A DNA stretch of 64,000 nt from Parcubacteria group bacterium Gr01-1014_8 (GCA_007376385.1 VMGC01000002.1:136372-200371), one strand, 5' to 3'; positions 1 to 64,000 are shown, counted from the stretch's first letter. Translations and numbers: made by a program. The notes: generated by a model not told the origin, from the sequence alone.

Positions 1-1087
1 ATTATTTTACCTGGCTGTTGCGCCGGAGTTTTACGAAACAATATTTAAAAACCTATCTGATTCGAAGTTGTCGGAGCCATGTGATGAAGATGGCGGCTGG
101 ACACGCCTTATCATTGAGAAGCCCTTCGGTGTTGATCTGAAGACGGCTAAAAGCATTGAGCGGCTCCTTACCAAGCTTTTTCTGCCGGAACAGATATATC
201 GTATTGACCATTATCTGGCCAAAGAAATGTTACAGAATATTCTTACGTTCCGCTTCTCGAATAATTTATTCGAGAAACACTGGGGACGGGACTCAATAGA
301 ACGCATTTACATAAAATCGCTTGAGGAGATAGGCGTTGAAAAGCGCGGTGCATTCTATGATCCGGTGGGCGCATTTCGCGACGTGGGCCAAAATCACTTT
401 TTGGCGATGATGGCTCTGGTCACCATGGAACATCCGATAAGTTTCGATGCAAAGGCGATCCAAAGGAAACGAGCGGATGTGCTAAAGAAATTGAAAATTA
501 TCAAAAAAAACGAAATACCGAAAGCCACATTTCGTGCGCAGCACGAGGGCTACAGAACCATCGCTGGTGTTGCGAAAAATTCCGCGACGGAAACATACTT
601 CAAAATAAAAGCGGAAGTTGCAACGAAGCGATGGAAGGGAGTACCGATAATTCTTGAAGGCGGCAAGCGATTGGGGGCGCCAGAGAAGGAAGTCATCATT
701 ACCTTCAAGCATCCAAAACAGTGTCTTTGCCCGAAAGACGGACCACATCACAAGAATGAGATAATCATCCGTTTTGAACCCAGGGAAGAGATTCTCATCG
801 AATTCTGGTCCAAAAAACCCGGCTTCACGATGGATACTGCGCCGCGCATGCTCCACTATATTCTAAGGGAACCAAAAGCGCATATTCCGTACATCGAGGA
901 ATACGCGAAGCTCCTTTTGGATTGCATTCGTGGGGATCAGATGCTGTTCGTCTCCACGTCCGAGATACAGGCGATGTGGCGCTTCACCGATCCCATCCTT
1001 GACGCATGGAAGAAGGGTTTGGTACCGTTGCATTCGTACAAACCGGATACAAAAGAAATACTACAAACATCTAACTATATACAATAG
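1..1087 (+). CDS. zwf: Glucose-6-phosphate 1-dehydrogenase, 5'-truncated at window edge (frame continues from position 2: LFYLAVAPEFYETIFK...)
   Basis: RIDHYLGKE-type motif (RIDHYLAKEMLQNIL), EKPFG motif, typical G6PD C-terminal half; gnd immediately downstream. Confidence 0.85.
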   Translation, partial: LFYLAVAPEFYETIFKNLSDSKLSEPCDEDGGWTRLIIEKPFGVDLKTAKSIERLLTKLFLPEQIYRIDHYLAKEMLQNILTFRFSNNLFEKHWGRDSIERIYIKSLEEIGVEKRGAFYDPVGAFRDVGQNHFLAMMALVTMEHPISFDAKAIQRKRADVLKKLKIIKKNEIPKATFRAQHEGYRTIAGVAKNSATETYFKIKAEVATKRWKGVPIILEGGKRLGAPEKEVIITFKHPKQCLCPKDGPHHKNEIIIRFEPREEILIEFWSKKPGFTMDTAPRMLHYILREPKAHIPYIEEYAKLLLDCIRGDQMLFVSTSEIQAMWRFTDPILDAWKKGLVPLHSYKPDTKEILQTSNYIQ

Positions 1088-1089
1088 AT

Positions 1090-2079
1090 ATGCAAAAAGA
1101 GATAGGAATGATCGGACTTGGAAAAATGGGAGGGAACATGGCGCGACAGCTCGTGGAAAAAGGATGGAATGTGCACGGTATGGATGCGGACCCTGCGACA
1201 ACACAAAAACTCGGAAAGGAGGGTATACAAGGAGCGTACTCGATACACGAACTTGTCTCGAAACTGAAAGCCCCGCGTGTGGTATGGCTCATGGTACCCG
1301 CAGGGAAACCGGAAGACGATCTGCTGTTTGGCAATGACCGACATCATGACCGACATCGTAAGTCGAACACATTGACCGACTTACGATATCGGTCACGGTC
1401 ATCCGTAAAAGATGCGGGGCTTGTACGTTTACTTTCACGGGGCGACGTTATCATTGATGGGGGTAATTCTTATTACAAAGATTCAATATCGCGCGCGAAG
1501 AAAGTCGCAACATTCGGCATCAAATTCATTGACGTTGGATTTTCTGGCGGCCCCGCGGGGGCTCGAAACGGAGGCTGTCTCATGATCGGCGGGGATGAAA
1601 GCTCGTTCAAGCGGCTCGAACCGTTGTTCAAAGACCTTGCGCGCGACAATGGGTATCAATTCTTCAAAGGTGTTGGAGCGGGCCATTTTGTAAAGATGGT
1701 CCACAACGGCATCGAATACGGCATGATGCAGGCGTTGGGGGAAGGTTTTGCGATGTTAAAAAAGACACCGTTCAAACTGGATCTCACGCGTGTTGCGGAT
1801 ATATACAATAATGGAAGCGTTATCGAGTCGCGCTTGGTAGGATGGATGAAGAAAGCGTTTCAAGAACATGGAGAAGACTTGAAGCAGGTCTCAGGTTCGG
1901 TTGGGCACACTGGCGAGGGCGAATGGACGGCAAAGACTGCGCGAGAAATGAAAATTCCGGCAAAAATAATTGGGGAATCGTACAAGTTTCGCGTTCAGTC
2001 AAAGAAAAAGCCGTCGTTTACCGGCAAAGTCGTGTCCGCATTGCGTGGACAGTTCGGAGGACATAATATTAAAGAGTAA
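1090..2079 (+). CDS. gnd: 6-phosphogluconate dehydrogenase (decarboxylating), short approximately 300-aa form, carrying an in-frame approximately 23-aa insertion
   Basis: MIGLGKMGGNMA Rossmann motif; VVWLMVPAG...IIDGGNSYY; GIEYGMMQA; 3 bp after zwf stop. Confidence 0.85.
   Translation: MQKEIGMIGLGKMGGNMARQLVEKGWNVHGMDADPATTQKLGKEGIQGAYSIHELVSKLKAPRVVWLMVPAGKPEDDLLFGNDRHHDRHRKSNTLTDLRYRSRSSVKDAGLVRLLSRGDVIIDGGNSYYKDSISRAKKVATFGIKFIDVGFSGGPAGARNGGCLMIGGDESSFKRLEPLFKDLARDNGYQFFKGVGAGHFVKMVHNGIEYGMMQALGEGFAMLKKTPFKLDLTRVADIYNNGSVIESRLVGWMKKAFQEHGEDLKQVSGSVGHTGEGEWTAKTAREMKIPAKIIGESYKFRVQSKKKPSFTGKVVSALRGQFGGHNIKE
1334..1403. repeat. Palindromic insertion inside gnd coding sequence (18-bp stem GACCGACATCGTAAGTCG / CGACTTACGATATCGGTC, one mismatch, preceded by a tandem TGACCGACATC duplication); in-frame
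   Basis: Read directly from the sequence; the protein region between the VPAG and GDVIIDGGNS motifs is about 23 aa longer than in typical short-form 6PGDH. Confidence 0.5.
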
Positions 2080-2081
2080 CT

Positions 2082-3029
2082 ATGAACAGAAACCTAGCGC
2101 TTGAATTTGTGCGAGTGACCGAGGCTGCGGCATACGCTGCAGCGAAGTGGGTCGGGAAAGGCGACAAAATTGCTGCGGATGGTGCGGCGGTAGACGCGAT
2201 GCGAGAGCGTTTCAACGAGATAGAGTTCAGCGGGACCATCGTCATTGGCGAGGGAAGCAAGGACGAGGCGCCAGAATTATATACAGGCGAAAAAGTAGGG
2301 AAAGGCAAAGGGCCGGTGATGGACCTTGCGGTGGACCCATTGGAGTGCACCGACAGCGTTGCCTTTGGACGCTTCAATGCTCTAAGCGTTATTTCAGCAG
2401 GAGCTAAGGGAAGCCTTCTTTCAGCGCCTGATACCTATATGGAAAAGATCGCTGCAGGCCCCGGCGCGGGTAAAGTAATCGATATAGATGCACCTGTCGC
2501 AACAAATATTAAAAAGGTGGCAAAGGCGCTCGGGAAGGATGTCGGGGAGATCACCGTGGTGATTTTAGACAGGGACAGGCATATCGAACTCATCAATGAT
2601 GTTCGGAAGGCAGGAGCGCGTGTTCGATTGATAACAGATGGAGATGTGGCAGGAGGTATTGCGCCGTGCATGCCAGAGAGCGGCATTGACCTATTGATGG
2701 GCATTGGCGCTTCCGCCGAGGCGGTGCTCGCGGCGACTGCGATAAAGATTATGGGGGGAGAGCTTCTCTGCCGGTTCAAACCAAAAGACGAGAAACATGC
2801 GAAATTGGTTTCGGATCACGGGCACACCACGAAGAGGATATTCAAGACGAGCGACCTCGCCAAGGGGAACGAGCTAACGTTCACCGCGACCGGTGTTATT
2901 GACGGGCCGCTTCTCCAAGGAGTGAGGATTCTAAGGGACATCGCGATAACACATTCCCTCGTCATACAGGGCGTCTCGGGGACACTTCGCTACATAACGA
3001 CCCATCACAAACTCCCTGCGTATAAATAG
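2082..3029 (+). CDS. glpX: Fructose-1,6-bisphosphatase class II (GlpX family)
   Basis: N-terminus LALEFVRVTEAAAYAAAKWVGKGDKIAADGAAVDAMR is a typical GlpX signature; approximately 315 aa. Confidence 0.85.
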   Translation: MNRNLALEFVRVTEAAAYAAAKWVGKGDKIAADGAAVDAMRERFNEIEFSGTIVIGEGSKDEAPELYTGEKVGKGKGPVMDLAVDPLECTDSVAFGRFNALSVISAGAKGSLLSAPDTYMEKIAAGPGAGKVIDIDAPVATNIKKVAKALGKDVGEITVVILDRDRHIELINDVRKAGARVRLITDGDVAGGIAPCMPESGIDLLMGIGASAEAVLAATAIKIMGGELLCRFKPKDEKHAKLVSDHGHTTKRIFKTSDLAKGNELTFTATGVIDGPLLQGVRILRDIAITHSLVIQGVSGTLRYITTHHKLPAYK

Positions 3030-3078
3030 ATCTGCTACACTGCAAAAGTGACACTAATTATTTTATTAATATATCTTT

Positions 3079-4074
3079 ATGTCTTTACAATCAATCGCAA
3101 AGCAGATGGTCGCAAAGGGAAAGGGCATCCTCGCAGCGGACGAAAGTTCGGGAACGATAGAGAGGAAGTTTGCGAAAGTCGGACTGACTTCGACAGAAGA
3201 TAATCGGCGGGCGTATCGCGGAATGCTTTTTACCTCGCCAGGTATTGGAAACTATATTTCGGGAGCCATCCTTTTTGATGAAACGATAAAGCAAAAGGCG
3301 CCCGACGGCCGCACAATGGTCTCCATTCTGGAAGCGGAAGGAATCCTGCCGGGCATAAAAGTCGACCAAGGTACGAAGGATATGGAGGGTTCGCCGGGCG
3401 AGAAGATCACCAAAGGGCTCGACGGACTTGGCGAACGTCTAAAAGAATATGCAACGTTGGGAGCAAAATTTGCGAAGTGGAGATCGGTCATTACGATAGG
3501 AAACGGTATCCCGACCGATGCAAACATCAAACAGCAAACAAAAGATTTGGCTGCGTACGCGCTGGAGTGCCAGAAAGCCGGCATTGTTCCGATGGTTGAG
3601 CCGGAAGTACTCATGGATGGCGGCCACACGATTGAAAGATGTGTTGAGGCAAGTGAAAAGACGCTCACTGCACTTTTTGAAGAGCTGAAGGCAGCAGGGG
3701 TAGATATATCGGGGACTATTCTCAAGACGAACATGATGGTTCCCGGCAAGGAGAGCGGTACGAGGGCAACACCAGAACAAGTGGCGGATGCGACTGTCGC
3801 CGTATTCAAGAAAGTTCTTCCAAATGATCTGCCAGGTCAGGCATTCCTATCTGGCGGGCAGGAAGATGTGGAAGCGACAGAGAATTTGAATGCCATCAAC
3901 AAAAAGGGACCTTTCCCCTGGAATCTTTCATTCTCATATGGCCGCGCACTTCAAGATTCGGCGCTCAAGGCATGGAACGGAAAATCAGAAAATATCATCG
4001 CTGCGCAACAGGTGTTTCTCAAGCGGGCAAAAATGAATTCACTTGCGACGGAAGGCAAATATAAAGGAGAGTAG
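3079..4074 (+). CDS. fba: Fructose-bisphosphate aldolase, class I
   Basis: GILAADESSGTIERKF class I aldolase motif; approximately 330 aa. Confidence 0.85.
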   Translation: MSLQSIAKQMVAKGKGILAADESSGTIERKFAKVGLTSTEDNRRAYRGMLFTSPGIGNYISGAILFDETIKQKAPDGRTMVSILEAEGILPGIKVDQGTKDMEGSPGEKITKGLDGLGERLKEYATLGAKFAKWRSVITIGNGIPTDANIKQQTKDLAAYALECQKAGIVPMVEPEVLMDGGHTIERCVEASEKTLTALFEELKAAGVDISGTILKTNMMVPGKESGTRATPEQVADATVAVFKKVLPNDLPGQAFLSGGQEDVEATENLNAINKKGPFPWNLSFSYGRALQDSALKAWNGKSENIIAAQQVFLKRAKMNSLATEGKYKGE

Positions 4075-4111
4075 TCGCATTTGAAACCTAATTTTTCAGC
4101 AATATCGCATG

Positions 4112-4160
4112 ATACCTTAGGTGTGCCGACCGGCACACCTAAGGTATTCAGGTTTTTGGC
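4112..4160. terminator. Bidirectional rho-independent terminator (perfect 12-bp stem ACCTTAGGTGTG/CACACCTAAGGT followed by a T-run) between convergent fba and the HAD gene
   Basis: Palindrome plus TTTTTGG read from the sequence. Confidence 0.6.
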
Positions 4161-4163
4161 GGA

Positions 4164-4811
4164 CTACAATAAAGAATGCCCGTGAAGGACGATAGGAAGA
4201 ATATCTTCGATTGTGTACACGATGTGGTCCGGTTCGTACGCGACGAGATCAGCGTGGGGTCCGTATGAAATACCAATAGTCCCGACACCGGCGGCTTTTC
4301 CCGCTTGGATGTCGACTGGCGTATCGCCGACAAACCACGCGTCTTTCGCCTCTACATCTACCGCTCGGAGGGCTGCAGACACGTGTTCCGGGTCTGGCTT
4401 GGCTCGAGTGACATCATCTTGAGACAGCAAGGCATCAAACATGCTCACTATTTTTACGTGTTGCATGGTGGCGATGGACGATTTTCTCATACGATTTGTC
4501 ACTGTTGCCAGCTTGATGCCCTTGTCTTTAAGCGTCTGCAGCGTTTCTTTTACGTTTGGAAATATCATTACTAACTGAAGATTTTTTTCTTGAAAATCGC
4601 GATGCGCTTGCATAAGCCGCAGGGCATCTTTTTCCGGGAACAGCATTTCATAGTTCTCTCTCAGCGTTTTACCCTGGCTTGCGAGAAGCACTGCAGTTGC
4701 CCGTGAAATAGGCGCTCCTTCTTCAGTGGTAACATGCTCGTAAGCACGAATAATGTACTCGTACGTATCAAGCAGAGTCCCATCGACATCAAAAAGTACT
4801 GCTTTTGTCAC
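4164..4811 (-). CDS. HAD-superfamily hydrolase, subfamily IA (phosphoglycolate phosphatase / beta-phosphoglucomutase-like)
   Basis: LFDVDGTLLDT motif I, VTNR motif II, GDTPVDIQAGKAAG motif IV. Confidence 0.75.
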   Translation of the reverse strand: MTKAVLFDVDGTLLDTYEYIIRAYEHVTTEEGAPISRATAVLLASQGKTLRENYEMLFPEKDALRLMQAHRDFQEKNLQLVMIFPNVKETLQTLKDKGIKLATVTNRMRKSSIATMQHVKIVSMFDALLSQDDVTRAKPDPEHVSAALRAVDVEAKDAWFVGDTPVDIQAGKAAGVGTIGISYGPHADLVAYEPDHIVYTIEDILPIVLHGHSLL

Positions 4812-4925
4812 TGGAAGATTATACCTAACTTCAGGAGAACTCGTATTTCTCTCACTTTGACAGGAGTCATATATCTCCGTATGATGTTTTTTTCGCCCCT
4901 ATAATAAGGCACACTTCCTAGGCAC

Positions 4926-7151
4926 ATGAGGCATATATTCTTAATCGTGCTTGCTGTCGCTTTTGCTGTATCTCTTGCAGCTTCAGTTTTTACGTTGATG
5001 CAAGTGAACAAAGAGACAGATGAGTTGTCGAAGAAGCTCAGGGAGAGGACGCTGCTTCTTGCGGATGGTCTTGCAGAGTCCGCGGCTCCTGCGTACGCGC
5101 GATATGCCACGAGTACGCTGGAAAAGTTGGCGAACACCTTTACGAATCGCGAGCGTCTCATCGGCCTTGCATTTTATGACACGCGCGGTAATAAAATTGC
5201 CGGTTCGAGCGGCGTCACAGATGAAATGCTGAAAAATGCGCCGATTCTCGATACATTCAATAGCACCGAGCCTGACGACGCTTTTGCAATTACCGAAGGG
5301 ACGAGAAAATATTATTTCGCGCAACCACTCCACTCTGACGATGCCTATATTGGCTCGCTTGTACTTGTGCAGGATGCCAGTGATATCGATGTGGCAATGA
5401 GCAGGATATGGCGAGACACATTTCTGAAACTTTTCGTATATTTTCTCCTTTTTGCCGTCGCCATCGCAGCCCTTGTCTACTTTGTGCTTTTCAAACCGCT
5501 ATCGAATTTAGCTGAATCTATCCGCCAGGCGCGAATGAATAAAGATGCGCGTGCTCCTCAACCCTCGCACCACAATTTTTTTCTGCAACCTCTTGCGATG
5601 GAAGTCTCGAAACTTGCGTCTTCACTCGCGCAGGCACGAACTGCTGCAAGCGAAGAGGCGCGTATGCGCCTTGAAAAGATTGACACCCCTTGGACGGAGG
5701 AGAGGCTAAAGGAATTCATAAAGGCGTATCTCAAGGATAGGCCTATCTATGTCGTTTCGAATCGAGAGCCCTACATACACTCCAAGGATCGCGGAGAGGT
5801 CACCTACTCGGTGCCTGCGAGCGGCATGGTGACAGCGCTTGAGTCTGTCATGGCGGCCTGCGGAGGGGAATGGCTCGCTCATGGCAGCGGAAATGCTGAC
5901 AAAGAAATGGTCGATGCGGAGAGCAAGATCCGTGTCCCACCAGATGAGCCGAAATATACCTTGAAGCGTATTTGGCTGAATCCAAAAGAGGTCAAGGGCT
6001 ATTATGTCGGTTTCTCGAACGAGGCTCTGTGGCCGCTGTGTCATATAGCGCATACGAGGCCGACCTTCAGAAAGGAAGACTGGCTGATGTACAAGCGCGT
6101 GAACGGCAAGTTTGCTGAGGCGCTTCTTGCGGAATTAAAAGGCGTCGAGCGCCCCATAGTGTTGATACAAGATTTTCATCTTTCTCTTTTGCCGCGGATG
6201 ATAAAGGAGTCGCGTCCGGACGCACAGGTCGGTCTTTTTTGGCACATACCCTGGCCGTCCGCAGAAGGCTTCAGTATCTGTCCTTGGAGAAAAGAGATAC
6301 TGCAGGGAATGCTCGGCGCGGATATAATCGGTTTTCATACGCAGCAGTTCTGCAATAATTTCCTCGAAACTGTCGGAAAAGAGATCGAATCGCTTATCGA
6401 TCTGGAGCAATTTGCTGTTACGAGCGATGAGCACACATCATTCATCAAGCCATTTCCTATAAGTATTTCGTTCACTGACGCAATGGAGGGAAAGACGTCG
6501 ATAGCGCCTGATCGCGCTGCTCTTGAAGCGATGGACATTCGAACAGAGTTCGTCGGACTTGGCGTGGACAGGCTCGACTATACGAAGGGAATTCTTGAGC
6601 GATTCAGAGGGATCGAATTTTTTCTTGACGCTCATCCGGATTTTTATAAACGATTTACGTTCTTGCAGGTCGCACCTCCGAGCCGCGAGGAATCGGAAAA
6701 GTATCGGGATTATGCAGTTGCCGTCGAGGCAGAAGCAGCCCGAGTGAATGCAAAATTCAGAAAGAATGGATGGCAGCCCATTCGTTTTGAAAAAAGGCAT
6801 TTTTCGCACTCGGAACTTGTGCCGCTCTACCAAACAGCGAACTTTTGTCTTGTGACATCTCTGCACGACGGCATGAACTTGGTCGCCAAAGAATACGTGG
6901 CAGCAAGAGATGATGAAGCAGGAGCCCTCATCTTGAGCAAATTCACCGGCGCTTCTCGCGATTTCAATCGCGGTGCGCTTATCGTCAATCCCTATAGCGC
7001 CGAAGAGGTCTCGGAAGCTATCCACCGTGCTCTCGTCATGCCCGCCACTGAGCAGCATCGTAGAATGAGATCCATGCGAACATCAATACGAGACTACAAT
7101 GTGTATCGCTGGGCGGCTGAATTTATAAAAGCAGTTGCAGCGCTCCGATAA
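4926..7151 (+). CDS. otsA: Trehalose-6-phosphate synthase (GT20, OtsA) fused to an N-terminal 2-TM periplasmic sensor-like domain with a HAMP-like linker
   Basis: GT20 core (PIYVVSNREPY, FSNEALWPLCH, HDGMNLVAKEY); N-terminal 250 aa has TM1 (aa 4-24), an approximately 140-aa extracytoplasmic segment and TM2 (aa 168-190). Confidence 0.8.
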   Translation: MRHIFLIVLAVAFAVSLAASVFTLMQVNKETDELSKKLRERTLLLADGLAESAAPAYARYATSTLEKLANTFTNRERLIGLAFYDTRGNKIAGSSGVTDEMLKNAPILDTFNSTEPDDAFAITEGTRKYYFAQPLHSDDAYIGSLVLVQDASDIDVAMSRIWRDTFLKLFVYFLLFAVAIAALVYFVLFKPLSNLAESIRQARMNKDARAPQPSHHNFFLQPLAMEVSKLASSLAQARTAASEEARMRLEKIDTPWTEERLKEFIKAYLKDRPIYVVSNREPYIHSKDRGEVTYSVPASGMVTALESVMAACGGEWLAHGSGNADKEMVDAESKIRVPPDEPKYTLKRIWLNPKEVKGYYVGFSNEALWPLCHIAHTRPTFRKEDWLMYKRVNGKFAEALLAELKGVERPIVLIQDFHLSLLPRMIKESRPDAQVGLFWHIPWPSAEGFSICPWRKEILQGMLGADIIGFHTQQFCNNFLETVGKEIESLIDLEQFAVTSDEHTSFIKPFPISISFTDAMEGKTSIAPDRAALEAMDIRTEFVGLGVDRLDYTKGILERFRGIEFFLDAHPDFYKRFTFLQVAPPSREESEKYRDYAVAVEAEAARVNAKFRKNGWQPIRFEKRHFSHSELVPLYQTANFCLVTSLHDGMNLVAKEYVAARDDEAGALILSKFTGASRDFNRGALIVNPYSAEEVSEAIHRALVMPATEQHRRMRSMRTSIRDYNVYRWAAEFIKAVAALR

Positions 7152-7152
7152 T

Positions 7153-7929
7153 ATGAGGTATTCCGAGTCGGTGCTTCCGGTGATGAGGGCGATCAGAGAC
7201 ATGCTTCTCCCAGAGTGGGGCGTCGCGAAAGCCGTCCATCAAAAAACAGCGTCCTCATGGAGCGTCGTTACGGCGCTCGATATCGAAATAGAAAAATTTG
7301 TGAGCGCCGAATTGGCGCATCTCCACCCTGATATTGAATTTGTCGGAGAAGAGCAAGGGGGGAATAGAAGTGCGAAGAAATTCTGGTTGATGGACCCGAT
7401 AGACGGAACGGCTCACTTTATCCGCGGCCTGCCGTTCTGCACGTCGATGCTTGCATTGGTCGACAGAGGGCATGTCGTTTTTTCTGCCATATACGATTTT
7501 ATACACGACGAAATGTATTTTGCTGATAAGGGGAAAGGAGCGTTCTGCAACGAAAAGAAGCTTTCAGTGAGTTCGCGAACGTTAAAAGATTCTTTCGTCT
7601 CGTTCGAGACGGATATTGCAATCGAGAAGAATGCTAATTTGCGACAAAAAATGCTCTCGCAAACGAACGTAATGACGACATTTTGTGCAGGCTGGGAATT
7701 TGCAATGGTCGCATCAGGAAAAATTGATGCGCGAATATGTCTCGACCCGTTTGGCCAAGATTATGATTTCGCTCCTGGTACGCTATTGGTAATGGAAGCA
7801 GGAGGCGTCGTCACGAACCTTGATTCGCACGAATTTGACTATACGAATTTGGATCTCATCGCAGCAAATCCGCTTGTGTATAAAGACCTTACGGAGGGAG
7901 AATCAGCATTATTCCCTCTCGGGCGCTAG
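7153..7929 (+). CDS. Inositol-monophosphatase-family phosphatase (SuhB/CysQ-like)
   Basis: WLMDPIDGT motif, EEQGG motif; ATG 2 nt after the otsA stop (the track ORF starts earlier at a TTG at 7135). Confidence 0.75.
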   Translation: MRYSESVLPVMRAIRDMLLPEWGVAKAVHQKTASSWSVVTALDIEIEKFVSAELAHLHPDIEFVGEEQGGNRSAKKFWLMDPIDGTAHFIRGLPFCTSMLALVDRGHVVFSAIYDFIHDEMYFADKGKGAFCNEKKLSVSSRTLKDSFVSFETDIAIEKNANLRQKMLSQTNVMTTFCAGWEFAMVASGKIDARICLDPFGQDYDFAPGTLLVMEAGGVVTNLDSHEFDYTNLDLIAANPLVYKDLTEGESALFPLGR

Positions 7930-8023
7930 CTATAGAGGGATGTGGACAATTGATTAACTTCTCTGCCTGCAGGGGACTATACTTGCAGGAAGGGTCGATT
8001 ATACATATTCACTCTATTTTTAT

Positions 8024-8242
8024 ATGAAGTGGTTACACATGGTCTCCTATATCCTCGTATTTGCTGGAAGCTTGAACTGGCTGCTTTTGGCGCTTACTGG
8101 ATGGGAAATAGGCTCTCTGTTCGGAGGTATGACAGCTCCAATATCGCAGGTGGTCTATGTGCTAGTTGGACTTGCAGCCATCTATCTCATCGCGACCCAT
8201 AGGAAATACTGCAAAGAGTGCGCAGCAGGTGCGCCAATGTGA
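8024..8242 (+). CDS. Small 2-TM membrane protein, DUF378 family
   Basis: 72 aa, GSLNWLLLAL...GLAAIYLI pattern typical of DUF378. Confidence 0.55.
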   Translation: MKWLHMVSYILVFAGSLNWLLLALTGWEIGSLFGGMTAPISQVVYVLVGLAAIYLIATHRKYCKECAAGAPM

Positions 8243-8437
8243 AGCTAGCCACCGCCGTTCGCGACGGTGTACTGGGGCTGGCTTGCTGATAACGTGTCTC
8301 TCTGCCGACTTGAGATCAATCTTTGCCACCTCACCGTAGTTTGGCGGCAATTCCAGATTATGAAGAGCGTGCGCGGTGGGCCCAAACCAAAACGCTCGAG
8401 GAAACTCGGGCGTTTTGCATGCTAAAGTTTCAAGAAT

Positions 8438-8872
8438 ATGGAAGACAGGCCCTTTGTCGGTATTGGCGTAACGATACTTAAAGATGGAAAAATTCTCCTC
8501 GGCAAAAGAGTATCAACGTATGGGACCGGAGAATATCAAACGCCTGGCGGACATCTTGAGCCTAAAGAAGCTTTTGAGGCATGTGCGCGGCGAGAAACCT
8601 TGGAGGAGTGCGGACTCGAAATAGGCTCAATCCGTTTTCAATTTGTAGCAAATGCCGTAGGGTATGGTCTCGTGCATTACGTTCATATTGGTTTGATAAC
8701 GGAATGGAAGGCAGGTGAACCTAAAAATCTTGAACCTACAAAATGCGAAGGATGGGATTGGTACTCTCTTGACGCATTGCCGGAGCCTCTTTTTGTATAC
8801 ACGAAATGGTCTATAGAGGCACATCAAACAGGACTCAATTATTTCGATAGTGAGGCCCGACCAGCGAAATAA
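8438..8872 (+). CDS. NUDIX hydrolase
   Basis: Nudix box GGHLEPKEAFEACARRETLEECGL. Confidence 0.8.
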   Translation: MEDRPFVGIGVTILKDGKILLGKRVSTYGTGEYQTPGGHLEPKEAFEACARRETLEECGLEIGSIRFQFVANAVGYGLVHYVHIGLITEWKAGEPKNLEPTKCEGWDWYSLDALPEPLFVYTKWSIEAHQTGLNYFDSEARPAK

Positions 8873-8980
8873 AGGTTCCTCGGAGCTTGCTCCGAGGTAT
8901 TATGGAGCTCGCTTCGCTCGCGCAGTCTCGCAGCAGAGCTGCGAGGTATTGAACCTGTGTTTGCTCCTCGGCACGGAAAT
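8867..8980. repeat. Dispersed palindromic repeat, copy 1 (expanded variant with a nested 48-bp insertion; contains the TAA stop of the NUDIX gene)
   Basis: AAATAAAGGTTCCTCGGAGCTTGCTCCGAGGTAT...TGAACCTGTGTTTGCTCCTCGGCACGGAAAT matches copies at 22252, 29962 and 51309. Confidence 0.6.
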
Positions 8981-9076
8981 GCAACAGAGTACTTTTGCAT
9001 TTCTCTCGCAATGCTCGCAAATAAAATGTGAAGGCATCTTGACTCGATTTCGTGCACGGGTAGAGTATGGGGGTTC

Positions 9077-9271
9077 ATGAACGTCTCAAATAATGTACAG
9101 AAATTGCGTATGAATCGTGATCTCACGCAAGAAGCGCTGGCGGATAAGGTTGGTGTTTCGCGCCAAACGATTATTTCTATAGAGAAGGGGAATTACACAC
9201 CCTCAGTCTTGCTTGCTTTGAAGATCGCACGCATATTTAAAGTGCCTGTTGAGGACGTCTTTTACCTATGA
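9077..9271 (+). CDS. XRE-family helix-turn-helix transcriptional regulator (Cro/C1-type)
   Basis: LTQEALADKVGVSRQTIISIEKG HTH signature; 64 aa. Confidence 0.8.
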   Translation: MNVSNNVQKLRMNRDLTQEALADKVGVSRQTIISIEKGNYTPSVLLALKIARIFKVPVEDVFYL

Positions 9272-9630
9272 ATTCACTTTTCATTCAGGTTGGTGTTGCT
9301 GTCGTTTTCATCGGGCTCCTCGTTGGACTTACCGATCCTTTTATGTACTGGATGCCCGATATGGCGGCATTAGTGGTACTCGTCGTCGCAGCTGCTCTTT
9401 CGGCGACGTGGGTAGGATTTGTTGCTCTTGAACAGAGGGGAGACGAACGTGAGGCGGGTCACCGACAATTTGCAGGACGTGCGGCGTACCTCTCAGGTAT
9501 CGCGATACTAACGATCGCGTTGGTTGTTCAAGGCTTAGCGCACGTTATTGACTCCTGGATTTCGATGGCACTTGGTGCAATGGTTGTTGTGAAGCTTGTA
9601 GCTCGCTGGTTTGCGGATCGTTTTTACTAA
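9268..9630 (+). CDS. Membrane protein co-transcribed with the XRE regulator (ATGA overlap), 3-4 TM
   Basis: Hydrophobic helices; start overlaps the HTH gene stop. Confidence 0.55.
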   Translation: MNSLFIQVGVAVVFIGLLVGLTDPFMYWMPDMAALVVLVVAAALSATWVGFVALEQRGDEREAGHRQFAGRAAYLSGIAILTIALVVQGLAHVIDSWISMALGAMVVVKLVARWFADRFY

Positions 9631-9738
9631 ATTGGACACCGCGGCTATCCACATGTGCAATGTTAAGTGCACTTTACATATCACGATTTGTATATACACT
9701 ATTCGTAATTAATCGAAATTCAGAAATAACGTAACGTT

Positions 9739-10308
9739 ATGCAATACGGAATTATTGGTCTCATTGTGCTGGCAGTTCTTGGGGGAGGTTTCTATGTTTT
9801 TCTAGGCTCATCGCAGGATACGGCAATGGTGGAGAAAGAAAAGATGGAGAAGGATGCAATGATGCAGCAAGAGGTAATGGAAATGGAAAAGAAAGCTACG
9901 ATGGAAAAGGAAGCAATGGAAAAAGAAGTAATGATGAAGGAAGAGGCGATGAAAAAAGATGACTCGATGATGGAGAAAGGTGATGCAATGATGGCGCACG
10001 GAGGCACCTATGAGGCGTATGCTCCTGAAAAGATCTCATGGGCAAAAGATGGTGACGTTGTTCTATTTTTCCGCGCATCGTGGTGCCCAACCTGCAGGGC
10101 AGTTGATGCGGACATTCGCTCGCATCTCTCCTCAATACCTAAGGATCTAACCATTCTCGACGTGAATTACGATAACTCGTCAGCACTGAAACAAAAATAC
10201 GGCGTGACCTACCAGCACACCTTTGTGCAAGTGGATGCTTCGGGAAATCAGATCACGAAATGGAGTGGAAGCCCAACTCTTGCGGCACTTGTTTCTAATG
10301 TAAAATAG
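9739..10308 (+). CDS. Membrane-anchored thioredoxin-like protein with a Met/Glu/Lys-rich low-complexity linker
   Basis: N-terminal TM; approximately 60-aa M/E/K-rich segment (MEKEAMEKEVMMKEEAMKKDDSMMEKGDAMM); thioredoxin fold WCPTC active site. Confidence 0.75.
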   Translation: MQYGIIGLIVLAVLGGGFYVFLGSSQDTAMVEKEKMEKDAMMQQEVMEMEKKATMEKEAMEKEVMMKEEAMKKDDSMMEKGDAMMAHGGTYEAYAPEKISWAKDGDVVLFFRASWCPTCRAVDADIRSHLSSIPKDLTILDVNYDNSSALKQKYGVTYQHTFVQVDASGNQITKWSGSPTLAALVSNVK

Positions 10309-10312
10309 AAAC

Positions 10313-12079
10313 ATGGTTTTGCTCATCCTCTCGTTCGTAGCAGGTGTACTAACAGTACTTGCACCTTGTATACTTCCGCTTCTGCCCGTCATCATTGGCG
10401 GCTCACTTGATCCGATGCGACACGTGCGTTTAAAGCATGCCACAACGGTTGTGCTTTCGCTCGGTGTTTCCGTTATTGTCTTTACGTTTCTTTTGAAAGT
10501 GAGCACTGCTCTTATATCTGTCCCGCCGCAGGTTTGGACGTATCTTTCGGGAGGCATTGTCTTTTTTTTCGGATTGACCTTACTTTTTCCCGGACTCTGG
10601 GAACATGTGCCGTTCATCGCAAAACTTAGCAGCCGTTCGAACCGGCTGGTTTCGACTGGCTATCAGAGGAAGAGTTTTTGGGGAGACATTTTGATAGGCG
10701 CAGCACTCGGACCGGTATTTGCGACGTGTTCTCCCACATATTTCATAGTTCTCGCGACAGTATTGCCGCAAAGTCCTGTCCTCGGCTTTGTGTATGTATT
10801 GGCGTACGTTCTCGGACTTTGTCTGATGTTGCTTCTTATCGGTATCGTCGGCCAGCGTCTTGCGGATAGCCTCGGATTTGCTTCTGATCCGCACGGAAGT
10901 TTCAAGCGCATACTTGGCGTCATATTCATGATAGTCGGGCTCGTGATCATTATGGGCTTCGATAAGAAATTTCAGATCAAGCTATTGGAGTGGGGTATAT
11001 TCGATATTACCAAAGTGGAGCAGCGGCTGTTGCAACTCACTGATCCGAATGCAAAAGGACTTGTTCCGAGCCAATCCATTGCCATTTTGGATGAAGAAAT
11101 GCGCATCGCGCAGAAAGAGAGGCTGTACGAACGAGCGCCAGAAATTCAAAATCCCGCTGGCTATGTGAACACTGGCGGCAGACCTGTCACCATCGGTGAA
11201 TTCCGCGGGAAAAAAGTCGTGCTTCTCGACATTTGGACCTACAGCTGCATAAATTGCCAGAGAACCATTCCCTACCTTAAGGCATGGCACGAGACGTACA
11301 ATGATCAAGGATTACAGATAATCGGTATACATACGCCGGAATTTGCGTTCGAGAAGGACGCAAAGAATGTCGAATGGGCAGTTCGGCAATTCGGGATCAC
11401 GTATCCAAGTGTTCTGGATAACGATTATGAGACGTGGAAAGCACTCGGTAATAATTACTGGCCGCGAAAATATCTCGTGGACATCGATGGGTTCATTGTA
11501 TACGACCATATTGGTGAGGGAAATTACGAGGAAACTGAAGCAGCGATCCAGAGGGCTCTGCAGGAGAGGGCGATGGTGGTGGGTAGTGAAATGCCTGGTA
11601 AAAAGATCGTCGCGGAAGAGATCCCTCAAGCTGATCTATCGGGAGTGCGTTCGCCGGAAACGTATTTTGGAGCTTTGCGAAACGAGAGTTTAGCCAATGG
11701 TGATCCGCAGACCATCGGTGTTGAAACGTATATACTGCCAGAAAATATCATAGGAAATGCGCTCTATCTGGAAGGGATATGGGATTTGACCCCGGAATAC
11801 GCGGGATCGAAGGGAAGGACAAAGATAGTCTACAAATATAATTCGCGGGATGTATACCTTGTGGCGAGTAGCGACAAAGGAGTGAAAATAACTGTCCTTC
11901 GAGATGGGAAGCCCGTTGGCGAATTTGCGGGTGCAGATATTGACCAGACAACAAGCACCGGGACGATCAAAGAAAACAAGCTGTACAAATTGGTGCATGA
12001 CGATGAGCCAGGACAACATCTACTTGAAATAGTCATAGAAGGCGAGGGGGTAAAGGCGTACGCGTTCACATTCGGTTGA
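10313..12079 (+). CDS. CcdA/DsbD-type membrane thiol-disulfide transporter fused to a TlpA-like thioredoxin domain and a C-terminal domain (DipZ-like)
   Basis: LAPCILPLLP CcdA motif with multi-TM N-terminal half; redoxin domain with the CINC active site (DIWTYSCINCQRTIPYL); approximately 170-aa C-terminal extension. Confidence 0.8.
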   Translation: MVLLILSFVAGVLTVLAPCILPLLPVIIGGSLDPMRHVRLKHATTVVLSLGVSVIVFTFLLKVSTALISVPPQVWTYLSGGIVFFFGLTLLFPGLWEHVPFIAKLSSRSNRLVSTGYQRKSFWGDILIGAALGPVFATCSPTYFIVLATVLPQSPVLGFVYVLAYVLGLCLMLLLIGIVGQRLADSLGFASDPHGSFKRILGVIFMIVGLVIIMGFDKKFQIKLLEWGIFDITKVEQRLLQLTDPNAKGLVPSQSIAILDEEMRIAQKERLYERAPEIQNPAGYVNTGGRPVTIGEFRGKKVVLLDIWTYSCINCQRTIPYLKAWHETYNDQGLQIIGIHTPEFAFEKDAKNVEWAVRQFGITYPSVLDNDYETWKALGNNYWPRKYLVDIDGFIVYDHIGEGNYEETEAAIQRALQERAMVVGSEMPGKKIVAEEIPQADLSGVRSPETYFGALRNESLANGDPQTIGVETYILPENIIGNALYLEGIWDLTPEYAGSKGRTKIVYKYNSRDVYLVASSDKGVKITVLRDGKPVGEFAGADIDQTTSTGTIKENKLYKLVHDDEPGQHLLEIVIEGEGVKAYAFTFG

Positions 12080-12137
12080 AAAAGTCTGCAGCGCGATCGA
12101 AAAAGTGTCTAGTTGAATATTGCTATAATGAGTTCAC

Positions 12138-14093
12138 ATGGAATCCGCACGAGCCGAGAAAATACAAAAATCACAAGATGCCGATCTGTCAACTCAACCT
12201 GCAGCGGAACCTAAGTCAGTCGGAGATGATCAATCTGGCATAGATACGGCTCGAAATGAGGAGGAAAGGAATCGTGAAGAACGAGTTCAGCGAGCCGAGA
12301 CAATGTCCAAGATGTTGGATGTGTACGTGGCGAACAGAACTCCATCGTTAGTAGAGGAGGCCCTTAAAGGGATGCCAGAAACAGAGGTCGCTGTAAGAGA
12401 GGCGCGTGCGCAAGAAGTCAAAGAGCAGTCCGAAAGAATAAAGCAATTTTTCGTCAGTGTTGACGCTGGGAAAAGAGAGGAAACGCCGCTAACAAGAATG
12501 GCTCAAATTTATGAGTATCTTGATGCTCCGGAAAATCCTAGCGAACAAGCTGAATTTGAGACTGCGATGTCAGCTCATATGCAAGAATTAGTGGAACGTG
12601 CGTTTGATCAGCACCTAGACAACCCTGAGCAGTATGTGTCTCATGGATTCGATCATTCCCTCAACGTTGCCGATTATGCCAAAAATATAATTGATTTGAA
12701 TGATGTAATTGTCGACCAGACCGCCCAGAAATACGGCATAAGTGCGAAGGAGGCAAAATTTATGCTGGAAAATGTTGCACTTTTTCACGACTGCGGCTAC
12801 CCTCATGTTGGCGCAAAGGCAAAAGCTGTGCACGGCATTGCCGGTGCAGATCTTATCTCGACCCCGAAAATGCAGGGAATATTTCGGAATCTCATTAGGA
12901 CCCCGGAGGCTAATTTGGACCTGCTTAGCCACGATCTGAGGGATTCAATACTTTTCCATTCAGCGGATAAAGTTGAGAATCAATTTTCAGCAAAAATACG
13001 GACTACACGCGGGACCTTTTTGTCGGAAGGTAGGGACGTGTATACGGTCATATCAACTTTTAATGATCCCTCGGAGAATCCGGTTGGAGTTGCGCGAGAT
13101 ATTTTGGAGATTGAGGTTGCTGATGAAGAAACAAAATTGGACATCGAAGCGCAACTTGCATTGGCGGCCGCTGATACAGCAAGAAAAACAGGTCTGCCAC
13201 CCGAATCAATTCCGGTTACTGTAGGAGGCTCCCGATTTAAGGGCAGATACACAGATCTTGCGAGGGCGAAGGATAATCGTTTGGGTTTGGAGTACTCAGA
13301 AATCGATGCTTTGCAGACACCATTGCATGCGATCATTCGATTGGCAGACAATATGGACATGCGCCGCAATCGATTTTCTGCTGTACAGAGGGAGCCAGCG
13401 TTTCGTGCAACCTATCAAGCGTTTAGCGATGGGGGACAGACGAGCAGAGCCCTTGTAACTTTAGAGGCCGAAAGTAAATTATTCAAAGGTCGCTTGGCAA
13501 GTGCGGGTTCAGAGACAGAAAAAGCTCAGCTTCTGGCAGACTCACCGCAGCTCGTTCAGTCGCAGTTTCAAGCGCTACTGGCGGAAAATCAAAACCTTGT
13601 AACAGTCACAACGGAAGAAATAGCGTCGTTGCAGCAACCTTCAGACGCGGAGAAACTTTGGAGAAAAGGCATAGCGGAACGGATCATCAACAGCGAAGAT
13701 CAGGTGTTATCGCCGGAGAATAAAAGAAAAATAATGAGCATGGCTCTTGCGCAAGATTCACAGGGAATGCGGCATTTTGGCGGTTGCGAAGCGGTAACAG
13801 ATGTCCGAATGGAACGTTTCGGTGAGCGCGGAGCTGAAGTTTCAATTGTCGTTGTTACAGCAGATAGGGGGCAATTTGAACAGCTCAATCGCACGCGTGT
13901 TCAGGATTCAAGCCTCGATAAAGAGGGGAACGTCAGCACTGTCGAGCTTGGCATAGGTGAGTATCAAATTTGGCGCGCGCGTGAGGCTTACAAAAGTATC
14001 TCGGTTGGTGGGAAAAAGATCGGCATAAGGGTTCAGGACGAGAATGGCTTGGAACTCCAAACGACTTTTGAACAATTTAGAGAGGAGAAATAG
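12138..14093 (+). CDS. Large HD-domain (metal-dependent phosphohydrolase) protein with a charged N-terminal region and a long uncharacterised C-terminal region
   Basis: H...HD pattern: HSLNVADYA...LFHDCGYPH; TATAAT lies 8 nt before the start (leaderless-like). Confidence 0.55.
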   Translation: MESARAEKIQKSQDADLSTQPAAEPKSVGDDQSGIDTARNEEERNREERVQRAETMSKMLDVYVANRTPSLVEEALKGMPETEVAVREARAQEVKEQSERIKQFFVSVDAGKREETPLTRMAQIYEYLDAPENPSEQAEFETAMSAHMQELVERAFDQHLDNPEQYVSHGFDHSLNVADYAKNIIDLNDVIVDQTAQKYGISAKEAKFMLENVALFHDCGYPHVGAKAKAVHGIAGADLISTPKMQGIFRNLIRTPEANLDLLSHDLRDSILFHSADKVENQFSAKIRTTRGTFLSEGRDVYTVISTFNDPSENPVGVARDILEIEVADEETKLDIEAQLALAAADTARKTGLPPESIPVTVGGSRFKGRYTDLARAKDNRLGLEYSEIDALQTPLHAIIRLADNMDMRRNRFSAVQREPAFRATYQAFSDGGQTSRALVTLEAESKLFKGRLASAGSETEKAQLLADSPQLVQSQFQALLAENQNLVTVTTEEIASLQQPSDAEKLWRKGIAERIINSEDQVLSPENKRKIMSMALAQDSQGMRHFGGCEAVTDVRMERFGERGAEVSIVVVTADRGQFEQLNRTRVQDSSLDKEGNVSTVELGIGEYQIWRAREAYKSISVGGKKIGIRVQDENGLELQTTFEQFREEK

Positions 14094-14108
14094 CGTACGC
14101 ATAAAAGC

Positions 14109-14813
14109 ATGACCAACGAAGCAGATCAAAGTGGAAAGCATCACATGTCGGAGACGCCTGATTCTGTGCGTTGGAAACAAAGTCTCGCAGGCAAATTGTG
14201 TTCACGATTGGAAAAAATTGCAAAAGACACAGGTAAAACATTCCGAATGCTCGGGGCAGGGTCATCTGTCGAGGTGTTTGAGTTTGGCGGGGAACGAGCG
14301 GAGTTAGTAAAGCACATGGAGAACAGTACTGTTGGGGACGTAGGCGGTTCTATACGAAATTACGTAGAATCGTGGGACTACAAACGATTGCCTTGGTGGC
14401 GAGACGCACTCATGAGTGAACAGGCACCGTATGAGTTACTCGACATTCCCGTATCTCGCGCGGCGAGAGATGCCGGGGTTGAGAGGTGGCGAGAGCTTTT
14501 TATTCCCGCACAAGTTGTCAATACCTTTGATCTTGTTACGCCTGACAATTGGAGAGAAGTGGAGGCAATGAAGGAATGGGTTCGATCTTCGATTACGAAC
14601 ATTCTAGGTCGTATCGTTCGTCCTGATTACTCCGTCACATTCTTTGAGAACTCTTTGAGACTCGCGCCTCTCACAGAGGGGGCAATTCTAAGTAAAACAG
14701 TCGATAATGAAACATATAGCAGTTTGCTAAAAAAGATCGAGATCATCGCACCCGCGTTCGAACTGGAATATGCGCGTAAACGTGACAAGCGAAGCAAAAC
14801 ATCTACATCTTGA
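14109..14813 (+). CDS. Hypothetical protein (no recognisable domain), probably co-transcribed with the HD-domain gene
   Basis: ORF 15 nt downstream of the HD gene; consistent coding appearance. Confidence 0.45.
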   Translation: MTNEADQSGKHHMSETPDSVRWKQSLAGKLCSRLEKIAKDTGKTFRMLGAGSSVEVFEFGGERAELVKHMENSTVGDVGGSIRNYVESWDYKRLPWWRDALMSEQAPYELLDIPVSRAARDAGVERWRELFIPAQVVNTFDLVTPDNWREVEAMKEWVRSSITNILGRIVRPDYSVTFFENSLRLAPLTEGAILSKTVDNETYSSLLKKIEIIAPAFELEYARKRDKRSKTSTS

Positions 14814-14967
14814 ATGGCAAAAGATCCTACGTTCTGTCCGAGTTTGCCGTTGCGTAAAAAAAGTCGGCGTGTTAGCTTGGTGCAATGACGCACATAACAG
14901 TCTCAGCACGCCGTCGCGCTGCTTCTACCTTGAGGCTGTTTGTCAGCGCTTAAACCTTAAACACTGA

Positions 14968-15004
14968 CACGCGGCCTTAAGGAAAAGGTCGCGTGTTTTT
15001 TAAT
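14968..15004 (+). terminator. Rho-independent terminator (ACACGCGGCC...GGTCGCGTGT followed by a T-run)
   Basis: 10-bp stem with one mismatch followed by TTTTTTAATTT. Confidence 0.6.
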
Positions 15005-15032
15005 TTAATTAATAATTTTTACAATAATTGCC

Positions 15033-16304
15033 ATGAAAACAGATAATACGTATAAAAAGATCTCATCATATGAGATAGAGCCTGGCGACGTTGATACCGT
15101 GCTTCTCCTCTATTCAGGGGGACTTGATACGTCGGTGATGTTGAAATGGATACAAGACCACTACAAAGCAGATCTTGTGACTCTTACCCTGGATATCGGC
15201 CAGCAAAAGGACGATCTTGAAGCGATACGAAAGAAAGCACTGCGCCTGGGCGCAAAAAAGGCGATTGTTCTCGATGCGAAAAAAGAATTTGCAGATGAAT
15301 TTATCGCTAAAGGGATCAAGGCGAATGCGTCGTATCAGGGCGAGTATCATCTTTCAACTCCTATCGGCAGAGCCGTAACCGCAAAAAAGGGTGTGGAAGT
15401 CGCAAAGAAATTGGGGATTACGTGCATTGCGCATGGGTGCACCGGAAAAGGCAACGATCAAGTCCGGTTTGAAGGATACATCTTAGCCCACGACCCGAAT
15501 ATGAAGGTCATTGCACCGGTCAGAGAGTGGAACATGGATAGGAACGAGGAGATAGAATACGCGCGAAAAAATAATATCCCTGTCCCGGCCAAAAAAGATT
15601 TTCCTTACTCCGTGGATGACAACATGTGGGGCATGACATGGGAAGGCGGAGAAGTCGAAGATCCTGCATCAGTGCCGAAAGTCGAGAAATTCCTTACCAC
15701 GTACACATTGCCTGAAAAGGCGCCAAGCACTCCGGAAAAGATAACGCTTGCCTTCAAGAATGGTTTGCCGACAAAACTGAACGGCAAGGCCATGCGCTTG
15801 TCAGACCTCATCATTAAACTCAATTCCATCGGAGGCAGGCACGGTGTCGGAATTGCGTACATGATCGAGGACAGAATGGTCGGCGTGAAAGACAGGGGCG
15901 TCTATGAGCAGCCGGGCGGGCACCTGATTATCGAGGCCCACAAAGCACTTGAAAGGTACGTATCAACACGCGACTTGAACGAACTCAAGTCGTCGCTCGA
16001 CATCAAGTGGGGGTACCTTTGCTATGGCGCAAAATGGTATGACCCTTCCATGGATGCTATCAACGCGTTCAATGATTCGGTGAATGAAAAAGTTGAAGGC
16101 ACAGTGACCTTAAAGTTACATAAGGGTTCCGTAACCGTTATCGCACTCACCTCGCCGTTCGGTCTAAAACACGCGTCGTTCAACAACACAGAAGGGTACA
16201 ACTTCAATGTGAATGCGAGTGCAGGCTTCACGGAAATATATACATTGCAAATGAAGATCGCTAATGACTTGGCAAGAAAACATGCAAGTAAGAAAAAGAA
16301 GTAG
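15033..16304 (+). CDS. argG: Argininosuccinate synthase
   Basis: LLYSGGLDTSVML PP-loop ATPase motif and ArgG-typical downstream blocks. Confidence 0.9.
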   Translation: MKTDNTYKKISSYEIEPGDVDTVLLLYSGGLDTSVMLKWIQDHYKADLVTLTLDIGQQKDDLEAIRKKALRLGAKKAIVLDAKKEFADEFIAKGIKANASYQGEYHLSTPIGRAVTAKKGVEVAKKLGITCIAHGCTGKGNDQVRFEGYILAHDPNMKVIAPVREWNMDRNEEIEYARKNNIPVPAKKDFPYSVDDNMWGMTWEGGEVEDPASVPKVEKFLTTYTLPEKAPSTPEKITLAFKNGLPTKLNGKAMRLSDLIIKLNSIGGRHGVGIAYMIEDRMVGVKDRGVYEQPGGHLIIEAHKALERYVSTRDLNELKSSLDIKWGYLCYGAKWYDPSMDAINAFNDSVNEKVEGTVTLKLHKGSVTVIALTSPFGLKHASFNNTEGYNFNVNASAGFTEIYTLQMKIANDLARKHASKKKK

Positions 16305-16306
16305 GT

Positions 16307-17596
16307 ATGGCAAAGTTATGGCAAAAATCCGGTAAAAAACTGCATCCACTTGTAGAGAAATATACTGTCGCAACCGACGATGTATTCGATGTGCTGTTGA
16401 TGCCGTTCGATATCACGGTGTGCAAGACGCATGCAAAAGGATTGAAACAGATAGGCATTTTGACAGCGAGGGAGCTTAAAAGTCTGCTTGATGCACTCGC
16501 TCAACTCGAGCAAGATTGCAAAGAAGGCGCAGTGCGGATCACGAAAGCGGACGAAGACAGCCATACAGTCATTGAGAATTATCTTGTGAAGAAGCTCGGC
16601 GCCGTGGGGAAGAAGATCCATACAGGACGGAGCCGGAACGAAGTTATTGTCGCAATGCGGTTGTATATGAAGGATGCGCTTGGTCAGTCGAGAAAGCAGT
16701 GTCTCCATCTTGCAAGGGAATTTCTTGACATGGCGGATGAACACAAAAACATTCCTATGGCAGGATATTCGCACACGCAGCAGGCGATGCTTTCAAGTAT
16801 CGGTCATTATTTTTCCGCTTTTGCGGAAAGTATGTTGGATGATTCAGACGTGCTTCATCTCGCGAAAATGCACCTCGATAAAAGTCCGCTTGGTTCGGCT
16901 GCCGGATTCGGTGTTTCTTTGCCGCTTGATCGCGTCTATACGGCAAAAGAGCTAGGCTTTGGCAGTATCCAGATAAATTCACTGTATTGCCAAAACTCGC
17001 GCGGCAAGTTCGAGAGCCTGTACATGGAAGCTCTGGCGCAGGTCATGCTTACATTGGGAAGATTTGCAAACGATATGCTGCTCTTTACCTCGCAGGAATT
17101 CGATTTTTTCTTGATAGATGACTCGCTTGTGACAGGCTCAAGCATCATGCCGCATAAGCGAAATCTAGATGCCATGGAAATACTGCGAGGAAATGTGAGC
17201 GTGGTCATTGCAAATCAGCTCATGGTAAAAGATATCGCAAAAAACTTGCTATCCGGATACAACCGGGACGGACAGCTCATGAAAAAACCGATCTTTGAGT
17301 CAACACAGATAGTCTTGGACTCACTAAAGATCGTAGAGCTCATATTGAAGGGGCTTACCCCAAAGACGGATCGTATCATCGCCAATATCCGCATGGGTAT
17401 CTTTACCGCGGATATTGCGAATGACCTGGTTTCAAAAAAGGGTGTCCCATTTCGAGACGCGTATAGACAAGCTGCAGATACAGATGTCGGAAACATAAAC
17501 CTCATGGCGAACATCGCCTCAAAAAAGAGCCTAGGTGCTCCAGGCAATCTTGGATTGAAACTGCTTCGAAAGCGAGTTAGTAAGTTATCGATATGA
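16307..17596 (+). CDS. argH: Argininosuccinate lyase
   Basis: Fumarate-lyase signature TGSSIMPHKRN. Confidence 0.9.
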   Translation: MAKLWQKSGKKLHPLVEKYTVATDDVFDVLLMPFDITVCKTHAKGLKQIGILTARELKSLLDALAQLEQDCKEGAVRITKADEDSHTVIENYLVKKLGAVGKKIHTGRSRNEVIVAMRLYMKDALGQSRKQCLHLAREFLDMADEHKNIPMAGYSHTQQAMLSSIGHYFSAFAESMLDDSDVLHLAKMHLDKSPLGSAAGFGVSLPLDRVYTAKELGFGSIQINSLYCQNSRGKFESLYMEALAQVMLTLGRFANDMLLFTSQEFDFFLIDDSLVTGSSIMPHKRNLDAMEILRGNVSVVIANQLMVKDIAKNLLSGYNRDGQLMKKPIFESTQIVLDSLKIVELILKGLTPKTDRIIANIRMGIFTADIANDLVSKKGVPFRDAYRQAADTDVGNINLMANIASKKSLGAPGNLGLKLLRKRVSKLSI

Positions 17597-18519
17597 AGCA
17601 CGTACTTTCAATTGCAGATCTAACATCCAAGGAAATTACAGAAATACTGAACCTCGCAAAGAAATTGAAGTCAGAGTTGAAGAAAAAGGGAGCAAATTCA
17701 CCTCTGTTCAAGAATAAAACACTGGTCATGATCTTCGAGAAGCCAAGTCTTCGTACACGGCTTTCGTTCGAGATAGGTATGACACAGCTGGGCGGGCATG
17801 CTGTCTATCTGGCTCCGAGCGATATCGGGCTAGGAAAACGCGAATCGATCGCCGATGCGTCGAAAGTCATATCTCGGATGGGTGACATCATCATGGCGCG
17901 TGTATTTTCGCATGAGAACGTGAGGGAAATGGCCGCGCACTCCTCTGTGCCTGTGATAAACGCACTGTCTGACCTTGAACATCCATGCCAATCTCTCGCG
18001 GACGTAATGACGATGTGGGAACACAAGCGTTACCTCAAGGGGCTGAAAGTCGCATTCATCGGGGATGGTGAGAACAACGTCACGCACTCGCTGGCGCTCA
18101 TCTCGGGGCTTCTTGGGATGCATTTTGTAACCGCATCGCCCAAAGGGTATTGGATGAACAAGGGCATCGTTGCTCAGGCAAAAAAGTTTGCAGCAAAAAG
18201 TGGAGGTTCTATTTCTGAAACCACCAAGCCTGAAGTCGCAGCCAAAAATGCAGATGTGGTCTACACGGATACATGGGTGAGCATGGGAGACGAGGCAGGA
18301 AAGGAACAAAGACTTAAGATCTTTCGCCCATATCGAGTGACTAAAAGGCTTATGAGTCTGGCAAAGAAGGATGCCCTCTTTATGCACGACCTCCCCGCGT
18401 ACCGTGACAATGAAGTTGAGGCGGACGTTATCGATGGTCCGAAGTCAGTTGTGTTCCAACAAGCGGAAAATAGGTTGCACGTCCAAAAGGCTATACTAGT
18501 GCGTTCATTGCAGAAATGA
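17593..18519 (+). CDS. argF: Ornithine carbamoyltransferase
   Basis: SLRTRLSFE, HPCQSLAD, DTWVSMG, FMHDLP motifs; overlaps the argH stop (ATGA). Confidence 0.9.
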   Translation: MKHVLSIADLTSKEITEILNLAKKLKSELKKKGANSPLFKNKTLVMIFEKPSLRTRLSFEIGMTQLGGHAVYLAPSDIGLGKRESIADASKVISRMGDIIMARVFSHENVREMAAHSSVPVINALSDLEHPCQSLADVMTMWEHKRYLKGLKVAFIGDGENNVTHSLALISGLLGMHFVTASPKGYWMNKGIVAQAKKFAAKSGGSISETTKPEVAAKNADVVYTDTWVSMGDEAGKEQRLKIFRPYRVTKRLMSLAKKDALFMHDLPAYRDNEVEADVIDGPKSVVFQQAENRLHVQKAILVRSLQK

Positions 18520-18554
18520 CGCTTTGTCGTAATGCGCGATGATAGAATATCGGT

Positions 18555-18977
18555 ATGTCGAGCCAAGAAAAATCGCTTCGCGTTCAAAATATAGAGATCA
18601 GAAAAGAGTGGCTAGAAGATCCAAAAAATCTTGCTACCCTACTGCAACGATGGCACAAAAAAGCGCTATCGGATGGCAATGAGGAGATGAAACGAGAACT
18701 TGAGCAAATACTCACAGTTATAAATGACATGAAAAATCCCAGTTCGCACAACTACCCCATGTTTAGGCGATGGGAAGGCTGGGTGGGCGGGAAGCTTGGC
18801 ATAGATGCTGATCCTGCAAGTCCGGCTGCTTTCATCGCAGCGGTGAAAGCGGCTGATGGCCGCCAACCCAACGCTTGGTCGTATATACCTGGTTTTGTTA
18901 CTTCCACTCGAACTCTTTTGCAATCTATTTTCGAGCAAGAAGGCCTTCTCAACGCAAAGATTGATCTTAGAAAGTGA
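18555..18977 (+). CDS. Hypothetical protein
   Basis: 140-aa ORF with no recognisable motif. Confidence 0.45.
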   Translation: MSSQEKSLRVQNIEIRKEWLEDPKNLATLLQRWHKKALSDGNEEMKRELEQILTVINDMKNPSSHNYPMFRRWEGWVGGKLGIDADPASPAAFIAAVKAADGRQPNAWSYIPGFVTSTRTLLQSIFEQEGLLNAKIDLRK

Positions 18978-19017
18978 GTATTTGGAATGATCGAATGAGA
19001 GCCTCTCGACAAAAAAG

Positions 19018-20280
19018 GTGTTCACGGGTACGCTAGCTCTCATGTCATACACACCGAACGGTACGATTCTCAAAAAATACGCGGACGTGATGGTCAATTT
19101 CGCGCTCGGCAAAGGAAAGGGGATCAAGAAAGGAGATGTGGTACGGCTCTCCGGCAGCGAATCGTGCAAGCCTCTCTTTATCGCGATACACAATGCCATC
19201 ATTGATGCAGGCGGGCATGTCATTTCGCATTACGGTCCTGATGAAGAAAAAGGCGACAGACGCCGCAACATCAATTTCAGCCGATATTTCTACGAGCACG
19301 CGACTGACGAACAGCTGAAGTTTTTTCCGAAGAATTATCTCAAAGGTGTTGTTGACGACATGGATCACTCGCTGTTCATTTTGGCGGAGAAAGACCCGCA
19401 CGCGATGGACGGAGTAGACCCAAAGAAGATACTGCTCCGCGGGAAGACGATGAAGCCGTTCATGGATTGGCGTCACGAGAAAGAATATAAAGGCAAATTG
19501 ACCTGGTCCATCTGCATGTACGGAACTGCTGCGATGGCAAAGGAGGCAGGTCTATCGGAAAAAGAATATTGGAACCAGATAATCAAAGCGTGTTACCTCG
19601 ATAAGAAAAACCCAATTGCAGTCTGGAAAAAATTATATCGGGAAATTGAGAGTTACCGGCGAAAACTCTCCGCGCTATCGCCGAAGATCGACCGCCTGCA
19701 CGTTAAGGGGGTTGACGCTGACCTCTGGATACGTTTGGGCGAAAAGCGCCAGTGGCTTGCCGGGCGAGGCTACAACATGCCGTCATTCGAGATATTCACG
19801 TCACCCGACTGGCGCGGAACGAACGGATGGATCCGCTTCAATCAGCCTTTGTATCGTTATGGAACAAAAATGACCGGCATTCAGTTATGGTTCAAAGATG
19901 GTCGGGTTATAAAAAGCAAAGCGAAGACGAACGAAAAATTCTTGAAGCAGATGATAGCCACAGAAAATGCCGATAAGATAGGCGAATACTCCTTGACGGA
20001 CAGCCGCCACTCTCGCATCACAAAATTCATGGCAGAGACTCTGTATGATGAGAACGTCGGTGGACCGCAAGGGAACACACACCTAGCGGTGGGTATGAGC
20101 TATCGCGACACATATTCGGGGAATGTTGCGAAGCTTACTGATGCACAGGCGAAGAAACTCGGATTCAACGATTCTTCTGTACACACGGACATCATCTCCA
20201 CGACTCGCCGAATTGTAACGGCGCACCTAAGGAACGGCACACAAAAAGTCATCTACGAAGACGGGAAGTTCGTTTTATAG
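19018..20280 (+). CDS. Aminopeptidase, M29 family (AmpS/PepS-like)
   Basis: Size and N-terminal KKYADVMVNFALGKGKGIKKGDVV are typical of M29 peptidases; start may be the ATG at 19042. Confidence 0.7.
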   Translation: MFTGTLALMSYTPNGTILKKYADVMVNFALGKGKGIKKGDVVRLSGSESCKPLFIAIHNAIIDAGGHVISHYGPDEEKGDRRRNINFSRYFYEHATDEQLKFFPKNYLKGVVDDMDHSLFILAEKDPHAMDGVDPKKILLRGKTMKPFMDWRHEKEYKGKLTWSICMYGTAAMAKEAGLSEKEYWNQIIKACYLDKKNPIAVWKKLYREIESYRRKLSALSPKIDRLHVKGVDADLWIRLGEKRQWLAGRGYNMPSFEIFTSPDWRGTNGWIRFNQPLYRYGTKMTGIQLWFKDGRVIKSKAKTNEKFLKQMIATENADKIGEYSLTDSRHSRITKFMAETLYDENVGGPQGNTHLAVGMSYRDTYSGNVAKLTDAQAKKLGFNDSSVHTDIISTTRRIVTAHLRNGTQKVIYEDGKFVL

Positions 20281-20332
20281 AAGCTATGGTGGTACCAATG
20301 AGGAGCGAAAAACCATGAGATACTAGATCCTC

Positions 20333-20986
20333 ATGAAAACGATTTATTTTGTGAGGCACGGTGAGACTGAAGGGAATAAAGGTCATTTTTTTCAAGGACC
20401 GGATACTCCGCTTACTGATAAAGGCCGCGCGCAAGCGGCGTTTATTGCCGAACGCGTCTCGAAGCTTCCCATAGAGGTGATATTGTCGAGCGAAATGGAG
20501 CGTGCCAAAGATACAGCGGAACATATTTCCCGCAGCACTGGAAAGTTAGTCGAATTTTCCAAGTTTCTGTTTGAACGAAGAATTCCAAGTGTGCAGGTTG
20601 GATCACGGCATAATTCGGAAGAAATGAGGCATGTCTCGCGCGAGGTCATTGCAAATTTTGGGAAACCAGGCGGACGATATTCGGATGAAGAAAATTTTGA
20701 CGATCTCAAAGAACGTGCCCGGGATGCTCTCAATGAACTCGCAGAGCGACCGGAGAACCATATTGTTGCCGTTACTCACGGATTTTTTCTCCGTGTCATT
20801 CTAGCGTATGCGCTTTTCGATGAGAAATTGACACCCGAAATATGCGTCGCATTCTTAAAGGGCGGGCGTGTTGCCAATACGGGACTTACCATTCTTAGAT
20901 ACAAGCATGAAGACCACGAATACTTTGGAAACTCAGAGAACGGATGGGAGTTTTGGGTCTGGAACGACCATGCGCATTTGGGATAA
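20333..20986 (+). CDS. Histidine phosphatase family protein (phosphoglycerate-mutase-like)
   Basis: RHGETEGN catalytic motif; VTHG downstream. Confidence 0.75.
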   Translation: MKTIYFVRHGETEGNKGHFFQGPDTPLTDKGRAQAAFIAERVSKLPIEVILSSEMERAKDTAEHISRSTGKLVEFSKFLFERRIPSVQVGSRHNSEEMRHVSREVIANFGKPGGRYSDEENFDDLKERARDALNELAERPENHIVAVTHGFFLRVILAYALFDEKLTPEICVAFLKGGRVANTGLTILRYKHEDHEYFGNSENGWEFWVWNDHAHLG

Positions 20987-21019
20987 ATTGTATGCAAAAG
21001 TGTGCGATGATGAGCATGA

Positions 21020-21550
21020 ATGCGTCCTGATACTATGGTTGTAGAAAAATACAGAGACGTCATGAAGCTTCCGCACGATATAGAAGCCGAGCTGGACGGT
21101 GCGCCTCTGTTTGAAAATTTGGAAGCTGCAATGGGGACACTTGAGCTCGAGCATAAACGCCGTCGCAACCTTTTAGAGCACGCTGGGAAGGCAGAACGTC
21201 TCAACTACCCTGATAAGGCAACTGCGATAAAAGCAGCGATAATGAATGGAAGGTCAGCAGCAAAAGAAACAGCTGCGTGGGAGGATTTTACGCAGTCGAA
21301 TCCTTCTGCAGAACAGGCGGCAATAGTTCTAGCGCACGTCTCTCATTTTAGGTCCGCGAAACCGACGCTGCTCGATATGGCAATTGATTTCTTTCTTCTT
21401 CGTATTCAGGAGGTTACTGATGCGAAAAAATCAAGAGAGATAGTGGCTCTCGCTGCAAATGCCATTCGCAGCAGGCATCTGGACGATCCCGAAAAAAAAG
21501 GATATTTACGGAGACTGCAACTCTTAAATGGAGTGGGCGAGGAAAAATGA
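21020..21550 (+). CDS. Hypothetical protein
   Basis: ORF only. Confidence 0.4.
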   Translation: MRPDTMVVEKYRDVMKLPHDIEAELDGAPLFENLEAAMGTLELEHKRRRNLLEHAGKAERLNYPDKATAIKAAIMNGRSAAKETAAWEDFTQSNPSAEQAAIVLAHVSHFRSAKPTLLDMAIDFFLLRIQEVTDAKKSREIVALAANAIRSRHLDDPEKKGYLRRLQLLNGVGEEK

Positions 21551-21684
21551 AAGGTTTCAACCCCCAAGGCAAGCCCTGGACTCTGGAAAACGAGCACCGC
21601 TCGTTTCCCAAATTCCGCGGCCTGTCTGCGTGCATCGCACAGGTACACATATATCGGCGGCATTCACCGTGGTACACTGGCACT

Positions 21685-22239
21685 CCCATGAACACAACGA
21701 TTACGACAGGGTGGCTGAAGTTTGTCATAGGATGGACAGCTGTGTTCCTATTCCGCTTGATACCATTCAGACCGCCGAATTTTGAGCCAATGTTGGCGAC
21801 GATCATGCCGTTCTCAAAGCGATACGGCGTTGTGGGGAGCTTTTTGTTCGGATTCCTCGGAATTGTTCTCTACGATGCAGTAACGTCCGGCTGGGGGATA
21901 TGGACACTTGTAACGTCCGTCTGCTACGGCCTGTTGGGTGTCGGAGCATATTTTTTCTTTAAGAATCGTGAGGCAACGGCAACACATTTTGTGATGTTCG
22001 GCGTCCCGAGTACGGTATTGTACGACGCTGTAACGATGATGATAGGACCCCTCTTCAATGGACAATCTTTTGCTGCGGCGCTCATAGGGCAAATTCCATT
22101 CACCGTCATGCATCTTCTTGGAACCATTGTATTTGCAACACTTCTCAGTCCCGCTTTATACCGCTGGGTCGTTCAAAATGATGTTTTGGAATTTTCTGTT
22201 CTATGGATGCAGGTTCGCTCGTTGATCGGCACTCGTTGA
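21685..22239 (+). CDS. Multi-TM membrane protein, possibly an ECF-transporter S-component-like substrate-binding subunit (track ORF starts at 21547; likely start is the MNTTITT Met)
   Basis: 5-6 hydrophobic helices; the N-terminal 46 aa of the track ORF are non-membrane and overlap the preceding gene. Confidence 0.45.
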   Translation, partial: PMNTTITTGWLKFVIGWTAVFLFRLIPFRPPNFEPMLATIMPFSKRYGVVGSFLFGFLGIVLYDAVTSGWGIWTLVTSVCYGLLGVGAYFFFKNREATATHFVMFGVPSTVLYDAVTMMIGPLFNGQSFAAALIGQIPFTVMHLLGTIVFATLLSPALYRWVVQNDVLEFSVLWMQVRSLIGTR

Positions 22240-22251
22240 AATTACTCCTGC

Positions 22252-22317
22252 TTTATTTCCGAGCCGAGGAGCAAACACAGGTTCAATACCTCGGAGCTTG
22301 CTCCGAAGAACCTTTAT
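22252..22317. repeat. Dispersed palindromic repeat, copy 2 (orientation opposite to copies 1 and 4)
   Basis: ATTTCCGAGCCGAGGAGCAAACACAGGTTCAATACCTCGGAGCTTGCTCCGAAGAACCTTTAT. Confidence 0.6.
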
Positions 22318-22891
22318 CTTTGCGAGGGCGAATAAATACAAATATATCATTCGCCGAGTAGGTGTCATCGGAATTTGCTCGAAGCTCGAGTTGACGTTGT
22401 CCCGGAAGAAGAAATCGCATGGGACCAGCGATAGAAGAAAGTCCAAAAACATGAGACGTATGGGCGCTGACTGGAATAGCTTGCATACCAAGTACCAGGT
22501 GTTCGCCAGGAGGTTGATTACGATATTGGATACGAAGCAATGGGCCTACTTGAGGTGGACATAATTCGAGCCCATGTGCCACAGCAATTTCACAAATATA
22601 TTTGTAGAGTCCCGTGCCATGCTTTATTTTGTCGTAATCGAAACCCAGGCTTCGTGCTGACAGTGTCACTAATTCTACTTCTCTGCTTTTTGGCGCGTCT
22701 TGAAATGATGCGGTTTCAAGGAGTTGATGCGCGTCTTGAGTGATGTAACATCCAGCATCATTGAGCTTCTTCCGGAAAGACGATGCGGATTCCGAATGGG
22801 CAGGAAGCATGAGGCGCATGAGAACTGGCAATTTCTCTATTGATGTATCAGCATGAGCCGTATCCGTATTGGACTTGGGATAGTTTTTCAT
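22283..22891 (-). CDS. Hypothetical protein; its 3' end runs into repeat copy 2
   Basis: ORF only. Confidence 0.4.
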   Translation of the reverse strand: MKNYPKSNTDTAHADTSIEKLPVLMRLMLPAHSESASSFRKKLNDAGCYITQDAHQLLETASFQDAPKSREVELVTLSARSLGFDYDKIKHGTGLYKYICEIAVAHGLELCPPQVGPLLRIQYRNQPPGEHLVLGMQAIPVSAHTSHVFGLSSIAGPMRFLLPGQRQLELRANSDDTYSANDIFVFIRPRKDKGSSEQAPRY

Positions 22892-23008
22892 TGTGCAAGT
22901 GTAAAGCTCCGTATACTTCGTGTCGACTGCCAGTTATGCTGAGACAGGACGTTGCGCTGGTTTCAACTTGATATATACTTCATTTTTAATGCTCCAACAT
23001 CTCATCGA

Positions 23009-23045
23009 CCCCAGTACCACAAGCCCTTCGGGCTTGGCTACGGGG
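23009..23045 (+). ncRNA. Conserved 37-nt leader hairpin motif (CCCCAGUACCACAAGCCCUUCGGGCUUGGCUACGGGG) in the pyrB 5' region; a paralogous copy lies in the uvrA leader
   Basis: 7-bp stem CAAGCCC/GGGCUUG with a UUCG tetraloop; compensatory C:G to U:A change in the copy at 53093. Confidence 0.5.
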
Positions 23046-23104
23046 CGAGGTTCATTGCATGAATATACTTGCGCGGGCGTGCAGTCCGTGGAGAAAATAA
23101 TGTT

Positions 23105-24016
23105 ATGCAACATCTGATCGAAACCCAGCAGTTCGATAGAGAAGCTCTTAGCAAATTGTTTGCGCTTGCGACCACTCTTGAGGGGAAGCGCGAAGAATCA
23201 CTCAAAGGCAAGATACTTGCCTCTCTTTTTTACGCACCGTCCACTCGAACGCGGCTTTCATTCGAATCAGCGATGATGCGGCTCGGAGGCAATGTTCTTT
23301 CGATGGAAAATGCAAGCGAATCATCGTCGGCAACAAAAGGCGAGACAATCGAAGACACGATACGCATCGTGGATGATTATGCCGACATTATCGTCCTCAG
23401 ACACACGGAAGTCGGGACTGCGGCGAAGGCGGCAGCTGTCTCGGAAGTTCCCATTATCAATGCAGGAGATGGCATTGGACAACACCCGACGCAAGCGTTT
23501 CTCGATCTGTATACAATAGAGCGCGAAATAGGGCGCACAGACGACTTCCACATTGCATTTGTGGGTAATCTTGCGTATTACCGGACCGCGCGTTCGCTTG
23601 CGTATCTTTTGGGAAAATACAATAAAGTAAAAATGACGTTTGTTTCTGCGCCGGAGCTCCGGATGAAAGATGATGTCAAGGATTATTTGAAGGAAAAAAA
23701 TGTGCATTTTGAAGAAACGGAAGACTTGGAAAGCACGATGAAAGTAGCAGATGTGGTGTATCAAACGCGGGTAGCGGAAGAATGGATACCGAACGAGGAG
23801 GATTACAAAAAACTTCGCGACAAATACGTCATCACGCGCCCAATGACCGACGTAATGAAAGAGGGGGCCATCCTCATTCATCCTCTGCCCCGTGCCGGAG
23901 AAATAGCACCTGAAGTCGACGATTCGCCTCACGCTGTCTACTTCAAACAAGCGGGGTATGGTGTGCTTGTGCGCATGGCGCTATTGAAGCTCTTAGCCAA
24001 TGGCGAGAAGGTGTAA
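23105..24016 (+). CDS. pyrB: Aspartate carbamoyltransferase catalytic subunit
   Basis: STRTRLSFE, HPTQ, HPLPR motifs; the alternative start at 23069 has a GAGG 8 nt upstream. Confidence 0.85.
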   Translation: MQHLIETQQFDREALSKLFALATTLEGKREESLKGKILASLFYAPSTRTRLSFESAMMRLGGNVLSMENASESSSATKGETIEDTIRIVDDYADIIVLRHTEVGTAAKAAAVSEVPIINAGDGIGQHPTQAFLDLYTIEREIGRTDDFHIAFVGNLAYYRTARSLAYLLGKYNKVKMTFVSAPELRMKDDVKDYLKEKNVHFEETEDLESTMKVADVVYQTRVAEEWIPNEEDYKKLRDKYVITRPMTDVMKEGAILIHPLPRAGEIAPEVDDSPHAVYFKQAGYGVLVRMALLKLLANGEKV

Positions 24017-24023
24017 TGCGCGT

Positions 24024-24431
24024 ATGCTTCGGACCGAAGAAGACTGGCAAAAAAAGCTGACTCCCGAGCAATATAAGATCTTACGCGAAAAGGGGACGGA
24101 AATGCCGTTCTCCGGAAAATTGCTGCATGAAGACCGCGACGGCATCTTTAAGTGTGCCGCTTGCGGCAATGCGCTCTTTGCCTCGGACGCAAAATTTGAT
24201 TCAGGCACAGGCTGGCCAAGTTTTGACCAAGCGTTGCCTGGTGCTATCGAGCAGGTTCGCGATACGGCGCATCGGATGGAACGGACCGAGGTCGTATGCG
24301 CCCATTGCAAATCTCACTTGGGTCACGTATTTGATGATGGTCCCACTAAAACGGGCAAACGGTATTGTTTGAACTCTGTGTGTCTGGGATTCGATACTAC
24401 AGAAGCTCCATCAAACGGGGAACAAAAATAA
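24024..24431 (+). CDS. msrB: Peptide-methionine (R)-S-oxide reductase
   Basis: CAACGNALF...CAHCKSHLGHVF zinc and catalytic Cys motifs, GWPSF. Confidence 0.85.
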   Translation: MLRTEEDWQKKLTPEQYKILREKGTEMPFSGKLLHEDRDGIFKCAACGNALFASDAKFDSGTGWPSFDQALPGAIEQVRDTAHRMERTEVVCAHCKSHLGHVFDDGPTKTGKRYCLNSVCLGFDTTEAPSNGEQK

Positions 24432-24759
24432 TTCCAAGAACGACTATCGCGCCGAGCCCGATGAGAGAAGCAGATGCCGCGCCGAGGTCTTTAATGAGAC
24501 CTATCAAAGGGTCGTTAGACTTCTCGAACATATTGCCGATGCGTTCTATCGCTGTATTGATAAGTTCGACAGAGAGGACCCCCGACAGTGCGAGAATGAG
24601 CAGGGCCCACTCGATGGGCGAAATGCTCACGTACAGTGCAAGACCAAGAAAAATGATAGAAACAGACACGTGGACGCGGAAGCTGGGCTCCTCATTCCAC
24701 GTTATGTTGATCGCCTTTAAGGCGCATTTGAGGTTACGCAGTTTGCGCTCGAAAATCAT
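24397..24759 (-). CDS. dgkA: Diacylglycerol / undecaprenol kinase (DgkA family)
   Basis: VELINTAIE...KDLGAASASLIG matches DgkA conserved blocks; 3 TM. Confidence 0.7.
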   Translation of the reverse strand: MIFERKLRNLKCALKAINITWNEEPSFRVHVSVSIIFLGLALYVSISPIEWALLILALSGVLSVELINTAIERIGNMFEKSNDPLIGLIKDLGAASASLIGLGAIVVLGIIFVPRLMELL

Positions 24760-24931
24760 GTTGGCATTATAGGGTAGGATACGTACTTCTGTTACTATAC
24801 TGTTCATGCTTCAGCGAATGCCAGTAACGATACTCGTAGTTGCGGTATTCACAACACTATTGTTTGGTTCCTTCCAACAGTTGTCTTGGTCTGCGGATAA
24901 TGGCATAGTCGATGATCGCTATTGAATAGAT

Positions 24932-25501
24932 ATGCTCATCCTTACTCGCATGTTCTTCCTAGCTCCGCTTTTTGCTCTAACGTTGCTTCTTTTGCCCAGC
25001 GCGGTTTTAGCGCACGGCGGCGAATCGCTCACATTTACCAGCACGACGACAGAAGGATACGTTGTCGACGTTGACATTGAAGATGGATATCTTGAGGCTG
25101 ACTCTTTTACCCGCATTGATTTCGGGCTCTTTAAGGATGCCGCGCGCTCCAAAAGCGCAGATTTCACTGATATGTGGGTTCGCATCGTGAAAAAAGACGG
25201 GAGCAAAGCCGGCCAGACGCTCTTTGCGGGCGCAATTGCTAAACAGCAGATCGGGGGCAACGGTTTCTCGTTCGTATTTCCAGAAGGAGGAGTCTATGCG
25301 CTCAGCGTTCGGTATAATGATGCAAGCAAGGAGAAGTATGGTGATATTGTTGGGGAGGCGGAATTCGAGTTTGAAGTTTTGCGCAGCCCTGACGAGAACG
25401 CATTCAATGTTGGCATGGAGTTTTGGGTCGGATTGATGATCGGGGCTTTTGCACTTGCAACCCTCTGTGTACCGCTGTTTCTCAGAAGGAAAGTACCCTG
25501 A
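24932..25501 (+). CDS. Secreted hypothetical protein with a signal peptide and a C-terminal TM anchor
   Basis: Hydrophobic N- and C-termini. Confidence 0.45.
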   Translation: MLILTRMFFLAPLFALTLLLLPSAVLAHGGESLTFTSTTTEGYVVDVDIEDGYLEADSFTRIDFGLFKDAARSKSADFTDMWVRIVKKDGSKAGQTLFAGAIAKQQIGGNGFSFVFPEGGVYALSVRYNDASKEKYGDIVGEAEFEFEVLRSPDENAFNVGMEFWVGLMIGAFALATLCVPLFLRRKVP

Positions 25502-25560
25502 TCGCAGGCGAGGATGCTTCTTTCTGGTGCTCTTATCTGCCGTTTTCTGCACATAAACAT

Positions 25561-25989
25561 ATGCTGATCGAGCTGTTCGGACAGAGCATTCTTTGGGGAA
25601 CGCTTCTGCTGTTCACGCTTGTGTGGAGACCGATACATATGGTGGCCGTATGGGATGAGACCTCTGTAAAGAACATCGAACGAATATATTCGTTGCTTAT
25701 ATTTTTCGGCGTCACTACCGGCATACTTGGAAGTATCGCGACAGTGTCCTGGGGTGTGTTTCTGTTCTCACGTGAAAAAGGGTTTCCGTTCTACGAGGTT
25801 TTTGCACAATTCTTAAAGACTGACCTTGCCTCTATGGCAGTGTATCGCGCGCTTCTTCTTGCACTCCTATTCAGTATATTTATCGTCGGTTGGAAACATA
25901 TTTTTGGAGCAAAGATCTTCTCTGTGTTTGAAGCATTGTTATTCGCATGTCTCTTTGCGTCGAGCTATGCGCTCTGGCTTTATTGGTAA
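25561..25989 (+). CDS. Hypothetical multi-TM membrane protein
   Basis: 4 hydrophobic helices; start taken at the MLIELFG Met after the upstream gene's stop. Confidence 0.4.
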   Translation: MLIELFGQSILWGTLLLFTLVWRPIHMVAVWDETSVKNIERIYSLLIFFGVTTGILGSIATVSWGVFLFSREKGFPFYEVFAQFLKTDLASMAVYRALLLALLFSIFIVGWKHIFGAKIFSVFEALLFACLFASSYALWLYW

Positions 25990-26004
25990 GCAAAGCGAGC
26001 TTGC

Positions 26005-26772
26005 CTAGAAGACAAAGAATAGAAAGATCAGCCCGAGTGCGATGCGATAGATACCGAACGAGATGAATGAGTGACTCTGCACGAAACGAAGGAGCCACAT
26101 GATACTGGCGGCTGCAACAACAAACGACAGAACGAATCCGATGGAGAGAGACATTGCTTGGTCGCTCGAGAATGTAGAATAATTTTTCAGCAGGTCGAGG
26201 CCCGTTGCGGCAAGCATCGTAGGGACCGCAAGCAAGAATGAGAATTCGACGATGGTTTTCCGCTTAAGTCCCAGCGCGAGTCCTCCGATGATAGTCGCAC
26301 CTGAGCGAGAAATGCCCGGGATCATTGCGATAGATTGAAACAGGCCTATGAGAACTGACTGTGTGTAGGAAATTGCAGAAACGGCGCCTGTCGCGCTATC
26401 AGTTTCATGGTGGAAGTATTCAAACGCAATGAGCGCAATACCGCCGAGAAGCAACGTCCACACAACTAACTGTTCGCTGCCCAAGAGATACGTTTTTATT
26501 GTGGAATACAGAAGGAGCCCAATAACTGCAGTCGGAATGAACGCGACAACAAGTCGTTTTAGTATCTCGACATCAAAAAATGACTTCCAATACAATGCGA
26601 TAACTGCGGCAATTGCTCCCGACTGAATGATTATTTCGAAACTTTTTAGAAATTCACTGTCAGGAAGGCCAAGAAGCGAGCTTGCCAGTATCAAGTGTCC
26701 GGTAGATGAAATTGGCAAGAACTCAGTCAGCCCCTCGACGACAGAGAGAATGACCGCATCAAATACGTTCAT
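26005..26772 (-). CDS. uppP: Undecaprenyl-diphosphatase (BacA/UppP)
   Basis: VVEGLTEFLPISSTGHL and PGISRSGATI motifs. Confidence 0.85.
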   Translation of the reverse strand: MNVFDAVILSVVEGLTEFLPISSTGHLILASSLLGLPDSEFLKSFEIIIQSGAIAAVIALYWKSFFDVEILKRLVVAFIPTAVIGLLLYSTIKTYLLGSEQLVVWTLLLGGIALIAFEYFHHETDSATGAVSAISYTQSVLIGLFQSIAMIPGISRSGATIIGGLALGLKRKTIVEFSFLLAVPTMLAATGLDLLKNYSTFSSDQAMSLSIGFVLSFVVAAASIMWLLRFVQSHSFISFGIYRIALGLIFLFFVF

Positions 26773-26788
26773 GGTAGTGATTCTATCA

Positions 26789-27820
26789 CTACCGCGCTCG
26801 CGGGATGCCTCCAGTGTCAACAGACTGCCCGTCAGTGGATAGAGCAGGCTCTGATACCGATGGTTCGCTCGCCGGCGTTCCGCCGGTTCCTTCTGCGCTG
26901 GTCGTCGTTGCTTCGACTATCGAAGGAGTACCCACGGTAGAATTTGTGGATCGGTTTGCTTTTGGTGCAGCCTTTGAGGGCGCACTTGGCACTAGAGGCT
27001 CATTTATTTCAGGTAATTGCTCTGTCTCCTCCATCACACGGGATGGATCCATGGGCTCTTCCTCTGGGAGAGCAGTCTGGATGCCGAGCATCAGACCAGC
27101 ACCGACGAGACCGGCAAGAATGTGCATATATGTGCCTCCGTTGCTCCGAACTGACGCGAGCGCGTGGGGCAAGAGGTCATGCAAGACAACAGACATAAAT
27201 CCTCCGGCGGCTATACCAGAAAATAGTGCGACGATCCAAGTCACTGATGACAGTGTGCTTGCAAGGAAAAAGCCGATGAGAATGGTGGAGGAAACGAGAA
27301 AACTCCGGGTCAGGGCTCCTTTATTGGAATATCCAGCCCCGCGTAGCACAAAGTACTCTGAGACCTCCTGCACCGTCTCATGGAGAACGACGCCGAGCGT
27401 TGCTGCAAGGCCGATGTACCAATTCGTCTCAAAAGCACCCACAAGCAGAATACCGTCCCCAATGTTATGCAGAGCGTCGCTAAAGAGCACGCTACGACCC
27501 TCTATGGGAGTGTGAGTGTGACTATTGTCAACGTCGTGGTGGTGGTGCTTTGTTGGAAAAATATAGTGAATTCCTTCCATAAGCGTTGCACCGATAAGTA
27601 CCGATATGACAGCGACCACCCAGCCGCCTGCGCGTACGGCCTCCGATGCAAGGTCAAATGCGACAAGAACAAACACGCCAGCAGAAAAGGTTGCCAAATA
27701 GGTCAGATATCGTTGCATCCACTGTCCCAGTTTTCCTGCGGAAAAGATGACCCCAATAAGAGATATCAGCATGACAAGAAGCGATGCGAGAAAAGCAGCG
27801 CTCGCAGCTGAAAAGTCCAT
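26789..27820 (-). CDS. ZIP-family divalent metal transporter with an approximately 90-aa Ser/Thr/Pro/Ala-rich C-terminal tail
   Basis: ZIP helices with the HNIGDG...GVVLHE pattern and a His-rich loop (HHHHDVDNSHTH); TACACT lies 10 nt upstream of the ATG. Confidence 0.8.
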   Translation of the reverse strand: MDFSAASAAFLASLLVMLISLIGVIFSAGKLGQWMQRYLTYLATFSAGVFVLVAFDLASEAVRAGGWVVAVISVLIGATLMEGIHYIFPTKHHHHDVDNSHTHTPIEGRSVLFSDALHNIGDGILLVGAFETNWYIGLAATLGVVLHETVQEVSEYFVLRGAGYSNKGALTRSFLVSSTILIGFFLASTLSSVTWIVALFSGIAAGGFMSVVLHDLLPHALASVRSNGGTYMHILAGLVGAGLMLGIQTALPEEEPMDPSRVMEETEQLPEINEPLVPSAPSKAAPKANRSTNSTVGTPSIVEATTTSAEGTGGTPASEPSVSEPALSTDGQSVDTGGIPRAR

Positions 27821-27832
27821 AATGGGTGTGAG

Positions 27833-27939
27833 TGTACCCCATGAGATAAGGACCCGCTATAGGCTATTCACAGGAAGCTACTTTTTGAAAGAAGAATTAC
27901 TCTAGCGAACGCCACCCGGTCTATCTCACGGGGTGTACC
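27833..27939. promoter_or_regulatory. Inverted pair of the TATCTCAYGGGGT(A/G)TAC motif (RC copy at 27833-27847, direct copy at 27923-27939) plus the direct repeat GGCTATTCACAG(G)AAG (27871-27889 and 27961-27977); the left copy doubles as the -10 region of the ZIP gene
   Basis: Read directly; the same motif pair is found at 52979-53085 and 60663-60768. Confidence 0.5.
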
Positions 27940-28090
27940 CCAGAGAGTAAAGACTCGCTACCGGCTATTCACAGAAGATATGCTGACAACAAAGTATGCA
28001 CATCATGCGGACCGTTTGCCTCTATCTACTATTGACACAGGGCCGGGTATGTATCCGAGTATTTTCCTTAAAACTTGACGGAACAAGTGA

Positions 28091-28128
28091 AATGTCCGAT
28101 AGGAATGTCCATGAGGATGTCTGATGGG
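28091..28128. repeat. Three tandem 13-bp units (AATGTCCGATAGG / AATGTCCATGAGG / ATGTCTGATGGG) in a GACAG/TTGACAG-rich 520-bp intergenic region
   Basis: Read directly. Confidence 0.6.
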
Positions 28129-28346
28129 ACAGGTTGATGATCAGAGCTGCCTTAGTAAGGGACAGACCGACAGAATGGACTGGATATAGGACGTCATGTA
28201 TGCCGGAATTGACAGTCAGTAAAATTGTGTTGTTTCGGACATTTTATCGTCAACTTTCGTTGACAGGGATTGTACCGCGCGTACTGTTACGGACAGCGCT
28301 CTTTTAATTTACGCTATTACTAAAGATTAATTATAAATACGAGCAT

Positions 28347-29606
28347 ATGACGTTGTTACGTTTGGCACGTGTGGGAGGTGTTGCGGCTTTTGCTGTTCTC
28401 TTGTTCACACTCGTTTCGTTTGTGGGAAACCAGCGTCTTGCTTACGCAGATGAGGTGCCCGTTTCGGGCTCTGACATTGTGTGCGACACGTATCGTCAAC
28501 TGCAGGAACAGGGATTGCCGATCCCTCCAGGACTCGATGTGAGCGGTTGTGAAGGAGGTGGGGGAGGCGGCGGTGGTGGCGAACCGCCACTACCAACGGT
28601 TACAGAGTGCATAGACGGTATTGATAACGACGGAGATGGACGTACCGATTTTCTTCCGATATACGGCGACCCCGATTGTGATAACTTCTCTGATGATAGC
28701 GAGGCGGCGAGCGGAGGAGGCGGCGGTGGCGGTTCTACTCCAGCATGTGCCGATGGCATTGATAACGACGGCGATGGGCTCGTAGATAGTGTTGACCCGG
28801 GCTGCTCAGACACTTCCGATACTGACGAGGCCGATCCTACGGGGGGCGGCGTAGGAGGTGGTGGAGGTGGCGGAGGCGGAGGCCCCGCAGCGGCGTGCGA
28901 GGACAGCATAGACAATGACCTCGATGGTCTTAAAGACATGCAAGACCCAGGGTGTGAAAATGCTTCTGACAACGACGAAACCAACGGTTCTGGTGGAGGA
29001 GGAGGCGGCGGGGGAGGTGGCGAGGCAGCGACGACAACGGCACCAACTCCAGAAATTCTCGGCGCATCAACGCCAGCACAGGAACTTTCGTGCGACTCCT
29101 ACCTGACGGCATTCATTCGCTTCGGCGGAAAGAATGATGCAGACCAGGTTATGCGCCTCCAGAAAGTACTCAAAGATTACGAGAAGGCGGATGTGAATGA
29201 AAATGGTACCTACGATGCTGCAACTCTCAAGGCAGTACATGCATTCCAAACAAAGTATGCCGATGAAATTCTTACACCATGGGGTATCAAGAGCTCGACA
29301 GGCTATGTGTATCTCACGACGCGAAAGAAAGTGAATGAAATTCGGTGCGAGAATAAGAAGACATTTCCGCTTTCGGAAGAAGAACAGAAGAAAGTCGAGG
29401 AAACACGGGTTTCTGCGGCAGTCAGGGACATCGGCACAGACGCATCTCCCGCAAAACCAGCGGAGCCAGCAAAACCTGCAGTAGTAAAAGCTAAAGATGT
29501 AACGGACAGGACCGCCGATTCATCGTCAAAAGACGAGACAGTGCAGGTGAGCGGATTGAAGAGGGTGTGGGATTTCCTCGGCAGAATGTTCAACAGAGCG
29601 CGCTAA
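28347..29606 (+). CDS. Secreted protein with four C-x-DGIDNDGDG-x-D...DPGC Ca/metal-binding repeats (MopE-like) separated by poly-Gly linkers, plus a C-terminal peptidoglycan-binding (PG_binding_1-like) domain
   Basis: Signal/TM N-terminus; repeats TECIDGIDNDGDGRTD, ACADGIDNDGDGLVD, ACEDSIDNDLDGLKD; G8-12 runs; C-terminus LQKVLKDY...TLKAVHAFQTKYADEILTPWGIKSSTGYVY. Confidence 0.7.
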   Translation: MTLLRLARVGGVAAFAVLLFTLVSFVGNQRLAYADEVPVSGSDIVCDTYRQLQEQGLPIPPGLDVSGCEGGGGGGGGGEPPLPTVTECIDGIDNDGDGRTDFLPIYGDPDCDNFSDDSEAASGGGGGGGSTPACADGIDNDGDGLVDSVDPGCSDTSDTDEADPTGGGVGGGGGGGGGGPAAACEDSIDNDLDGLKDMQDPGCENASDNDETNGSGGGGGGGGGGEAATTTAPTPEILGASTPAQELSCDSYLTAFIRFGGKNDADQVMRLQKVLKDYEKADVNENGTYDAATLKAVHAFQTKYADEILTPWGIKSSTGYVYLTTRKKVNEIRCENKKTFPLSEEEQKKVEETRVSAAVRDIGTDASPAKPAEPAKPAVVKAKDVTDRTADSSSKDETVQVSGLKRVWDFLGRMFNRAR

Positions 29607-29884
29607 ACGAAATCAAATCGTACAGAAACGACGCCATATTCTGGCGTCTTTTTTGTCCTATACCAACTATGACACTCTGTCCTTAGTGGTGCGCATAGAT
29701 TCTGCAGCGTTGACAATAATGGACGGACTTTGTACGATGCGCGCCGTTAGAGACAAACATCTCCCGTTCCTTGTCATTTTTTGTAGGAGGTCAGGGCGGG
29801 CCCAAAGCCGACAGCTTTCACGCTGGTTTCCCTAGGTTTTGGGCCCACCCAGGATTCCTACATGATCACGTAAAATATTATACA

Positions 29885-29922
29885 GGGAAGATAAAAAAGG
29901 CCGCGTTGAGCGGTTTTTTTAT
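29885..29922. terminator. Bidirectional terminator-like hairpin (AAAAAAGGCCGCGTTGAGCGGTTTTTTT)
   Basis: A-run/stem/T-run read directly. Confidence 0.5.
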
Positions 29923-29961
29923 TGGCGACGTAGAGCGAGTGAAATGAACGTGTACTCATGT

Positions 29962-30033
29962 TCATTTCCGAGCCGAGGAGCCAACATAGGGTCGAATGCC
30001 CCGCGGCTTGCCCGCGGAATGAATACCCTTTAT
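29962..30033. repeat. Dispersed palindromic repeat, copy 3 (most diverged)
   Basis: ATTTCCGAGCCGAGGAGCCAACATAGGGTCGAATGCC...CCTTTAT. Confidence 0.5.
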
Positions 30034-30458
30034 TGCAACTCATTATAAAAAAATATCAATGGTGTTTGACAACAAGCATGAATACGTATCGAAATACTTT
30101 TCCACATGGCTAATTCATTGACACTCCACGAGAACGCGCGATAATTCGCCTACGTTTCGTCGCGTGCGCAAAATGCGATAAAGCGAGGGGAACCAGCGGA
30201 CAATATGTCCGTTGAGAACATTTTTTTTACTCACAGCTGTCTTTTTGAAATGAAGAGACGAGGCATCGCTGACCGTGATGCGTCGTTTTTTATTATGCAA
30301 ATGGACGACTGAAGTCCATGGAGCGGCTTATTTCCATGAAATGAGCCGCTCCGTGAACTGCAAGGTTCATGAGAAAGGTCGAGTTCTGCATTGCGCCGTC
30401 CGTACGGAGGCACAATGTCAGGTTTATCAAAACTTATCAACATGAAAAATTCAAAGAT

Positions 30459-31355
30459 ATGACTAAGACTATGAAAATCGGTGCAGTTCTTGCAACAAGC
30501 GCGATGGTTTTGTCGCAGTTCGCAGCAATTCCTGCATACGCATGTGAGGACTGGTGCTGGGGCGAAGGAAGCTCTGACGACAACAGCGTCTACATAAAGG
30601 TTTCGAACTCAGGCACAATCTACAACGAAACTAAAGCTAAGGCAGACACTGGCGACAACGATGCCGGCGGAAGCTACGGCGGCGACGGCGGCTCTGCTGG
30701 AGACGGTGGCGACGGCGGCGAAGCTGATGTGGAAGGCGGTGTTAATTGGTGCGGAGAGTGCAGCGACGGATCGGACAGCGAAGCAAACGGAGGCGACGGC
30801 GGCAACGGCGGCGACTCGAACGGCGGCGATGCAGGTCCGGGTGGGCTCGTAGACACTGGGGATGCTGACGCAAACGCAGGAACAGTCAACACACTCAACA
30901 CGACCGATATCGCAGTTGAGGGATGTGGCTGTGAGGATGACCAGGATGAGTGCGGATGCATTCCTCCATGGCTCCGACGCGACGTTGACAACAGCGTCCG
31001 CGTGAAGGTCCACAACGACGGCACGATCAACAACGAAACTAAAGCTAAGGCAGACACTGGCGACAACGATGCCGGCGGAAGCTACGGCGGCGATGGTGGC
31101 GGCGATTGTCACTGTGACGGCGGTGGCGACGGTGGCGACGGCGGTGACGCTGAAGTTGGCGACGACGAAGAGGGCTGTGGTTGTGAATGGGACATCGGTG
31201 GCGGCGGCACAGCAAACGGCGGCGACGGCGGCGACGGCGGAGACGCTGACGGCGGCGACGGCGACGTAGGAGGCACGATCCGAACGGGCGACGCTCGATC
31301 GGACGCTGGCACTGTGAACGTGATGAACACGACTCTTGTTCGTGTAACTCGCTAG
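30459..31355 (+). CDS. Secreted acidic Gly/Asp-rich, Cys-containing repeat protein (two approximately 130-aa modules with a near-identical 65-bp DNA duplication)
   Basis: Signal peptide MKIGAVLATSAMVLSQFAAIPAYA; repeated NETKAKADTGDNDAGGSYGGDGG and TGDA..AGTVN..NTT blocks; CGEC/CGCE/CHCD Cys pairs. Confidence 0.6.
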   Translation: MTKTMKIGAVLATSAMVLSQFAAIPAYACEDWCWGEGSSDDNSVYIKVSNSGTIYNETKAKADTGDNDAGGSYGGDGGSAGDGGDGGEADVEGGVNWCGECSDGSDSEANGGDGGNGGDSNGGDAGPGGLVDTGDADANAGTVNTLNTTDIAVEGCGCEDDQDECGCIPPWLRRDVDNSVRVKVHNDGTINNETKAKADTGDNDAGGSYGGDGGGDCHCDGGGDGGDGGDAEVGDDEEGCGCEWDIGGGGTANGGDGGDGGDADGGDGDVGGTIRTGDARSDAGTVNVMNTTLVRVTR

Positions 31356-31416
31356 TTCACGCATCTCTGGAGAGAGAACCTCTGTTCTCTCTCTGGGGTG
31401 GGTGGGAGGGAAGTCA

Positions 31417-34263
31417 ATGCTTCCCCCCTCTCATGAGATCTTGCAATTTAGCCGAGGTCTCATTAGGAGGGAACTAAAGCGTGGCTCTATGTATACATAT
31501 AAAGATGTTGGAATAGTGTGGGTGACCGCGTTCGTACTTGCGGGCGTGATTATTTTAACTGGCGGAATGCCTGGAGTGTTGGCATTTGCACAGGAGGCGG
31601 AAGCACCGCCTGCATACGCAGAGGCGGCGTACTACGCCGAAGCGAGCTACTATGCGGAGGCCGCGTATGAGCCAGCGCCCGAGCCTACTCCGGAGGTGCA
31701 GGCGCAAACTCAAGAAACAATTAATCCTAATGAGAACACAGGCTCGGAAGGAACTGATGGGCAGCCGGATGCTGCACCTCCTCAAGATGGGGAGAACGGC
31801 GACGATAGTACGCCGACAGATCCAGCGACCGACGGAGAGCCAGGCCAGGACAACAATGCACCAGTGGATCCACCGGCAGCTGATGGAACGCCGACAACAA
31901 TTAATACGGGTGATGCGTCTGCGGATTCAACATCAACGGATGCAGGGAACCTGACAAACATAGACACACCTGCTCCGGACCCGAACACCTATCCGTATGG
32001 AAAACCACCAGCATGGTTCATCGCTGCATGTGAAAAATATCCGCAACCCAAGTGCGAGAAATACATCGTTAAACCTCCTCCGACAACGGTTGTAGTGAGC
32101 GACGATATCGTGCTTGAGAATGGGGGGGAAGCAGTCGCAGAGACTGGAGAAAATACAGCAGTGGACCCTGAAGGCGTCTCTATCACGACAGGAAATTCTG
32201 ATGCGTTCGGCTACCTCATCTCGCTCTTTAACGTTGTTGTGACGAATTCAACCGGCTCGATACTCTTCCTCAAGAACCCGCTTTCGAGCGCCCTCGACTT
32301 CACGCAGCGTATCATGGACATTTTCAACAATCTTGCCGGAGGAGACGGCGACTGTACGCTCCTTGGCTGCTCAATTTCTGACGCGGTCTTCAATCTCATC
32401 ACTGATGATACGGCGACAGTCTCGAATGAGCTTATTGTTCGAGCGGGGACCGGAGCGAACGCCGCGACGTCTACCGACGGCGTAGCAAGCATCGACACGG
32501 GAAATGCGAACGCGTTCGGAGGTATCGTGAACTTCGGCAACCTTCAGATAGTCGATTCGCGCTACATGATAATCCTCATGACCAACCAGGGCGACCTGTC
32601 AGGGAACATCGTTCTTCCTGAAGCTGAATTTTTCAGGCAGCTCTCCACGGGAGCGAAATTCGGAAGCGCGAGCTCGTTCGATACGACGAACGGCGCTGAT
32701 GTGACGAACGATGGAACGGCGAATGCGGATACGGGAGACAACGCCGCAGTTGCATCCTCAACTGAGGAGATAGCGCAGATACACACCGGAGAGGCGGATG
32801 CTGATGCCTCCACGATAAACTTTGTGAACCAGATAGGCGCTCCTATCTGCTTTATCGTGAACGTAGGCGGCAGGTGGCGCGGAGATGTAAAGCGTCTCCC
32901 AGAAGGCTTCTCTCGCGAGCAGACTGAATTCGGCGAGATAATCTGTGGAGCGGGAACAAACACAGATAGACCTGGCGCGCGTGACAACTTCCACGCGACA
33001 ACGACAAACTATGCAAAAGTATTGAACAAGGCGATCGTCGAAGCAACGACAGGGGCGAATGCAGCAGCAGGCGCGGCGGCGCGGATCAACACAGGCGACG
33101 CTGATGCGTTCGTGCAGATCCTCAACGTCTTGAACCAGAGCATCATCGGACAAGACTGGATATTCGCTCTTTTCACCGTAACAGGCGATTGGAACGGCAA
33201 CCTCATATTCGGCGCAGACCCGGCAGTGCCTGGCAGCGGCGGCGGGGATGTCCTCACGCAGATCGCAGCATCAATGCTCGCAGGCGCAGGCGGCGGCCTG
33301 CCTGGTGGATACACATCTGACCCGAAATTGTCTGTCACAAAAACAGCGAATGTAACGAGCGCAAAGGCTCCTGCGAAAGTCGATTACACGGTCGTGGTGA
33401 AGAATGACAAGGGGGGAGGCGCAGCATACCGCGCAGTGCTCTCGGATATTCTCGTTGAACCTTCGAAGGGCTCACGGATCTCTACACGCTGGTGGAATCT
33501 TGGAACCGTGAAAGAGGGCGAGGAAATAACGCTCACCTACACCATCGAGTACAACGAAGAGATACCGTACGGTGTGTATGAAAACACTGCGACTGTCTCG
33601 GGCTACAAAAACAGCTCGATCTATGTCGCGCCAAATCCATTCGACCAAATTTCTGCGACGGCAAGCGTCGAGATAAGCGGAGGAGAGATATTGGGAGTGC
33701 AGACAACGAACTCGTGCAAACCTCTTCTCAAGGGCTTTGTCAAGGTTGGGCAGAAGAATTCTCCTGAGGATGTGCGTAACCTGCAGACATTCCTCTTGGT
33801 TTCTGAAGGCGACCAGATAGGGGCTTCGGGTGTGTACGACCAGAAAACAATAAATGCCGTAAAAAAGTTCCAGCAGAAATATGCCGAGTACATCTTGACG
33901 CCATGGGGAGTAACAGAGCCGACAGGAAATGTGTACTACACGACACAACACACCATCAACAATATGTACTGCCGAGGTTCGGGCGCGTTCTCGCTCTCCG
34001 CGGATCAAGTGAGTGAAATAAACGGGTTCAAGGCAAAGTACACGAATCCGCTTCCGAATGTTCCTAAGCCGGACCCTATCATCGAGGGAGTGGGACAAAT
34101 ACAGAAAAAGATGAAGCCTCCGGTGACACTCGAGCTCCCGAAAATAGTCCCCGCGTCGGCGCTCCTAAAGTCGTTCGCTCCGACTTCTAATGCAGGAAGA
34201 TCGAATGGGCTTGGCAAGTGGATGAAATCAATGATGCCGTTCGTCGAGGCGGGAGAAGAATAG
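31417..34263 (+). CDS. Large (approximately 950 aa) membrane-anchored surface protein with T-G-(D/N)-A-x-A repeats, a DUF11-type conserved-repeat domain and a C-terminal PG_binding_1-like domain
   Basis: GGGAGGG SD 7 nt upstream; N-terminal TM; DUF11-like LSVTKTANVTSAKAPAKVDYTVVVKND...NTATVSGY; C-terminus FQQKYAEYILTPWGVTEPTGNVYYTT is paralogous to that of the gene at 28347. Confidence 0.7.
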   Translation: MLPPSHEILQFSRGLIRRELKRGSMYTYKDVGIVWVTAFVLAGVIILTGGMPGVLAFAQEAEAPPAYAEAAYYAEASYYAEAAYEPAPEPTPEVQAQTQETINPNENTGSEGTDGQPDAAPPQDGENGDDSTPTDPATDGEPGQDNNAPVDPPAADGTPTTINTGDASADSTSTDAGNLTNIDTPAPDPNTYPYGKPPAWFIAACEKYPQPKCEKYIVKPPPTTVVVSDDIVLENGGEAVAETGENTAVDPEGVSITTGNSDAFGYLISLFNVVVTNSTGSILFLKNPLSSALDFTQRIMDIFNNLAGGDGDCTLLGCSISDAVFNLITDDTATVSNELIVRAGTGANAATSTDGVASIDTGNANAFGGIVNFGNLQIVDSRYMIILMTNQGDLSGNIVLPEAEFFRQLSTGAKFGSASSFDTTNGADVTNDGTANADTGDNAAVASSTEEIAQIHTGEADADASTINFVNQIGAPICFIVNVGGRWRGDVKRLPEGFSREQTEFGEIICGAGTNTDRPGARDNFHATTTNYAKVLNKAIVEATTGANAAAGAAARINTGDADAFVQILNVLNQSIIGQDWIFALFTVTGDWNGNLIFGADPAVPGSGGGDVLTQIAASMLAGAGGGLPGGYTSDPKLSVTKTANVTSAKAPAKVDYTVVVKNDKGGGAAYRAVLSDILVEPSKGSRISTRWWNLGTVKEGEEITLTYTIEYNEEIPYGVYENTATVSGYKNSSIYVAPNPFDQISATASVEISGGEILGVQTTNSCKPLLKGFVKVGQKNSPEDVRNLQTFLLVSEGDQIGASGVYDQKTINAVKKFQQKYAEYILTPWGVTEPTGNVYYTTQHTINNMYCRGSGAFSLSADQVSEINGFKAKYTNPLPNVPKPDPIIEGVGQIQKKMKPPVTLELPKIVPASALLKSFAPTSNAGRSNGLGKWMKSMMPFVEAGEE

Positions 34264-34299
34264 AGCACCGAGGCGCTTTCAGCGCCCAGTTGTAGTAGA

Positions 34300-34947
34300 A
34301 TGCCACCCTATATGAAGTATGTTCTCACATCCCTCGTTCTACTCCTCGTTCCAGGCGTCTCGTTTGGGGCGGGGCTTGCGGCGAGTACCGATGGCATCAT
34401 CTACAGGCAGGCGAGCGTTACTGTCTCCAATAGCCTGCCTGCCGCGTCGAGTGCGGCGCAGGCAGGCGGCTCCATCAATAGCAACACAAGTTCGTCGGCA
34501 TCGAGCGGGGGAAATTCAGTAGGAAGCGGCCTGCCCGGCCAGGGTGGCTCTGTAACCACCGGAAATGCAAGCGCATCTGCTTCGACTGAAGTTACCAGCG
34601 ATGGCAGCGGTGGCAGTGTAAAAGTGAAAGTGGAGACAGACAGTGGAGATGGGAAAAAAGTCGAGGAGTATCAGAAAGACCTAAAGGCTGGGGAATCAAT
34701 TGATGTAAGCGTCGAAGCGACGTCGAAAAGCGGAGGAGGGACGTCCGAAAGCAGTGTCAAAGTAACAGCGAACGGCTCCGAGGTCGCAACGTCAAGCGCA
34801 ACGTCCACTGATGCCGCAACTCCCATGGCGGAGGCTGTCGCAATGGAAGCTTCGGCCTCGTCCAGTCTAGGTAAGATAACATTCACCAACATATTTGCAG
34901 GTATTAAGAGCGCATTCCACGGATTCTTGAACTTCTTTGGTTTCTAA
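34300..34947 (+). CDS. Secreted Ser/Gly/Thr-rich low-complexity protein with a hydrophobic C-terminus
   Basis: Signal peptide; TGNASASASTEVTSDGSGGSVKV-type repeats resembling the adjacent proteins. Confidence 0.5.
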   Translation: MPPYMKYVLTSLVLLLVPGVSFGAGLAASTDGIIYRQASVTVSNSLPAASSAAQAGGSINSNTSSSASSGGNSVGSGLPGQGGSVTTGNASASASTEVTSDGSGGSVKVKVETDSGDGKKVEEYQKDLKAGESIDVSVEATSKSGGGTSESSVKVTANGSEVATSSATSTDAATPMAEAVAMEASASSSLGKITFTNIFAGIKSAFHGFLNFFGF

Positions 34948-35959
34948 GCAGGTTACAATAGGGTACATGGCGCGACCGAGCGTTGAGCGAGGAAGTACTG
35001 AGCGTAGCAACGCGAATGTGCGCCCAAAGCGCAAGAGCCGAAATAAGATATCGCATGTGATCTTGCCGTTGCCGGAAAACGGCCACCATCCGCATCTTCT
35101 TCGCGGCCCCACCGTGATGACGGTGCTGGCCGTTGTGAGCGTTCTCCAAATAGGGTTCTTCGCTTACCAATTCACATTCCTTTCATCGAGCGTGAACATA
35201 GCGAGCGTGCTACCGGGGGCCATCGCACTTCTCTCAAATACTGCGCGTGCAGAAGCAGATAGTTTGCCTCTCGAGATCAGTCCCGTTTTAGCCGGAGCTG
35301 CGCAAAAAAAAGCCGAGGATATGGCGCAAAAAGGCTATTTTGCACACAAAGAGCCCAATGGCGACATGCCATGGCATTGGTTCACAGAGGCCGGATACAA
35401 CTATGTATACGCAGGCGAGAACTTGGCGGTGAATTTTTCTGACACGAAACAGCTTGTTGATGCATGGCTAGCGTCTCCGGCGCATCGCGACAATATTTTG
35501 AAACCGCAATACACCGAGATAGGCATCGGCATGGCGACTGGTACATACAAGGGAAAAGAAGCAATATTCGTAGTCCAATTTTTTGGAGCAGAACAAGATT
35601 CACGTTATGCAGTTTCAAATACAGATACAGTTGAAGACGTGGCAAAAATAGATGCCGCAACTTCATCCGTTCTCGGGGAACAGGTCAGCAACGCGAGCTC
35701 TGCTGGTTCGCTTTTGGACAATGTGAGAATTTCTCCGCGGACGTATGCCATCCGCACGCTGATGTCGCTTATCGCGCTGTTCGCAGCGTTGCTCGCGTTC
35801 AGTCTGATGCCCGCGTTCCGTGCGCATCCTCGGGCGGTTATGAATGGTTTCCTGGTCATTACGGTCCTTGTTTTCTTTTACGCATTCCAAGACGGATTTT
35901 TTGGAAGGACAGTGCTCTCGGATGAGGCGCAAGCAGCAACGGTAGCGTCAGTGTTATGA
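34937..35959 (+). CDS. CAP/SCP-domain (YkwD-like) protein flanked by N- and C-terminal TM helices
   Basis: CAP domain blocks GYFAHKEPNGDMPWHW, GENLAVNF, HRDNILKPQYTEIGIG. Confidence 0.7.
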   Translation: MVSKQVTIGYMARPSVERGSTERSNANVRPKRKSRNKISHVILPLPENGHHPHLLRGPTVMTVLAVVSVLQIGFFAYQFTFLSSSVNIASVLPGAIALLSNTARAEADSLPLEISPVLAGAAQKKAEDMAQKGYFAHKEPNGDMPWHWFTEAGYNYVYAGENLAVNFSDTKQLVDAWLASPAHRDNILKPQYTEIGIGMATGTYKGKEAIFVVQFFGAEQDSRYAVSNTDTVEDVAKIDAATSSVLGEQVSNASSAGSLLDNVRISPRTYAIRTLMSLIALFAALLAFSLMPAFRAHPRAVMNGFLVITVLVFFYAFQDGFFGRTVLSDEAQAATVASVL

Positions 35960-37452
35960 TGACCGGCATGAGAGATGAGGGCTTATCGAGCGGCGAGTCT
36001 ATCCGTGCGGAGCGATTGAAAAAGTTGCAGGTTCTAAAGGAGACAGGGATGGATGCGTATCCGTCGCATAGTTCGCGCGATACATCGATAGCAGAGTTCG
36101 CGGCTGGCTTTGAGGAGAGAATGAAAAGCGGGAAAGCAGCGACAGTTGCAGGCCGCCTCATGTCGCTTCGCGGGCAAGGGGGCATTATGTTCGCGGATAT
36201 CTTTGACGGTACAGCTCGCACACAGATAGTTCTTCAGAAAGCTGAGATGGATGGATCTCTGTTCGATCTATTTGCTGAGACCGTTGACGTGGGCGATTTT
36301 GTAGAAGCGACTGGCGTTGCATTCAAAACAAAACGAGGCGAGAACTCACTTAAAGTTTCGAAATGGAGAATGCTTGCGAAGTCGTTGATGCCGATACCGA
36401 GCGAATGGTACGGAGTAAAGGATGAAGAATTGAAGTTGCGCCAGAGATATCTCGACATACTACTGAATGAAGATATCCGCGCGATGTTTGAGCGTCGTGC
36501 CAAATTTTGGAAGGCCGCGAGGGATTTTTATCTGTCGCGAGGATTCTTGGAAGTCGAGACACCGGTACTCGAGACAACTCCGGGGGGCGCAGACGCGCGT
36601 CCATTCATCACGCACCACAATGCGCTCAATATGGATGTGTATCTGCGCATCTCATGCGGCGAGTTGTGGCAAAAGAAACTTCTCATGGCCGGATATCCGA
36701 AGGTTTTTGAAATAGGCAGGATATTTCGAAATGAAGGCCAGTCGCGCGAACACTTGCAGGATTACACTCAACTGGAATCGTACGAGGCATATGCTGATGC
36801 GGCGTCGGGCATGAAATTTGTTCAGGAGCTGTATCGGCATGTTGTGAAAGAAACGTACGGACAATACACATTCACGATTGGCGAACACACAGTTGATTTT
36901 GCGGAAGTCTGGCCGACAGTGGATTTTTCAGACGCGATACAAAACAAATTTGGTATCAATCCAATTGCCTGCTCCGACGCCGAAGCGATACACACCGCGC
37001 GGAGTGCAGGAATCCAATTCAACATTGTGGAATCGCCAAACAAAGCGAGGGCGGTAGACCACTTGTGGAAGCTTGTGCGAAAAAGTATCTCTGGGCCGGC
37101 ATTTTTGGTGGGTGTACCGGTCTTTCTTGAGCCGCTTGCAAAGAGAAAGTCAGATAATATGGATGTGGTTGACCGCATACAGGTATTGATAGCAGGCAGC
37201 GAGATAGGGAAAGGATACAGCGAGCTCAATGATCCCTTGGACCAGTACTCACGATTCGAAGAGCAGCAGAAAATGCGCGATGCGGGAGACCCTGAAGCAC
37301 AGCGGCTGGACAAAGAATACGTCCAAGCTATGGAGTACGGCATGCCGCCCGCGTTCGGTTTCGGCGTGTCGGAGCGCCTCTTTGCGTTCCTTGAGAATAG
37401 ACCAGCGCATGAGACGCAATTGTTTCCATTGTTAAGACCGAAGGTAGATTAA
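35956..37452 (+). CDS. lysS: Lysine--tRNA ligase (class II)
   Basis: OB-fold N-domain; class II motifs FRNEG and GLGIDR-like (GFGVSER). Confidence 0.9.
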   Translation: MMTGMRDEGLSSGESIRAERLKKLQVLKETGMDAYPSHSSRDTSIAEFAAGFEERMKSGKAATVAGRLMSLRGQGGIMFADIFDGTARTQIVLQKAEMDGSLFDLFAETVDVGDFVEATGVAFKTKRGENSLKVSKWRMLAKSLMPIPSEWYGVKDEELKLRQRYLDILLNEDIRAMFERRAKFWKAARDFYLSRGFLEVETPVLETTPGGADARPFITHHNALNMDVYLRISCGELWQKKLLMAGYPKVFEIGRIFRNEGQSREHLQDYTQLESYEAYADAASGMKFVQELYRHVVKETYGQYTFTIGEHTVDFAEVWPTVDFSDAIQNKFGINPIACSDAEAIHTARSAGIQFNIVESPNKARAVDHLWKLVRKSISGPAFLVGVPVFLEPLAKRKSDNMDVVDRIQVLIAGSEIGKGYSELNDPLDQYSRFEEQQKMRDAGDPEAQRLDKEYVQAMEYGMPPAFGFGVSERLFAFLENRPAHETQLFPLLRPKVD

Positions 37453-37524
37453 TGCATGCAATTTTTTGTCCTGTTCTGACATTCGTCGCCATATAGTGCA
37501 GGAGAGAACATTTGCTATACTGTC

Positions 37525-37695
37525 ACCACTCCTTCGGGGTTGGGTGAAAGTCCCAATCGGCGGTATAGCCCGCGAGTTCTTAGGGACACGATTTGGTGAG
37601 ATTCCAAAGCCGACCGTACAGTCGGGATGAAAGAAGGAAGCGAGGCACCCTTGTTGGATGCTTGCGTGGTAACCCCGATGGATCGGGGTTTTTTA
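37525..37695 (+). ncRNA. FMN riboswitch (RFN element) with a terminator expression platform (AACCCCGATGGATCGGGGTTTTTT at 37671-37694)
   Basis: GGGTGAAAGTCCCAATCGGCGGTATAGCCCGCGAG...GATTTGGTGAGATTCCAAAGCCGAC...AGTCGGGATGAAAGAAGG matches conserved FMN aptamer blocks; upstream of the rib operon. Confidence 0.85.
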
Positions 37696-37700
37696 TTTAT

Positions 37701-38288
37701 ATGTTTACAGGAATTATCACACATACCGGGACTATCTCTCGTACATCTCCATCAAAGATTGCGATTCGTGCAGATCGCGATTTTGTGCAAAAGTTGGGTT
37801 ACGGCACCAGCGTTAGTGTGGGCGGAGTATGTCTCACCGTTATCTCAAAAAATAGCGATTCGTTTTCGGCGGACATTATGCCGGAAACCGCACGGCGTAC
37901 TACCTTGGGAAGTCTTCATCGCGGTGACTTGGTAAATTTAGAGCATCCGGCAACCCCCTTGTCGTTCCTTTCGGGTCACATAGTGCAAGGTCATATCGAT
38001 GGTATAGGGACATTACGGCAGATCCGTGCGCACAAGATGGGTTGGATCGTGTCGATCGCCTCTCCGGCAGCTCTCCTGCGCTACATCGTCGCGAAGGGAT
38101 CGATAGCGGTAAATGGCATTTCACTTACGGTCATCGGAAGGGGCCGCTCATACTTCACGGTAGGTATAATCCCTCACACATGGAAAACCACGACGTTCCA
38201 TGAACTCGCGCAGGGGAGCAGTGTCAACATTGAAGTGGATGTCCTCGCAAAGTATGTCGAGACATTTGTTCGGGATCGCCGCATATGA
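37701..38288 (+). CDS. ribE: Riboflavin synthase (alpha subunit)
   Basis: MFTGIITHTG N-terminus and internal duplication typical of riboflavin synthase; the track ORF starts upstream, inside the riboswitch. Confidence 0.85.
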   Translation: MFTGIITHTGTISRTSPSKIAIRADRDFVQKLGYGTSVSVGGVCLTVISKNSDSFSADIMPETARRTTLGSLHRGDLVNLEHPATPLSFLSGHIVQGHIDGIGTLRQIRAHKMGWIVSIASPAALLRYIVAKGSIAVNGISLTVIGRGRSYFTVGIIPHTWKTTTFHELAQGSSVNIEVDVLAKYVETFVRDRRI

Positions 38289-38728
38289 AAAAGATCGGCG
38301 ATATACGGATCGGCATCATCGGAAGCTCTTTCCGAGAGAATATCACTGCAGAACTTGAAAAACGTTGCGTGAAAACACTTCGAGTACGAGGGATATCAAA
38401 AGAACACATTCACCTTGTACGTGTTCCTGGTGCCTTCGAGATACCGCTTGTTGCAAAAAAAATGGCAATGCAGAGAACATACGACGCGCTCATAACATTT
38501 GGTGCGATCCTTAAAGGAAAAACGTACCACTTCGAACAAATAGCGAATGAGTGTGCGCGCGGCTGTGCCGAGGTGTCGCGTGCGTACGATATTCCTATTA
38601 TCTTCGAGGTGCTCGCGGTCTACGATCTGAGGGATGCGCTCGAACGCGCAACACGACCACATGAAAACAAAGGCGTCGAAGCGGCTGAATCTGCTTTAGC
38701 CATGATCAAGCTCATGTCGTCGCTATGA
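38285..38728 (+). CDS. ribH: 6,7-dimethyl-8-ribityllumazine synthase
   Basis: VPGAFEIP motif; approximately 147 aa. Confidence 0.9.
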   Translation: MKKIGDIRIGIIGSSFRENITAELEKRCVKTLRVRGISKEHIHLVRVPGAFEIPLVAKKMAMQRTYDALITFGAILKGKTYHFEQIANECARGCAEVSRAYDIPIIFEVLAVYDLRDALERATRPHENKGVEAAESALAMIKLMSSL

Positions 38729-39951
38729 ATCACTTTTCCACCATACCGGAGGCGATCGCTGAAATAAAGAAAGGAAAGCTCCTCATCGTTGCTGATAGTC
38801 CAAAGCGGGAGAATGAAGCCGATTTTTTTATTCCAGCTGGGGGAGTAACGCCCACAGCCATCACAACCATGGTTACGTACGGCGGCGGCCTTGTCTGTGT
38901 TGCTATTACGAGCGCACAAGCCAGGCGTTTGCACGTACCTCTCATGGTTTCGCCCGGCGAGAATACTGAAAAAACGGGCGTAAATTTTACGGTGTCGGTC
39001 AATGCAAGACGAGGTATCACAACGGGAATTTCTGCATTCGATCGAGCGAAAACGATCCGCATTCTCGCTGATCCGCACTCGAATGAACAGGACATAGTAA
39101 AGCCTGGGCATGTCTTCGGTCTCGTTGCTCGTGACGGCGGTGTGCTCGAACGGGAGGGACATACTGAAGCTGCAGTCGATCTCTCGCGCCTTGCGGGGAA
39201 AATGTCTGCCGGCGTCTTGTGCGAAATTGTTGGAAGAAACGGACACATGGCGAAACGAGACGAACTCATCCGGCTGTCGCGGAAGCTTGATATAAAGATG
39301 ATAACAATACGCGACCTTGCGCGCTACCTTCGTGCACATCCTCTGCCGTTGCTCCCCAAACATCATGGTCTCGTGCGCGTCTCCTCTGCCGCGCTGCCGA
39401 CCGCATACGGCACGTTTACTGTCGTCGCTTACAGATCTATTTTGGATAATCGAGAGCATGCAGCTCTCATTCTTGGGGAACCGCGGGGAAACGCCTTGGT
39501 GCGCATTCATTCCGGATGTCTTACGGGTGATGCTCTGTTTTCACTCCGTTGCGACTGCGGCTCGCAGCTGGCGAAAGCCATGCGAATGGTGCAAAAAGCG
39601 AAGCAAGGTGTCATTGTGTATCTAAATCAGGAAGGCAGGGGGATCGGTCTTGGGAACAAGATCAAAGCATACGCGCTGCAGGATGAGGGATACGATACGG
39701 TAGAGGCGAATCACAAGCTGGGGCTGCCTGCCGATCCGCGCAGCTATGAGGCGGCGGCGGATATTCTCAAAGATCTCGGCATACGCGATGTGCGCCTTCT
39801 CACGAATAACCCCGAAAAGGAGAAGCAGCTTTCACATTTCGGCATAAGAATTACGCAGCGCATTCCGCTCGAGATCCCGCCGAATGGTGTGAATGCAGCA
39901 TATCTCAAGACGAAGAAGCAGAAACTAGGGCATACGCTCTCCAATGTGTAG
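38725..39951 (+). CDS. ribBA: Bifunctional 3,4-dihydroxy-2-butanone-4-phosphate synthase / GTP cyclohydrolase II
   Basis: DHBP synthase N-half (RENEADF) and GCH-II C-half (CDCGSQL Zn motif). Confidence 0.9.
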   Translation: MNHFSTIPEAIAEIKKGKLLIVADSPKRENEADFFIPAGGVTPTAITTMVTYGGGLVCVAITSAQARRLHVPLMVSPGENTEKTGVNFTVSVNARRGITTGISAFDRAKTIRILADPHSNEQDIVKPGHVFGLVARDGGVLEREGHTEAAVDLSRLAGKMSAGVLCEIVGRNGHMAKRDELIRLSRKLDIKMITIRDLARYLRAHPLPLLPKHHGLVRVSSAALPTAYGTFTVVAYRSILDNREHAALILGEPRGNALVRIHSGCLTGDALFSLRCDCGSQLAKAMRMVQKAKQGVIVYLNQEGRGIGLGNKIKAYALQDEGYDTVEANHKLGLPADPRSYEAAADILKDLGIRDVRLLTNNPEKEKQLSHFGIRITQRIPLEIPPNGVNAAYLKTKKQKLGHTLSNV

Positions 39952-39954
39952 CGT

Positions 39955-41046
39955 ATGCGCACATCCTCTACCGACTCTACCGACGAACGATTTATGCGCG
40001 AGACATTTCGACTCGCAAAGAAAGGCGTCGGTTGGACAAACCCCAATCCGATGGTTGGCGCCGTGATTGTGAAGAATAGGAAAATAGTAGGAAAGGGTTA
40101 CCACAGAAAGCTCGGTTTGCCGCATGCAGAAGTCGAAGCCTTGAGTGACGCGGGTACGGCGGCAAGGGGCGCCGTGCTCTATACGAATCTTGAACCGTGC
40201 AGTCATTTTGGCAGAACACCGCCGTGTGCGAACGCGATCATTCAAGCGGGCATCCGTCGGGTCGTTTGTGCCACGCGGGATCCGAATGCGTTCGCTCGCG
40301 GCGGTGTCGAGAAATTGCGGCAAGCTGGTATTAAGGTCTCGACTGGTATTCTTGAGAAAGAGGCGCGTGACCTAAATGAGGCATTTTTCACATTCCATGA
40401 AAAGCAGCGACCATTCGTGGCTCTCAAATTTGCAGCAAGTCTTGACGGAAAATTGGCGACACGGAGAGGAGATTCGAAATGGATCACAAATGAACGTGCT
40501 CGCGCGCATGCTCGACGCTTGCGCGGTGCGTATCAAGCCGTTCTTATCGGGATCGAGACAGTTATTGCGGACGACCCGCATCTTGGTGTACGCACGAGAG
40601 GTCTGAGAGATCCGCTTCGTATTGTTCTTGATTCGGATCTTCGAATTTCACTTTCTGCGCGCGTGCTGCGTGATTCGCATGTCGTCATTGCAACAACAAA
40701 GAATGCCTCGGCGCGAAAAAGGAAACAACTTACGCATCGTGGCATCCGCGTGCTGACATTCAGCGGCGGCCGCATTTCACCCGAGGCGCTTTTCGCGGCG
40801 CTCCGGAAGATGAACGTTATTAGCGTGCTCGTCGAAGGTGGCGGCGCAGTGTTGGGGAGCATTATTGACGCCGATAGTGCAGACAGGATTTATGTCTTTT
40901 ATGCTCCTATCCTCATTGGTGGAAAACGCGCCGTCGTGATCGGCGGGCGGGGAGCTGACCGCATTTCGAATGCGCTTCGCGTTGCACAGGTCTCTGTCCA
41001 TCATTTTGGTGACAATATTCTCGTGACGGGGTCTACCCGGTCTTGA
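39955..41046 (+). CDS. ribD: Bifunctional diaminohydroxyphosphoribosylaminopyrimidine deaminase / 5-amino-6-(5-phosphoribosylamino)uracil reductase
   Basis: CMP/dCMP deaminase Zn motif HAEVEAL...PCSHFGRTPPC plus a reductase C-half. Confidence 0.85.
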   Translation: MRTSSTDSTDERFMRETFRLAKKGVGWTNPNPMVGAVIVKNRKIVGKGYHRKLGLPHAEVEALSDAGTAARGAVLYTNLEPCSHFGRTPPCANAIIQAGIRRVVCATRDPNAFARGGVEKLRQAGIKVSTGILEKEARDLNEAFFTFHEKQRPFVALKFAASLDGKLATRRGDSKWITNERARAHARRLRGAYQAVLIGIETVIADDPHLGVRTRGLRDPLRIVLDSDLRISLSARVLRDSHVVIATTKNASARKRKQLTHRGIRVLTFSGGRISPEALFAALRKMNVISVLVEGGGAVLGSIIDADSADRIYVFYAPILIGGKRAVVIGGRGADRISNALRVAQVSVHHFGDNILVTGSTRS

Positions 41047-41077
41047 ATCGCTCGTCGGATCCAATCTAGTCGGAATA

Positions 41078-41575
41078 TTACGGCGTAACTGTAAACGTAC
41101 CCTTCATTCCCATTGCGCGGTGGTTGCCGACGGAGCAGTAGAATTCAAAGGTGCCTTCTTTGTCCGCTGTGAATTCGATCGATTGGGACATGCCGTTTTG
41201 CAATACCTCTGTGCCGATGTTGTAGACCTCGATACGGAAATCGTGCGTGCCGCCTCCGTTTTTGAAGGTTATCTTTACTTTGTCGCCCTTTTTGACGGAT
41301 ATATTTTTTGGGTTGAACGTAAATCCCTGATTTGTGACGTTGAACTCCTTCACCACGGCTACGTCGCCGCCGGCTTGGACTCCGATGTTAACAGTTGCGC
41401 CGGGCGATGCAGTGCCATTCGTTGACGTGTTGGCGGCCGGCTCTTCTGGCGGAATAAGGCCGTCTGTTTGAGTTGGATCCGCCCCAAGCATGTTGTTGCT
41501 CGAATTCTTGCTCCAATACATATACCCTCCGCCGATAAGGACGAGAGCGATGAGAATGATAAGTAGTGTTCGCAT
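41078..41575 (-). CDS. Membrane-anchored cupredoxin (type-1 copper, plastocyanin/azurin-like) protein
   Basis: N-terminal TM, Thr/Ser-rich linker, copper ligands H (THDFRI) and C...H...M (YCSVGNHRAMGM). Confidence 0.7.
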   Translation of the reverse strand: MRTLLIILIALVLIGGGYMYWSKNSSNNMLGADPTQTDGLIPPEEPAANTSTNGTASPGATVNIGVQAGGDVAVVKEFNVTNQGFTFNPKNISVKKGDKVKITFKNGGGTHDFRIEVYNIGTEVLQNGMSQSIEFTADKEGTFEFYCSVGNHRAMGMKGTFTVTP

Positions 41576-41750
41576 GTGTGATAAATGTTAACTCTTATAA
41601 CGAAGCATTAGGATACCATATGCGAAAGGGGAAATTGTGAAGAAGTATAGCAACGTTGACAGATTATTCAGAATCTGTTAAAGTGCAGCCATCAACCTTC
41701 TCTTTGGTTTTTTGTCTTGAGAGCTTCTCGGGGCCCGCATGTAGGGATTT

Positions 41751-43109
41751 GTGCGGAAAACACTCTCGAGACGCGTTGACTTAATAAAAGCCGGAGGGAA
41801 TCTCTCTGTTTTCAACTTGTCCTGCATGTATAGTCGAAACCCACACACATCACGTTCTTCGTCGCATTCCGGACCTTCGCGGTCAGGACAGCGCTCTTCG
41901 AGCAGACGACCTTTTCGCAGTTCGTATGGCCGCTCCTCTCACGGCTACGGAGGCAATCGTCGCGTTTCAAGCGGACGAACTTCACAGGCGGATCGCGGGC
42001 GCGGTGCTCACATCCCGCATTCAAAGTTCATCAGTAAGGCCGTAGAACCGGAGTCGGTGGAAGTATTTGTGCCGAAGCACACATTTGCTAACTTCGCTAT
42101 CGATGAACGATTGAAAAAGAACATCGTCAAGAAAGGATACACGACGCCAACACCAATTCAGGATGCAGCAATTCCTCTTGCCTTGCACGGCCGCGATGTC
42201 GTCGGGCTTGCAGAAACAGGGACCGGTAAAACTGGTGCATTCCTCATTCCTCTTATCGACAAAGTGCTTAAGAATGACAGCGAAAGCGTCCTCATCATGG
42301 CGCCGACGCGCGAACTTGCGGTGCAAATAGACGAGGAATTCCGGGGCTTTGCATCAGGGCTTCCGCTTCGCTCCGCGCTCGTCATAGGCGGCGCCAACAT
42401 CAATTCGCAAATTCGAAGCCTACGCTACGGTCCGCAATTCGTCATCGGAACTCCCGGCCGCATCATGGACCTAATGGGCCAGAATGAACTCCGGCTTGCG
42501 AAATGCGCAAACGTCGTACTCGATGAGGCTGATCGTATGCTCGACATGGGGTTCATCGAGAGCGTAAAAAAGATCCTCGCCACAATGCCTGCAAAAAGGC
42601 ACACGTTGTTTTTTTCTGCGACGCTGGGGCGGGAGATAGAGCAACTTATTGGTGACTTCCTTACTGAACCTGAACGTATATCCGTCAAAACACAAGACAC
42701 ATCAAAAAATGTTGACCAGGATATTGTACGGATTCAGTCTGGAAGGACAAAACTCGACCATCTCTCGGAACTTCTTAAAGACAACAATTTTACAAAAGTG
42801 CTCGTCTTTGGACGCACAAAGCACGGCGTGGAGAAGCTTTCAAAACTTTTGAAACAGACTGGATTCAGCGTCGAATCGATCCATGGGAATAAATCGCACA
42901 GCCAGCGCCAGCGGGCACTCCAACTTTTCAAAGATGAAAAAGTGCAGGTTCTTGTAGCGACGGATGTCGCGGCGCGCGGTTTGGACATTCCGAAGGTATC
43001 GCATGTCATCAACTTCGATGTTCCGGGAACGTATGACGACTACGTGCACCGCATAGGGCGAACGGGCCGGGCAGGAGAAAGAGGGAAGGCGCTGACGTTT
43101 ATTGAATAA
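41751..43109 (+). CDS. DEAD-box ATP-dependent RNA helicase with an Arg/Ser/Gly-rich N-terminal extension
   Basis: Q-motif, AETGTGKT, DEAD (VLDEADRM), SAT, HRIGRTGRAG; approximately 100-aa RS-rich leader; start uncertain (41751 or 41826). Confidence 0.85.
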   Translation: MRKTLSRRVDLIKAGGNLSVFNLSCMYSRNPHTSRSSSHSGPSRSGQRSSSRRPFRSSYGRSSHGYGGNRRVSSGRTSQADRGRGAHIPHSKFISKAVEPESVEVFVPKHTFANFAIDERLKKNIVKKGYTTPTPIQDAAIPLALHGRDVVGLAETGTGKTGAFLIPLIDKVLKNDSESVLIMAPTRELAVQIDEEFRGFASGLPLRSALVIGGANINSQIRSLRYGPQFVIGTPGRIMDLMGQNELRLAKCANVVLDEADRMLDMGFIESVKKILATMPAKRHTLFFSATLGREIEQLIGDFLTEPERISVKTQDTSKNVDQDIVRIQSGRTKLDHLSELLKDNNFTKVLVFGRTKHGVEKLSKLLKQTGFSVESIHGNKSHSQRQRALQLFKDEKVQVLVATDVAARGLDIPKVSHVINFDVPGTYDDYVHRIGRTGRAGERGKALTFIE

Positions 43110-43110
43110 T

Positions 43111-43272
43111 ATGGCAAAAGAAGCGAATAAAACATCGGTAAGGACAACACCACGAGGCGTGTATGTCTACAAACCGATCAAGAGTGTCATCGTACTCTGC
43201 GAGTGCGGCAATAAATACGTCAAAACGCGGTTGAGACAGGTTGTGTGTATCCGCTGTATCAACGATCGGTAA
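43111..43272 (+). CDS. Possible 53-aa zinc-ribbon protein (CECG...CIRC) immediately downstream of the helicase
   Basis: Translated by hand: MAKEANKTSVRTTPRGVYVYKPIKSVIVLCECGNKYVKTRLRQVVCIRCINDR; below the 60-aa cutoff of the track. Confidence 0.35.
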   Translation: MAKEANKTSVRTTPRGVYVYKPIKSVIVLCECGNKYVKTRLRQVVCIRCINDR

Positions 43273-43399
43273 AAACGGGTTTTCCGTCGATCCCCGATGC
43301 ACGCATCGGGGCATTCTCGGCGTCCGCCCAGTAAAATACCAACACACTTTGAGTACTCTGGCAAGTTGCGCATAAAACGACTGGAGGTACCATGGGGGC

Positions 43400-44188
43400 A
43401 TGAAAACTGCCTTGAGAGTGGGCTTATTGGTAGCTGCAGGTGTACTGTTTTTTGGCTCATTTGCAGAGGCAGACCATGCATGGGCACCGTATCACTGGGC
43501 ACGTACAGCGAACCCATTTACGATCCAGTTGGGCGATAACCTCACATCTGCATGGGATCCATACCTCGTTACCGCGGCCTCTGATTGGAGTATTTCATCG
43601 GTTCTCGATGTGACGATTGTCGCGAGTGGAAAGAACCCTAAGACGTGCCGGCCGACTGCAGGCCGTGGTGAAGTGTGCAACGCGAAATACGGTTCAAACG
43701 GCTGGCTCGGTATCGCGCAAATTTGGATAATGGGCGACCATATCACGCAGGGCGTCGTCAAATTGAACGATACGTACTTTACGAGGGCAACGTACAATAC
43801 TGCCGCATGGAAAAATCTCGTCATGTGCCAAGAGGTTGGTCACGTGTTCGGCCTTGACCACCAAGACGAAAATATGACGAATCCGAACCTGGATACATGC
43901 ATGGATTACACCAATAACCCTGAATCTAATCAGCACCCGAATGCGCACGACTACGAAATGCTTGAAACTATTTATGCACATCTCGATCCAACAACGACGT
44001 TAAGCCAATCGGCAGCAGCGAAAGCGCAGGCGCCCGAGAGTGTGGATGAAGTTCGAGAATGGGGCCGTGAGATACGACGTTCTGCAGACGGTCGCGCATC
44101 GCTTTTCGAGCGCGACTTTGGAGGACAGAAAGTGTTCACGCACGTGTTCTGGGCGGAAGAGGATGGCCGCTTTACGCGCGAACGCTAG
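43400..44188 (+). CDS. Secreted zinc metalloprotease, metzincin-type (snapalysin/M7-like)
   Basis: Signal peptide; HExxHxxGxxH motif (QEVGHVFGLDHQ). Confidence 0.7.
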   Translation: MKTALRVGLLVAAGVLFFGSFAEADHAWAPYHWARTANPFTIQLGDNLTSAWDPYLVTAASDWSISSVLDVTIVASGKNPKTCRPTAGRGEVCNAKYGSNGWLGIAQIWIMGDHITQGVVKLNDTYFTRATYNTAAWKNLVMCQEVGHVFGLDHQDENMTNPNLDTCMDYTNNPESNQHPNAHDYEMLETIYAHLDPTTTLSQSAAAKAQAPESVDEVREWGREIRRSADGRASLFERDFGGQKVFTHVFWAEEDGRFTRER

Positions 44189-44196
44189 AGTCGCAC

Positions 44197-44538
44197 ATGA
44201 CCATTAGTTACGAGGATTTTACGAAAGTCGATATTCGTGTCGGCAAGATACTAGAAGTATCTGATTTTCCTGAAGCCAGAAAGCCAGCGTTCAAGCTGAA
44301 GATAGACTTCGGATTTGAAATCGGCATTAAGCAATCAAGCGTGCAGGCAGTGGGCGCTCACACGAAAGAGGAACTGCTAGGAATGCTCGTATGCTGTGTT
44401 GTGAATTTTCCTCCGAAAAAAGTCGCTGACTTTACATCAGAAGTACTGACGCTCGGATTCAAGAATACGGCGGATATCGGCTGGGTTCTCATTACGCCGG
44501 GGAAAGACAGCGTGGAGTTAGGGAGTAAACTTGCATAG
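44197..44538 (+). CDS. tRNA-binding protein (CsaA/Trbp111 EMAP-like OB-fold)
   Basis: FTKVDIRVGKILEV N-terminus and size typical of CsaA/YgjH. Confidence 0.8.
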   Translation: MTISYEDFTKVDIRVGKILEVSDFPEARKPAFKLKIDFGFEIGIKQSSVQAVGAHTKEELLGMLVCCVVNFPPKKVADFTSEVLTLGFKNTADIGWVLITPGKDSVELGSKLA

Positions 44539-44617
44539 GCAGAGGTTGGATTTTTGACGATTTTGATATACTATGGTGCAACTTGCCTCGCAAGCGAGGC
44601 ATTTTTCATTCAAGCCT

Positions 44618-46417
44618 ATGGAAATCCGTAATATCGCAATTATTGCCCATGTTGACCACGGGAAAACGACTCTGACGGATGCAATTTTGCGTCAGACTGG
44701 AGCGGCGGAAGCCGGTGTTTCGATGGACTCCAACAAACTCGAACAGGAGCGAGGTATCACCATCTATGCAAAAAATGCTTCTGTTCAATACAAAGGAACA
44801 AAGATAAACATCGTCGATACTCCTGGGCACGCGGATTTCGGCTCTGAGGTCGAGCGCGTGCTTCGTTCTATTGATTCGGTCTTGCTCGTCGTTGATGCGC
44901 AAGAAGGCCCGATGCCTCAAACCCGATTCGTTTTGAAAAAGTCTCTTGAACTCGGCCTCAGACCAATAGTCGTCATCAATAAGATAGACAAGCCTGCGGC
45001 AGACCCGGCAAAAGCGGAGGAGGGTGTTTTAGAGCTTTTCCTTGAACTCGGTGCATCTGATGAGCAATCGAATTTTCCCGTCGTCTACGCGATCGGCAAG
45101 CAGGGAAGGGCAATGTTGAAATTGGGTGATAATTCGACCGATTTAAGGCCGCTTCTGGATGTCATCCTGGAAAAGGTGCCTGTTGCGTCAAATGTTGATG
45201 CAAGCAAGCCCCTTCGCGCCCAACCGTTCAATCTTGCGTATGACAATTTTCTCGGACGTATGGGTATCGCGCGTGTGTATGAAGGGTCACTCAGGGCGGG
45301 CTCAAATGTGTTCATAAAGACTCCAACCGGGGAATCGCGACAAGGAAAAATAACGAAGATGTTCACATTCAACGGCTTGAAGCGTGTCGAAGCTACAGAA
45401 GTAGGAGCCGGGGACATCGTGCTCATTGCTGGTATTCCCGACATCGAAATTGGAGAAACAATTTCGACAAGCGTTGATGTGGATGCACTTCCGGCAATAG
45501 CCGTTGATGAGCCTACGATCTCATTGAATTTCTTGGTGAACAATTCACCAGTCGGAGGACGCGAAGGAAAGTTTGTCACGTCACGCCAACTTCGAGAGCG
45601 GCTCGAACGTGAGCTCGAAGTGAATGTCGGTCTCCGCGTCGAATTCTCATACGAGGGTGGAGCAGAAGGCATGTTCAAAGTGTCAGGTCGCGGCGAGCTT
45701 CACATTGCGATACTTCTCGAGAATATGCGGCGCGAAGGGTACGAAATGCAGGTATCGCAGCCGAGCGTCATTGTGCATGAGGAGAACGGCGTGAAAACGG
45801 AACCGTTCGAAGAGGTTGTGATAGACACGCCAACAATATACCAGGGCGCCATTATCGAACGCTTAGGGCAGCGCGGATTCGTGATGACGAACCTGCTTCC
45901 GCACAGCGAGAGCGTACGCCTGATTTTTGAAGGTCCGACGAGAGGACTTCTCGGATACCGCAATCAATTTGTGATAGATACAAAAGGCGAGGGTATCATA
46001 GCAGCACGGGTGATAGGCTTCAGGCATTTTGGAGGAGAAATTCGAAAGCGTACGACCGGTTCGATGATATCGATGGCGTCCGGCAAGGCGCTCGGATATT
46101 CGCTGTGGAATTTGCAGGATAGGGGAACGCTGTACATAGGACCAGGAACAGAAGTGTACGAAGGCATGGTGCTTGGCGATACATCCAAAGGCGAAGAAAT
46201 GGAAGTGAACCCGACGAAGAACAAGAATCTTACGAACGTGCGTGCTTCGGCTTTGGATGAGGCAATTAACCTTGTGCCGCCGTACACACTCACGATTGAG
46301 CGCGGGCTCGAAGTTATGGCGAAGGATGAATATTTGGAAGTGACCCCACAGAATGTGCGCCTCCGAAAACAGAAACTTTTGGCGAGTGAGCGTTCCAAAG
46401 TGCGGCGGCAGAACTAA
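44618..46417 (+). CDS. typA: Translational GTPase TypA/BipA
   Basis: [18 protein letters not shown]1, DTPGHADF; approximately 600 aa. Confidence 0.9.
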
Positions 46418-46492
46418 AGGGTAATGGCTCTCCTCCAGCCGGCGGATAGCGCTATGTGAGCTGTTGAATGGTTCAAATGCTATTATTCCGGC

Positions 46493-47029
46493 ATGAAAAC
46501 GGCTGTGTTTGGCGGCGGATGCTTTTGGTGCACTGAAGCGGTATTTCAAATGCTGAAGGGGGTAAACAAAGTCGAATCAGGCTATGCGGGTGGGTCAGTC
46601 GCGAACCCCTCGTACGAACGGGTTTCAATGGGGAATACGGGCCATGCCGAGGTCATACGAGTAACCTATGACCCGGCTGTCATCACGTACGAGGACCTTC
46701 TGACGGTTTTTTTCGGTTCGCATGACCCGACAACGCCGAATCGGCAGGGGAATGACGTTGGTGAGCAGTATCGTTCAGTGATTTTGTACCAAACGGACGA
46801 CGAGAAAAATGTCGCAGAACGAGTTGCAAAAGAAATACAGGAGTCCTTGAAAGATAGTACGCGAGTCATTACGCAAATCAGTCCGCTGAAAGAATTTTAT
46901 CCTGCGGAGGAATATCACAAGAATTACTACAAACAAAATTCCTCCGCGCCGTATTGCATGCTCATCATCGAGCCGAAAGTCGAGAAAGTCCGGAAGCGAT
47001 TTGCGCAGCTAGTTAACCCAGGCGCATAA
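46493..47029 (+). CDS. msrA: Peptide-methionine (S)-S-oxide reductase
   Basis: GGGCFWCTEAVF active site. Confidence 0.9.
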   Translation: MKTAVFGGGCFWCTEAVFQMLKGVNKVESGYAGGSVANPSYERVSMGNTGHAEVIRVTYDPAVITYEDLLTVFFGSHDPTTPNRQGNDVGEQYRSVILYQTDDEKNVAERVAKEIQESLKDSTRVITQISPLKEFYPAEEYHKNYYKQNSSAPYCMLIIEPKVEKVRKRFAQLVNPGA

Positions 47030-47439
47030 TGCCAGCGATGAAAAGAGAAGACTTTGAAAAATTGGCCGGAGAAGGGTTCGAGCGCCTGCCTGAATGGGTG
47101 CGGTTGAAAATTAAGAATGTAGCGCTCTTGGTGGAAGATGAGCCATCTGACGAGGTGAGAGCGCGAGAAGGACTCTCGCATGAGGAAACACTTCTCGGGT
47201 ATTACCAGGGGATTCCTCTCTCTGTGAGAGGCGAAAACTACGGTGTTGGTGCAACAATGCCGGACACGATCACGTTGTACCAGCATCCTATCGAAGATGC
47301 TGCAGTCGAAGATGGAATGGACGTTCGCGATGTTGTTGCGGATACAATATGGCACGAATTCGCACATCATTTTGGAATGGATGAGCACGAAGTGCGAGAG
47401 AGGGAAAAGAATAGAACTGAATCCCATCCTACGGATTGA
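47029..47439 (+). CDS. Small zincin-like metallopeptidase-family protein (COG3824-like)
   Basis: HEFAHHFG HExxH motif in an approximately 135-aa protein. Confidence 0.55.
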   Translation: MPAMKREDFEKLAGEGFERLPEWVRLKIKNVALLVEDEPSDEVRAREGLSHEETLLGYYQGIPLSVRGENYGVGATMPDTITLYQHPIEDAAVEDGMDVRDVVADTIWHEFAHHFGMDEHEVREREKNRTESHPTD

Positions 47440-47511
47440 TCAATAAAAAATGGATTGCAGCCTCTACTTGGTCTGATACACTCACCCTATTAATCCCAAC
47501 TCAATTGAAAT

Positions 47512-47736
47512 ATGGGCACATTTGGCAAAGGAGAAGCACCTTCCGATGAAAGTAAATGGTCTCAAGGAATGTTAGATGAGTTCGAAAAGGAATATTGGAT
47601 TCTATTAGGGAAGGGGCAAAAAAATGAGCTAAATGACGTAGATGCTAGGCGAAGGGATTATCTGTACGATCAATTTGGGGAAAAAGAGCGAAGAAAAAGA
47701 GAGATACCGACTCGAGTCATCAAGCCAAGAGGGTGA
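47512..47736 (+). CDS. Small hypothetical protein (74 aa, highly charged)
   Basis: ORF only. Confidence 0.3.
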   Translation: MGTFGKGEAPSDESKWSQGMLDEFEKEYWILLGKGQKNELNDVDARRRDYLYDQFGEKERRKREIPTRVIKPRG

Positions 47737-47802
47737 TTTGCAGTCCCAGAAAGGATTAAACGGGAACCGTGAATGATGCACATTTTGTGCTATATTTTTC
47801 GT

Positions 47803-49062
47803 ATGACATCGCTTTCAGAAACGCTCCGCGAACGAGGATATGTATACCAACACTCGTCCGAAAAGCTTGAGGAAATAACTGATGATGATGCAAAGCGCAC
47901 GCTGTATCTCGGCGTAGACCCGACGGCTGATTCGATGCATGTCGGACAGTTGCAAGGAATGTTGGTGTTGCGCAGATTCGTAGAGAACGGCCACAAACTC
48001 ATCATAATTGTCGGAGGAGGTACAGGCATGATAGGAGACCCGGGAGGCAGAAGCGCTGAAAGGAATTTGCTGGACGATGCGACAATAGACAAAAATACTG
48101 AAGCGCTTCGCAAGCAATTTAAACAGCTTCTCGGTGGTGTGGATTTCAAGATGGTCAACAATGCGGAATGGCTTCGCGAACTGAACTTGATGGAATTTTT
48201 GCGCGACGTGGGGAAGCATTTTACCGTGAACGAAATGATAAAACGTGACAGCGTAAAGCCTCGACTCGAGACGCCCGACGCGAGCATCTCATTTACAGAA
48301 TTCTCGTACATGCTTCTTCAGGCATACGACTATTTGCAATTGCACAAAAAGTATAACTGTGATTTGCAGGTCGGCGGCTCTGACCAGTGGGGAAATATTC
48401 TCTCCGGCGTAGAACTTATTCGACGAACGACGGGTGATACAGTCTATGCATTTTCGTGGCCGCTTCTCGTTGATAAAGCGACGGGCAAAAAATTCGGCAA
48501 AAGCGAAGGGGGTGCAGTGTGGCTGGATGCAGAGAAGACGTCGCCGTTCAAATTCTACCAATTCTGGCTCAATACGAGCGATGAAGCTGTGGAAGAGTTG
48601 TTTTTAAAAATGACGCTTTTACCCAAGGCGGAAATCAATAAGTGGATGAAAGACCACAAAACGCATCCAGAACAGCGGAATGCTCAACGCGCTCTCGCAC
48701 ATCATGTTACAGAATTGGTACATGGATTGGAGACTGCGGTCAAAGTCGGGAAAATTTCATCAGTTTTGTTTGTAGGCACTGACAATGCTTTAAAGGAATT
48801 AAGTGAAGCGGATACAACACTTTTAAAACAGGAAGCTCCTTCATGCTCGGTTTCTTCGGGCACCGCTATTGTAGATGCACTCGTTGGCTCTGGGCTTGCC
48901 AGTTCAAAACGAGAAGCCAAGCAGTTTCTTGCGGACGGCGCTGTGCAATTGAACGGGCAAAGTGTGGATGAAAACAAGGTTGTCGAGAACACAGACTTTT
49001 CGAATGGTATTGCGCTCTTAAAACGAGGTAAAAGAAATGTTTCGGTTATGATACTCTCATAG
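47803..49062 (+). CDS. tyrS: Tyrosine--tRNA ligase with a C-terminal S4 domain
   Basis: LYLGVDPTADSMHVGQ (HIGH-region variant), KFGKS (KMSKS variant), S4-like C-terminus. Confidence 0.9.
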   Translation: MTSLSETLRERGYVYQHSSEKLEEITDDDAKRTLYLGVDPTADSMHVGQLQGMLVLRRFVENGHKLIIIVGGGTGMIGDPGGRSAERNLLDDATIDKNTEALRKQFKQLLGGVDFKMVNNAEWLRELNLMEFLRDVGKHFTVNEMIKRDSVKPRLETPDASISFTEFSYMLLQAYDYLQLHKKYNCDLQVGGSDQWGNILSGVELIRRTTGDTVYAFSWPLLVDKATGKKFGKSEGGAVWLDAEKTSPFKFYQFWLNTSDEAVEELFLKMTLLPKAEINKWMKDHKTHPEQRNAQRALAHHVTELVHGLETAVKVGKISSVLFVGTDNALKELSEADTTLLKQEAPSCSVSSGTAIVDALVGSGLASSKREAKQFLADGAVQLNGQSVDENKVVENTDFSNGIALLKRGKRNVSVMILS

Positions 49063-49298
49063 GTATGGATAAGCCGGAACAAAAAGGGGGGATTGGCGGA
49101 TATCCGCATACGAGGGGAACGCCGCCTCGAGTTCCTGCTCGCATGGAAGGAAAGGTTCGACAAAAAGGGATACGGCCAGTGAAAAAGAAGAAAAGAGACA
49201 ATAAAGGGTAACCGGAAATACGCTGCCCTTCTGAGCCATCCAGTCGGCGGGTGTTTCCTTTGGATGGCAGTAACAGTGTATATTGTAGTTTCTTAAGT

Positions 49299-51314
49299 AT
49301 GGCAACATTCAAACTCGAATCATCATATAAGCCTGCTGGGGACCAACCGCAGGCAATACAAGCCCTGTACGATGGGCTGAAAAAAGGTAAGCGGGATCAG
49401 ACGCTTCTTGGCGTAACTGGGTCCGGCAAGACGTATACGATGGCGAGTATCATCGAAAAAATCGGCAAGCCAACGCTTGTCATTGCGCACAATAAGACGC
49501 TTGCGGCGCAGCTCGCATCCGAATATCGCGAGTTCTTTCCCACGCATGCGGTCCACTATTTCGTCTCATACTACGACTTCTATCAGCCGGAAGCATATGT
49601 GGCAGTTTCCGATACGTACATAGAGAAGGAAGCGCAGGTAAACGAGGATATCGAACGTTTGCGCCATGCTGCTACGCAGGCACTCTTAACGCGAAAGGAC
49701 GTTATCGTCGTCGCTTCTGTTTCTTGCATTTACGGTCTTGGAAGCCCCATTGAATATGAAAAAGTTAATTTGAAATTGCAGAAGGGAGAAACAATGACGC
49801 GGACAGGACTTACAAGAAAACTCGTATCAATGCATTTTGAGCGAACCCCTGGGGATCTGTCTCCGGGAACATTTCGGCCACTCGGAGCAGCCGTTGAGAT
49901 AATGCCGGCGAATGAGCGAGTCATTTATCGCATCGGCCTCTCGAGCGGAAAAATCGCGAACATCGAGGACATTGACCCGATTACACGTGTTATTAAAGGC
50001 GAAGAAGAAGCTGTATTTATTTTTCCCGCACGCCACTATGTTACGCCGGAGAATGTCGTGGAAGCGGCGCTTGCGGACATTGAGGCTGAACTCGAGGCAC
50101 AATTGAAGCATTTGAACGACGGCGGAAAAATACTTGAAGCGGAACGTTTGAAGCGGCGCACACGGCAAGATCTCACGATGATACGAGAGTTTGGATTTTG
50201 CAGCGGCATCGAGAACTACTCGCGTCATTTTGATAGGCGAAAACCAGGAGAGCCACCTTACACGTTGCTTTCGTACTTCCCGAAAAAGGCGGACGGTACT
50301 CCGGATTTTCTTACGGTCATAGACGAGTCGCACGTGACGGTGCCGCAGATAGGAGCGATGTATGCAGGGGATAGGGCGAGAAAATTGACCCTTATCGAGC
50401 ATGGGTTCAGACTTCCCAGCGCAGTAGATAATCGTCCGCTTAAATTCGAGGAGTTTTTGGAAAATACCGGACAGACGCTGTATACGAGCGCTACGCCATC
50501 TCTGTATGAATTGAATAAAAGCGGGAAGCCAGTCGAAATGATAGTAAGACCGACTGGCCTCTTGGACCCAGAGATACTAGTGAGACCGATAATAGGGAGA
50601 GGAGACTACGAAGGCCAAGTCCGCGATTTCATCAAAGAAGCAGAGGCGGTAACAAAACGAGGCGCGCGGTCGCTAGTGACCGTCCTCACCAAGAAAATGG
50701 CAGAAGACCTTGCGCAATTTCTCGTAGAACGCGGAATAAAAGCGCGCTATGTGCATAGCGACGTCCTTACTATCGAGCGCATTGAGATTCTCACAGATTT
50801 TAGGAAAGGTGTGTTCGACGTCTTGGTAGGTGTGAACTTGCTTCGTGAAGGATTGGACCTCCCTGAAGTTGAGCTGGTGGGAATTTTAGATGCTGATAAA
50901 GAAGGATTTCTTCGCTCGGAAACCTCACTTATACAGACCATGGGTCGCGCCGCACGAAATGTGAATGGACGTGTGCTTCTATACGCAGACAATATTACTG
51001 GCTCAATGGAGCGGGCAATAGGCGAGACGAATCGCCGCAGAGGGGTACAGGCAGAGTACAACAAAAAACACGGCATTACGCCGAAAACGATAGAAAAAAA
51101 GATACGAGATATCACGGGCGATATTGCGAGGGTGCGAGAACGCGCAATTAAGGAGCTAGCGGACATGGATACTGCTGCGTACGGCGGCGATAAGAGGAAA
51201 ATGATAAAGGATAAACGCCGCCAGATGCATGAAGCGGCCGATAGATTGGATTTCGAGACGGCGGCACTGCTGCGCGATGAGATACGCATCCTTGAACACG
51301 GCGTTTCAAAATAA
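49299..51314 (+). CDS. uvrB: Excinuclease ABC subunit B
   Basis: GVTGSGKT Walker A, helicase motifs, C-terminal UVR domain (FETAALLRDEIRILE). Confidence 0.9.
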   Translation: MATFKLESSYKPAGDQPQAIQALYDGLKKGKRDQTLLGVTGSGKTYTMASIIEKIGKPTLVIAHNKTLAAQLASEYREFFPTHAVHYFVSYYDFYQPEAYVAVSDTYIEKEAQVNEDIERLRHAATQALLTRKDVIVVASVSCIYGLGSPIEYEKVNLKLQKGETMTRTGLTRKLVSMHFERTPGDLSPGTFRPLGAAVEIMPANERVIYRIGLSSGKIANIEDIDPITRVIKGEEEAVFIFPARHYVTPENVVEAALADIEAELEAQLKHLNDGGKILEAERLKRRTRQDLTMIREFGFCSGIENYSRHFDRRKPGEPPYTLLSYFPKKADGTPDFLTVIDESHVTVPQIGAMYAGDRARKLTLIEHGFRLPSAVDNRPLKFEEFLENTGQTLYTSATPSLYELNKSGKPVEMIVRPTGLLDPEILVRPIIGRGDYEGQVRDFIKEAEAVTKRGARSLVTVLTKKMAEDLAQFLVERGIKARYVHSDVLTIERIEILTDFRKGVFDVLVGVNLLREGLDLPEVELVGILDADKEGFLRSETSLIQTMGRAARNVNGRVLLYADNITGSMERAIGETNRRRGVQAEYNKKHGITPKTIEKKIRDITGDIARVRERAIKELADMDTAAYGGDKRKMIKDKRRQMHEAADRLDFETAALLRDEIRILEHGVSK

Positions 51315-51371
51315 AGGTTCCTTGAAGCAAGCTCCGAGAGCTCGAACTCGTGTTTGTTCCTCGGCTCGGAC
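51309..51371. repeat. Dispersed palindromic repeat, copy 4 (contains the uvrB TAA stop)
   Basis: AAATAAAGGTTCCTTGAAGCAAGCTCCGAGAGCTCGAACTCGTGTTTGTTCCTCGGCTCGGACAT. Confidence 0.6.
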
Positions 51372-51450
51372 ATGCATATAAGTACACATGCATATCACTC
51401 GCTCTACGTCGCAAATAAGGCATAATGAAAAGCAATTTAATACTGGTGCC

Positions 51451-52374
51451 ATGCTTACGATAAAAGAAAACGTGCCGCTCGCCGAACTCTCGACATTCGA
51501 GATAGGTGGAAAGGCGAGGTATTTTGTGTCAGTGAAGACGGAAGAAGATATCAAAGAAGCGCTAGGGTGGGCGAGGGAACATGGCCACCGTTTTATCGTT
51601 ATGGCCGGTGGGAGCAACGTTGTTGTGCCGGACGAAGGGCTTGATGCACTCATTATTAAGATATCTGGCGTGAATTTCAGCATCATCGATTCAACCATTG
51701 AAATAGACGCTGGCTGTGTTCTTTTACATGTGATAAAAGCGGCGGCTGACGAAGGCTTAGGCGGTTGGGAAAAGTTGGCCGGGATACCGGGCACGGTTGG
51801 CGGTGCAGTTCGCGGCAACGCTGGTGCTTTTGGCAACGAAATAAAAGATGTCATCACATGGGTGAGAGCCATCAACACAAAAACGGGAGAAGGCCATGAG
51901 TTCGCGAACCCGGAATGTGAATTCGCATATCGTATGAGCTATTTTAAGAAGAATCCAGAGTGGATAATCACACGTGTTCATATTTCCCTACAAAAAACCG
52001 ATGCAATCGAAAGCCAAAGACTGATAACCGAAACAATAAAGGAGCGCGAAAGGCGGCACATTCAAGACGTTCGCGCAGCCGGCTCATATTTTATAAATCC
52101 CGTCGCACCTACTGATATTCGCGAGATGTATGAGAAAGAAAAGAAAGCTCAGTCACGCGAGGGAAGAGTACCCGCGGGGTGGCTTATTGAAAAAGCGGGA
52201 CTGAAGGGCAGGCGCGTCGGCGGCGCAGAAGCCAGCATGCAACATCCGAATTATATTGTGAATACAGGGAACGCGACCGCATCCGATGTTCGGAGATTAG
52301 CCGAACTCATAAAGCGCATCGTGAAGGAAAAATTTGGAGTTGAACTGCAAGAAGAGGCGGTGGTTTGGAAATGA
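51451..52374 (+). CDS. murB: UDP-N-acetylenolpyruvoylglucosamine reductase
   Basis: FAD-binding GGGSN motif (MAGGSNVVV); MurB C-terminal blocks. Confidence 0.85.
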   Translation: MLTIKENVPLAELSTFEIGGKARYFVSVKTEEDIKEALGWAREHGHRFIVMAGGSNVVVPDEGLDALIIKISGVNFSIIDSTIEIDAGCVLLHVIKAAADEGLGGWEKLAGIPGTVGGAVRGNAGAFGNEIKDVITWVRAINTKTGEGHEFANPECEFAYRMSYFKKNPEWIITRVHISLQKTDAIESQRLITETIKERERRHIQDVRAAGSYFINPVAPTDIREMYEKEKKAQSREGRVPAGWLIEKAGLKGRRVGGAEASMQHPNYIVNTGNATASDVRRLAELIKRIVKEKFGVELQEEAVVWK

Positions 52375-52392
52375 GTCAGCGATTGGAGTGAT

Positions 52393-52584
52393 CTACTCCC
52401 GGTCAAAGACCCACACGTACAGTACAAACCAGCCGATGATGGTCCATGCGATGGCAAGATTGGTAAATATGACGCCGCCAGCGTTCGGATGGCGCCGTAT
52501 CAAAGCCAGTATTCCGGGGAAAAAATACACGTATGTAGCCATAGCCACGTAGAGATAAACCATGAAATGCAAAAAAAGCAACAT
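52393..52584 (-). CDS. Superinfection-immunity-like small membrane protein (Imm family), paralog 1
   Basis: FFPGILALIRRHPNAGGVIFTNLAIAWTIIGWFVLYVWVF pattern. Confidence 0.6.
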   Translation of the reverse strand: MLLFLHFMVYLYVAMATYVYFFPGILALIRRHPNAGGVIFTNLAIAWTIIGWFVLYVWVFDRE

Positions 52585-52709
52585 GTTAACGAGTGCCCTG
52601 TTCCACGTAGGTCAATGAGGGCAAACGAACGTGTTACTGATCTGTAAGCGGATTCTACCAGTCCACCCGGGCAAAGGCAATTTTTTCGGTTGCCCATGAA
52701 AAAAATCGG

Positions 52710-52931
52710 CTAATTAGTACTTTGTCTGTCAAATACCCACGCGAACAAGACAAACCATCCAATGATGGTCCAGCCGATGGCGATGTTCGTAAAGAAAATA
52801 CCGCCGGGACTAGAATGGCGCAGAATGACAGCCAATATTGTGGGGAAGAAATACACGAACAACCCTCCCGCAACGTATGCGTATATCATGAGCAATTGTA
52901 ACCACAAAGTCGAAGGTATCAAATAGACCAC
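52710..52931 (-). CDS. Superinfection-immunity-like small membrane protein (Imm family), paralog 2 (GTG start)
   Basis: FFPTILAVILRHSSPGGIFFTNIAIGWTIIGWFVLFAWVF; approximately 60% identical to paralog 1. Confidence 0.6.
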   Translation of the reverse strand: MVYLIPSTLWLQLLMIYAYVAGGLFVYFFPTILAVILRHSSPGGIFFTNIAIGWTIIGWFVLFAWVFDRQSTN

Positions 52932-52978
52932 TGTGAATTAGGGCGAATGGTTGGCTCTTTCGGCAGATACGAGAAATG

Positions 52979-53085
52979 GTATACCCCGTGAGATAAAAAG
53001 GTCTCAAAATTATGCGGCAAGCGCACATGTACTCAAAATTCCTTTTTTTGCCTATAGTCACGGGCTATCTCATGGGGTATACTCG
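52979..53085. promoter_or_regulatory. Inverted pair of the TATCTCAYGGGGTATAC motif (RC copy at 52979-52995, direct copy at 53066-53085, which includes the TATACT -10) between the divergent Imm genes and uvrA
   Basis: Read directly; same architecture as at 27833-27939 and 60663-60768. Confidence 0.55.
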
Positions 53086-53092
53086 TCCGTGT

Positions 53093-53129
53093 CCCCGGTA
53101 CCACAAGTCCTTCGGACTTGACTACGGGG
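53093..53129 (+). ncRNA. Second copy of the 37-nt leader hairpin motif (CCCCGGUACCACAAGUCCUUCGGACUUGACUACGGGG) in the uvrA 5' UTR, followed by a second hairpin (CCCCTCG...CGAGGGG)
   Basis: Paralogous to 23009-23045 with a compensatory C:G to U:A change in the stem. Confidence 0.5.
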
Positions 53130-53173
53130 CAGGTAACCCCTCGGACAAGACGAGGGGCGAGGCTATTTGCATC

Positions 53174-55798
53174 ATGATAGAATCATCAAAAAATTCAGAA
53201 GGGCCAGGCAAGATCATCGTAAAGGGGGCGAGGACGCATAACTTAAAAAATATCAGCGTCGAGATACCTCGTAATAAAATGGTCGTCTTTACGGGGCTCT
53301 CGGGAAGCGGGAAATCGTCGCTGGCATTCGACACAATTTTTGCTGAAGGCCAGCGTAAGTACGTGGAATCGCTTTCCGCTTACGCGAGGCAGTTCTTACG
53401 TCAAATGCAAAAGCCCGATGTTGACGAGATCAGCGGTCTTTCTCCTGCCATCTCTATCGACCAAAAAAGCCGCTCAAATAATCCGCGCTCTACCGTTGCG
53501 ACGATAACGGAAATTTACGATTACCTGCGCGTACTGTACTCGCGTGTCGGACATCCCCACTGTCCCGTCTGCGGCCGAATAGTAAAAAAAATGTCGAATG
53601 AGGAAATTCTTGAGACCGTTTTGAAGGTAGTCGATGCAGCAAAAGCTTCAAAAAATGTCCCCAAGGGTAAGCACACGAAGGGAGTAACGGACGCAAAGGT
53701 ACGCATAACCGCTCCGGTTGTCGTCGGACGAAAGGGTGAATATTACCAGCTTCTGTACGACATGTTGAACAAGGGTTTTGAGAAAGTCATCATCGATGGT
53801 GAGGAGAAATCACTACGTGAGCGCATTGAGCTAAAAAAACATTTCAAGCACGATATAGATGTCGTTGTTGATGAGATATTCGTGAGCGAGTTCAAGGATG
53901 ATGCGAAAGGCTCTCGCGAACGAGCAAGTGAATCCATCGAGCGCGCGCTCCATGAAGCCGAGGGTCTCGTAAAAATAATCGATCCTGAGGGCGGTGCGCA
54001 TATCGTATCCGCAAAATTCATGTGTCCGTATGATGGCTTTTCATTTCCCGAAGTTGAACCTCGGCTTTTTTCGTTCAATTCTCCATACGGAGCCTGTCCC
54101 ACGTGCAATGGCTTAGGAACCAAATATTTTTTTGGAGATGAGCAGTGCGATACATGTCAGGGCGCACGTCTCCGAAGCGAAGCGTTGCATGTGTTTCTTG
54201 GGAGCGAAAAAAAGGAAGGCGCGCGGCAGAATATCGTGCAAGTAACAAGCATGTCTATAGCGAATGCTCGTAAATTCTTCGACGAGCTGGTATTAACGGA
54301 AAAGGAAAAAGAAATATCAAAAGTCGTCATAAAAGAAATAGTAAACCGGCTCCAATTCATGCTTGACGTCGGTATCGAATATCTGACGCTTGATAGACGG
54401 GCAAATACACTCTCTGGCGGCGAAGCGCAACGGATCCGCCTTGCTTCACAGCTTGGGAGCGGGCTTGTGGGTGCGCTCTATGTCCTCGATGAGCCGACCA
54501 TCGGTCTTCACCAAAAAGATAACGACAGGCTTATTGAGACGCTTAAACATCTCCGCGAACTGGGAAATACTGTGCTTGTCGTAGAACATGACGAGGATAC
54601 GATATTTGCCGCCGATTACATTGTTGATCTGGGACCCGGCGCCGGCACGCACGGCGGGGAAATAGTCGTAGCAGGCTGGCTTGAAGAACTCTTGACCGCC
54701 AAGACGAATAAGTCGGGCTCTAGGACCTTGGCGTATCTTCGCGACGAAACTCGGATCGAAATGCCGGAAAAACGACGTACGAACGACAAGGGAAAAATAA
54801 AAATTCGCGGAGCATCAAAATTCAATCTTGAAAAAGTGAATGTAGACGTGCCGCTTGGAAAATTAGTTGTTATCACCGGCGTTTCCGGTAGCGGGAAATC
54901 AACTTTTTTGTACGAAATCATGCATCGGAATTTACTCGCCAGATTCGATAAACGATTTCGAAATGCAAAAACCTACAACGCAGCAGAGTTTACTGGAACG
55001 GAATACCTGGGCCGTTCGATACTCATTGACCAGTCGCCGATAGGCAGGACGCCGCGCTCAAATCCCGCGACCTATACGGGGGCGTTCACGCATATTCGAG
55101 ACATGTTCGCGATGAGCGAAGAGGCGCGTGCGCGCGGATGGGGGCCAGGCAGGTTCAGTTTTAACCGCAAGGGCGGGCGATGCGAAGCGTGCGAAGGGAA
55201 CGGCATGGTCGCCGTTGAGATGCACTTTTTGCCGACGGTGTATGTCACGTGCGATGTGTGCGCAGGAAGACGTTTTATGAAGGAAACGCTTGAGGTGAAA
55301 TTCAAGAAAAAAAGCATACACGATATTTTGAAGATGACCGTCGAGGAAGCGCTTACGTTTTTTACTGACATTCCAGCCATATCAGACCGCCTTAAAACGT
55401 TGAGCAATGTTGGACTTGGTTATCTTCAATTGGGGCAGAGCGCAACGACACTCTCCGGCGGCGAAGCGCAACGCGTAAAAATAGCGTCGGAGTTGTATCG
55501 TCCGCATCAGACAAAAACGATGTACCTCTTGGACGAACCAACCGTCGGACTTCACTATGACGATGTGCAGAAGCTCATCGAAATTCTCCAACGACTCGTT
55601 GAGAGAGGGAACTCGGTAGTCGTTATCGAGCACAATCTTGACGTGTTGAAATCAGCGGATTACATCATTGATATGGGGCCGGAGGGTGGTGCTGGAGGTG
55701 GAAAAATTGTCGCGAAGGGTACGCCGGAGGAGGTATCCAAGACGGAAGGATCGCACACGGGCTACTATTTGCGGCGGGTTTTGAAAAAAAAGAAGTAG
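53174..55798 (+). CDS. uvrA: Excinuclease ABC subunit A
   Basis: Two ABC modules (GLSGSGKSSL, GVSGSGKST), LSGGEAQR signatures, Zn-finger Cys pairs. Confidence 0.9.
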   Translation: MIESSKNSEGPGKIIVKGARTHNLKNISVEIPRNKMVVFTGLSGSGKSSLAFDTIFAEGQRKYVESLSAYARQFLRQMQKPDVDEISGLSPAISIDQKSRSNNPRSTVATITEIYDYLRVLYSRVGHPHCPVCGRIVKKMSNEEILETVLKVVDAAKASKNVPKGKHTKGVTDAKVRITAPVVVGRKGEYYQLLYDMLNKGFEKVIIDGEEKSLRERIELKKHFKHDIDVVVDEIFVSEFKDDAKGSRERASESIERALHEAEGLVKIIDPEGGAHIVSAKFMCPYDGFSFPEVEPRLFSFNSPYGACPTCNGLGTKYFFGDEQCDTCQGARLRSEALHVFLGSEKKEGARQNIVQVTSMSIANARKFFDELVLTEKEKEISKVVIKEIVNRLQFMLDVGIEYLTLDRRANTLSGGEAQRIRLASQLGSGLVGALYVLDEPTIGLHQKDNDRLIETLKHLRELGNTVLVVEHDEDTIFAADYIVDLGPGAGTHGGEIVVAGWLEELLTAKTNKSGSRTLAYLRDETRIEMPEKRRTNDKGKIKIRGASKFNLEKVNVDVPLGKLVVITGVSGSGKSTFLYEIMHRNLLARFDKRFRNAKTYNAAEFTGTEYLGRSILIDQSPIGRTPRSNPATYTGAFTHIRDMFAMSEEARARGWGPGRFSFNRKGGRCEACEGNGMVAVEMHFLPTVYVTCDVCAGRRFMKETLEVKFKKKSIHDILKMTVEEALTFFTDIPAISDRLKTLSNVGLGYLQLGQSATTLSGGEAQRVKIASELYRPHQTKTMYLLDEPTVGLHYDDVQKLIEILQRLVERGNSVVVIEHNLDVLKSADYIIDMGPEGGAGGGKIVAKGTPEEVSKTEGSHTGYYLRRVLKKKK

Positions 55799-55802
55799 TC
55801 TA

Positions 55803-56156
55803 TTAGCCATACCAGTTTTTTGGCGCCTTGCGTGGTTGAGCTGACTGAGTTGAGTCATGTATGTCTACGGGCGCGTTTTTTCTTGCCGTACGGGGCCCGG
55901 CAAAATAAGCCAGCGCCTTCTCAAGTGCTTGCTGCAGGTGTCCGATGGCTTCTTCTCTTGTGCGCAGGCGGCGCGAAGCAAAGTAATCGGACAGGAGCTT
56001 TGCCGAGATGGACGATTCTTTTGCTATGTCATTAATGTTTAGTGTTTTCTGCGAAGACACAATAGCTAATAGTGATCGCGCGACATGAGGGTTCGTAAAA
56101 ATTATGGATTCAAGTGCCTTATGTGGAACAATATTTTCAGTATTTCTATGTTTCAT
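55803..56156 (-). CDS. Hypothetical protein, possible HTH
   Basis: ORF only; convergent with uvrA. Confidence 0.35.
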   Translation of the reverse strand: MKHRNTENIVPHKALESIIFTNPHVARSLLAIVSSQKTLNINDIAKESSISAKLLSDYFASRRLRTREEAIGHLQQALEKALAYFAGPRTARKNAPVDIHDSTQSAQPRKAPKNWYG

Positions 56157-56163
56157 ATCTGCA

Positions 56164-59100
56164 TTATGACAGATATTCCCCCCATTCCTTCGCCTTCAGT
56201 CCGTTGCCTTTTTGTTCCGCAAGAGCCATCGCGAATGCTTCTGCCAATTGTCTGTTGGTGATGAGCGGAATGTTTAGGTCAACAGCCCTGCGGCGGATGA
56301 CAAAACCGTCTGCTGTCTCCCGCGCAAGCGGCTTTGCGGGCACATTGATGATGAGGTCTACAGTGCGGTTCTCTATGACCGAAAGGACGCTGGGTTCTTT
56401 TTGTTCTGAAATTTTATGCAGCAACATGCATGCTATGCCGTGCTTTTCGAGAAATGCGGCGGTGTGCTCAGTGCCAAAGAAACGATATTTCATATCCGCC
56501 AGTTTTTGCATCGCCGGCAACAGTTTTATTTTGTTTTCCTCTCCACCAAGGGAGAGTAGGATATTTTTCTTTGGGAGCCGAAAGCCTGCAGCAAGCATAG
56601 ACTTCAATAGAGCCTCCGAATACGAATCACCAAAACATGCGACTTCTCCGGTTGCCGTCATCTCTACGTACGAGACCGGGTCTGCCCCTTTGATGCGGCC
56701 GTACGAAAATTGAGGCGATTTTACTGCGACATAATCGAGTTCTACCGTTCGGTACTCCGCAGAAATGTTCTTTCCGAGAAGGGCCCTTGTCGCAATGTCT
56801 ATGAAATTATAGCCGGTCACCTTTGAAACGAACGGAAAACTGCGGGAGGCGCGCACATTGCATTCAATGACCATGAGGTTATTGTCCTTGGCAAGGAATT
56901 GAATGTTGAGAGGCCCAGTGATGTTCAGCTCCTTCACGATAGCTTTCGTAATTTCCTTCGCCCTTCGAATAGTTTCCAGATATGTTCTTTGGGGCGGAAG
57001 CACAAGGGTTGCGTCTCCGGAATGCGTACCTGCGTTCTCTACGTGTTCTGAAATGGCGTAGATGGCGAGCTTGCCATGCGACGCTACTCCATCTATCTCT
57101 ATCTCGCGTGAATTCTCGACAAATTTTGAAATGACGACCGGGTGGTCGGATGAGATGTCTACGGCACGCTGTAAGTATTTGATGAGCGAGTCCTTATCGA
57201 ACGCGACGTTCATAGCGGAGCCGGAGAGAACATACGAAGGGCGGACCAATACCGGGAAGCCCATTGCTTCAGCAGCGTTCGCGGCCTTTATAGGAGTCGT
57301 TGCTTCGACCCACGCCGGTTGAGAAACGCCGAGTCGGTCGAGAAGTTTTGAGAACTCATGCCGGTCTTCAGCGCGGTCAATATTTTTCGGACTTGTGCCG
57401 AGGATAGGCACACCGTGTTCGTAGAGGGGGAGGGCGAGATTATTAGGGATCTGGCCGCCTGTTGATACGACGACTCCCTGCGGTCTTTCAAACTCAATGA
57501 TGTCCAATACTCTTTCCAGTGAAAGCTCTTCAAAGTACAGTCTGTCAGATTCGTCGTAATCGGTAGACACTGTCTCAGGATTGCAATTTATCATTATCGT
57601 CTCCTTTTTTTCTGCACGAAGGCGCTTCAGTGCCTGCACATTGCACCAGTCGAATTCAACGGATGAACCAATGCAGTACGGCCCGCTGCCAAGGACCGCG
57701 ATTCCCTTCGAACCGCGCTCAATGTCGTTTTCAGTGCCGTGATACGTCAGGTACAAATAGTTGGTTTTTGCTGGAAATTCGCCGGCAAGCGTATCTATCT
57801 GCTTCACGACCGGCCTGATAGCAAAACGCAGTCGTCGTGCGCGTATCTGAGCCTCGGTGGTTTTTTTCAGTTTTGCTATCTGCGCATCAGAGAAACCAAG
57901 CTGCTTTGCCTTCAACATCGTATATTTGTCAAGATCTTTTCTTGAGAGCGATCGTTCAAAGTCGCTGATATTTTTCATTTTTTCGAGGAACCAGGGGTCT
58001 ATTTTTGACAACGCGTGCAGCTTTTTTACGGATATTCCTGCTTTAAGTGCTTCTGCTAAAGCGAATATTCTGCGAGTCGTTGGCTCTTTAATTTCCTCAA
58101 GAAGCTTTCCGCCAGCGTCTTTTTGCGCGGTGAAGCCAGGTGCTCCAATTGAGAGCATGCGAAGAGACTTCTGTAGCACTTCCTCAAAATTGCGGCCGAT
58201 CGCCATGACCTCTCCGACACTTTTCATTTCAGTGCCAATACGTGATGTAGCGTTCTCGAATTTATTCAGATCCCATCGCGGCACTTTCAGAACAAGATAA
58301 TCGAGCGCTGGCTCGAAATCTGCTATCGTCGATCCTGTGATTGAGTTCTTCAATTCAGGAAGCGTAAAACCGAGCGCGAGTTTCGCCGCAATGAATGCCA
58401 GTGGGTAACCGGTAGCTTTGGAGGCAAGCGCGGATGAGCGAGACAAGCGCGCGTTCACCTCTATAACGCGGTAGTCGCCCGTTTGCGGGTGCAGAGCGTA
58501 TTGGATATTGCATTCCCCGACCACTCCCAGATGCCGAATGGTCTTGATGGCAATCGTGCGCAGCCGATGATACTCCTCGTTCGAGAGTGTTTGTGACGGC
58601 GCGACGACCATACTTTCTCCCGTGTGGATGCCCATCGGGTCCACATTTTCCATGTTGCATACCGTTATGCAGTTGTCGAGTCTGTCGCGGACGACCTCGT
58701 ATTCTACTTCTTTCCAGCCCAAGAGATATTCTTCGATAAGCACTTGCGGGCTTGAACTGAATGCTTCGGTAAGTTTCTGCTCCAGCTCTTTTTGGTCTCC
58801 CGCAATACCGGAGCCCTGCCCGCCGAGTGCAAATCCAGCACGCACCATGACGGGGAACCCAATGACTTGTGCCGCCTCGATCCCGTCTTGAATCGTTCGG
58901 ACGGCTTTGCTGCGAGCGGTTTGTACATCGATCTCAGCCAGACGTTTTATAAAAAGGTCCCTGTCTTCGGTGTCTCGGATCGTCGAAATAGGCGTGCCAA
59001 GTACGCGGACTTTATACTTTGAAAGTACGCCTTGCTCAGCGAGCAACAGTCCCAGATTGAGCGCCGTCTGTCCGCCGAATCCAAGCAGTATCGCATTCGG

Positions 59101-59367
59101 CTTTTCCTTTTTAATGACTTTGGTAGCAAATTGTTCAGTGAGAGGGAGAAAATACACTGCATCCGCAAGATTCTTACCCGCCTGCGCGCCGCGCGCGGGC
59201 AGGTCTGTCTGGACTGTTGCAATGTTCGGATTTATAAGAATGACGCGGATGCCTTCTTCCTTGAGAGCTTTTATAGCTTGTGAACCGGAGTAATCAAATT
59301 CGCCAGCCTGGCCGATTTTCAAGCCGCCCGAACCTAGGATGAGAACTGAGCGGATCTTTTTACTCAT
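56164..59367 (-). CDS. carB: Carbamoyl-phosphate synthase large subunit
   Basis: Duplicated ATP-grasp modules, 1067 aa, MGS-like C-terminus. Confidence 0.95.
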   Translation of the reverse strand: MSKKIRSVLILGSGGLKIGQAGEFDYSGSQAIKALKEEGIRVILINPNIATVQTDLPARGAQAGKNLADAVYFLPLTEQFATKVIKKEKPNAILLGFGGQTALNLGLLLAEQGVLSKYKVRVLGTPISTIRDTEDRDLFIKRLAEIDVQTARSKAVRTIQDGIEAAQVIGFPVMVRAGFALGGQGSGIAGDQKELEQKLTEAFSSSPQVLIEEYLLGWKEVEYEVVRDRLDNCITVCNMENVDPMGIHTGESMVVAPSQTLSNEEYHRLRTIAIKTIRHLGVVGECNIQYALHPQTGDYRVIEVNARLSRSSALASKATGYPLAFIAAKLALGFTLPELKNSITGSTIADFEPALDYLVLKVPRWDLNKFENATSRIGTEMKSVGEVMAIGRNFEEVLQKSLRMLSIGAPGFTAQKDAGGKLLEEIKEPTTRRIFALAEALKAGISVKKLHALSKIDPWFLEKMKNISDFERSLSRKDLDKYTMLKAKQLGFSDAQIAKLKKTTEAQIRARRLRFAIRPVVKQIDTLAGEFPAKTNYLYLTYHGTENDIERGSKGIAVLGSGPYCIGSSVEFDWCNVQALKRLRAEKKETIMINCNPETVSTDYDESDRLYFEELSLERVLDIIEFERPQGVVVSTGGQIPNNLALPLYEHGVPILGTSPKNIDRAEDRHEFSKLLDRLGVSQPAWVEATTPIKAANAAEAMGFPVLVRPSYVLSGSAMNVAFDKDSLIKYLQRAVDISSDHPVVISKFVENSREIEIDGVASHGKLAIYAISEHVENAGTHSGDATLVLPPQRTYLETIRRAKEITKAIVKELNITGPLNIQFLAKDNNLMVIECNVRASRSFPFVSKVTGYNFIDIATRALLGKNISAEYRTVELDYVAVKSPQFSYGRIKGADPVSYVEMTATGEVACFGDSYSEALLKSMLAAGFRLPKKNILLSLGGEENKIKLLPAMQKLADMKYRFFGTEHTAAFLEKHGIACMLLHKISEQKEPSVLSVIENRTVDLIINVPAKPLARETADGFVIRRRAVDLNIPLITNRQLAEAFAMALAEQKGNGLKAKEWGEYLS

Positions 59368-60433
59368 ACTTTTTTCTATTTAACTCGTCGATGAATTCGT
59401 CAAAAATCCATGCTGTGTCCGTAGGTCCGGGGGACGCTTCTGGATGAAATTGAACCGAACGCCATGGCTTTGTCTTGTGTCTGATGCCTTCATTGCTGCC
59501 ATCGTTAGCATTGGTAAACCATTCTTCCCAATCTTTCGGCAGTGTCTTTCCGTCAACCGCAAAGCCATGGTTTTGCGACGTGATGTAGCATTTTCCAGGA
59601 TCCGTTACATCGAGTGCAGGTTGATTGTGGGACCTATGTCCGTACTTGAGCTTGTAGGTTTTTGCTCCCGCAGCGAGCGCCAACAACTGATTGCCAAGAC
59701 ACACGCCCAAGATAGTTTTTTTTGCGTTCATTGCTTTCTTAATGTGCTCGATCGTTGGCGCACACATTGTCGGGTCGCCGGGACCATTGGATAGAACAAC
59801 CGCATGGTATTTTTCCTTCGTAAAATCGTAATCCCATGGCACGCGAATGACGGTTGTTTCCTTGCGAGTGAGCGAGCGGACAATATTTTCCTTCATGCCG
59901 CAATCAACCGCGATTATCCGTATAGGCCCTTTTCCATACGTACGTTTCCTGTTCACACTGACGCGTGCAACCAAGTTTTTCTCGTTCGGGTCGAGAAATT
60001 TCCTCGGTTTGTCGTTTTCCGATAATGCGCCGAGCATCACGCCATGTTCGCGAAGTTTTTTTGTCAGCGCCCGTGTATCAACGCCGGAGATGGCAGGAAT
60101 TCCAGATTTTTTCAACCACGAACCGAGAGATTGAACGGCTTTAGCGTGCGAATACTTTTCGCAGTACTCGGAAACGATAAGACCTGCGATGTGAATTTTC
60201 GACGATTCAAAGCACTCTGGACTGGGAACGCCGTAGTTGCCGACAAGCGGGTATGTACAGACAAGTATCTGTCCGGCGTATGAAGGGTCGGTGAGACTCT
60301 CTACGTAGCCGACCATTCCGGTATTGAAAACTACCTCTCCAAATTGACCTCCAGACGGTGTTTTTGCGCCAAAGCTCGTGCCCTCAATGACTGTGCCATC
60401 TTTTAAGAAAAGCTTCATACCGTGATATGCCAT
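59360..60433 (-). CDS. carA: Carbamoyl-phosphate synthase small subunit (glutamine amidotransferase)
   Basis: GVCLGNQ class-I GATase triad motif; overlaps the carB start. Confidence 0.9.
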   Translation of the reverse strand: MAYHGMKLFLKDGTVIEGTSFGAKTPSGGQFGEVVFNTGMVGYVESLTDPSYAGQILVCTYPLVGNYGVPSPECFESSKIHIAGLIVSEYCEKYSHAKAVQSLGSWLKKSGIPAISGVDTRALTKKLREHGVMLGALSENDKPRKFLDPNEKNLVARVSVNRKRTYGKGPIRIIAVDCGMKENIVRSLTRKETTVIRVPWDYDFTKEKYHAVVLSNGPGDPTMCAPTIEHIKKAMNAKKTILGVCLGNQLLALAAGAKTYKLKYGHRSHNQPALDVTDPGKCYITSQNHGFAVDGKTLPKDWEEWFTNANDGSNEGIRHKTKPWRSVQFHPEASPGPTDTAWIFDEFIDELNRKKYE

Positions 60434-60662
60434 AGCTCGAAAGAGAGAAGGCGATCAGAAAAAAGCCCTCTTGGGGAGGGCAGAAAATCAGTCATTTTCA
60501 GGGGGATAGGACCCGCCTTCGCCAAAGGCTTCGACGAGGCGAAGTAAAAAAATACGCCCGAGCGGGCGCTTTCCGAATTCCGGACCTTAGGAGCCATTAA
60601 AAGTGCATTGTATCTGAATTTTTACGGCAGTCAAATCAGCTCGCGGTGGATATCCAGTTTCT

Positions 60663-60768
60663 GTATACCACATGAGATAAATAATTCGCGCCGTAAATCT
60701 GTCAAAATTCATCGCAAAATCGCGTGCATTTCGAAATTGTAATGTCTTTATCTCACGGGGTATACTCG
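60663..60768. promoter_or_regulatory. Inverted pair of the TATCTCAYG(G/T)GGTATAC motif between divergent carA and uvrC (RC copy at 60663-60679; direct copy at 60749-60768 with TATACT 7 nt before the uvrC ATG)
   Basis: Read directly. Confidence 0.55.
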
Positions 60769-60773
60769 CCTTC

Positions 60774-62018
60774 ATGACGAAAGAAGAGCTAAAAAAAATA
60801 AACTTGCCGGATAGTCCCGGGGTATACATGTTTCGGAGGAGCAACAATCATATCCTGTATATAGGAAAGGCGGCGTCACTTCGTGACAGAGTGCGCAGTT
60901 ATTTTGCTTCGGACCTAGCAGAGTCCCGTTCGTCGGCAATCGCTGGAATGGTATCTGATGCGGTGACGGTAACGTGGGAATCGGTGGACACAGTTCTTGA
61001 GGCGCTTATTTTGGAGGCTAACCTCATAAAGAAATATGAGCCTCAATTCAACATAGAACAGAAAGATAATAAAAGCTTCAACTATCTCGTTATTACGAAA
61101 GAGGCGTTCCCGCGGGTCGCTGTTGTTCGCGGACGGGAATTATTTCTTACATGGAACGAAAAAGACATAAAGCACTGTTTCGGACCGTACCCGCACGGAG
61201 GTGCGCTACAGGAAGCCGTAAAGTTGGTACGAAGAATATTTCCCTTCAGAGACAACAAGTGTGTCCCAGCTCCTGTCCAGAAAAAGAAAGGGAAGCCGCC
61301 TAAGCCGTGTTTTAATCGCCAAATAGGTCTCTGTCCTGGAGTATGTACAGGCGAAATGAGTGAAGCAGAGTACAAGTATGTCATCCGAAACATTGTTGAA
61401 CTTTTCTCCGGCGGGATGCGCTCTTTAAAGAGGCGGCTTGAAAAAGAGATGAAGGATGCGTCACGAGCAGAACGTTTTGAAAAAGCGACTGCACTTCACC
61501 GGCAAGTCTCAGCGCTTACTCATATTAGAGACGTTTCGCTTATAAAAGATGAGCACAGGGTCTCGACAGGAGGCCAGTTCCGCATCGAAGCCTATGACGT
61601 CGCACATACCTCAGGTGACGAGACGGTCGGGGTCATGACCGTCGTTGAAGGAGGAGAAATTTACAAAGCAGCGTATCGCATGTTCAAAGTGCGGGAGGCA
61701 AAAAATGACGATACTAAGGCGCTGTCGGAAATCTTAATGAGAAGGCTCGCCCATCCGGAGTGGCAGTATCCGAAACTCATCGTTATCGATGGGGGAAAGG
61801 GACAGCTGAATGCCGCATCTCGAGTTCTCAAAAAAGCAGGTGTATCGATTCCGCTCGTGGCCGTCACGAAAGACGAATTTCATCGTCCCGAAAAAGTGAT
61901 AGGCGACGAGCGCATGGCGCGTGCGTACGAAAAAGAAATTTTGCTGGCGAACAGCGAAGCGCATCGTTTTGCGATACGTTGGCACAGAAAACGTAGACAA
62001 AAGGGCATGGTAGAGTAA
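60774..62018 (+). CDS. uvrC: Excinuclease ABC subunit C, short form (GIY-YIG + UVR + RNase-H-like endonuclease domains; no C-terminal HhH2)
   Basis: GIY-YIG (GVYMF...ILYIGKA), UVR domain (RFEKATALHRQVSAL), endonuclease block IDGGKGQLNAA; only 414 aa. Confidence 0.85.
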   Translation: MTKEELKKINLPDSPGVYMFRRSNNHILYIGKAASLRDRVRSYFASDLAESRSSAIAGMVSDAVTVTWESVDTVLEALILEANLIKKYEPQFNIEQKDNKSFNYLVITKEAFPRVAVVRGRELFLTWNEKDIKHCFGPYPHGGALQEAVKLVRRIFPFRDNKCVPAPVQKKKGKPPKPCFNRQIGLCPGVCTGEMSEAEYKYVIRNIVELFSGGMRSLKRRLEKEMKDASRAERFEKATALHRQVSALTHIRDVSLIKDEHRVSTGGQFRIEAYDVAHTSGDETVGVMTVVEGGEIYKAAYRMFKVREAKNDDTKALSEILMRRLAHPEWQYPKLIVIDGGKGQLNAASRVLKKAGVSIPLVAVTKDEFHRPEKVIGDERMARAYEKEILLANSEAHRFAIRWHRKRRQKGMVE

Positions 62019-62022
62019 TTGC

Positions 62023-62487
62023 ATGTCGGAGAACGGCGGAAACCCGAAGAAACCAATCGATCTCAGCGCAGAACGACTCAAGAAATTAAGGCCTAAGAAC
62101 TTATTACTGCGAACGGATGTCTTAGTAGATGCACTTGGACTGCCTCCTGAAACATTTGCTCCACCTCAAGGCCTCAAGGAGCTTTCTTTATCCGAGGCGC
62201 ATGAATTTGCCAGCGAAATCGTCAAAAAGTATTCAGATAGAAGCACGTTCATGCAAGCATACACAGAGGAACTTTATCCCGATGACCCAAAGGCAGAACA
62301 GCGAGCGGCTGAAAGTGTAGAAGGGGATTTAAATGAAAAAAGGGAGATTGTTGGCGTATTCACCACAGAAGGAATGCGACAAACTCTTTCATATAGTAAA
62401 GCTGATTCGCGTTATTATCCAATTGCGTTCACTTTTGTTACAGCAGAAGCATTTTTGAATCGTTTTCCCAATAAACCACAGGAGTAG
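62023..62487 (+). CDS. Hypothetical protein
   Basis: ORF 5 nt after uvrC. Confidence 0.45.
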   Translation: MSENGGNPKKPIDLSAERLKKLRPKNLLLRTDVLVDALGLPPETFAPPQGLKELSLSEAHEFASEIVKKYSDRSTFMQAYTEELYPDDPKAEQRAAESVEGDLNEKREIVGVFTTEGMRQTLSYSKADSRYYPIAFTFVTAEAFLNRFPNKPQE

Positions 62488-62513
62488 TTGTACTTGAATG
62501 CTATACTTTCGGC

Positions 62514-63482
62514 ATGGCACGCACTGTAGTGGGTGTACTTCGGGGTGGAACTTCAAGTGAGTATGACTTGTCGCTTAGAACAGGGGCGGCAATGCTGAAT
62601 GCGCTCTCTGAAGATGAGTACGATGTTAGAGATATTCTCATTGACAAGCGGGGAGTGTGGCATTCGCGAGGCCGTCCCGCGGACCCGGCACGCGTGCTCT
62701 CCCAGGTTGATGTCGTATTAAATGGACTTCACGGAGGTATCGGGGAGGATGGAACTGTCGGAAGACTTTTAGAGCGTGCAGGTACGCCGTATGCTGGCTC
62801 AAAGCCCCTTGCCTCAGCATTCTCTTTGAGCAAGGTACGCTCAAGAGAAATATTGAAAAATGCCGGAATACTTATGCCGCGTGGGCTCGCATTCTCCGCG
62901 TCGATGCCGCTCAATACTGGCGAAATGACGGAGCTTGTTTTTGCAGAGTTTGGGCCGCCATACATTCTTAAACCCGCCGCGGAAGGTGCATCAACTGGAA
63001 TAAAATTGGTGTATACGATCATAGAACTACCCGAAGCCATTGGCGATATTCTCGACGCGTATGGCTCCACAATTGTCGAAGAATATTTAGCGGGGGAAAA
63101 CGCGACTGTCGGGGTCTTGGAAGATTTTAGAGGAGAAGAGTTGTACGCGCTGCCGCCGGCACATATTATTCTTCCGGATGAGTCGCCGTTTTTACACTTT
63201 GACCATCACACAAACGGTTCGCTGCGCCATATAGCGCCAAGTAATTTCAGCGACCTTGAAAAAAAGGCCCTTGTGGAGGCAGCAAAAGCCGCACATCGAG
63301 CATTGGGGCTCTCGCATTTTTCTCGAGCTGATTTCATTGTTACGAAGCGCGGCCCGCATTTGTTGGAAGTAAATGCGCTGCCCGGTCTCTATGAAGGCTC
63401 GGCAATGCCGTCGAAGTTGCAGGCAGTCGGGTCCTCCGTAAAACAATTTCTGGAACACGCGCTTCATTTAGCGAGAAAATAA
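62514..63482 (+). CDS. ddl: D-alanine--D-alanine ligase
   Basis: ATP-grasp; N-terminal VGVLRGGTSSEYDLSLRTGAAM; C-terminal blocks typical of Ddl. Confidence 0.85.
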   Translation: MARTVVGVLRGGTSSEYDLSLRTGAAMLNALSEDEYDVRDILIDKRGVWHSRGRPADPARVLSQVDVVLNGLHGGIGEDGTVGRLLERAGTPYAGSKPLASAFSLSKVRSREILKNAGILMPRGLAFSASMPLNTGEMTELVFAEFGPPYILKPAAEGASTGIKLVYTIIELPEAIGDILDAYGSTIVEEYLAGENATVGVLEDFRGEELYALPPAHIILPDESPFLHFDHHTNGSLRHIAPSNFSDLEKKALVEAAKAAHRALGLSHFSRADFIVTKRGPHLLEVNALPGLYEGSAMPSKLQAVGSSVKQFLEHALHLARK

Positions 63483-63483
63483 T

Positions 63484-63660
63484 ATGGCCGGGAATGGGAC
63501 TGTTACGCTCGAAAAAATGTACCACTTTCGTTGCGCATCATGCTCAAGATGGTGGAGTATCGCTGATGCTCCCGGTACGCCGGCGGAACGAGAATGGTGG
63601 TGTCCATGGTGCGGTATCAAGCAATCTTTTCTTGATAAAACACTGGGAGTTCTTTCGTAG
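63484..63660 (+). CDS. Possible 58-aa zinc-ribbon protein (CASC...CPWC)
   Basis: Hand translation MAGNGTVTLEKMYHFRCASCSRWWSIADAPGTPAEREWWCPWCGIKQSFLDKTLGVLS; shorter than the track cutoff. Confidence 0.3.
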   Translation: MAGNGTVTLEKMYHFRCASCSRWWSIADAPGTPAEREWWCPWCGIKQSFLDKTLGVLS

Positions 63661-63787
63661 TGGTTGTGTCAATGCAATAAAAAAGCTATCTTACCGATTG
63701 TCAGTCATTTTGGGCCCATACTGGAGGATCGTATGGACCCTGTGTTCGGAGAAAGAATATGCTAGCATCTTCTTTCAATCCTCACTT

Positions 63788-63863
63788 GGGCCCATAGCTC
63801 AGTTGGTAGAGCACCTCATTTGCAATGAGGGGGTCAGCGGTTCGAATCCGCTTGGGTCCACCA
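63788..63863 (+). tRNA. tRNA-Ala (anticodon TGC), CCA encoded
   Basis: Cloverleaf GGGCCCA/TGGGTCC acceptor stem with the G3:U70 Ala identity pair, TTTGCAA anticodon loop, GGTTCGAATCC T-arm. Confidence 0.9.
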
Positions 63864-64000
63864 AATTTGATTTGCATCAGAATTGACCGCGCCCGCGCCG
63901 AAGGCGCGGGCTTGGGCTGGCATTTCCGCCAAGAAATTCCAAGGGGTTTTGAATTCCGCCAAAAGCATTCCCGCCGAAAGTCGGCGGTTCGAGCCGATGG

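What the first reader, a model, noticed from the sequence alone, without database searches (positions are those of the whole stretch)
60663..60768. Same inverted motif pair drives divergent carA and a leaderless uvrC
TATCTCACGGGGTATACT ends 7 nt before the uvrC ATG, so uvrC is probably leaderless. The inverted variant GTATACCACATGAGATA faces carA. The spacer contains TCAAAATTC, which also occurs twice in the uvrA spacer (TCAAAATTA / TCAAAATTC). This adds a second conserved element to the putative regulatory module.
Basis: seen in the sequence. Interest (0 to 1): 0.5.

Follow-up and report, generated by a model that had tools for sequence, protein, structure and literature searches.

The report
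Repeat-borne promoter for leaderless uvrC
The two inverted 17-base motifs between carA and uvrC are one copy of a short inverted-repeat element found throughout Parcubacteria-type (CPR) bacteria: its gene-side arm carries the promoter of a leaderless uvrC, its other arm looks promoter-dead, and the same arms always flank a tiny GIY-YIG nuclease gene elsewhere.

Summary
The 17-mer TATCTCAYGKGGTATAC is far above chance: 6 sites in 64 kb against 0.23 expected, always as three outward-facing pairs.

- **TCAAAATT:** not enriched, and absent from related elements.
- **Distribution:** a genome scan shows the motif is specific to Patescibacteria. Most copies are inverted pairs with unconserved interiors of about 10, 35 or 71 bp.
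- **Leaderless uvrC:** in a third of sites an ORF starts exactly 6-8 nt after TATACT, nearly always ATG. This supports a leaderless uvrC.
- **Asymmetry:** 62 of 75 pairs have exactly one arm with a usable -10 (T at -7). At uvrC this is the uvrC arm. The carA arm reads TATACA.
- **carA:** it has its own TTGACT-N16-TACAAT promoter and a terminator-bearing leader, both conserved in relatives that lack the motif.
- **Not an SOS or uvr regulon:** downstream genes are diverse, and the closest uvrC relatives lack the element.
- **GIY-YIG link:** an 80-86 aa GIY-YIG nuclease gene sits between the same arms in 10 of 10 contexts, including the P3 loop of RNase P RNA. A diverged nuclease subfamily has different arms.

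Best reading: a GIY-YIG-associated, MITE/REPIN-like repeat that supplies promoters. No description turned up in the full-text library searched.

The parts
60749..60765 (+). Gene-proximal arm TATCTCACGGGGTATAC of the inverted-repeat element
   Evidence: Exact match to the family consensus. The family profile comes from 91 promoter-side arms.
60761..60766 (+). -10 hexamer TATACT for uvrC. The predicted transcription start is at or next to the A of the ATG at 60774.
   Evidence: Direct reading. In 53 of 165 family sites an ORF starts 6-8 nt after this hexamer. 58 of 62 such starts are ATG. T at position 18 tracks the leaderless sites.
60774..62018 (+). uvrC, a short 414-aa form, probably translated from a leaderless mRNA
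   Evidence: Pfam domains GIY-YIG, UVR and UvrC_RNaseH. There is no upstream in-frame start. The N-terminus aligns with relatives from residue 1.
60680..60748 (.). 69-bp interior of the element. Its length is constrained (class of about 71 bp), but its sequence is not conserved.
   Evidence: Interiors cluster at 8-12, 33-39 and 67-77 bp. They share no sequence, show no excess folding and contain no hidden arm copies.
60663..60679 (-). Distal arm TATCTCATGTGGTATAC. The next base is A, so the hexamer reads TATACA and is predicted not to act as a promoter.
   Evidence: 62 of 75 pairs have exactly one arm with TAnnnT (p=1e-8). Distal arms carry C (63%) or A (24%) at position 18.
60702..60709 (+). 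It is a chance A/T-rich octamer.
   Evidence: Not enriched in the window or in the interiors of other elements.
60607..60634 (-). carA's own sigma-70-type promoter, TTGACT-N16-TACAAT
   Evidence: 10 of 12 consensus positions match. Equivalent promoters precede carA in L019 (TTGACA-N17-TAGAGT) and in L131 (TTGACT...TACAGT), which has no motif.
60434..60606 (-). carA leader. It contains the conserved TTTAATGGCTCC 9 nt after the -10 and two terminator-like hairpins (60554-60569, 60465-60481).
   Evidence: fold z-score -2.6. The same layout occurs in L019.
59360..60433 (-). carA, the carbamoyl-phosphate synthase small chain
   Evidence: Pfam CPSase_sm_chain and GATase.
52979..53082 (.). Second copy of the element. 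The distal arm is 52979-52995(-), reading TATACC. The interior is 70 bp. The proximal arm is 53066-53082(+), reading TATACT, and precedes uvrA, whose probable start is 53174 after a leader of about 85 nt.
27832..27938 (.). Third copy of the element. The proximal arm is 27832-27848(-), reading TACACT, 10 nt before the ATG of a ZIP metal transporter at 27820. The interior is 73 bp. The distal arm is 27922-27938(+), reading TGTACC.

Best explanation
Positions 60663-60765 are an ORF-less copy of a short inverted-repeat element family found across Parcubacteria/Paceibacteria-type CPR bacteria. The family has 17-bp arms, GTATACCCCRTGAGATA ... TATCTCAYGGGGTATAC, around an unconserved interior of fixed length.

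**What the element does at this locus**
- The outer end of the uvrC-side arm, plus the next base, forms a -10 hexamer (TATACT). No conserved -35 goes with it.
- RNA polymerase is predicted to start about 7 nt downstream, at the uvrC ATG. uvrC would therefore be made from a leaderless mRNA.
- The carA-side arm is the element's other end. It lacks the essential -7 T (it reads TATACA) and is predicted to be transcriptionally silent.
- carA is transcribed from its own -35/-10 promoter. Its leader carries terminator-like hairpins.

**What probably recognises the arms**
The arms are probably the recognition sequence of a very small (80-86 aa) GIY-YIG nuclease. That gene lies between identical arms in other places and genomes. 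The short copies would then be either non-autonomous derivatives or target sites of that nuclease. They spread, or are retained, at promoters.

**Shown versus inferred**
- Shown: the repeat family and its distribution, the register with start codons, the one-competent-arm asymmetry, carA's separate promoter motif, and the GIY-YIG association with co-varying arms.
- Inferred: the actual transcription start, the inactivity of the distal arm, binding of the arms by the nuclease, and mobility.
For: **Repeat family**
- There are 6 sites in the window against 0.23 expected.
- 83 of the 117 loci returned by a whole-collection scan are Patescibacteria.
- Those loci and the window hold 188 arm sites. 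148 of these lie in divergent pairs, with gaps of 8-12, 33-39 or 67-77 bp.

**Promoter and leaderless start**
- An ORF starts 6-8 nt after position 18 in 53 of 165 sites, where about 2 would be expected.
- 58 of 62 such starts are ATG.
- An A-T-G signal appears at positions 25-27 of the proximal-arm profile.
- All 55 leaderless sites with a TATAC arm have T at position 18. TATACC and TATACA arms never precede such an ORF.
- Genes without the motif in the same genomes also show a TAnnnT peak 6 nt before the ATG, with TG at -15/-14. Window genes show the same pattern.
- The uvrC start register is kept in L019, L130, L131 and L132.

**Asymmetry**
- 62 of 75 pairs have exactly one competent arm (chi-square p=1e-8).
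- Beyond the distal arm lies the 3' end of a co-directional gene in 34 of 57 cases, so that arm usually has nothing to drive.

**carA's own promoter:**

**Not a conserved operator**
- At the syntenic carA|uvrC spacer the element is absent from L130 and L131 (UvrC 61-63% identical). It is present in L019 (59% identical), with an 11-bp interior instead of 69 bp.

**GIY-YIG link**
- The gene lies between the arms in 10 of 10 independent contexts. Seven of these were found through the protein alone.
- Arm sequence also shows up as translated N- and C-terminal extensions in many more homologues.
- The diverged subfamily (P0117, P0120) is flanked by a different repeat, ATCCCGTTARAGAC / GTCTYTAACGGGAT. 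That repeat also exists without an ORF in L040.
- Copies with the same arms form helices inside RNase P RNA genes.
Against: - There are no transcription data, so the start site and the silence of the distal arm are predictions.
- Interiors of copies within one genome share no sequence. This is unlike ordinary MITEs.
- Discrete interior lengths without conserved sequence or folding are not explained by simple transposition. They suggest a protein-geometry constraint instead.
- No unambiguous target-site duplication is visible. GTATAC is a palindrome, so it could be part of the repeat or a duplication. Copies in RNase P RNA lack it.
- No GIY-YIG gene of this family lies in the 64-kb window.
- An 80-aa GIY-YIG domain has no obvious DNA-binding module.
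- Presence or absence at the orthologous site is seen only between genomes about 60% identical in UvrC, not between strains.
Confidence: 0.6

Rival explanations
1. The arms are operators for a conserved global transcription factor. One operator overlaps the -10 and spacer, and an auxiliary inverted operator sits upstream at set distances. The factor represses or activates about 5-10% of promoters, including uvrC, uvrA and a zinc transporter here. The GIY-YIG gene would be a homing endonuclease that merely parasitises these operator pairs.
For: - The 17-mer is extremely conserved while everything around it varies.
- Interior lengths are discrete, with no sequence or structure constraint. This fits protein-protein geometry.
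- Position 8 is never T in both arms of a pair: 0 observed against 7 expected, p=5e-4. This looks like a need for at least one strong site.
- Some orthologous genes carry the element in several genomes, for example dnaE in L049 and L097 and a VirD4-like gene in four loci.
Against: - The three length classes are not in helical phase: centres are about 27, 52 and 88 bp apart.
- The target genes have no functional theme.
- The element is absent from the closest uvrC relatives.
- Sites are all-or-none rather than graded in strength.
- The arms co-vary with the GIY-YIG subfamily.
- The arms occur inside RNase P RNA genes, where an operator makes no sense.
Confidence: 0.22
2. A bidirectional promoter pair drives carA one way and leaderless uvrC the other. 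The pair and TCAAAATT together form a regulatory module shared by uvr genes, in the manner of an SOS-like regulon.
For: - The pair occurs upstream of both uvrA and uvrC in this window.
- Both arms end in a TATA-rich hexamer.
- Five of 75 pairs elsewhere do appear to drive leaderless genes on both sides.
Against: - The carA-side hexamer is TATACA, and carA has its own conserved promoter.
- The third pair serves a ZIP transporter.
- Downstream genes elsewhere include dnaE, pheS, hisS, secretion ATPases and rnhB.
- uvrB in the window (49251-51314) has no motif.
- No GAAC-N4-GTTC-type box lies near the uvr genes.
- TCAAAATT is not enriched.
Confidence: 0.05
3. The pair works at the RNA level. Read-through from an upstream gene transcribes both arms. 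These pair into a 17-bp stem that terminates, insulates or is processed (for example by RNase III). Promoter activity would be secondary.
For: - In 34 of 57 cases the distal arm sits after a co-directional upstream gene, and often only a few nucleotides past its stop codon.
- The same arms clearly form helices in RNase P RNA.
- Short-interior copies extend into perfect hairpins.
Against: - At uvrC, uvrA and the ZIP gene in this window, no upstream co-directional gene reads into the pair.
- The commonest arm combination gives an A-C mismatch in the sense RNA, and the A-U combination never occurs.
- Loops of 35-71 nt are unstructured.
- No U-tract follows the stem.
Confidence: 0.1

Closest known systems
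Correia (CREE/NEMIS) elements of Neisseria, which are MITEs with outward promoters
   Same: Both are short, multi-copy intergenic elements bounded by inverted repeats and come in discrete size classes. Both are often found 5' of genes. Their ends supply functional promoters, and one drives gonococcal uvrB (review PMC3184786, which cites Black 1995, Snyder 2009 and Siddique 2011).
   Different: - The arms here are 17 bp, and whole elements are only about 42-110 bp.
- Interiors are unrelated between copies.
- The promoter serves leaderless mRNAs.
- A candidate cognate enzyme (GIY-YIG) exists, whereas none is known for Correia.
- A TA duplication cannot be shown here.
- This family spans many genera rather than one.
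REP/REPIN sequences and their RAYT transposases
   Same: In both, inverted doublets predominate over singlets and have characteristic spacing. The repeats flank a small cognate gene. The repeat sequence differs between enzyme lineages. Clusters and tandem arrays occur (PMC3116915; here).
   Different: - The flanked gene is a GIY-YIG nuclease, not a Y1/HUH transposase.
- Only the arms pair; the interiors do not fold.
- Copies sit in register with start codons and act as promoters, rather than lying after genes.
Free-standing GIY-YIG homing endonuclease genes, and the GIY-YIG insertions in CPR rRNA genes
   Same: A GIY-YIG ORF is inserted at the tip of a helix of a conserved structural RNA gene, here the P3 loop of RNase P RNA. 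GIY-YIG ORFs in non-intron insertions of CPR rRNA genes are reported in PMC11270868.
   Different: - The protein is only the 80-aa catalytic domain and has no separate DNA-binding domain.
- It is always bracketed by a specific inverted repeat.
- That repeat also exists in many ORF-less copies at promoters.
Extended -10, -35-independent promoters that give leaderless mRNAs, as in Actinobacteria and Deinococcus (from general knowledge)
   Same: The -10 TAnnnT ends 6-8 nt before an ATG. There is no Shine-Dalgarno sequence and no conserved -35. Ordinary genes of these genomes show TGnTAnnnT in the same register.
   Different: Positions -24 to -13 are an invariant TATCTCAYGGGG instead of TGn. They belong to a repeated element with a mirrored upstream copy.

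Membership tests
Sigma-70-type -10 promoter for a leaderless mRNA | A TAnnnT hexamer ends 6-8 nt before the start codon | tested here: met
   TATACT at 60761-66 and ATG at 60774. The register holds family-wide in 53 of 165 sites.
Sigma-70-type -10 promoter for a leaderless mRNA | ATG start preference and no Shine-Dalgarno sequence | tested here: met
   58 of 62 starts are ATG. CGCCTTC at 60767-73 contains no SD-like run.
Sigma-70-type -10 promoter for a leaderless mRNA | Transcription starts at the start codon | not testable with these tools
   This needs 5'-end mapping.
Sigma-70-type -10 promoter for a leaderless mRNA | A -35 element at 16-18 bp | tested here: inconclusive
   TTGTAA lies at 18 bp. 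The family profile shows only a faint TTGAA (information content 0.25 or less).
LexA/SOS-type DNA-damage operator | A palindromic or direct-repeat box of a known LexA type | tested here: not met
   The 17-mer is asymmetric. No GAAC-N4-GTTC-type site lies near uvrA or uvrC.
LexA/SOS-type DNA-damage operator | Targets are enriched for repair genes and conserved at orthologous genes | tested here: not met
   Targets are diverse. The motif is absent upstream of uvrC in L130-L141. uvrB in the window has none.
MITE (Correia-like) | Terminal inverted repeats, many intergenic copies per genome | tested here: met
MITE (Correia-like) | Target-site duplication | tested here: inconclusive
   GTATAC (or TATA) at both ends is palindromic, so duplication and repeat cannot be told apart. 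Copies in RNase P RNA lack it.
MITE (Correia-like) | Copies share internal sequence | tested here: not met
   Interiors are unrelated even within the window.
MITE (Correia-like) | Presence or absence at orthologous sites | tested here: met
   In the carA|uvrC spacer the element is present in the window and L019 and absent in L130 and L131. This is seen only at about 60% protein identity.
REPIN/RAYT system | Repeats flank a cognate gene and differ between enzyme lineages | tested here: met
   10 of 10 GIY-YIG contexts are flanked by the arms. Subfamily B has different arms.
REPIN/RAYT system | The cognate enzyme is a Y1 (HUH) tyrosine transposase | tested here: not met
   The flanked gene is PF01541 GIY-YIG. 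One Y1_Tnp gene lies next to the L163 copy, but it is not flanked by the arms.
REPIN/RAYT system | The whole doublet folds as a hairpin | tested here: not met
   Interiors have fold z-scores near 0.
Free-standing GIY-YIG homing endonuclease | GIY-YIG catalytic domain | tested here: met
   PF01541 is recorded on all listed homologues.
Free-standing GIY-YIG homing endonuclease | A separate DNA-binding domain that gives site specificity | tested here: not met
   The proteins are 80-86 aa, and the last residues of the longer forms are encoded by the arm itself.
Free-standing GIY-YIG homing endonuclease | Cleaves ORF-less target sites | not testable with these tools
   This needs biochemistry.

The most novel reading that the evidence does not exclude
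The 17-bp arms are the recognition sequence of an 80-aa GIY-YIG nuclease. Nuclease and arms together form a previously undescribed kind of mobile or self-maintaining DNA in CPR bacteria. Its ORF-less copies have become portable, -35-independent promoters for leaderless genes. This includes uvrC and uvrA here, and copies also form helices of RNase P RNA. The fixed interior lengths of about 10, 35 and 71 bp would reflect how the nuclease or RNA polymerase engages two arms.
Probability: 0.35. Interest if true: 0.85.

Novelty: new variant of a known kind. Interest (0 to 1): 0.62.

Why it matters
CPR/Patescibacteria are mostly uncultured, and almost nothing is known about how they start transcription. 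This element gives three things:
- a precise, testable promoter sequence for leaderless genes in this lineage;
- an example of repeat elements supplying promoters to housekeeping and repair genes in very small genomes;
- a candidate new enzyme-repeat partnership (GIY-YIG plus inverted arms), comparable to RAYT/REPIN, that would also account for insertions in RNase P RNA genes.

It also warns annotators against two errors: reading these motifs as SOS-type operators, and extending ORFs through the arms. uvrA was extended this way from 53174 back to 53012, and many GIY-YIG entries carry arm-encoded tails.

Tried and rejected
- **Rfam, whole window and carA-uvrC spacer.** There is no RNA family in the spacer. 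The window holds only an FMN riboswitch and a tRNA.
- **LexA-type box search.** Counts are at chance level, and no site lies near the uvr genes.
- **TCAAAATT enrichment.** It is not enriched. A-tract hexamers such as AAAATC are only marginally enriched.
- **tRNA or ncRNA genes as targets of the promoters.** Only 2 distant tRNAs were found.
- **Viral contigs.** There were 11 single hits and no pairs, which is roughly chance level by my own estimate. The motif is not a phage feature.
- **Hidden degenerate arm copies or secondary structure in the interiors.** None was found.
- **Helical-phase explanation of the three spacing classes.** The class centres differ by about 25 and 36 bp, so they are not in phase.
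- **DnaA box, CRP/FNR, NrdR, Fur, CIRCE and sigma-54 consensus sequences.** I compared these by eye from memory and found no convincing match.
- **T7-like single-subunit RNA polymerase promoter.** I considered it because the motif is long and asymmetric. I rejected it as unlikely because T at -7 and A at -11 behave as in sigma-70 promoters, and housekeeping genes are the targets.
- **Literature searches for the motif, CPR promoters and leaderless CPR genes.** No description of this element turned up. The 2017 Patescibacteria SOS paper could not be read.

Full report
**Observation**

- GTATACCACATGAGATA lies at 60663-60679.
- TATCTCACGGGGTATACT lies at 60749-60766.
- Seven bases follow, and then the uvrC ATG.

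Allowing three mismatches, the 17-mer TATCTCAYGKGGTATAC occurs six times in the 64-kb window. Every copy has at most one mismatch, against 0.23 expected. The six copies form three outward-facing pairs, with arm starts 86-90 bp apart: 27832-/27922+, 52979-/53066+ and 60663-/60749+.

TCAAAATT is present where stated, but it is not enriched. It occurs 8 times against 5.6 expected, and 17 of 100 shuffles do as well.

**Organism and distribution**

The window matches an ENA metagenome contig. Its short 414-aa UvrC and its gene content indicate a Parcubacteria-type CPR bacterium.

Of these, 83 are Patescibacteria (Kaiserbacteria, Nomurabacteria, Paceibacterota, Campbellbacteria and others). The remaining 34 are single matches scattered across unrelated phyla.

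In the Patescibacteria loci plus the window I found 188 sites of the 12-mer core TATCTCANGGGG. Of these, 148 lie in divergent pairs, and the inner gaps cluster at 8-12, 33-39 and 67-77 bp. The interiors share no sequence, fold no better than shuffled sequence and hide no degenerate arm copies. Viral contigs hold only 11 isolated hits.

**The motif contains a promoter for leaderless genes**

- In 53 of 165 sites, an ORF of at least 60 aa begins exactly 6-8 nt after motif position 18. The background is under one per offset.
- 58 of 62 such starts are ATG.
- The aligned proximal arms show an A-T-G signal at positions 25-27. Upstream there is only a faint TTGAA where a -35 would lie.

Positions 13-18 (TATACT) therefore behave as a -10 hexamer whose transcript starts at the start codon.

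This arrangement is general in these genomes. Genes without the motif also show a sharp TAnnnT peak 6 nt before the ATG, preceded by TG at -15/-14. Many window genes look the same.

For uvrC itself:
- The N-terminus aligns from residue 1 with relatives.
- A -10-like hexamer sits 6-8 nt before the start in L019 (a GTG start), L130, L131 and L132.

**The pairs are asymmetric, and carA has its own promoter**

Of 75 pairs, 62 have exactly one arm with a TAnnnT hexamer, 5 have two and 8 have none (p=1e-8). Every TATAC arm that is followed by a leaderless ORF has T at position 18. Partner arms carry C (63%) or A (24%) there. In 34 of 57 asymmetric pairs, the region beyond the partner arm is the 3' end of a co-directional gene, so that arm usually has nothing to transcribe.

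In the window:
- The competent arms face uvrC, uvrA and a ZIP transporter.
- The partner arms read TATACA on the carA side, TATACC on the side of two small Imm_superinfect genes, and TGTACC.

carA has a good TTGACT-N16-TACAAT promoter at 60634-60607. It is followed by a leader of about 170 nt with two terminator-like hairpins. The same promoter-plus-leader layout precedes carA in L019, and in L131, which has no motif at all. The claim that the inverted copy drives carA is therefore not supported.

**It is not a repair regulon**

- The genes behind the motif include dnaE, uvrC, pheS, hisS, VirD4/VirB4-like ATPases, rnhB, SAH hydrolase and pilC, with few recurrent families.
- uvrB in the window carries no motif.
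- No Gram-positive-type LexA box lies near the uvr genes.
- carA and uvrC remain divergent neighbours in L130 and L131 (UvrC 61-63% identical), but the motif is absent there. It is present in the slightly more distant L019 (59% identical), with an 11-bp interior instead of 69 bp.

Near-identical copies with patchy presence at orthologous sites are typical of repeated elements. They are not typical of conserved operators.

**Link to a GIY-YIG nuclease**

In three motif-ascertained loci (L084, L090, L113) the arms are about 255-290 bp apart and enclose an 86-aa GIY-YIG gene. The last codons of that gene are the arm itself.

The protein has 1689 close homologues, all short. I retrieved seven further contexts through the protein alone: L155, L157, L159, L160, L163, L164 and L166. 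In every one, the left arm ends 8-13 nt before the start codon. The right arm overlaps or immediately follows the stop codon.

Many database entries reveal the arms as translated extensions:
- N-terminal ...PREI... or ...PHEI... corresponds to CCCCRTGAGATA.
- C-terminal LSHGV*, AISRGI* or YLTG corresponds to TATCTCAYGGGGTA read in the three frames.

A diverged subfamily (P0117, P0120; Wolfebacteria, locus L168) is flanked by a different repeat, ATCCCGTTARAGAC / GTCTYTAACGGGAT. An ORF-less pair of that second repeat occurs in L040. Arm sequence therefore tracks the nuclease lineage.

In L157, L159 and L163 the GIY-YIG gene sits in the P3 loop of RNase P RNA. There the P3 stem is CCCCGUGAGAUA/UAUCUCACGGGG, directly 5' of AGGAAAGUCC. 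The L163 gene has two more hairpins with the same arms and an identical 12-nt loop. GIY-YIG ORFs in non-intron insertions of CPR rRNA genes have been reported (PMC11270868). None of my searches of the held library found the arms or their promoter role described.

**Interpretation**

I conclude that 60663-60765 is an ORF-less member of this repeat family. Its proximal arm provides, or has been built around, the -10 of a leaderless uvrC. Its distal arm is the element's other end and is predicted to be silent.

The most likely binder of the arms is the small GIY-YIG nuclease. The short copies would then be either its non-autonomous derivatives or its target sites.

The closest known analogues are:
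- the Correia elements of Neisseria, which are MITEs with discrete size classes and end-borne promoters, one of which drives uvrB (PMC3184786);
- REPIN/RAYT systems, in which inverted doublets flank, and co-evolve with, a dedicated enzyme (PMC3116915).

This family differs from both in four ways. The enzyme family is different. The interiors are unrelated between copies. The interior lengths are fixed without any sequence or folding constraint. The copies sit in strict register with leaderless start codons.

**What remains unexplained**

- The three interior length classes are not explained by helical phasing.
- Position 8 is never T in both arms of a pair (0 observed against 7 expected).
- The conserved GTATAC could be part of the repeat or a duplication of a -10-like target. 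The flank statistics are compatible with insertion into TGnTATACT-type promoters but do not prove it.
- A global transcription factor that uses the arms as paired operators remains a serious rival.

Noticed in passing
window 53097-53135 and 23009-23046: The uvrA leader and the region upstream of a pyrB-like carbamoyltransferase gene (23069-24016) share a hairpin, CCCC(R)GTACCACAAG(Y)CCTTCGG(R)CTTG(R)CTACGGGG. The stem carries a compensatory T-A to C-G change. GGGGCGAGG and an ATG follow. There is no Rfam match, and it was not found in any other fetched locus.
   Followed up: partly
window 60434-60606 (minus strand); L019 3050-3215; L131 upstream of 3001: The carA leader has a conserved TTTAATGGNCTCC exactly 9 nt after the -10. 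A GC hairpin with a T7 run follows, and then a second terminator-like hairpin. This may be an attenuator or a leaderless leader peptide for pyrimidine or arginine control.
   Followed up: partly
L157 1343-2071, L159 5976-6425, L163 2118-2759: The RNase P RNA genes of several Parcubacteria carry an 80-95 aa GIY-YIG ORF inside the P3 loop. L163 has two further hairpin insertions with the same arms and the identical loop TCGCGCAAGCGC. L157 has one with a 72-nt interior. Rfam scores fall below the gathering threshold because of these insertions.
   Followed up: partly
L168 9979-10259; L040 4988-5107: A second inverted-repeat family, ATCCCGTTARAGAC / GTCTYTAACGGGAT, flanks a diverged GIY-YIG subfamily. 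It also occurs without an ORF. In both loci a GA dinucleotide lies on each outer side.
   Followed up: partly
L114 5800-5970; L065 2866-3070; L025 805-1010; L115 12-40: There are tandem arrays and back-to-back composites of the element. These include the 28-bp palindrome TATCTCAYGGGGTAYACCCCRTGAGATA.
   Followed up: no
L163 1341-1970: A Y1_Tnp (IS200/RAYT-type) transposase gene lies directly next to the GIY-YIG/RNase P RNA locus in a Zambryskibacteria genome.
   Followed up: no
window 53012-53173: The mechanical uvrA ORF runs back through the repeat element to an ATG at 53012. Comparison with the usual UvrA N-terminus suggests the real start is the ATG at 53174, after a structured leader of about 85 nt.
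   Followed up: partly
window 20305-20335: A partial inverted arm, AACCATGAGATACT, lies 8 nt before the ATG at 20333. Read inward, the arm resembles an extended -10 (TGaGATAnT). The same inward-facing sequence, TGAGATAAT, precedes the GIY-YIG genes by 6-8 nt.
   Followed up: partly
window, many gene starts (e.g. 62514, 18555, 46493, 15033, 55803-56156 minus, 4164-4811 minus): Most operon-first genes have a TGnTAnnnT-type -10 ending 6-8 nt before the ATG and have no Shine-Dalgarno sequence. Leaderless expression therefore seems to be the norm in this organism.
   Followed up: partly
window 37526-37642; 63788-63863; 52393-52931: Three further features:
- an FMN riboswitch ahead of riboflavin genes;
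- a tRNA-Ala;
- two tandem small Imm_superinfect-family membrane protein genes next to uvrA.
   Followed up: no
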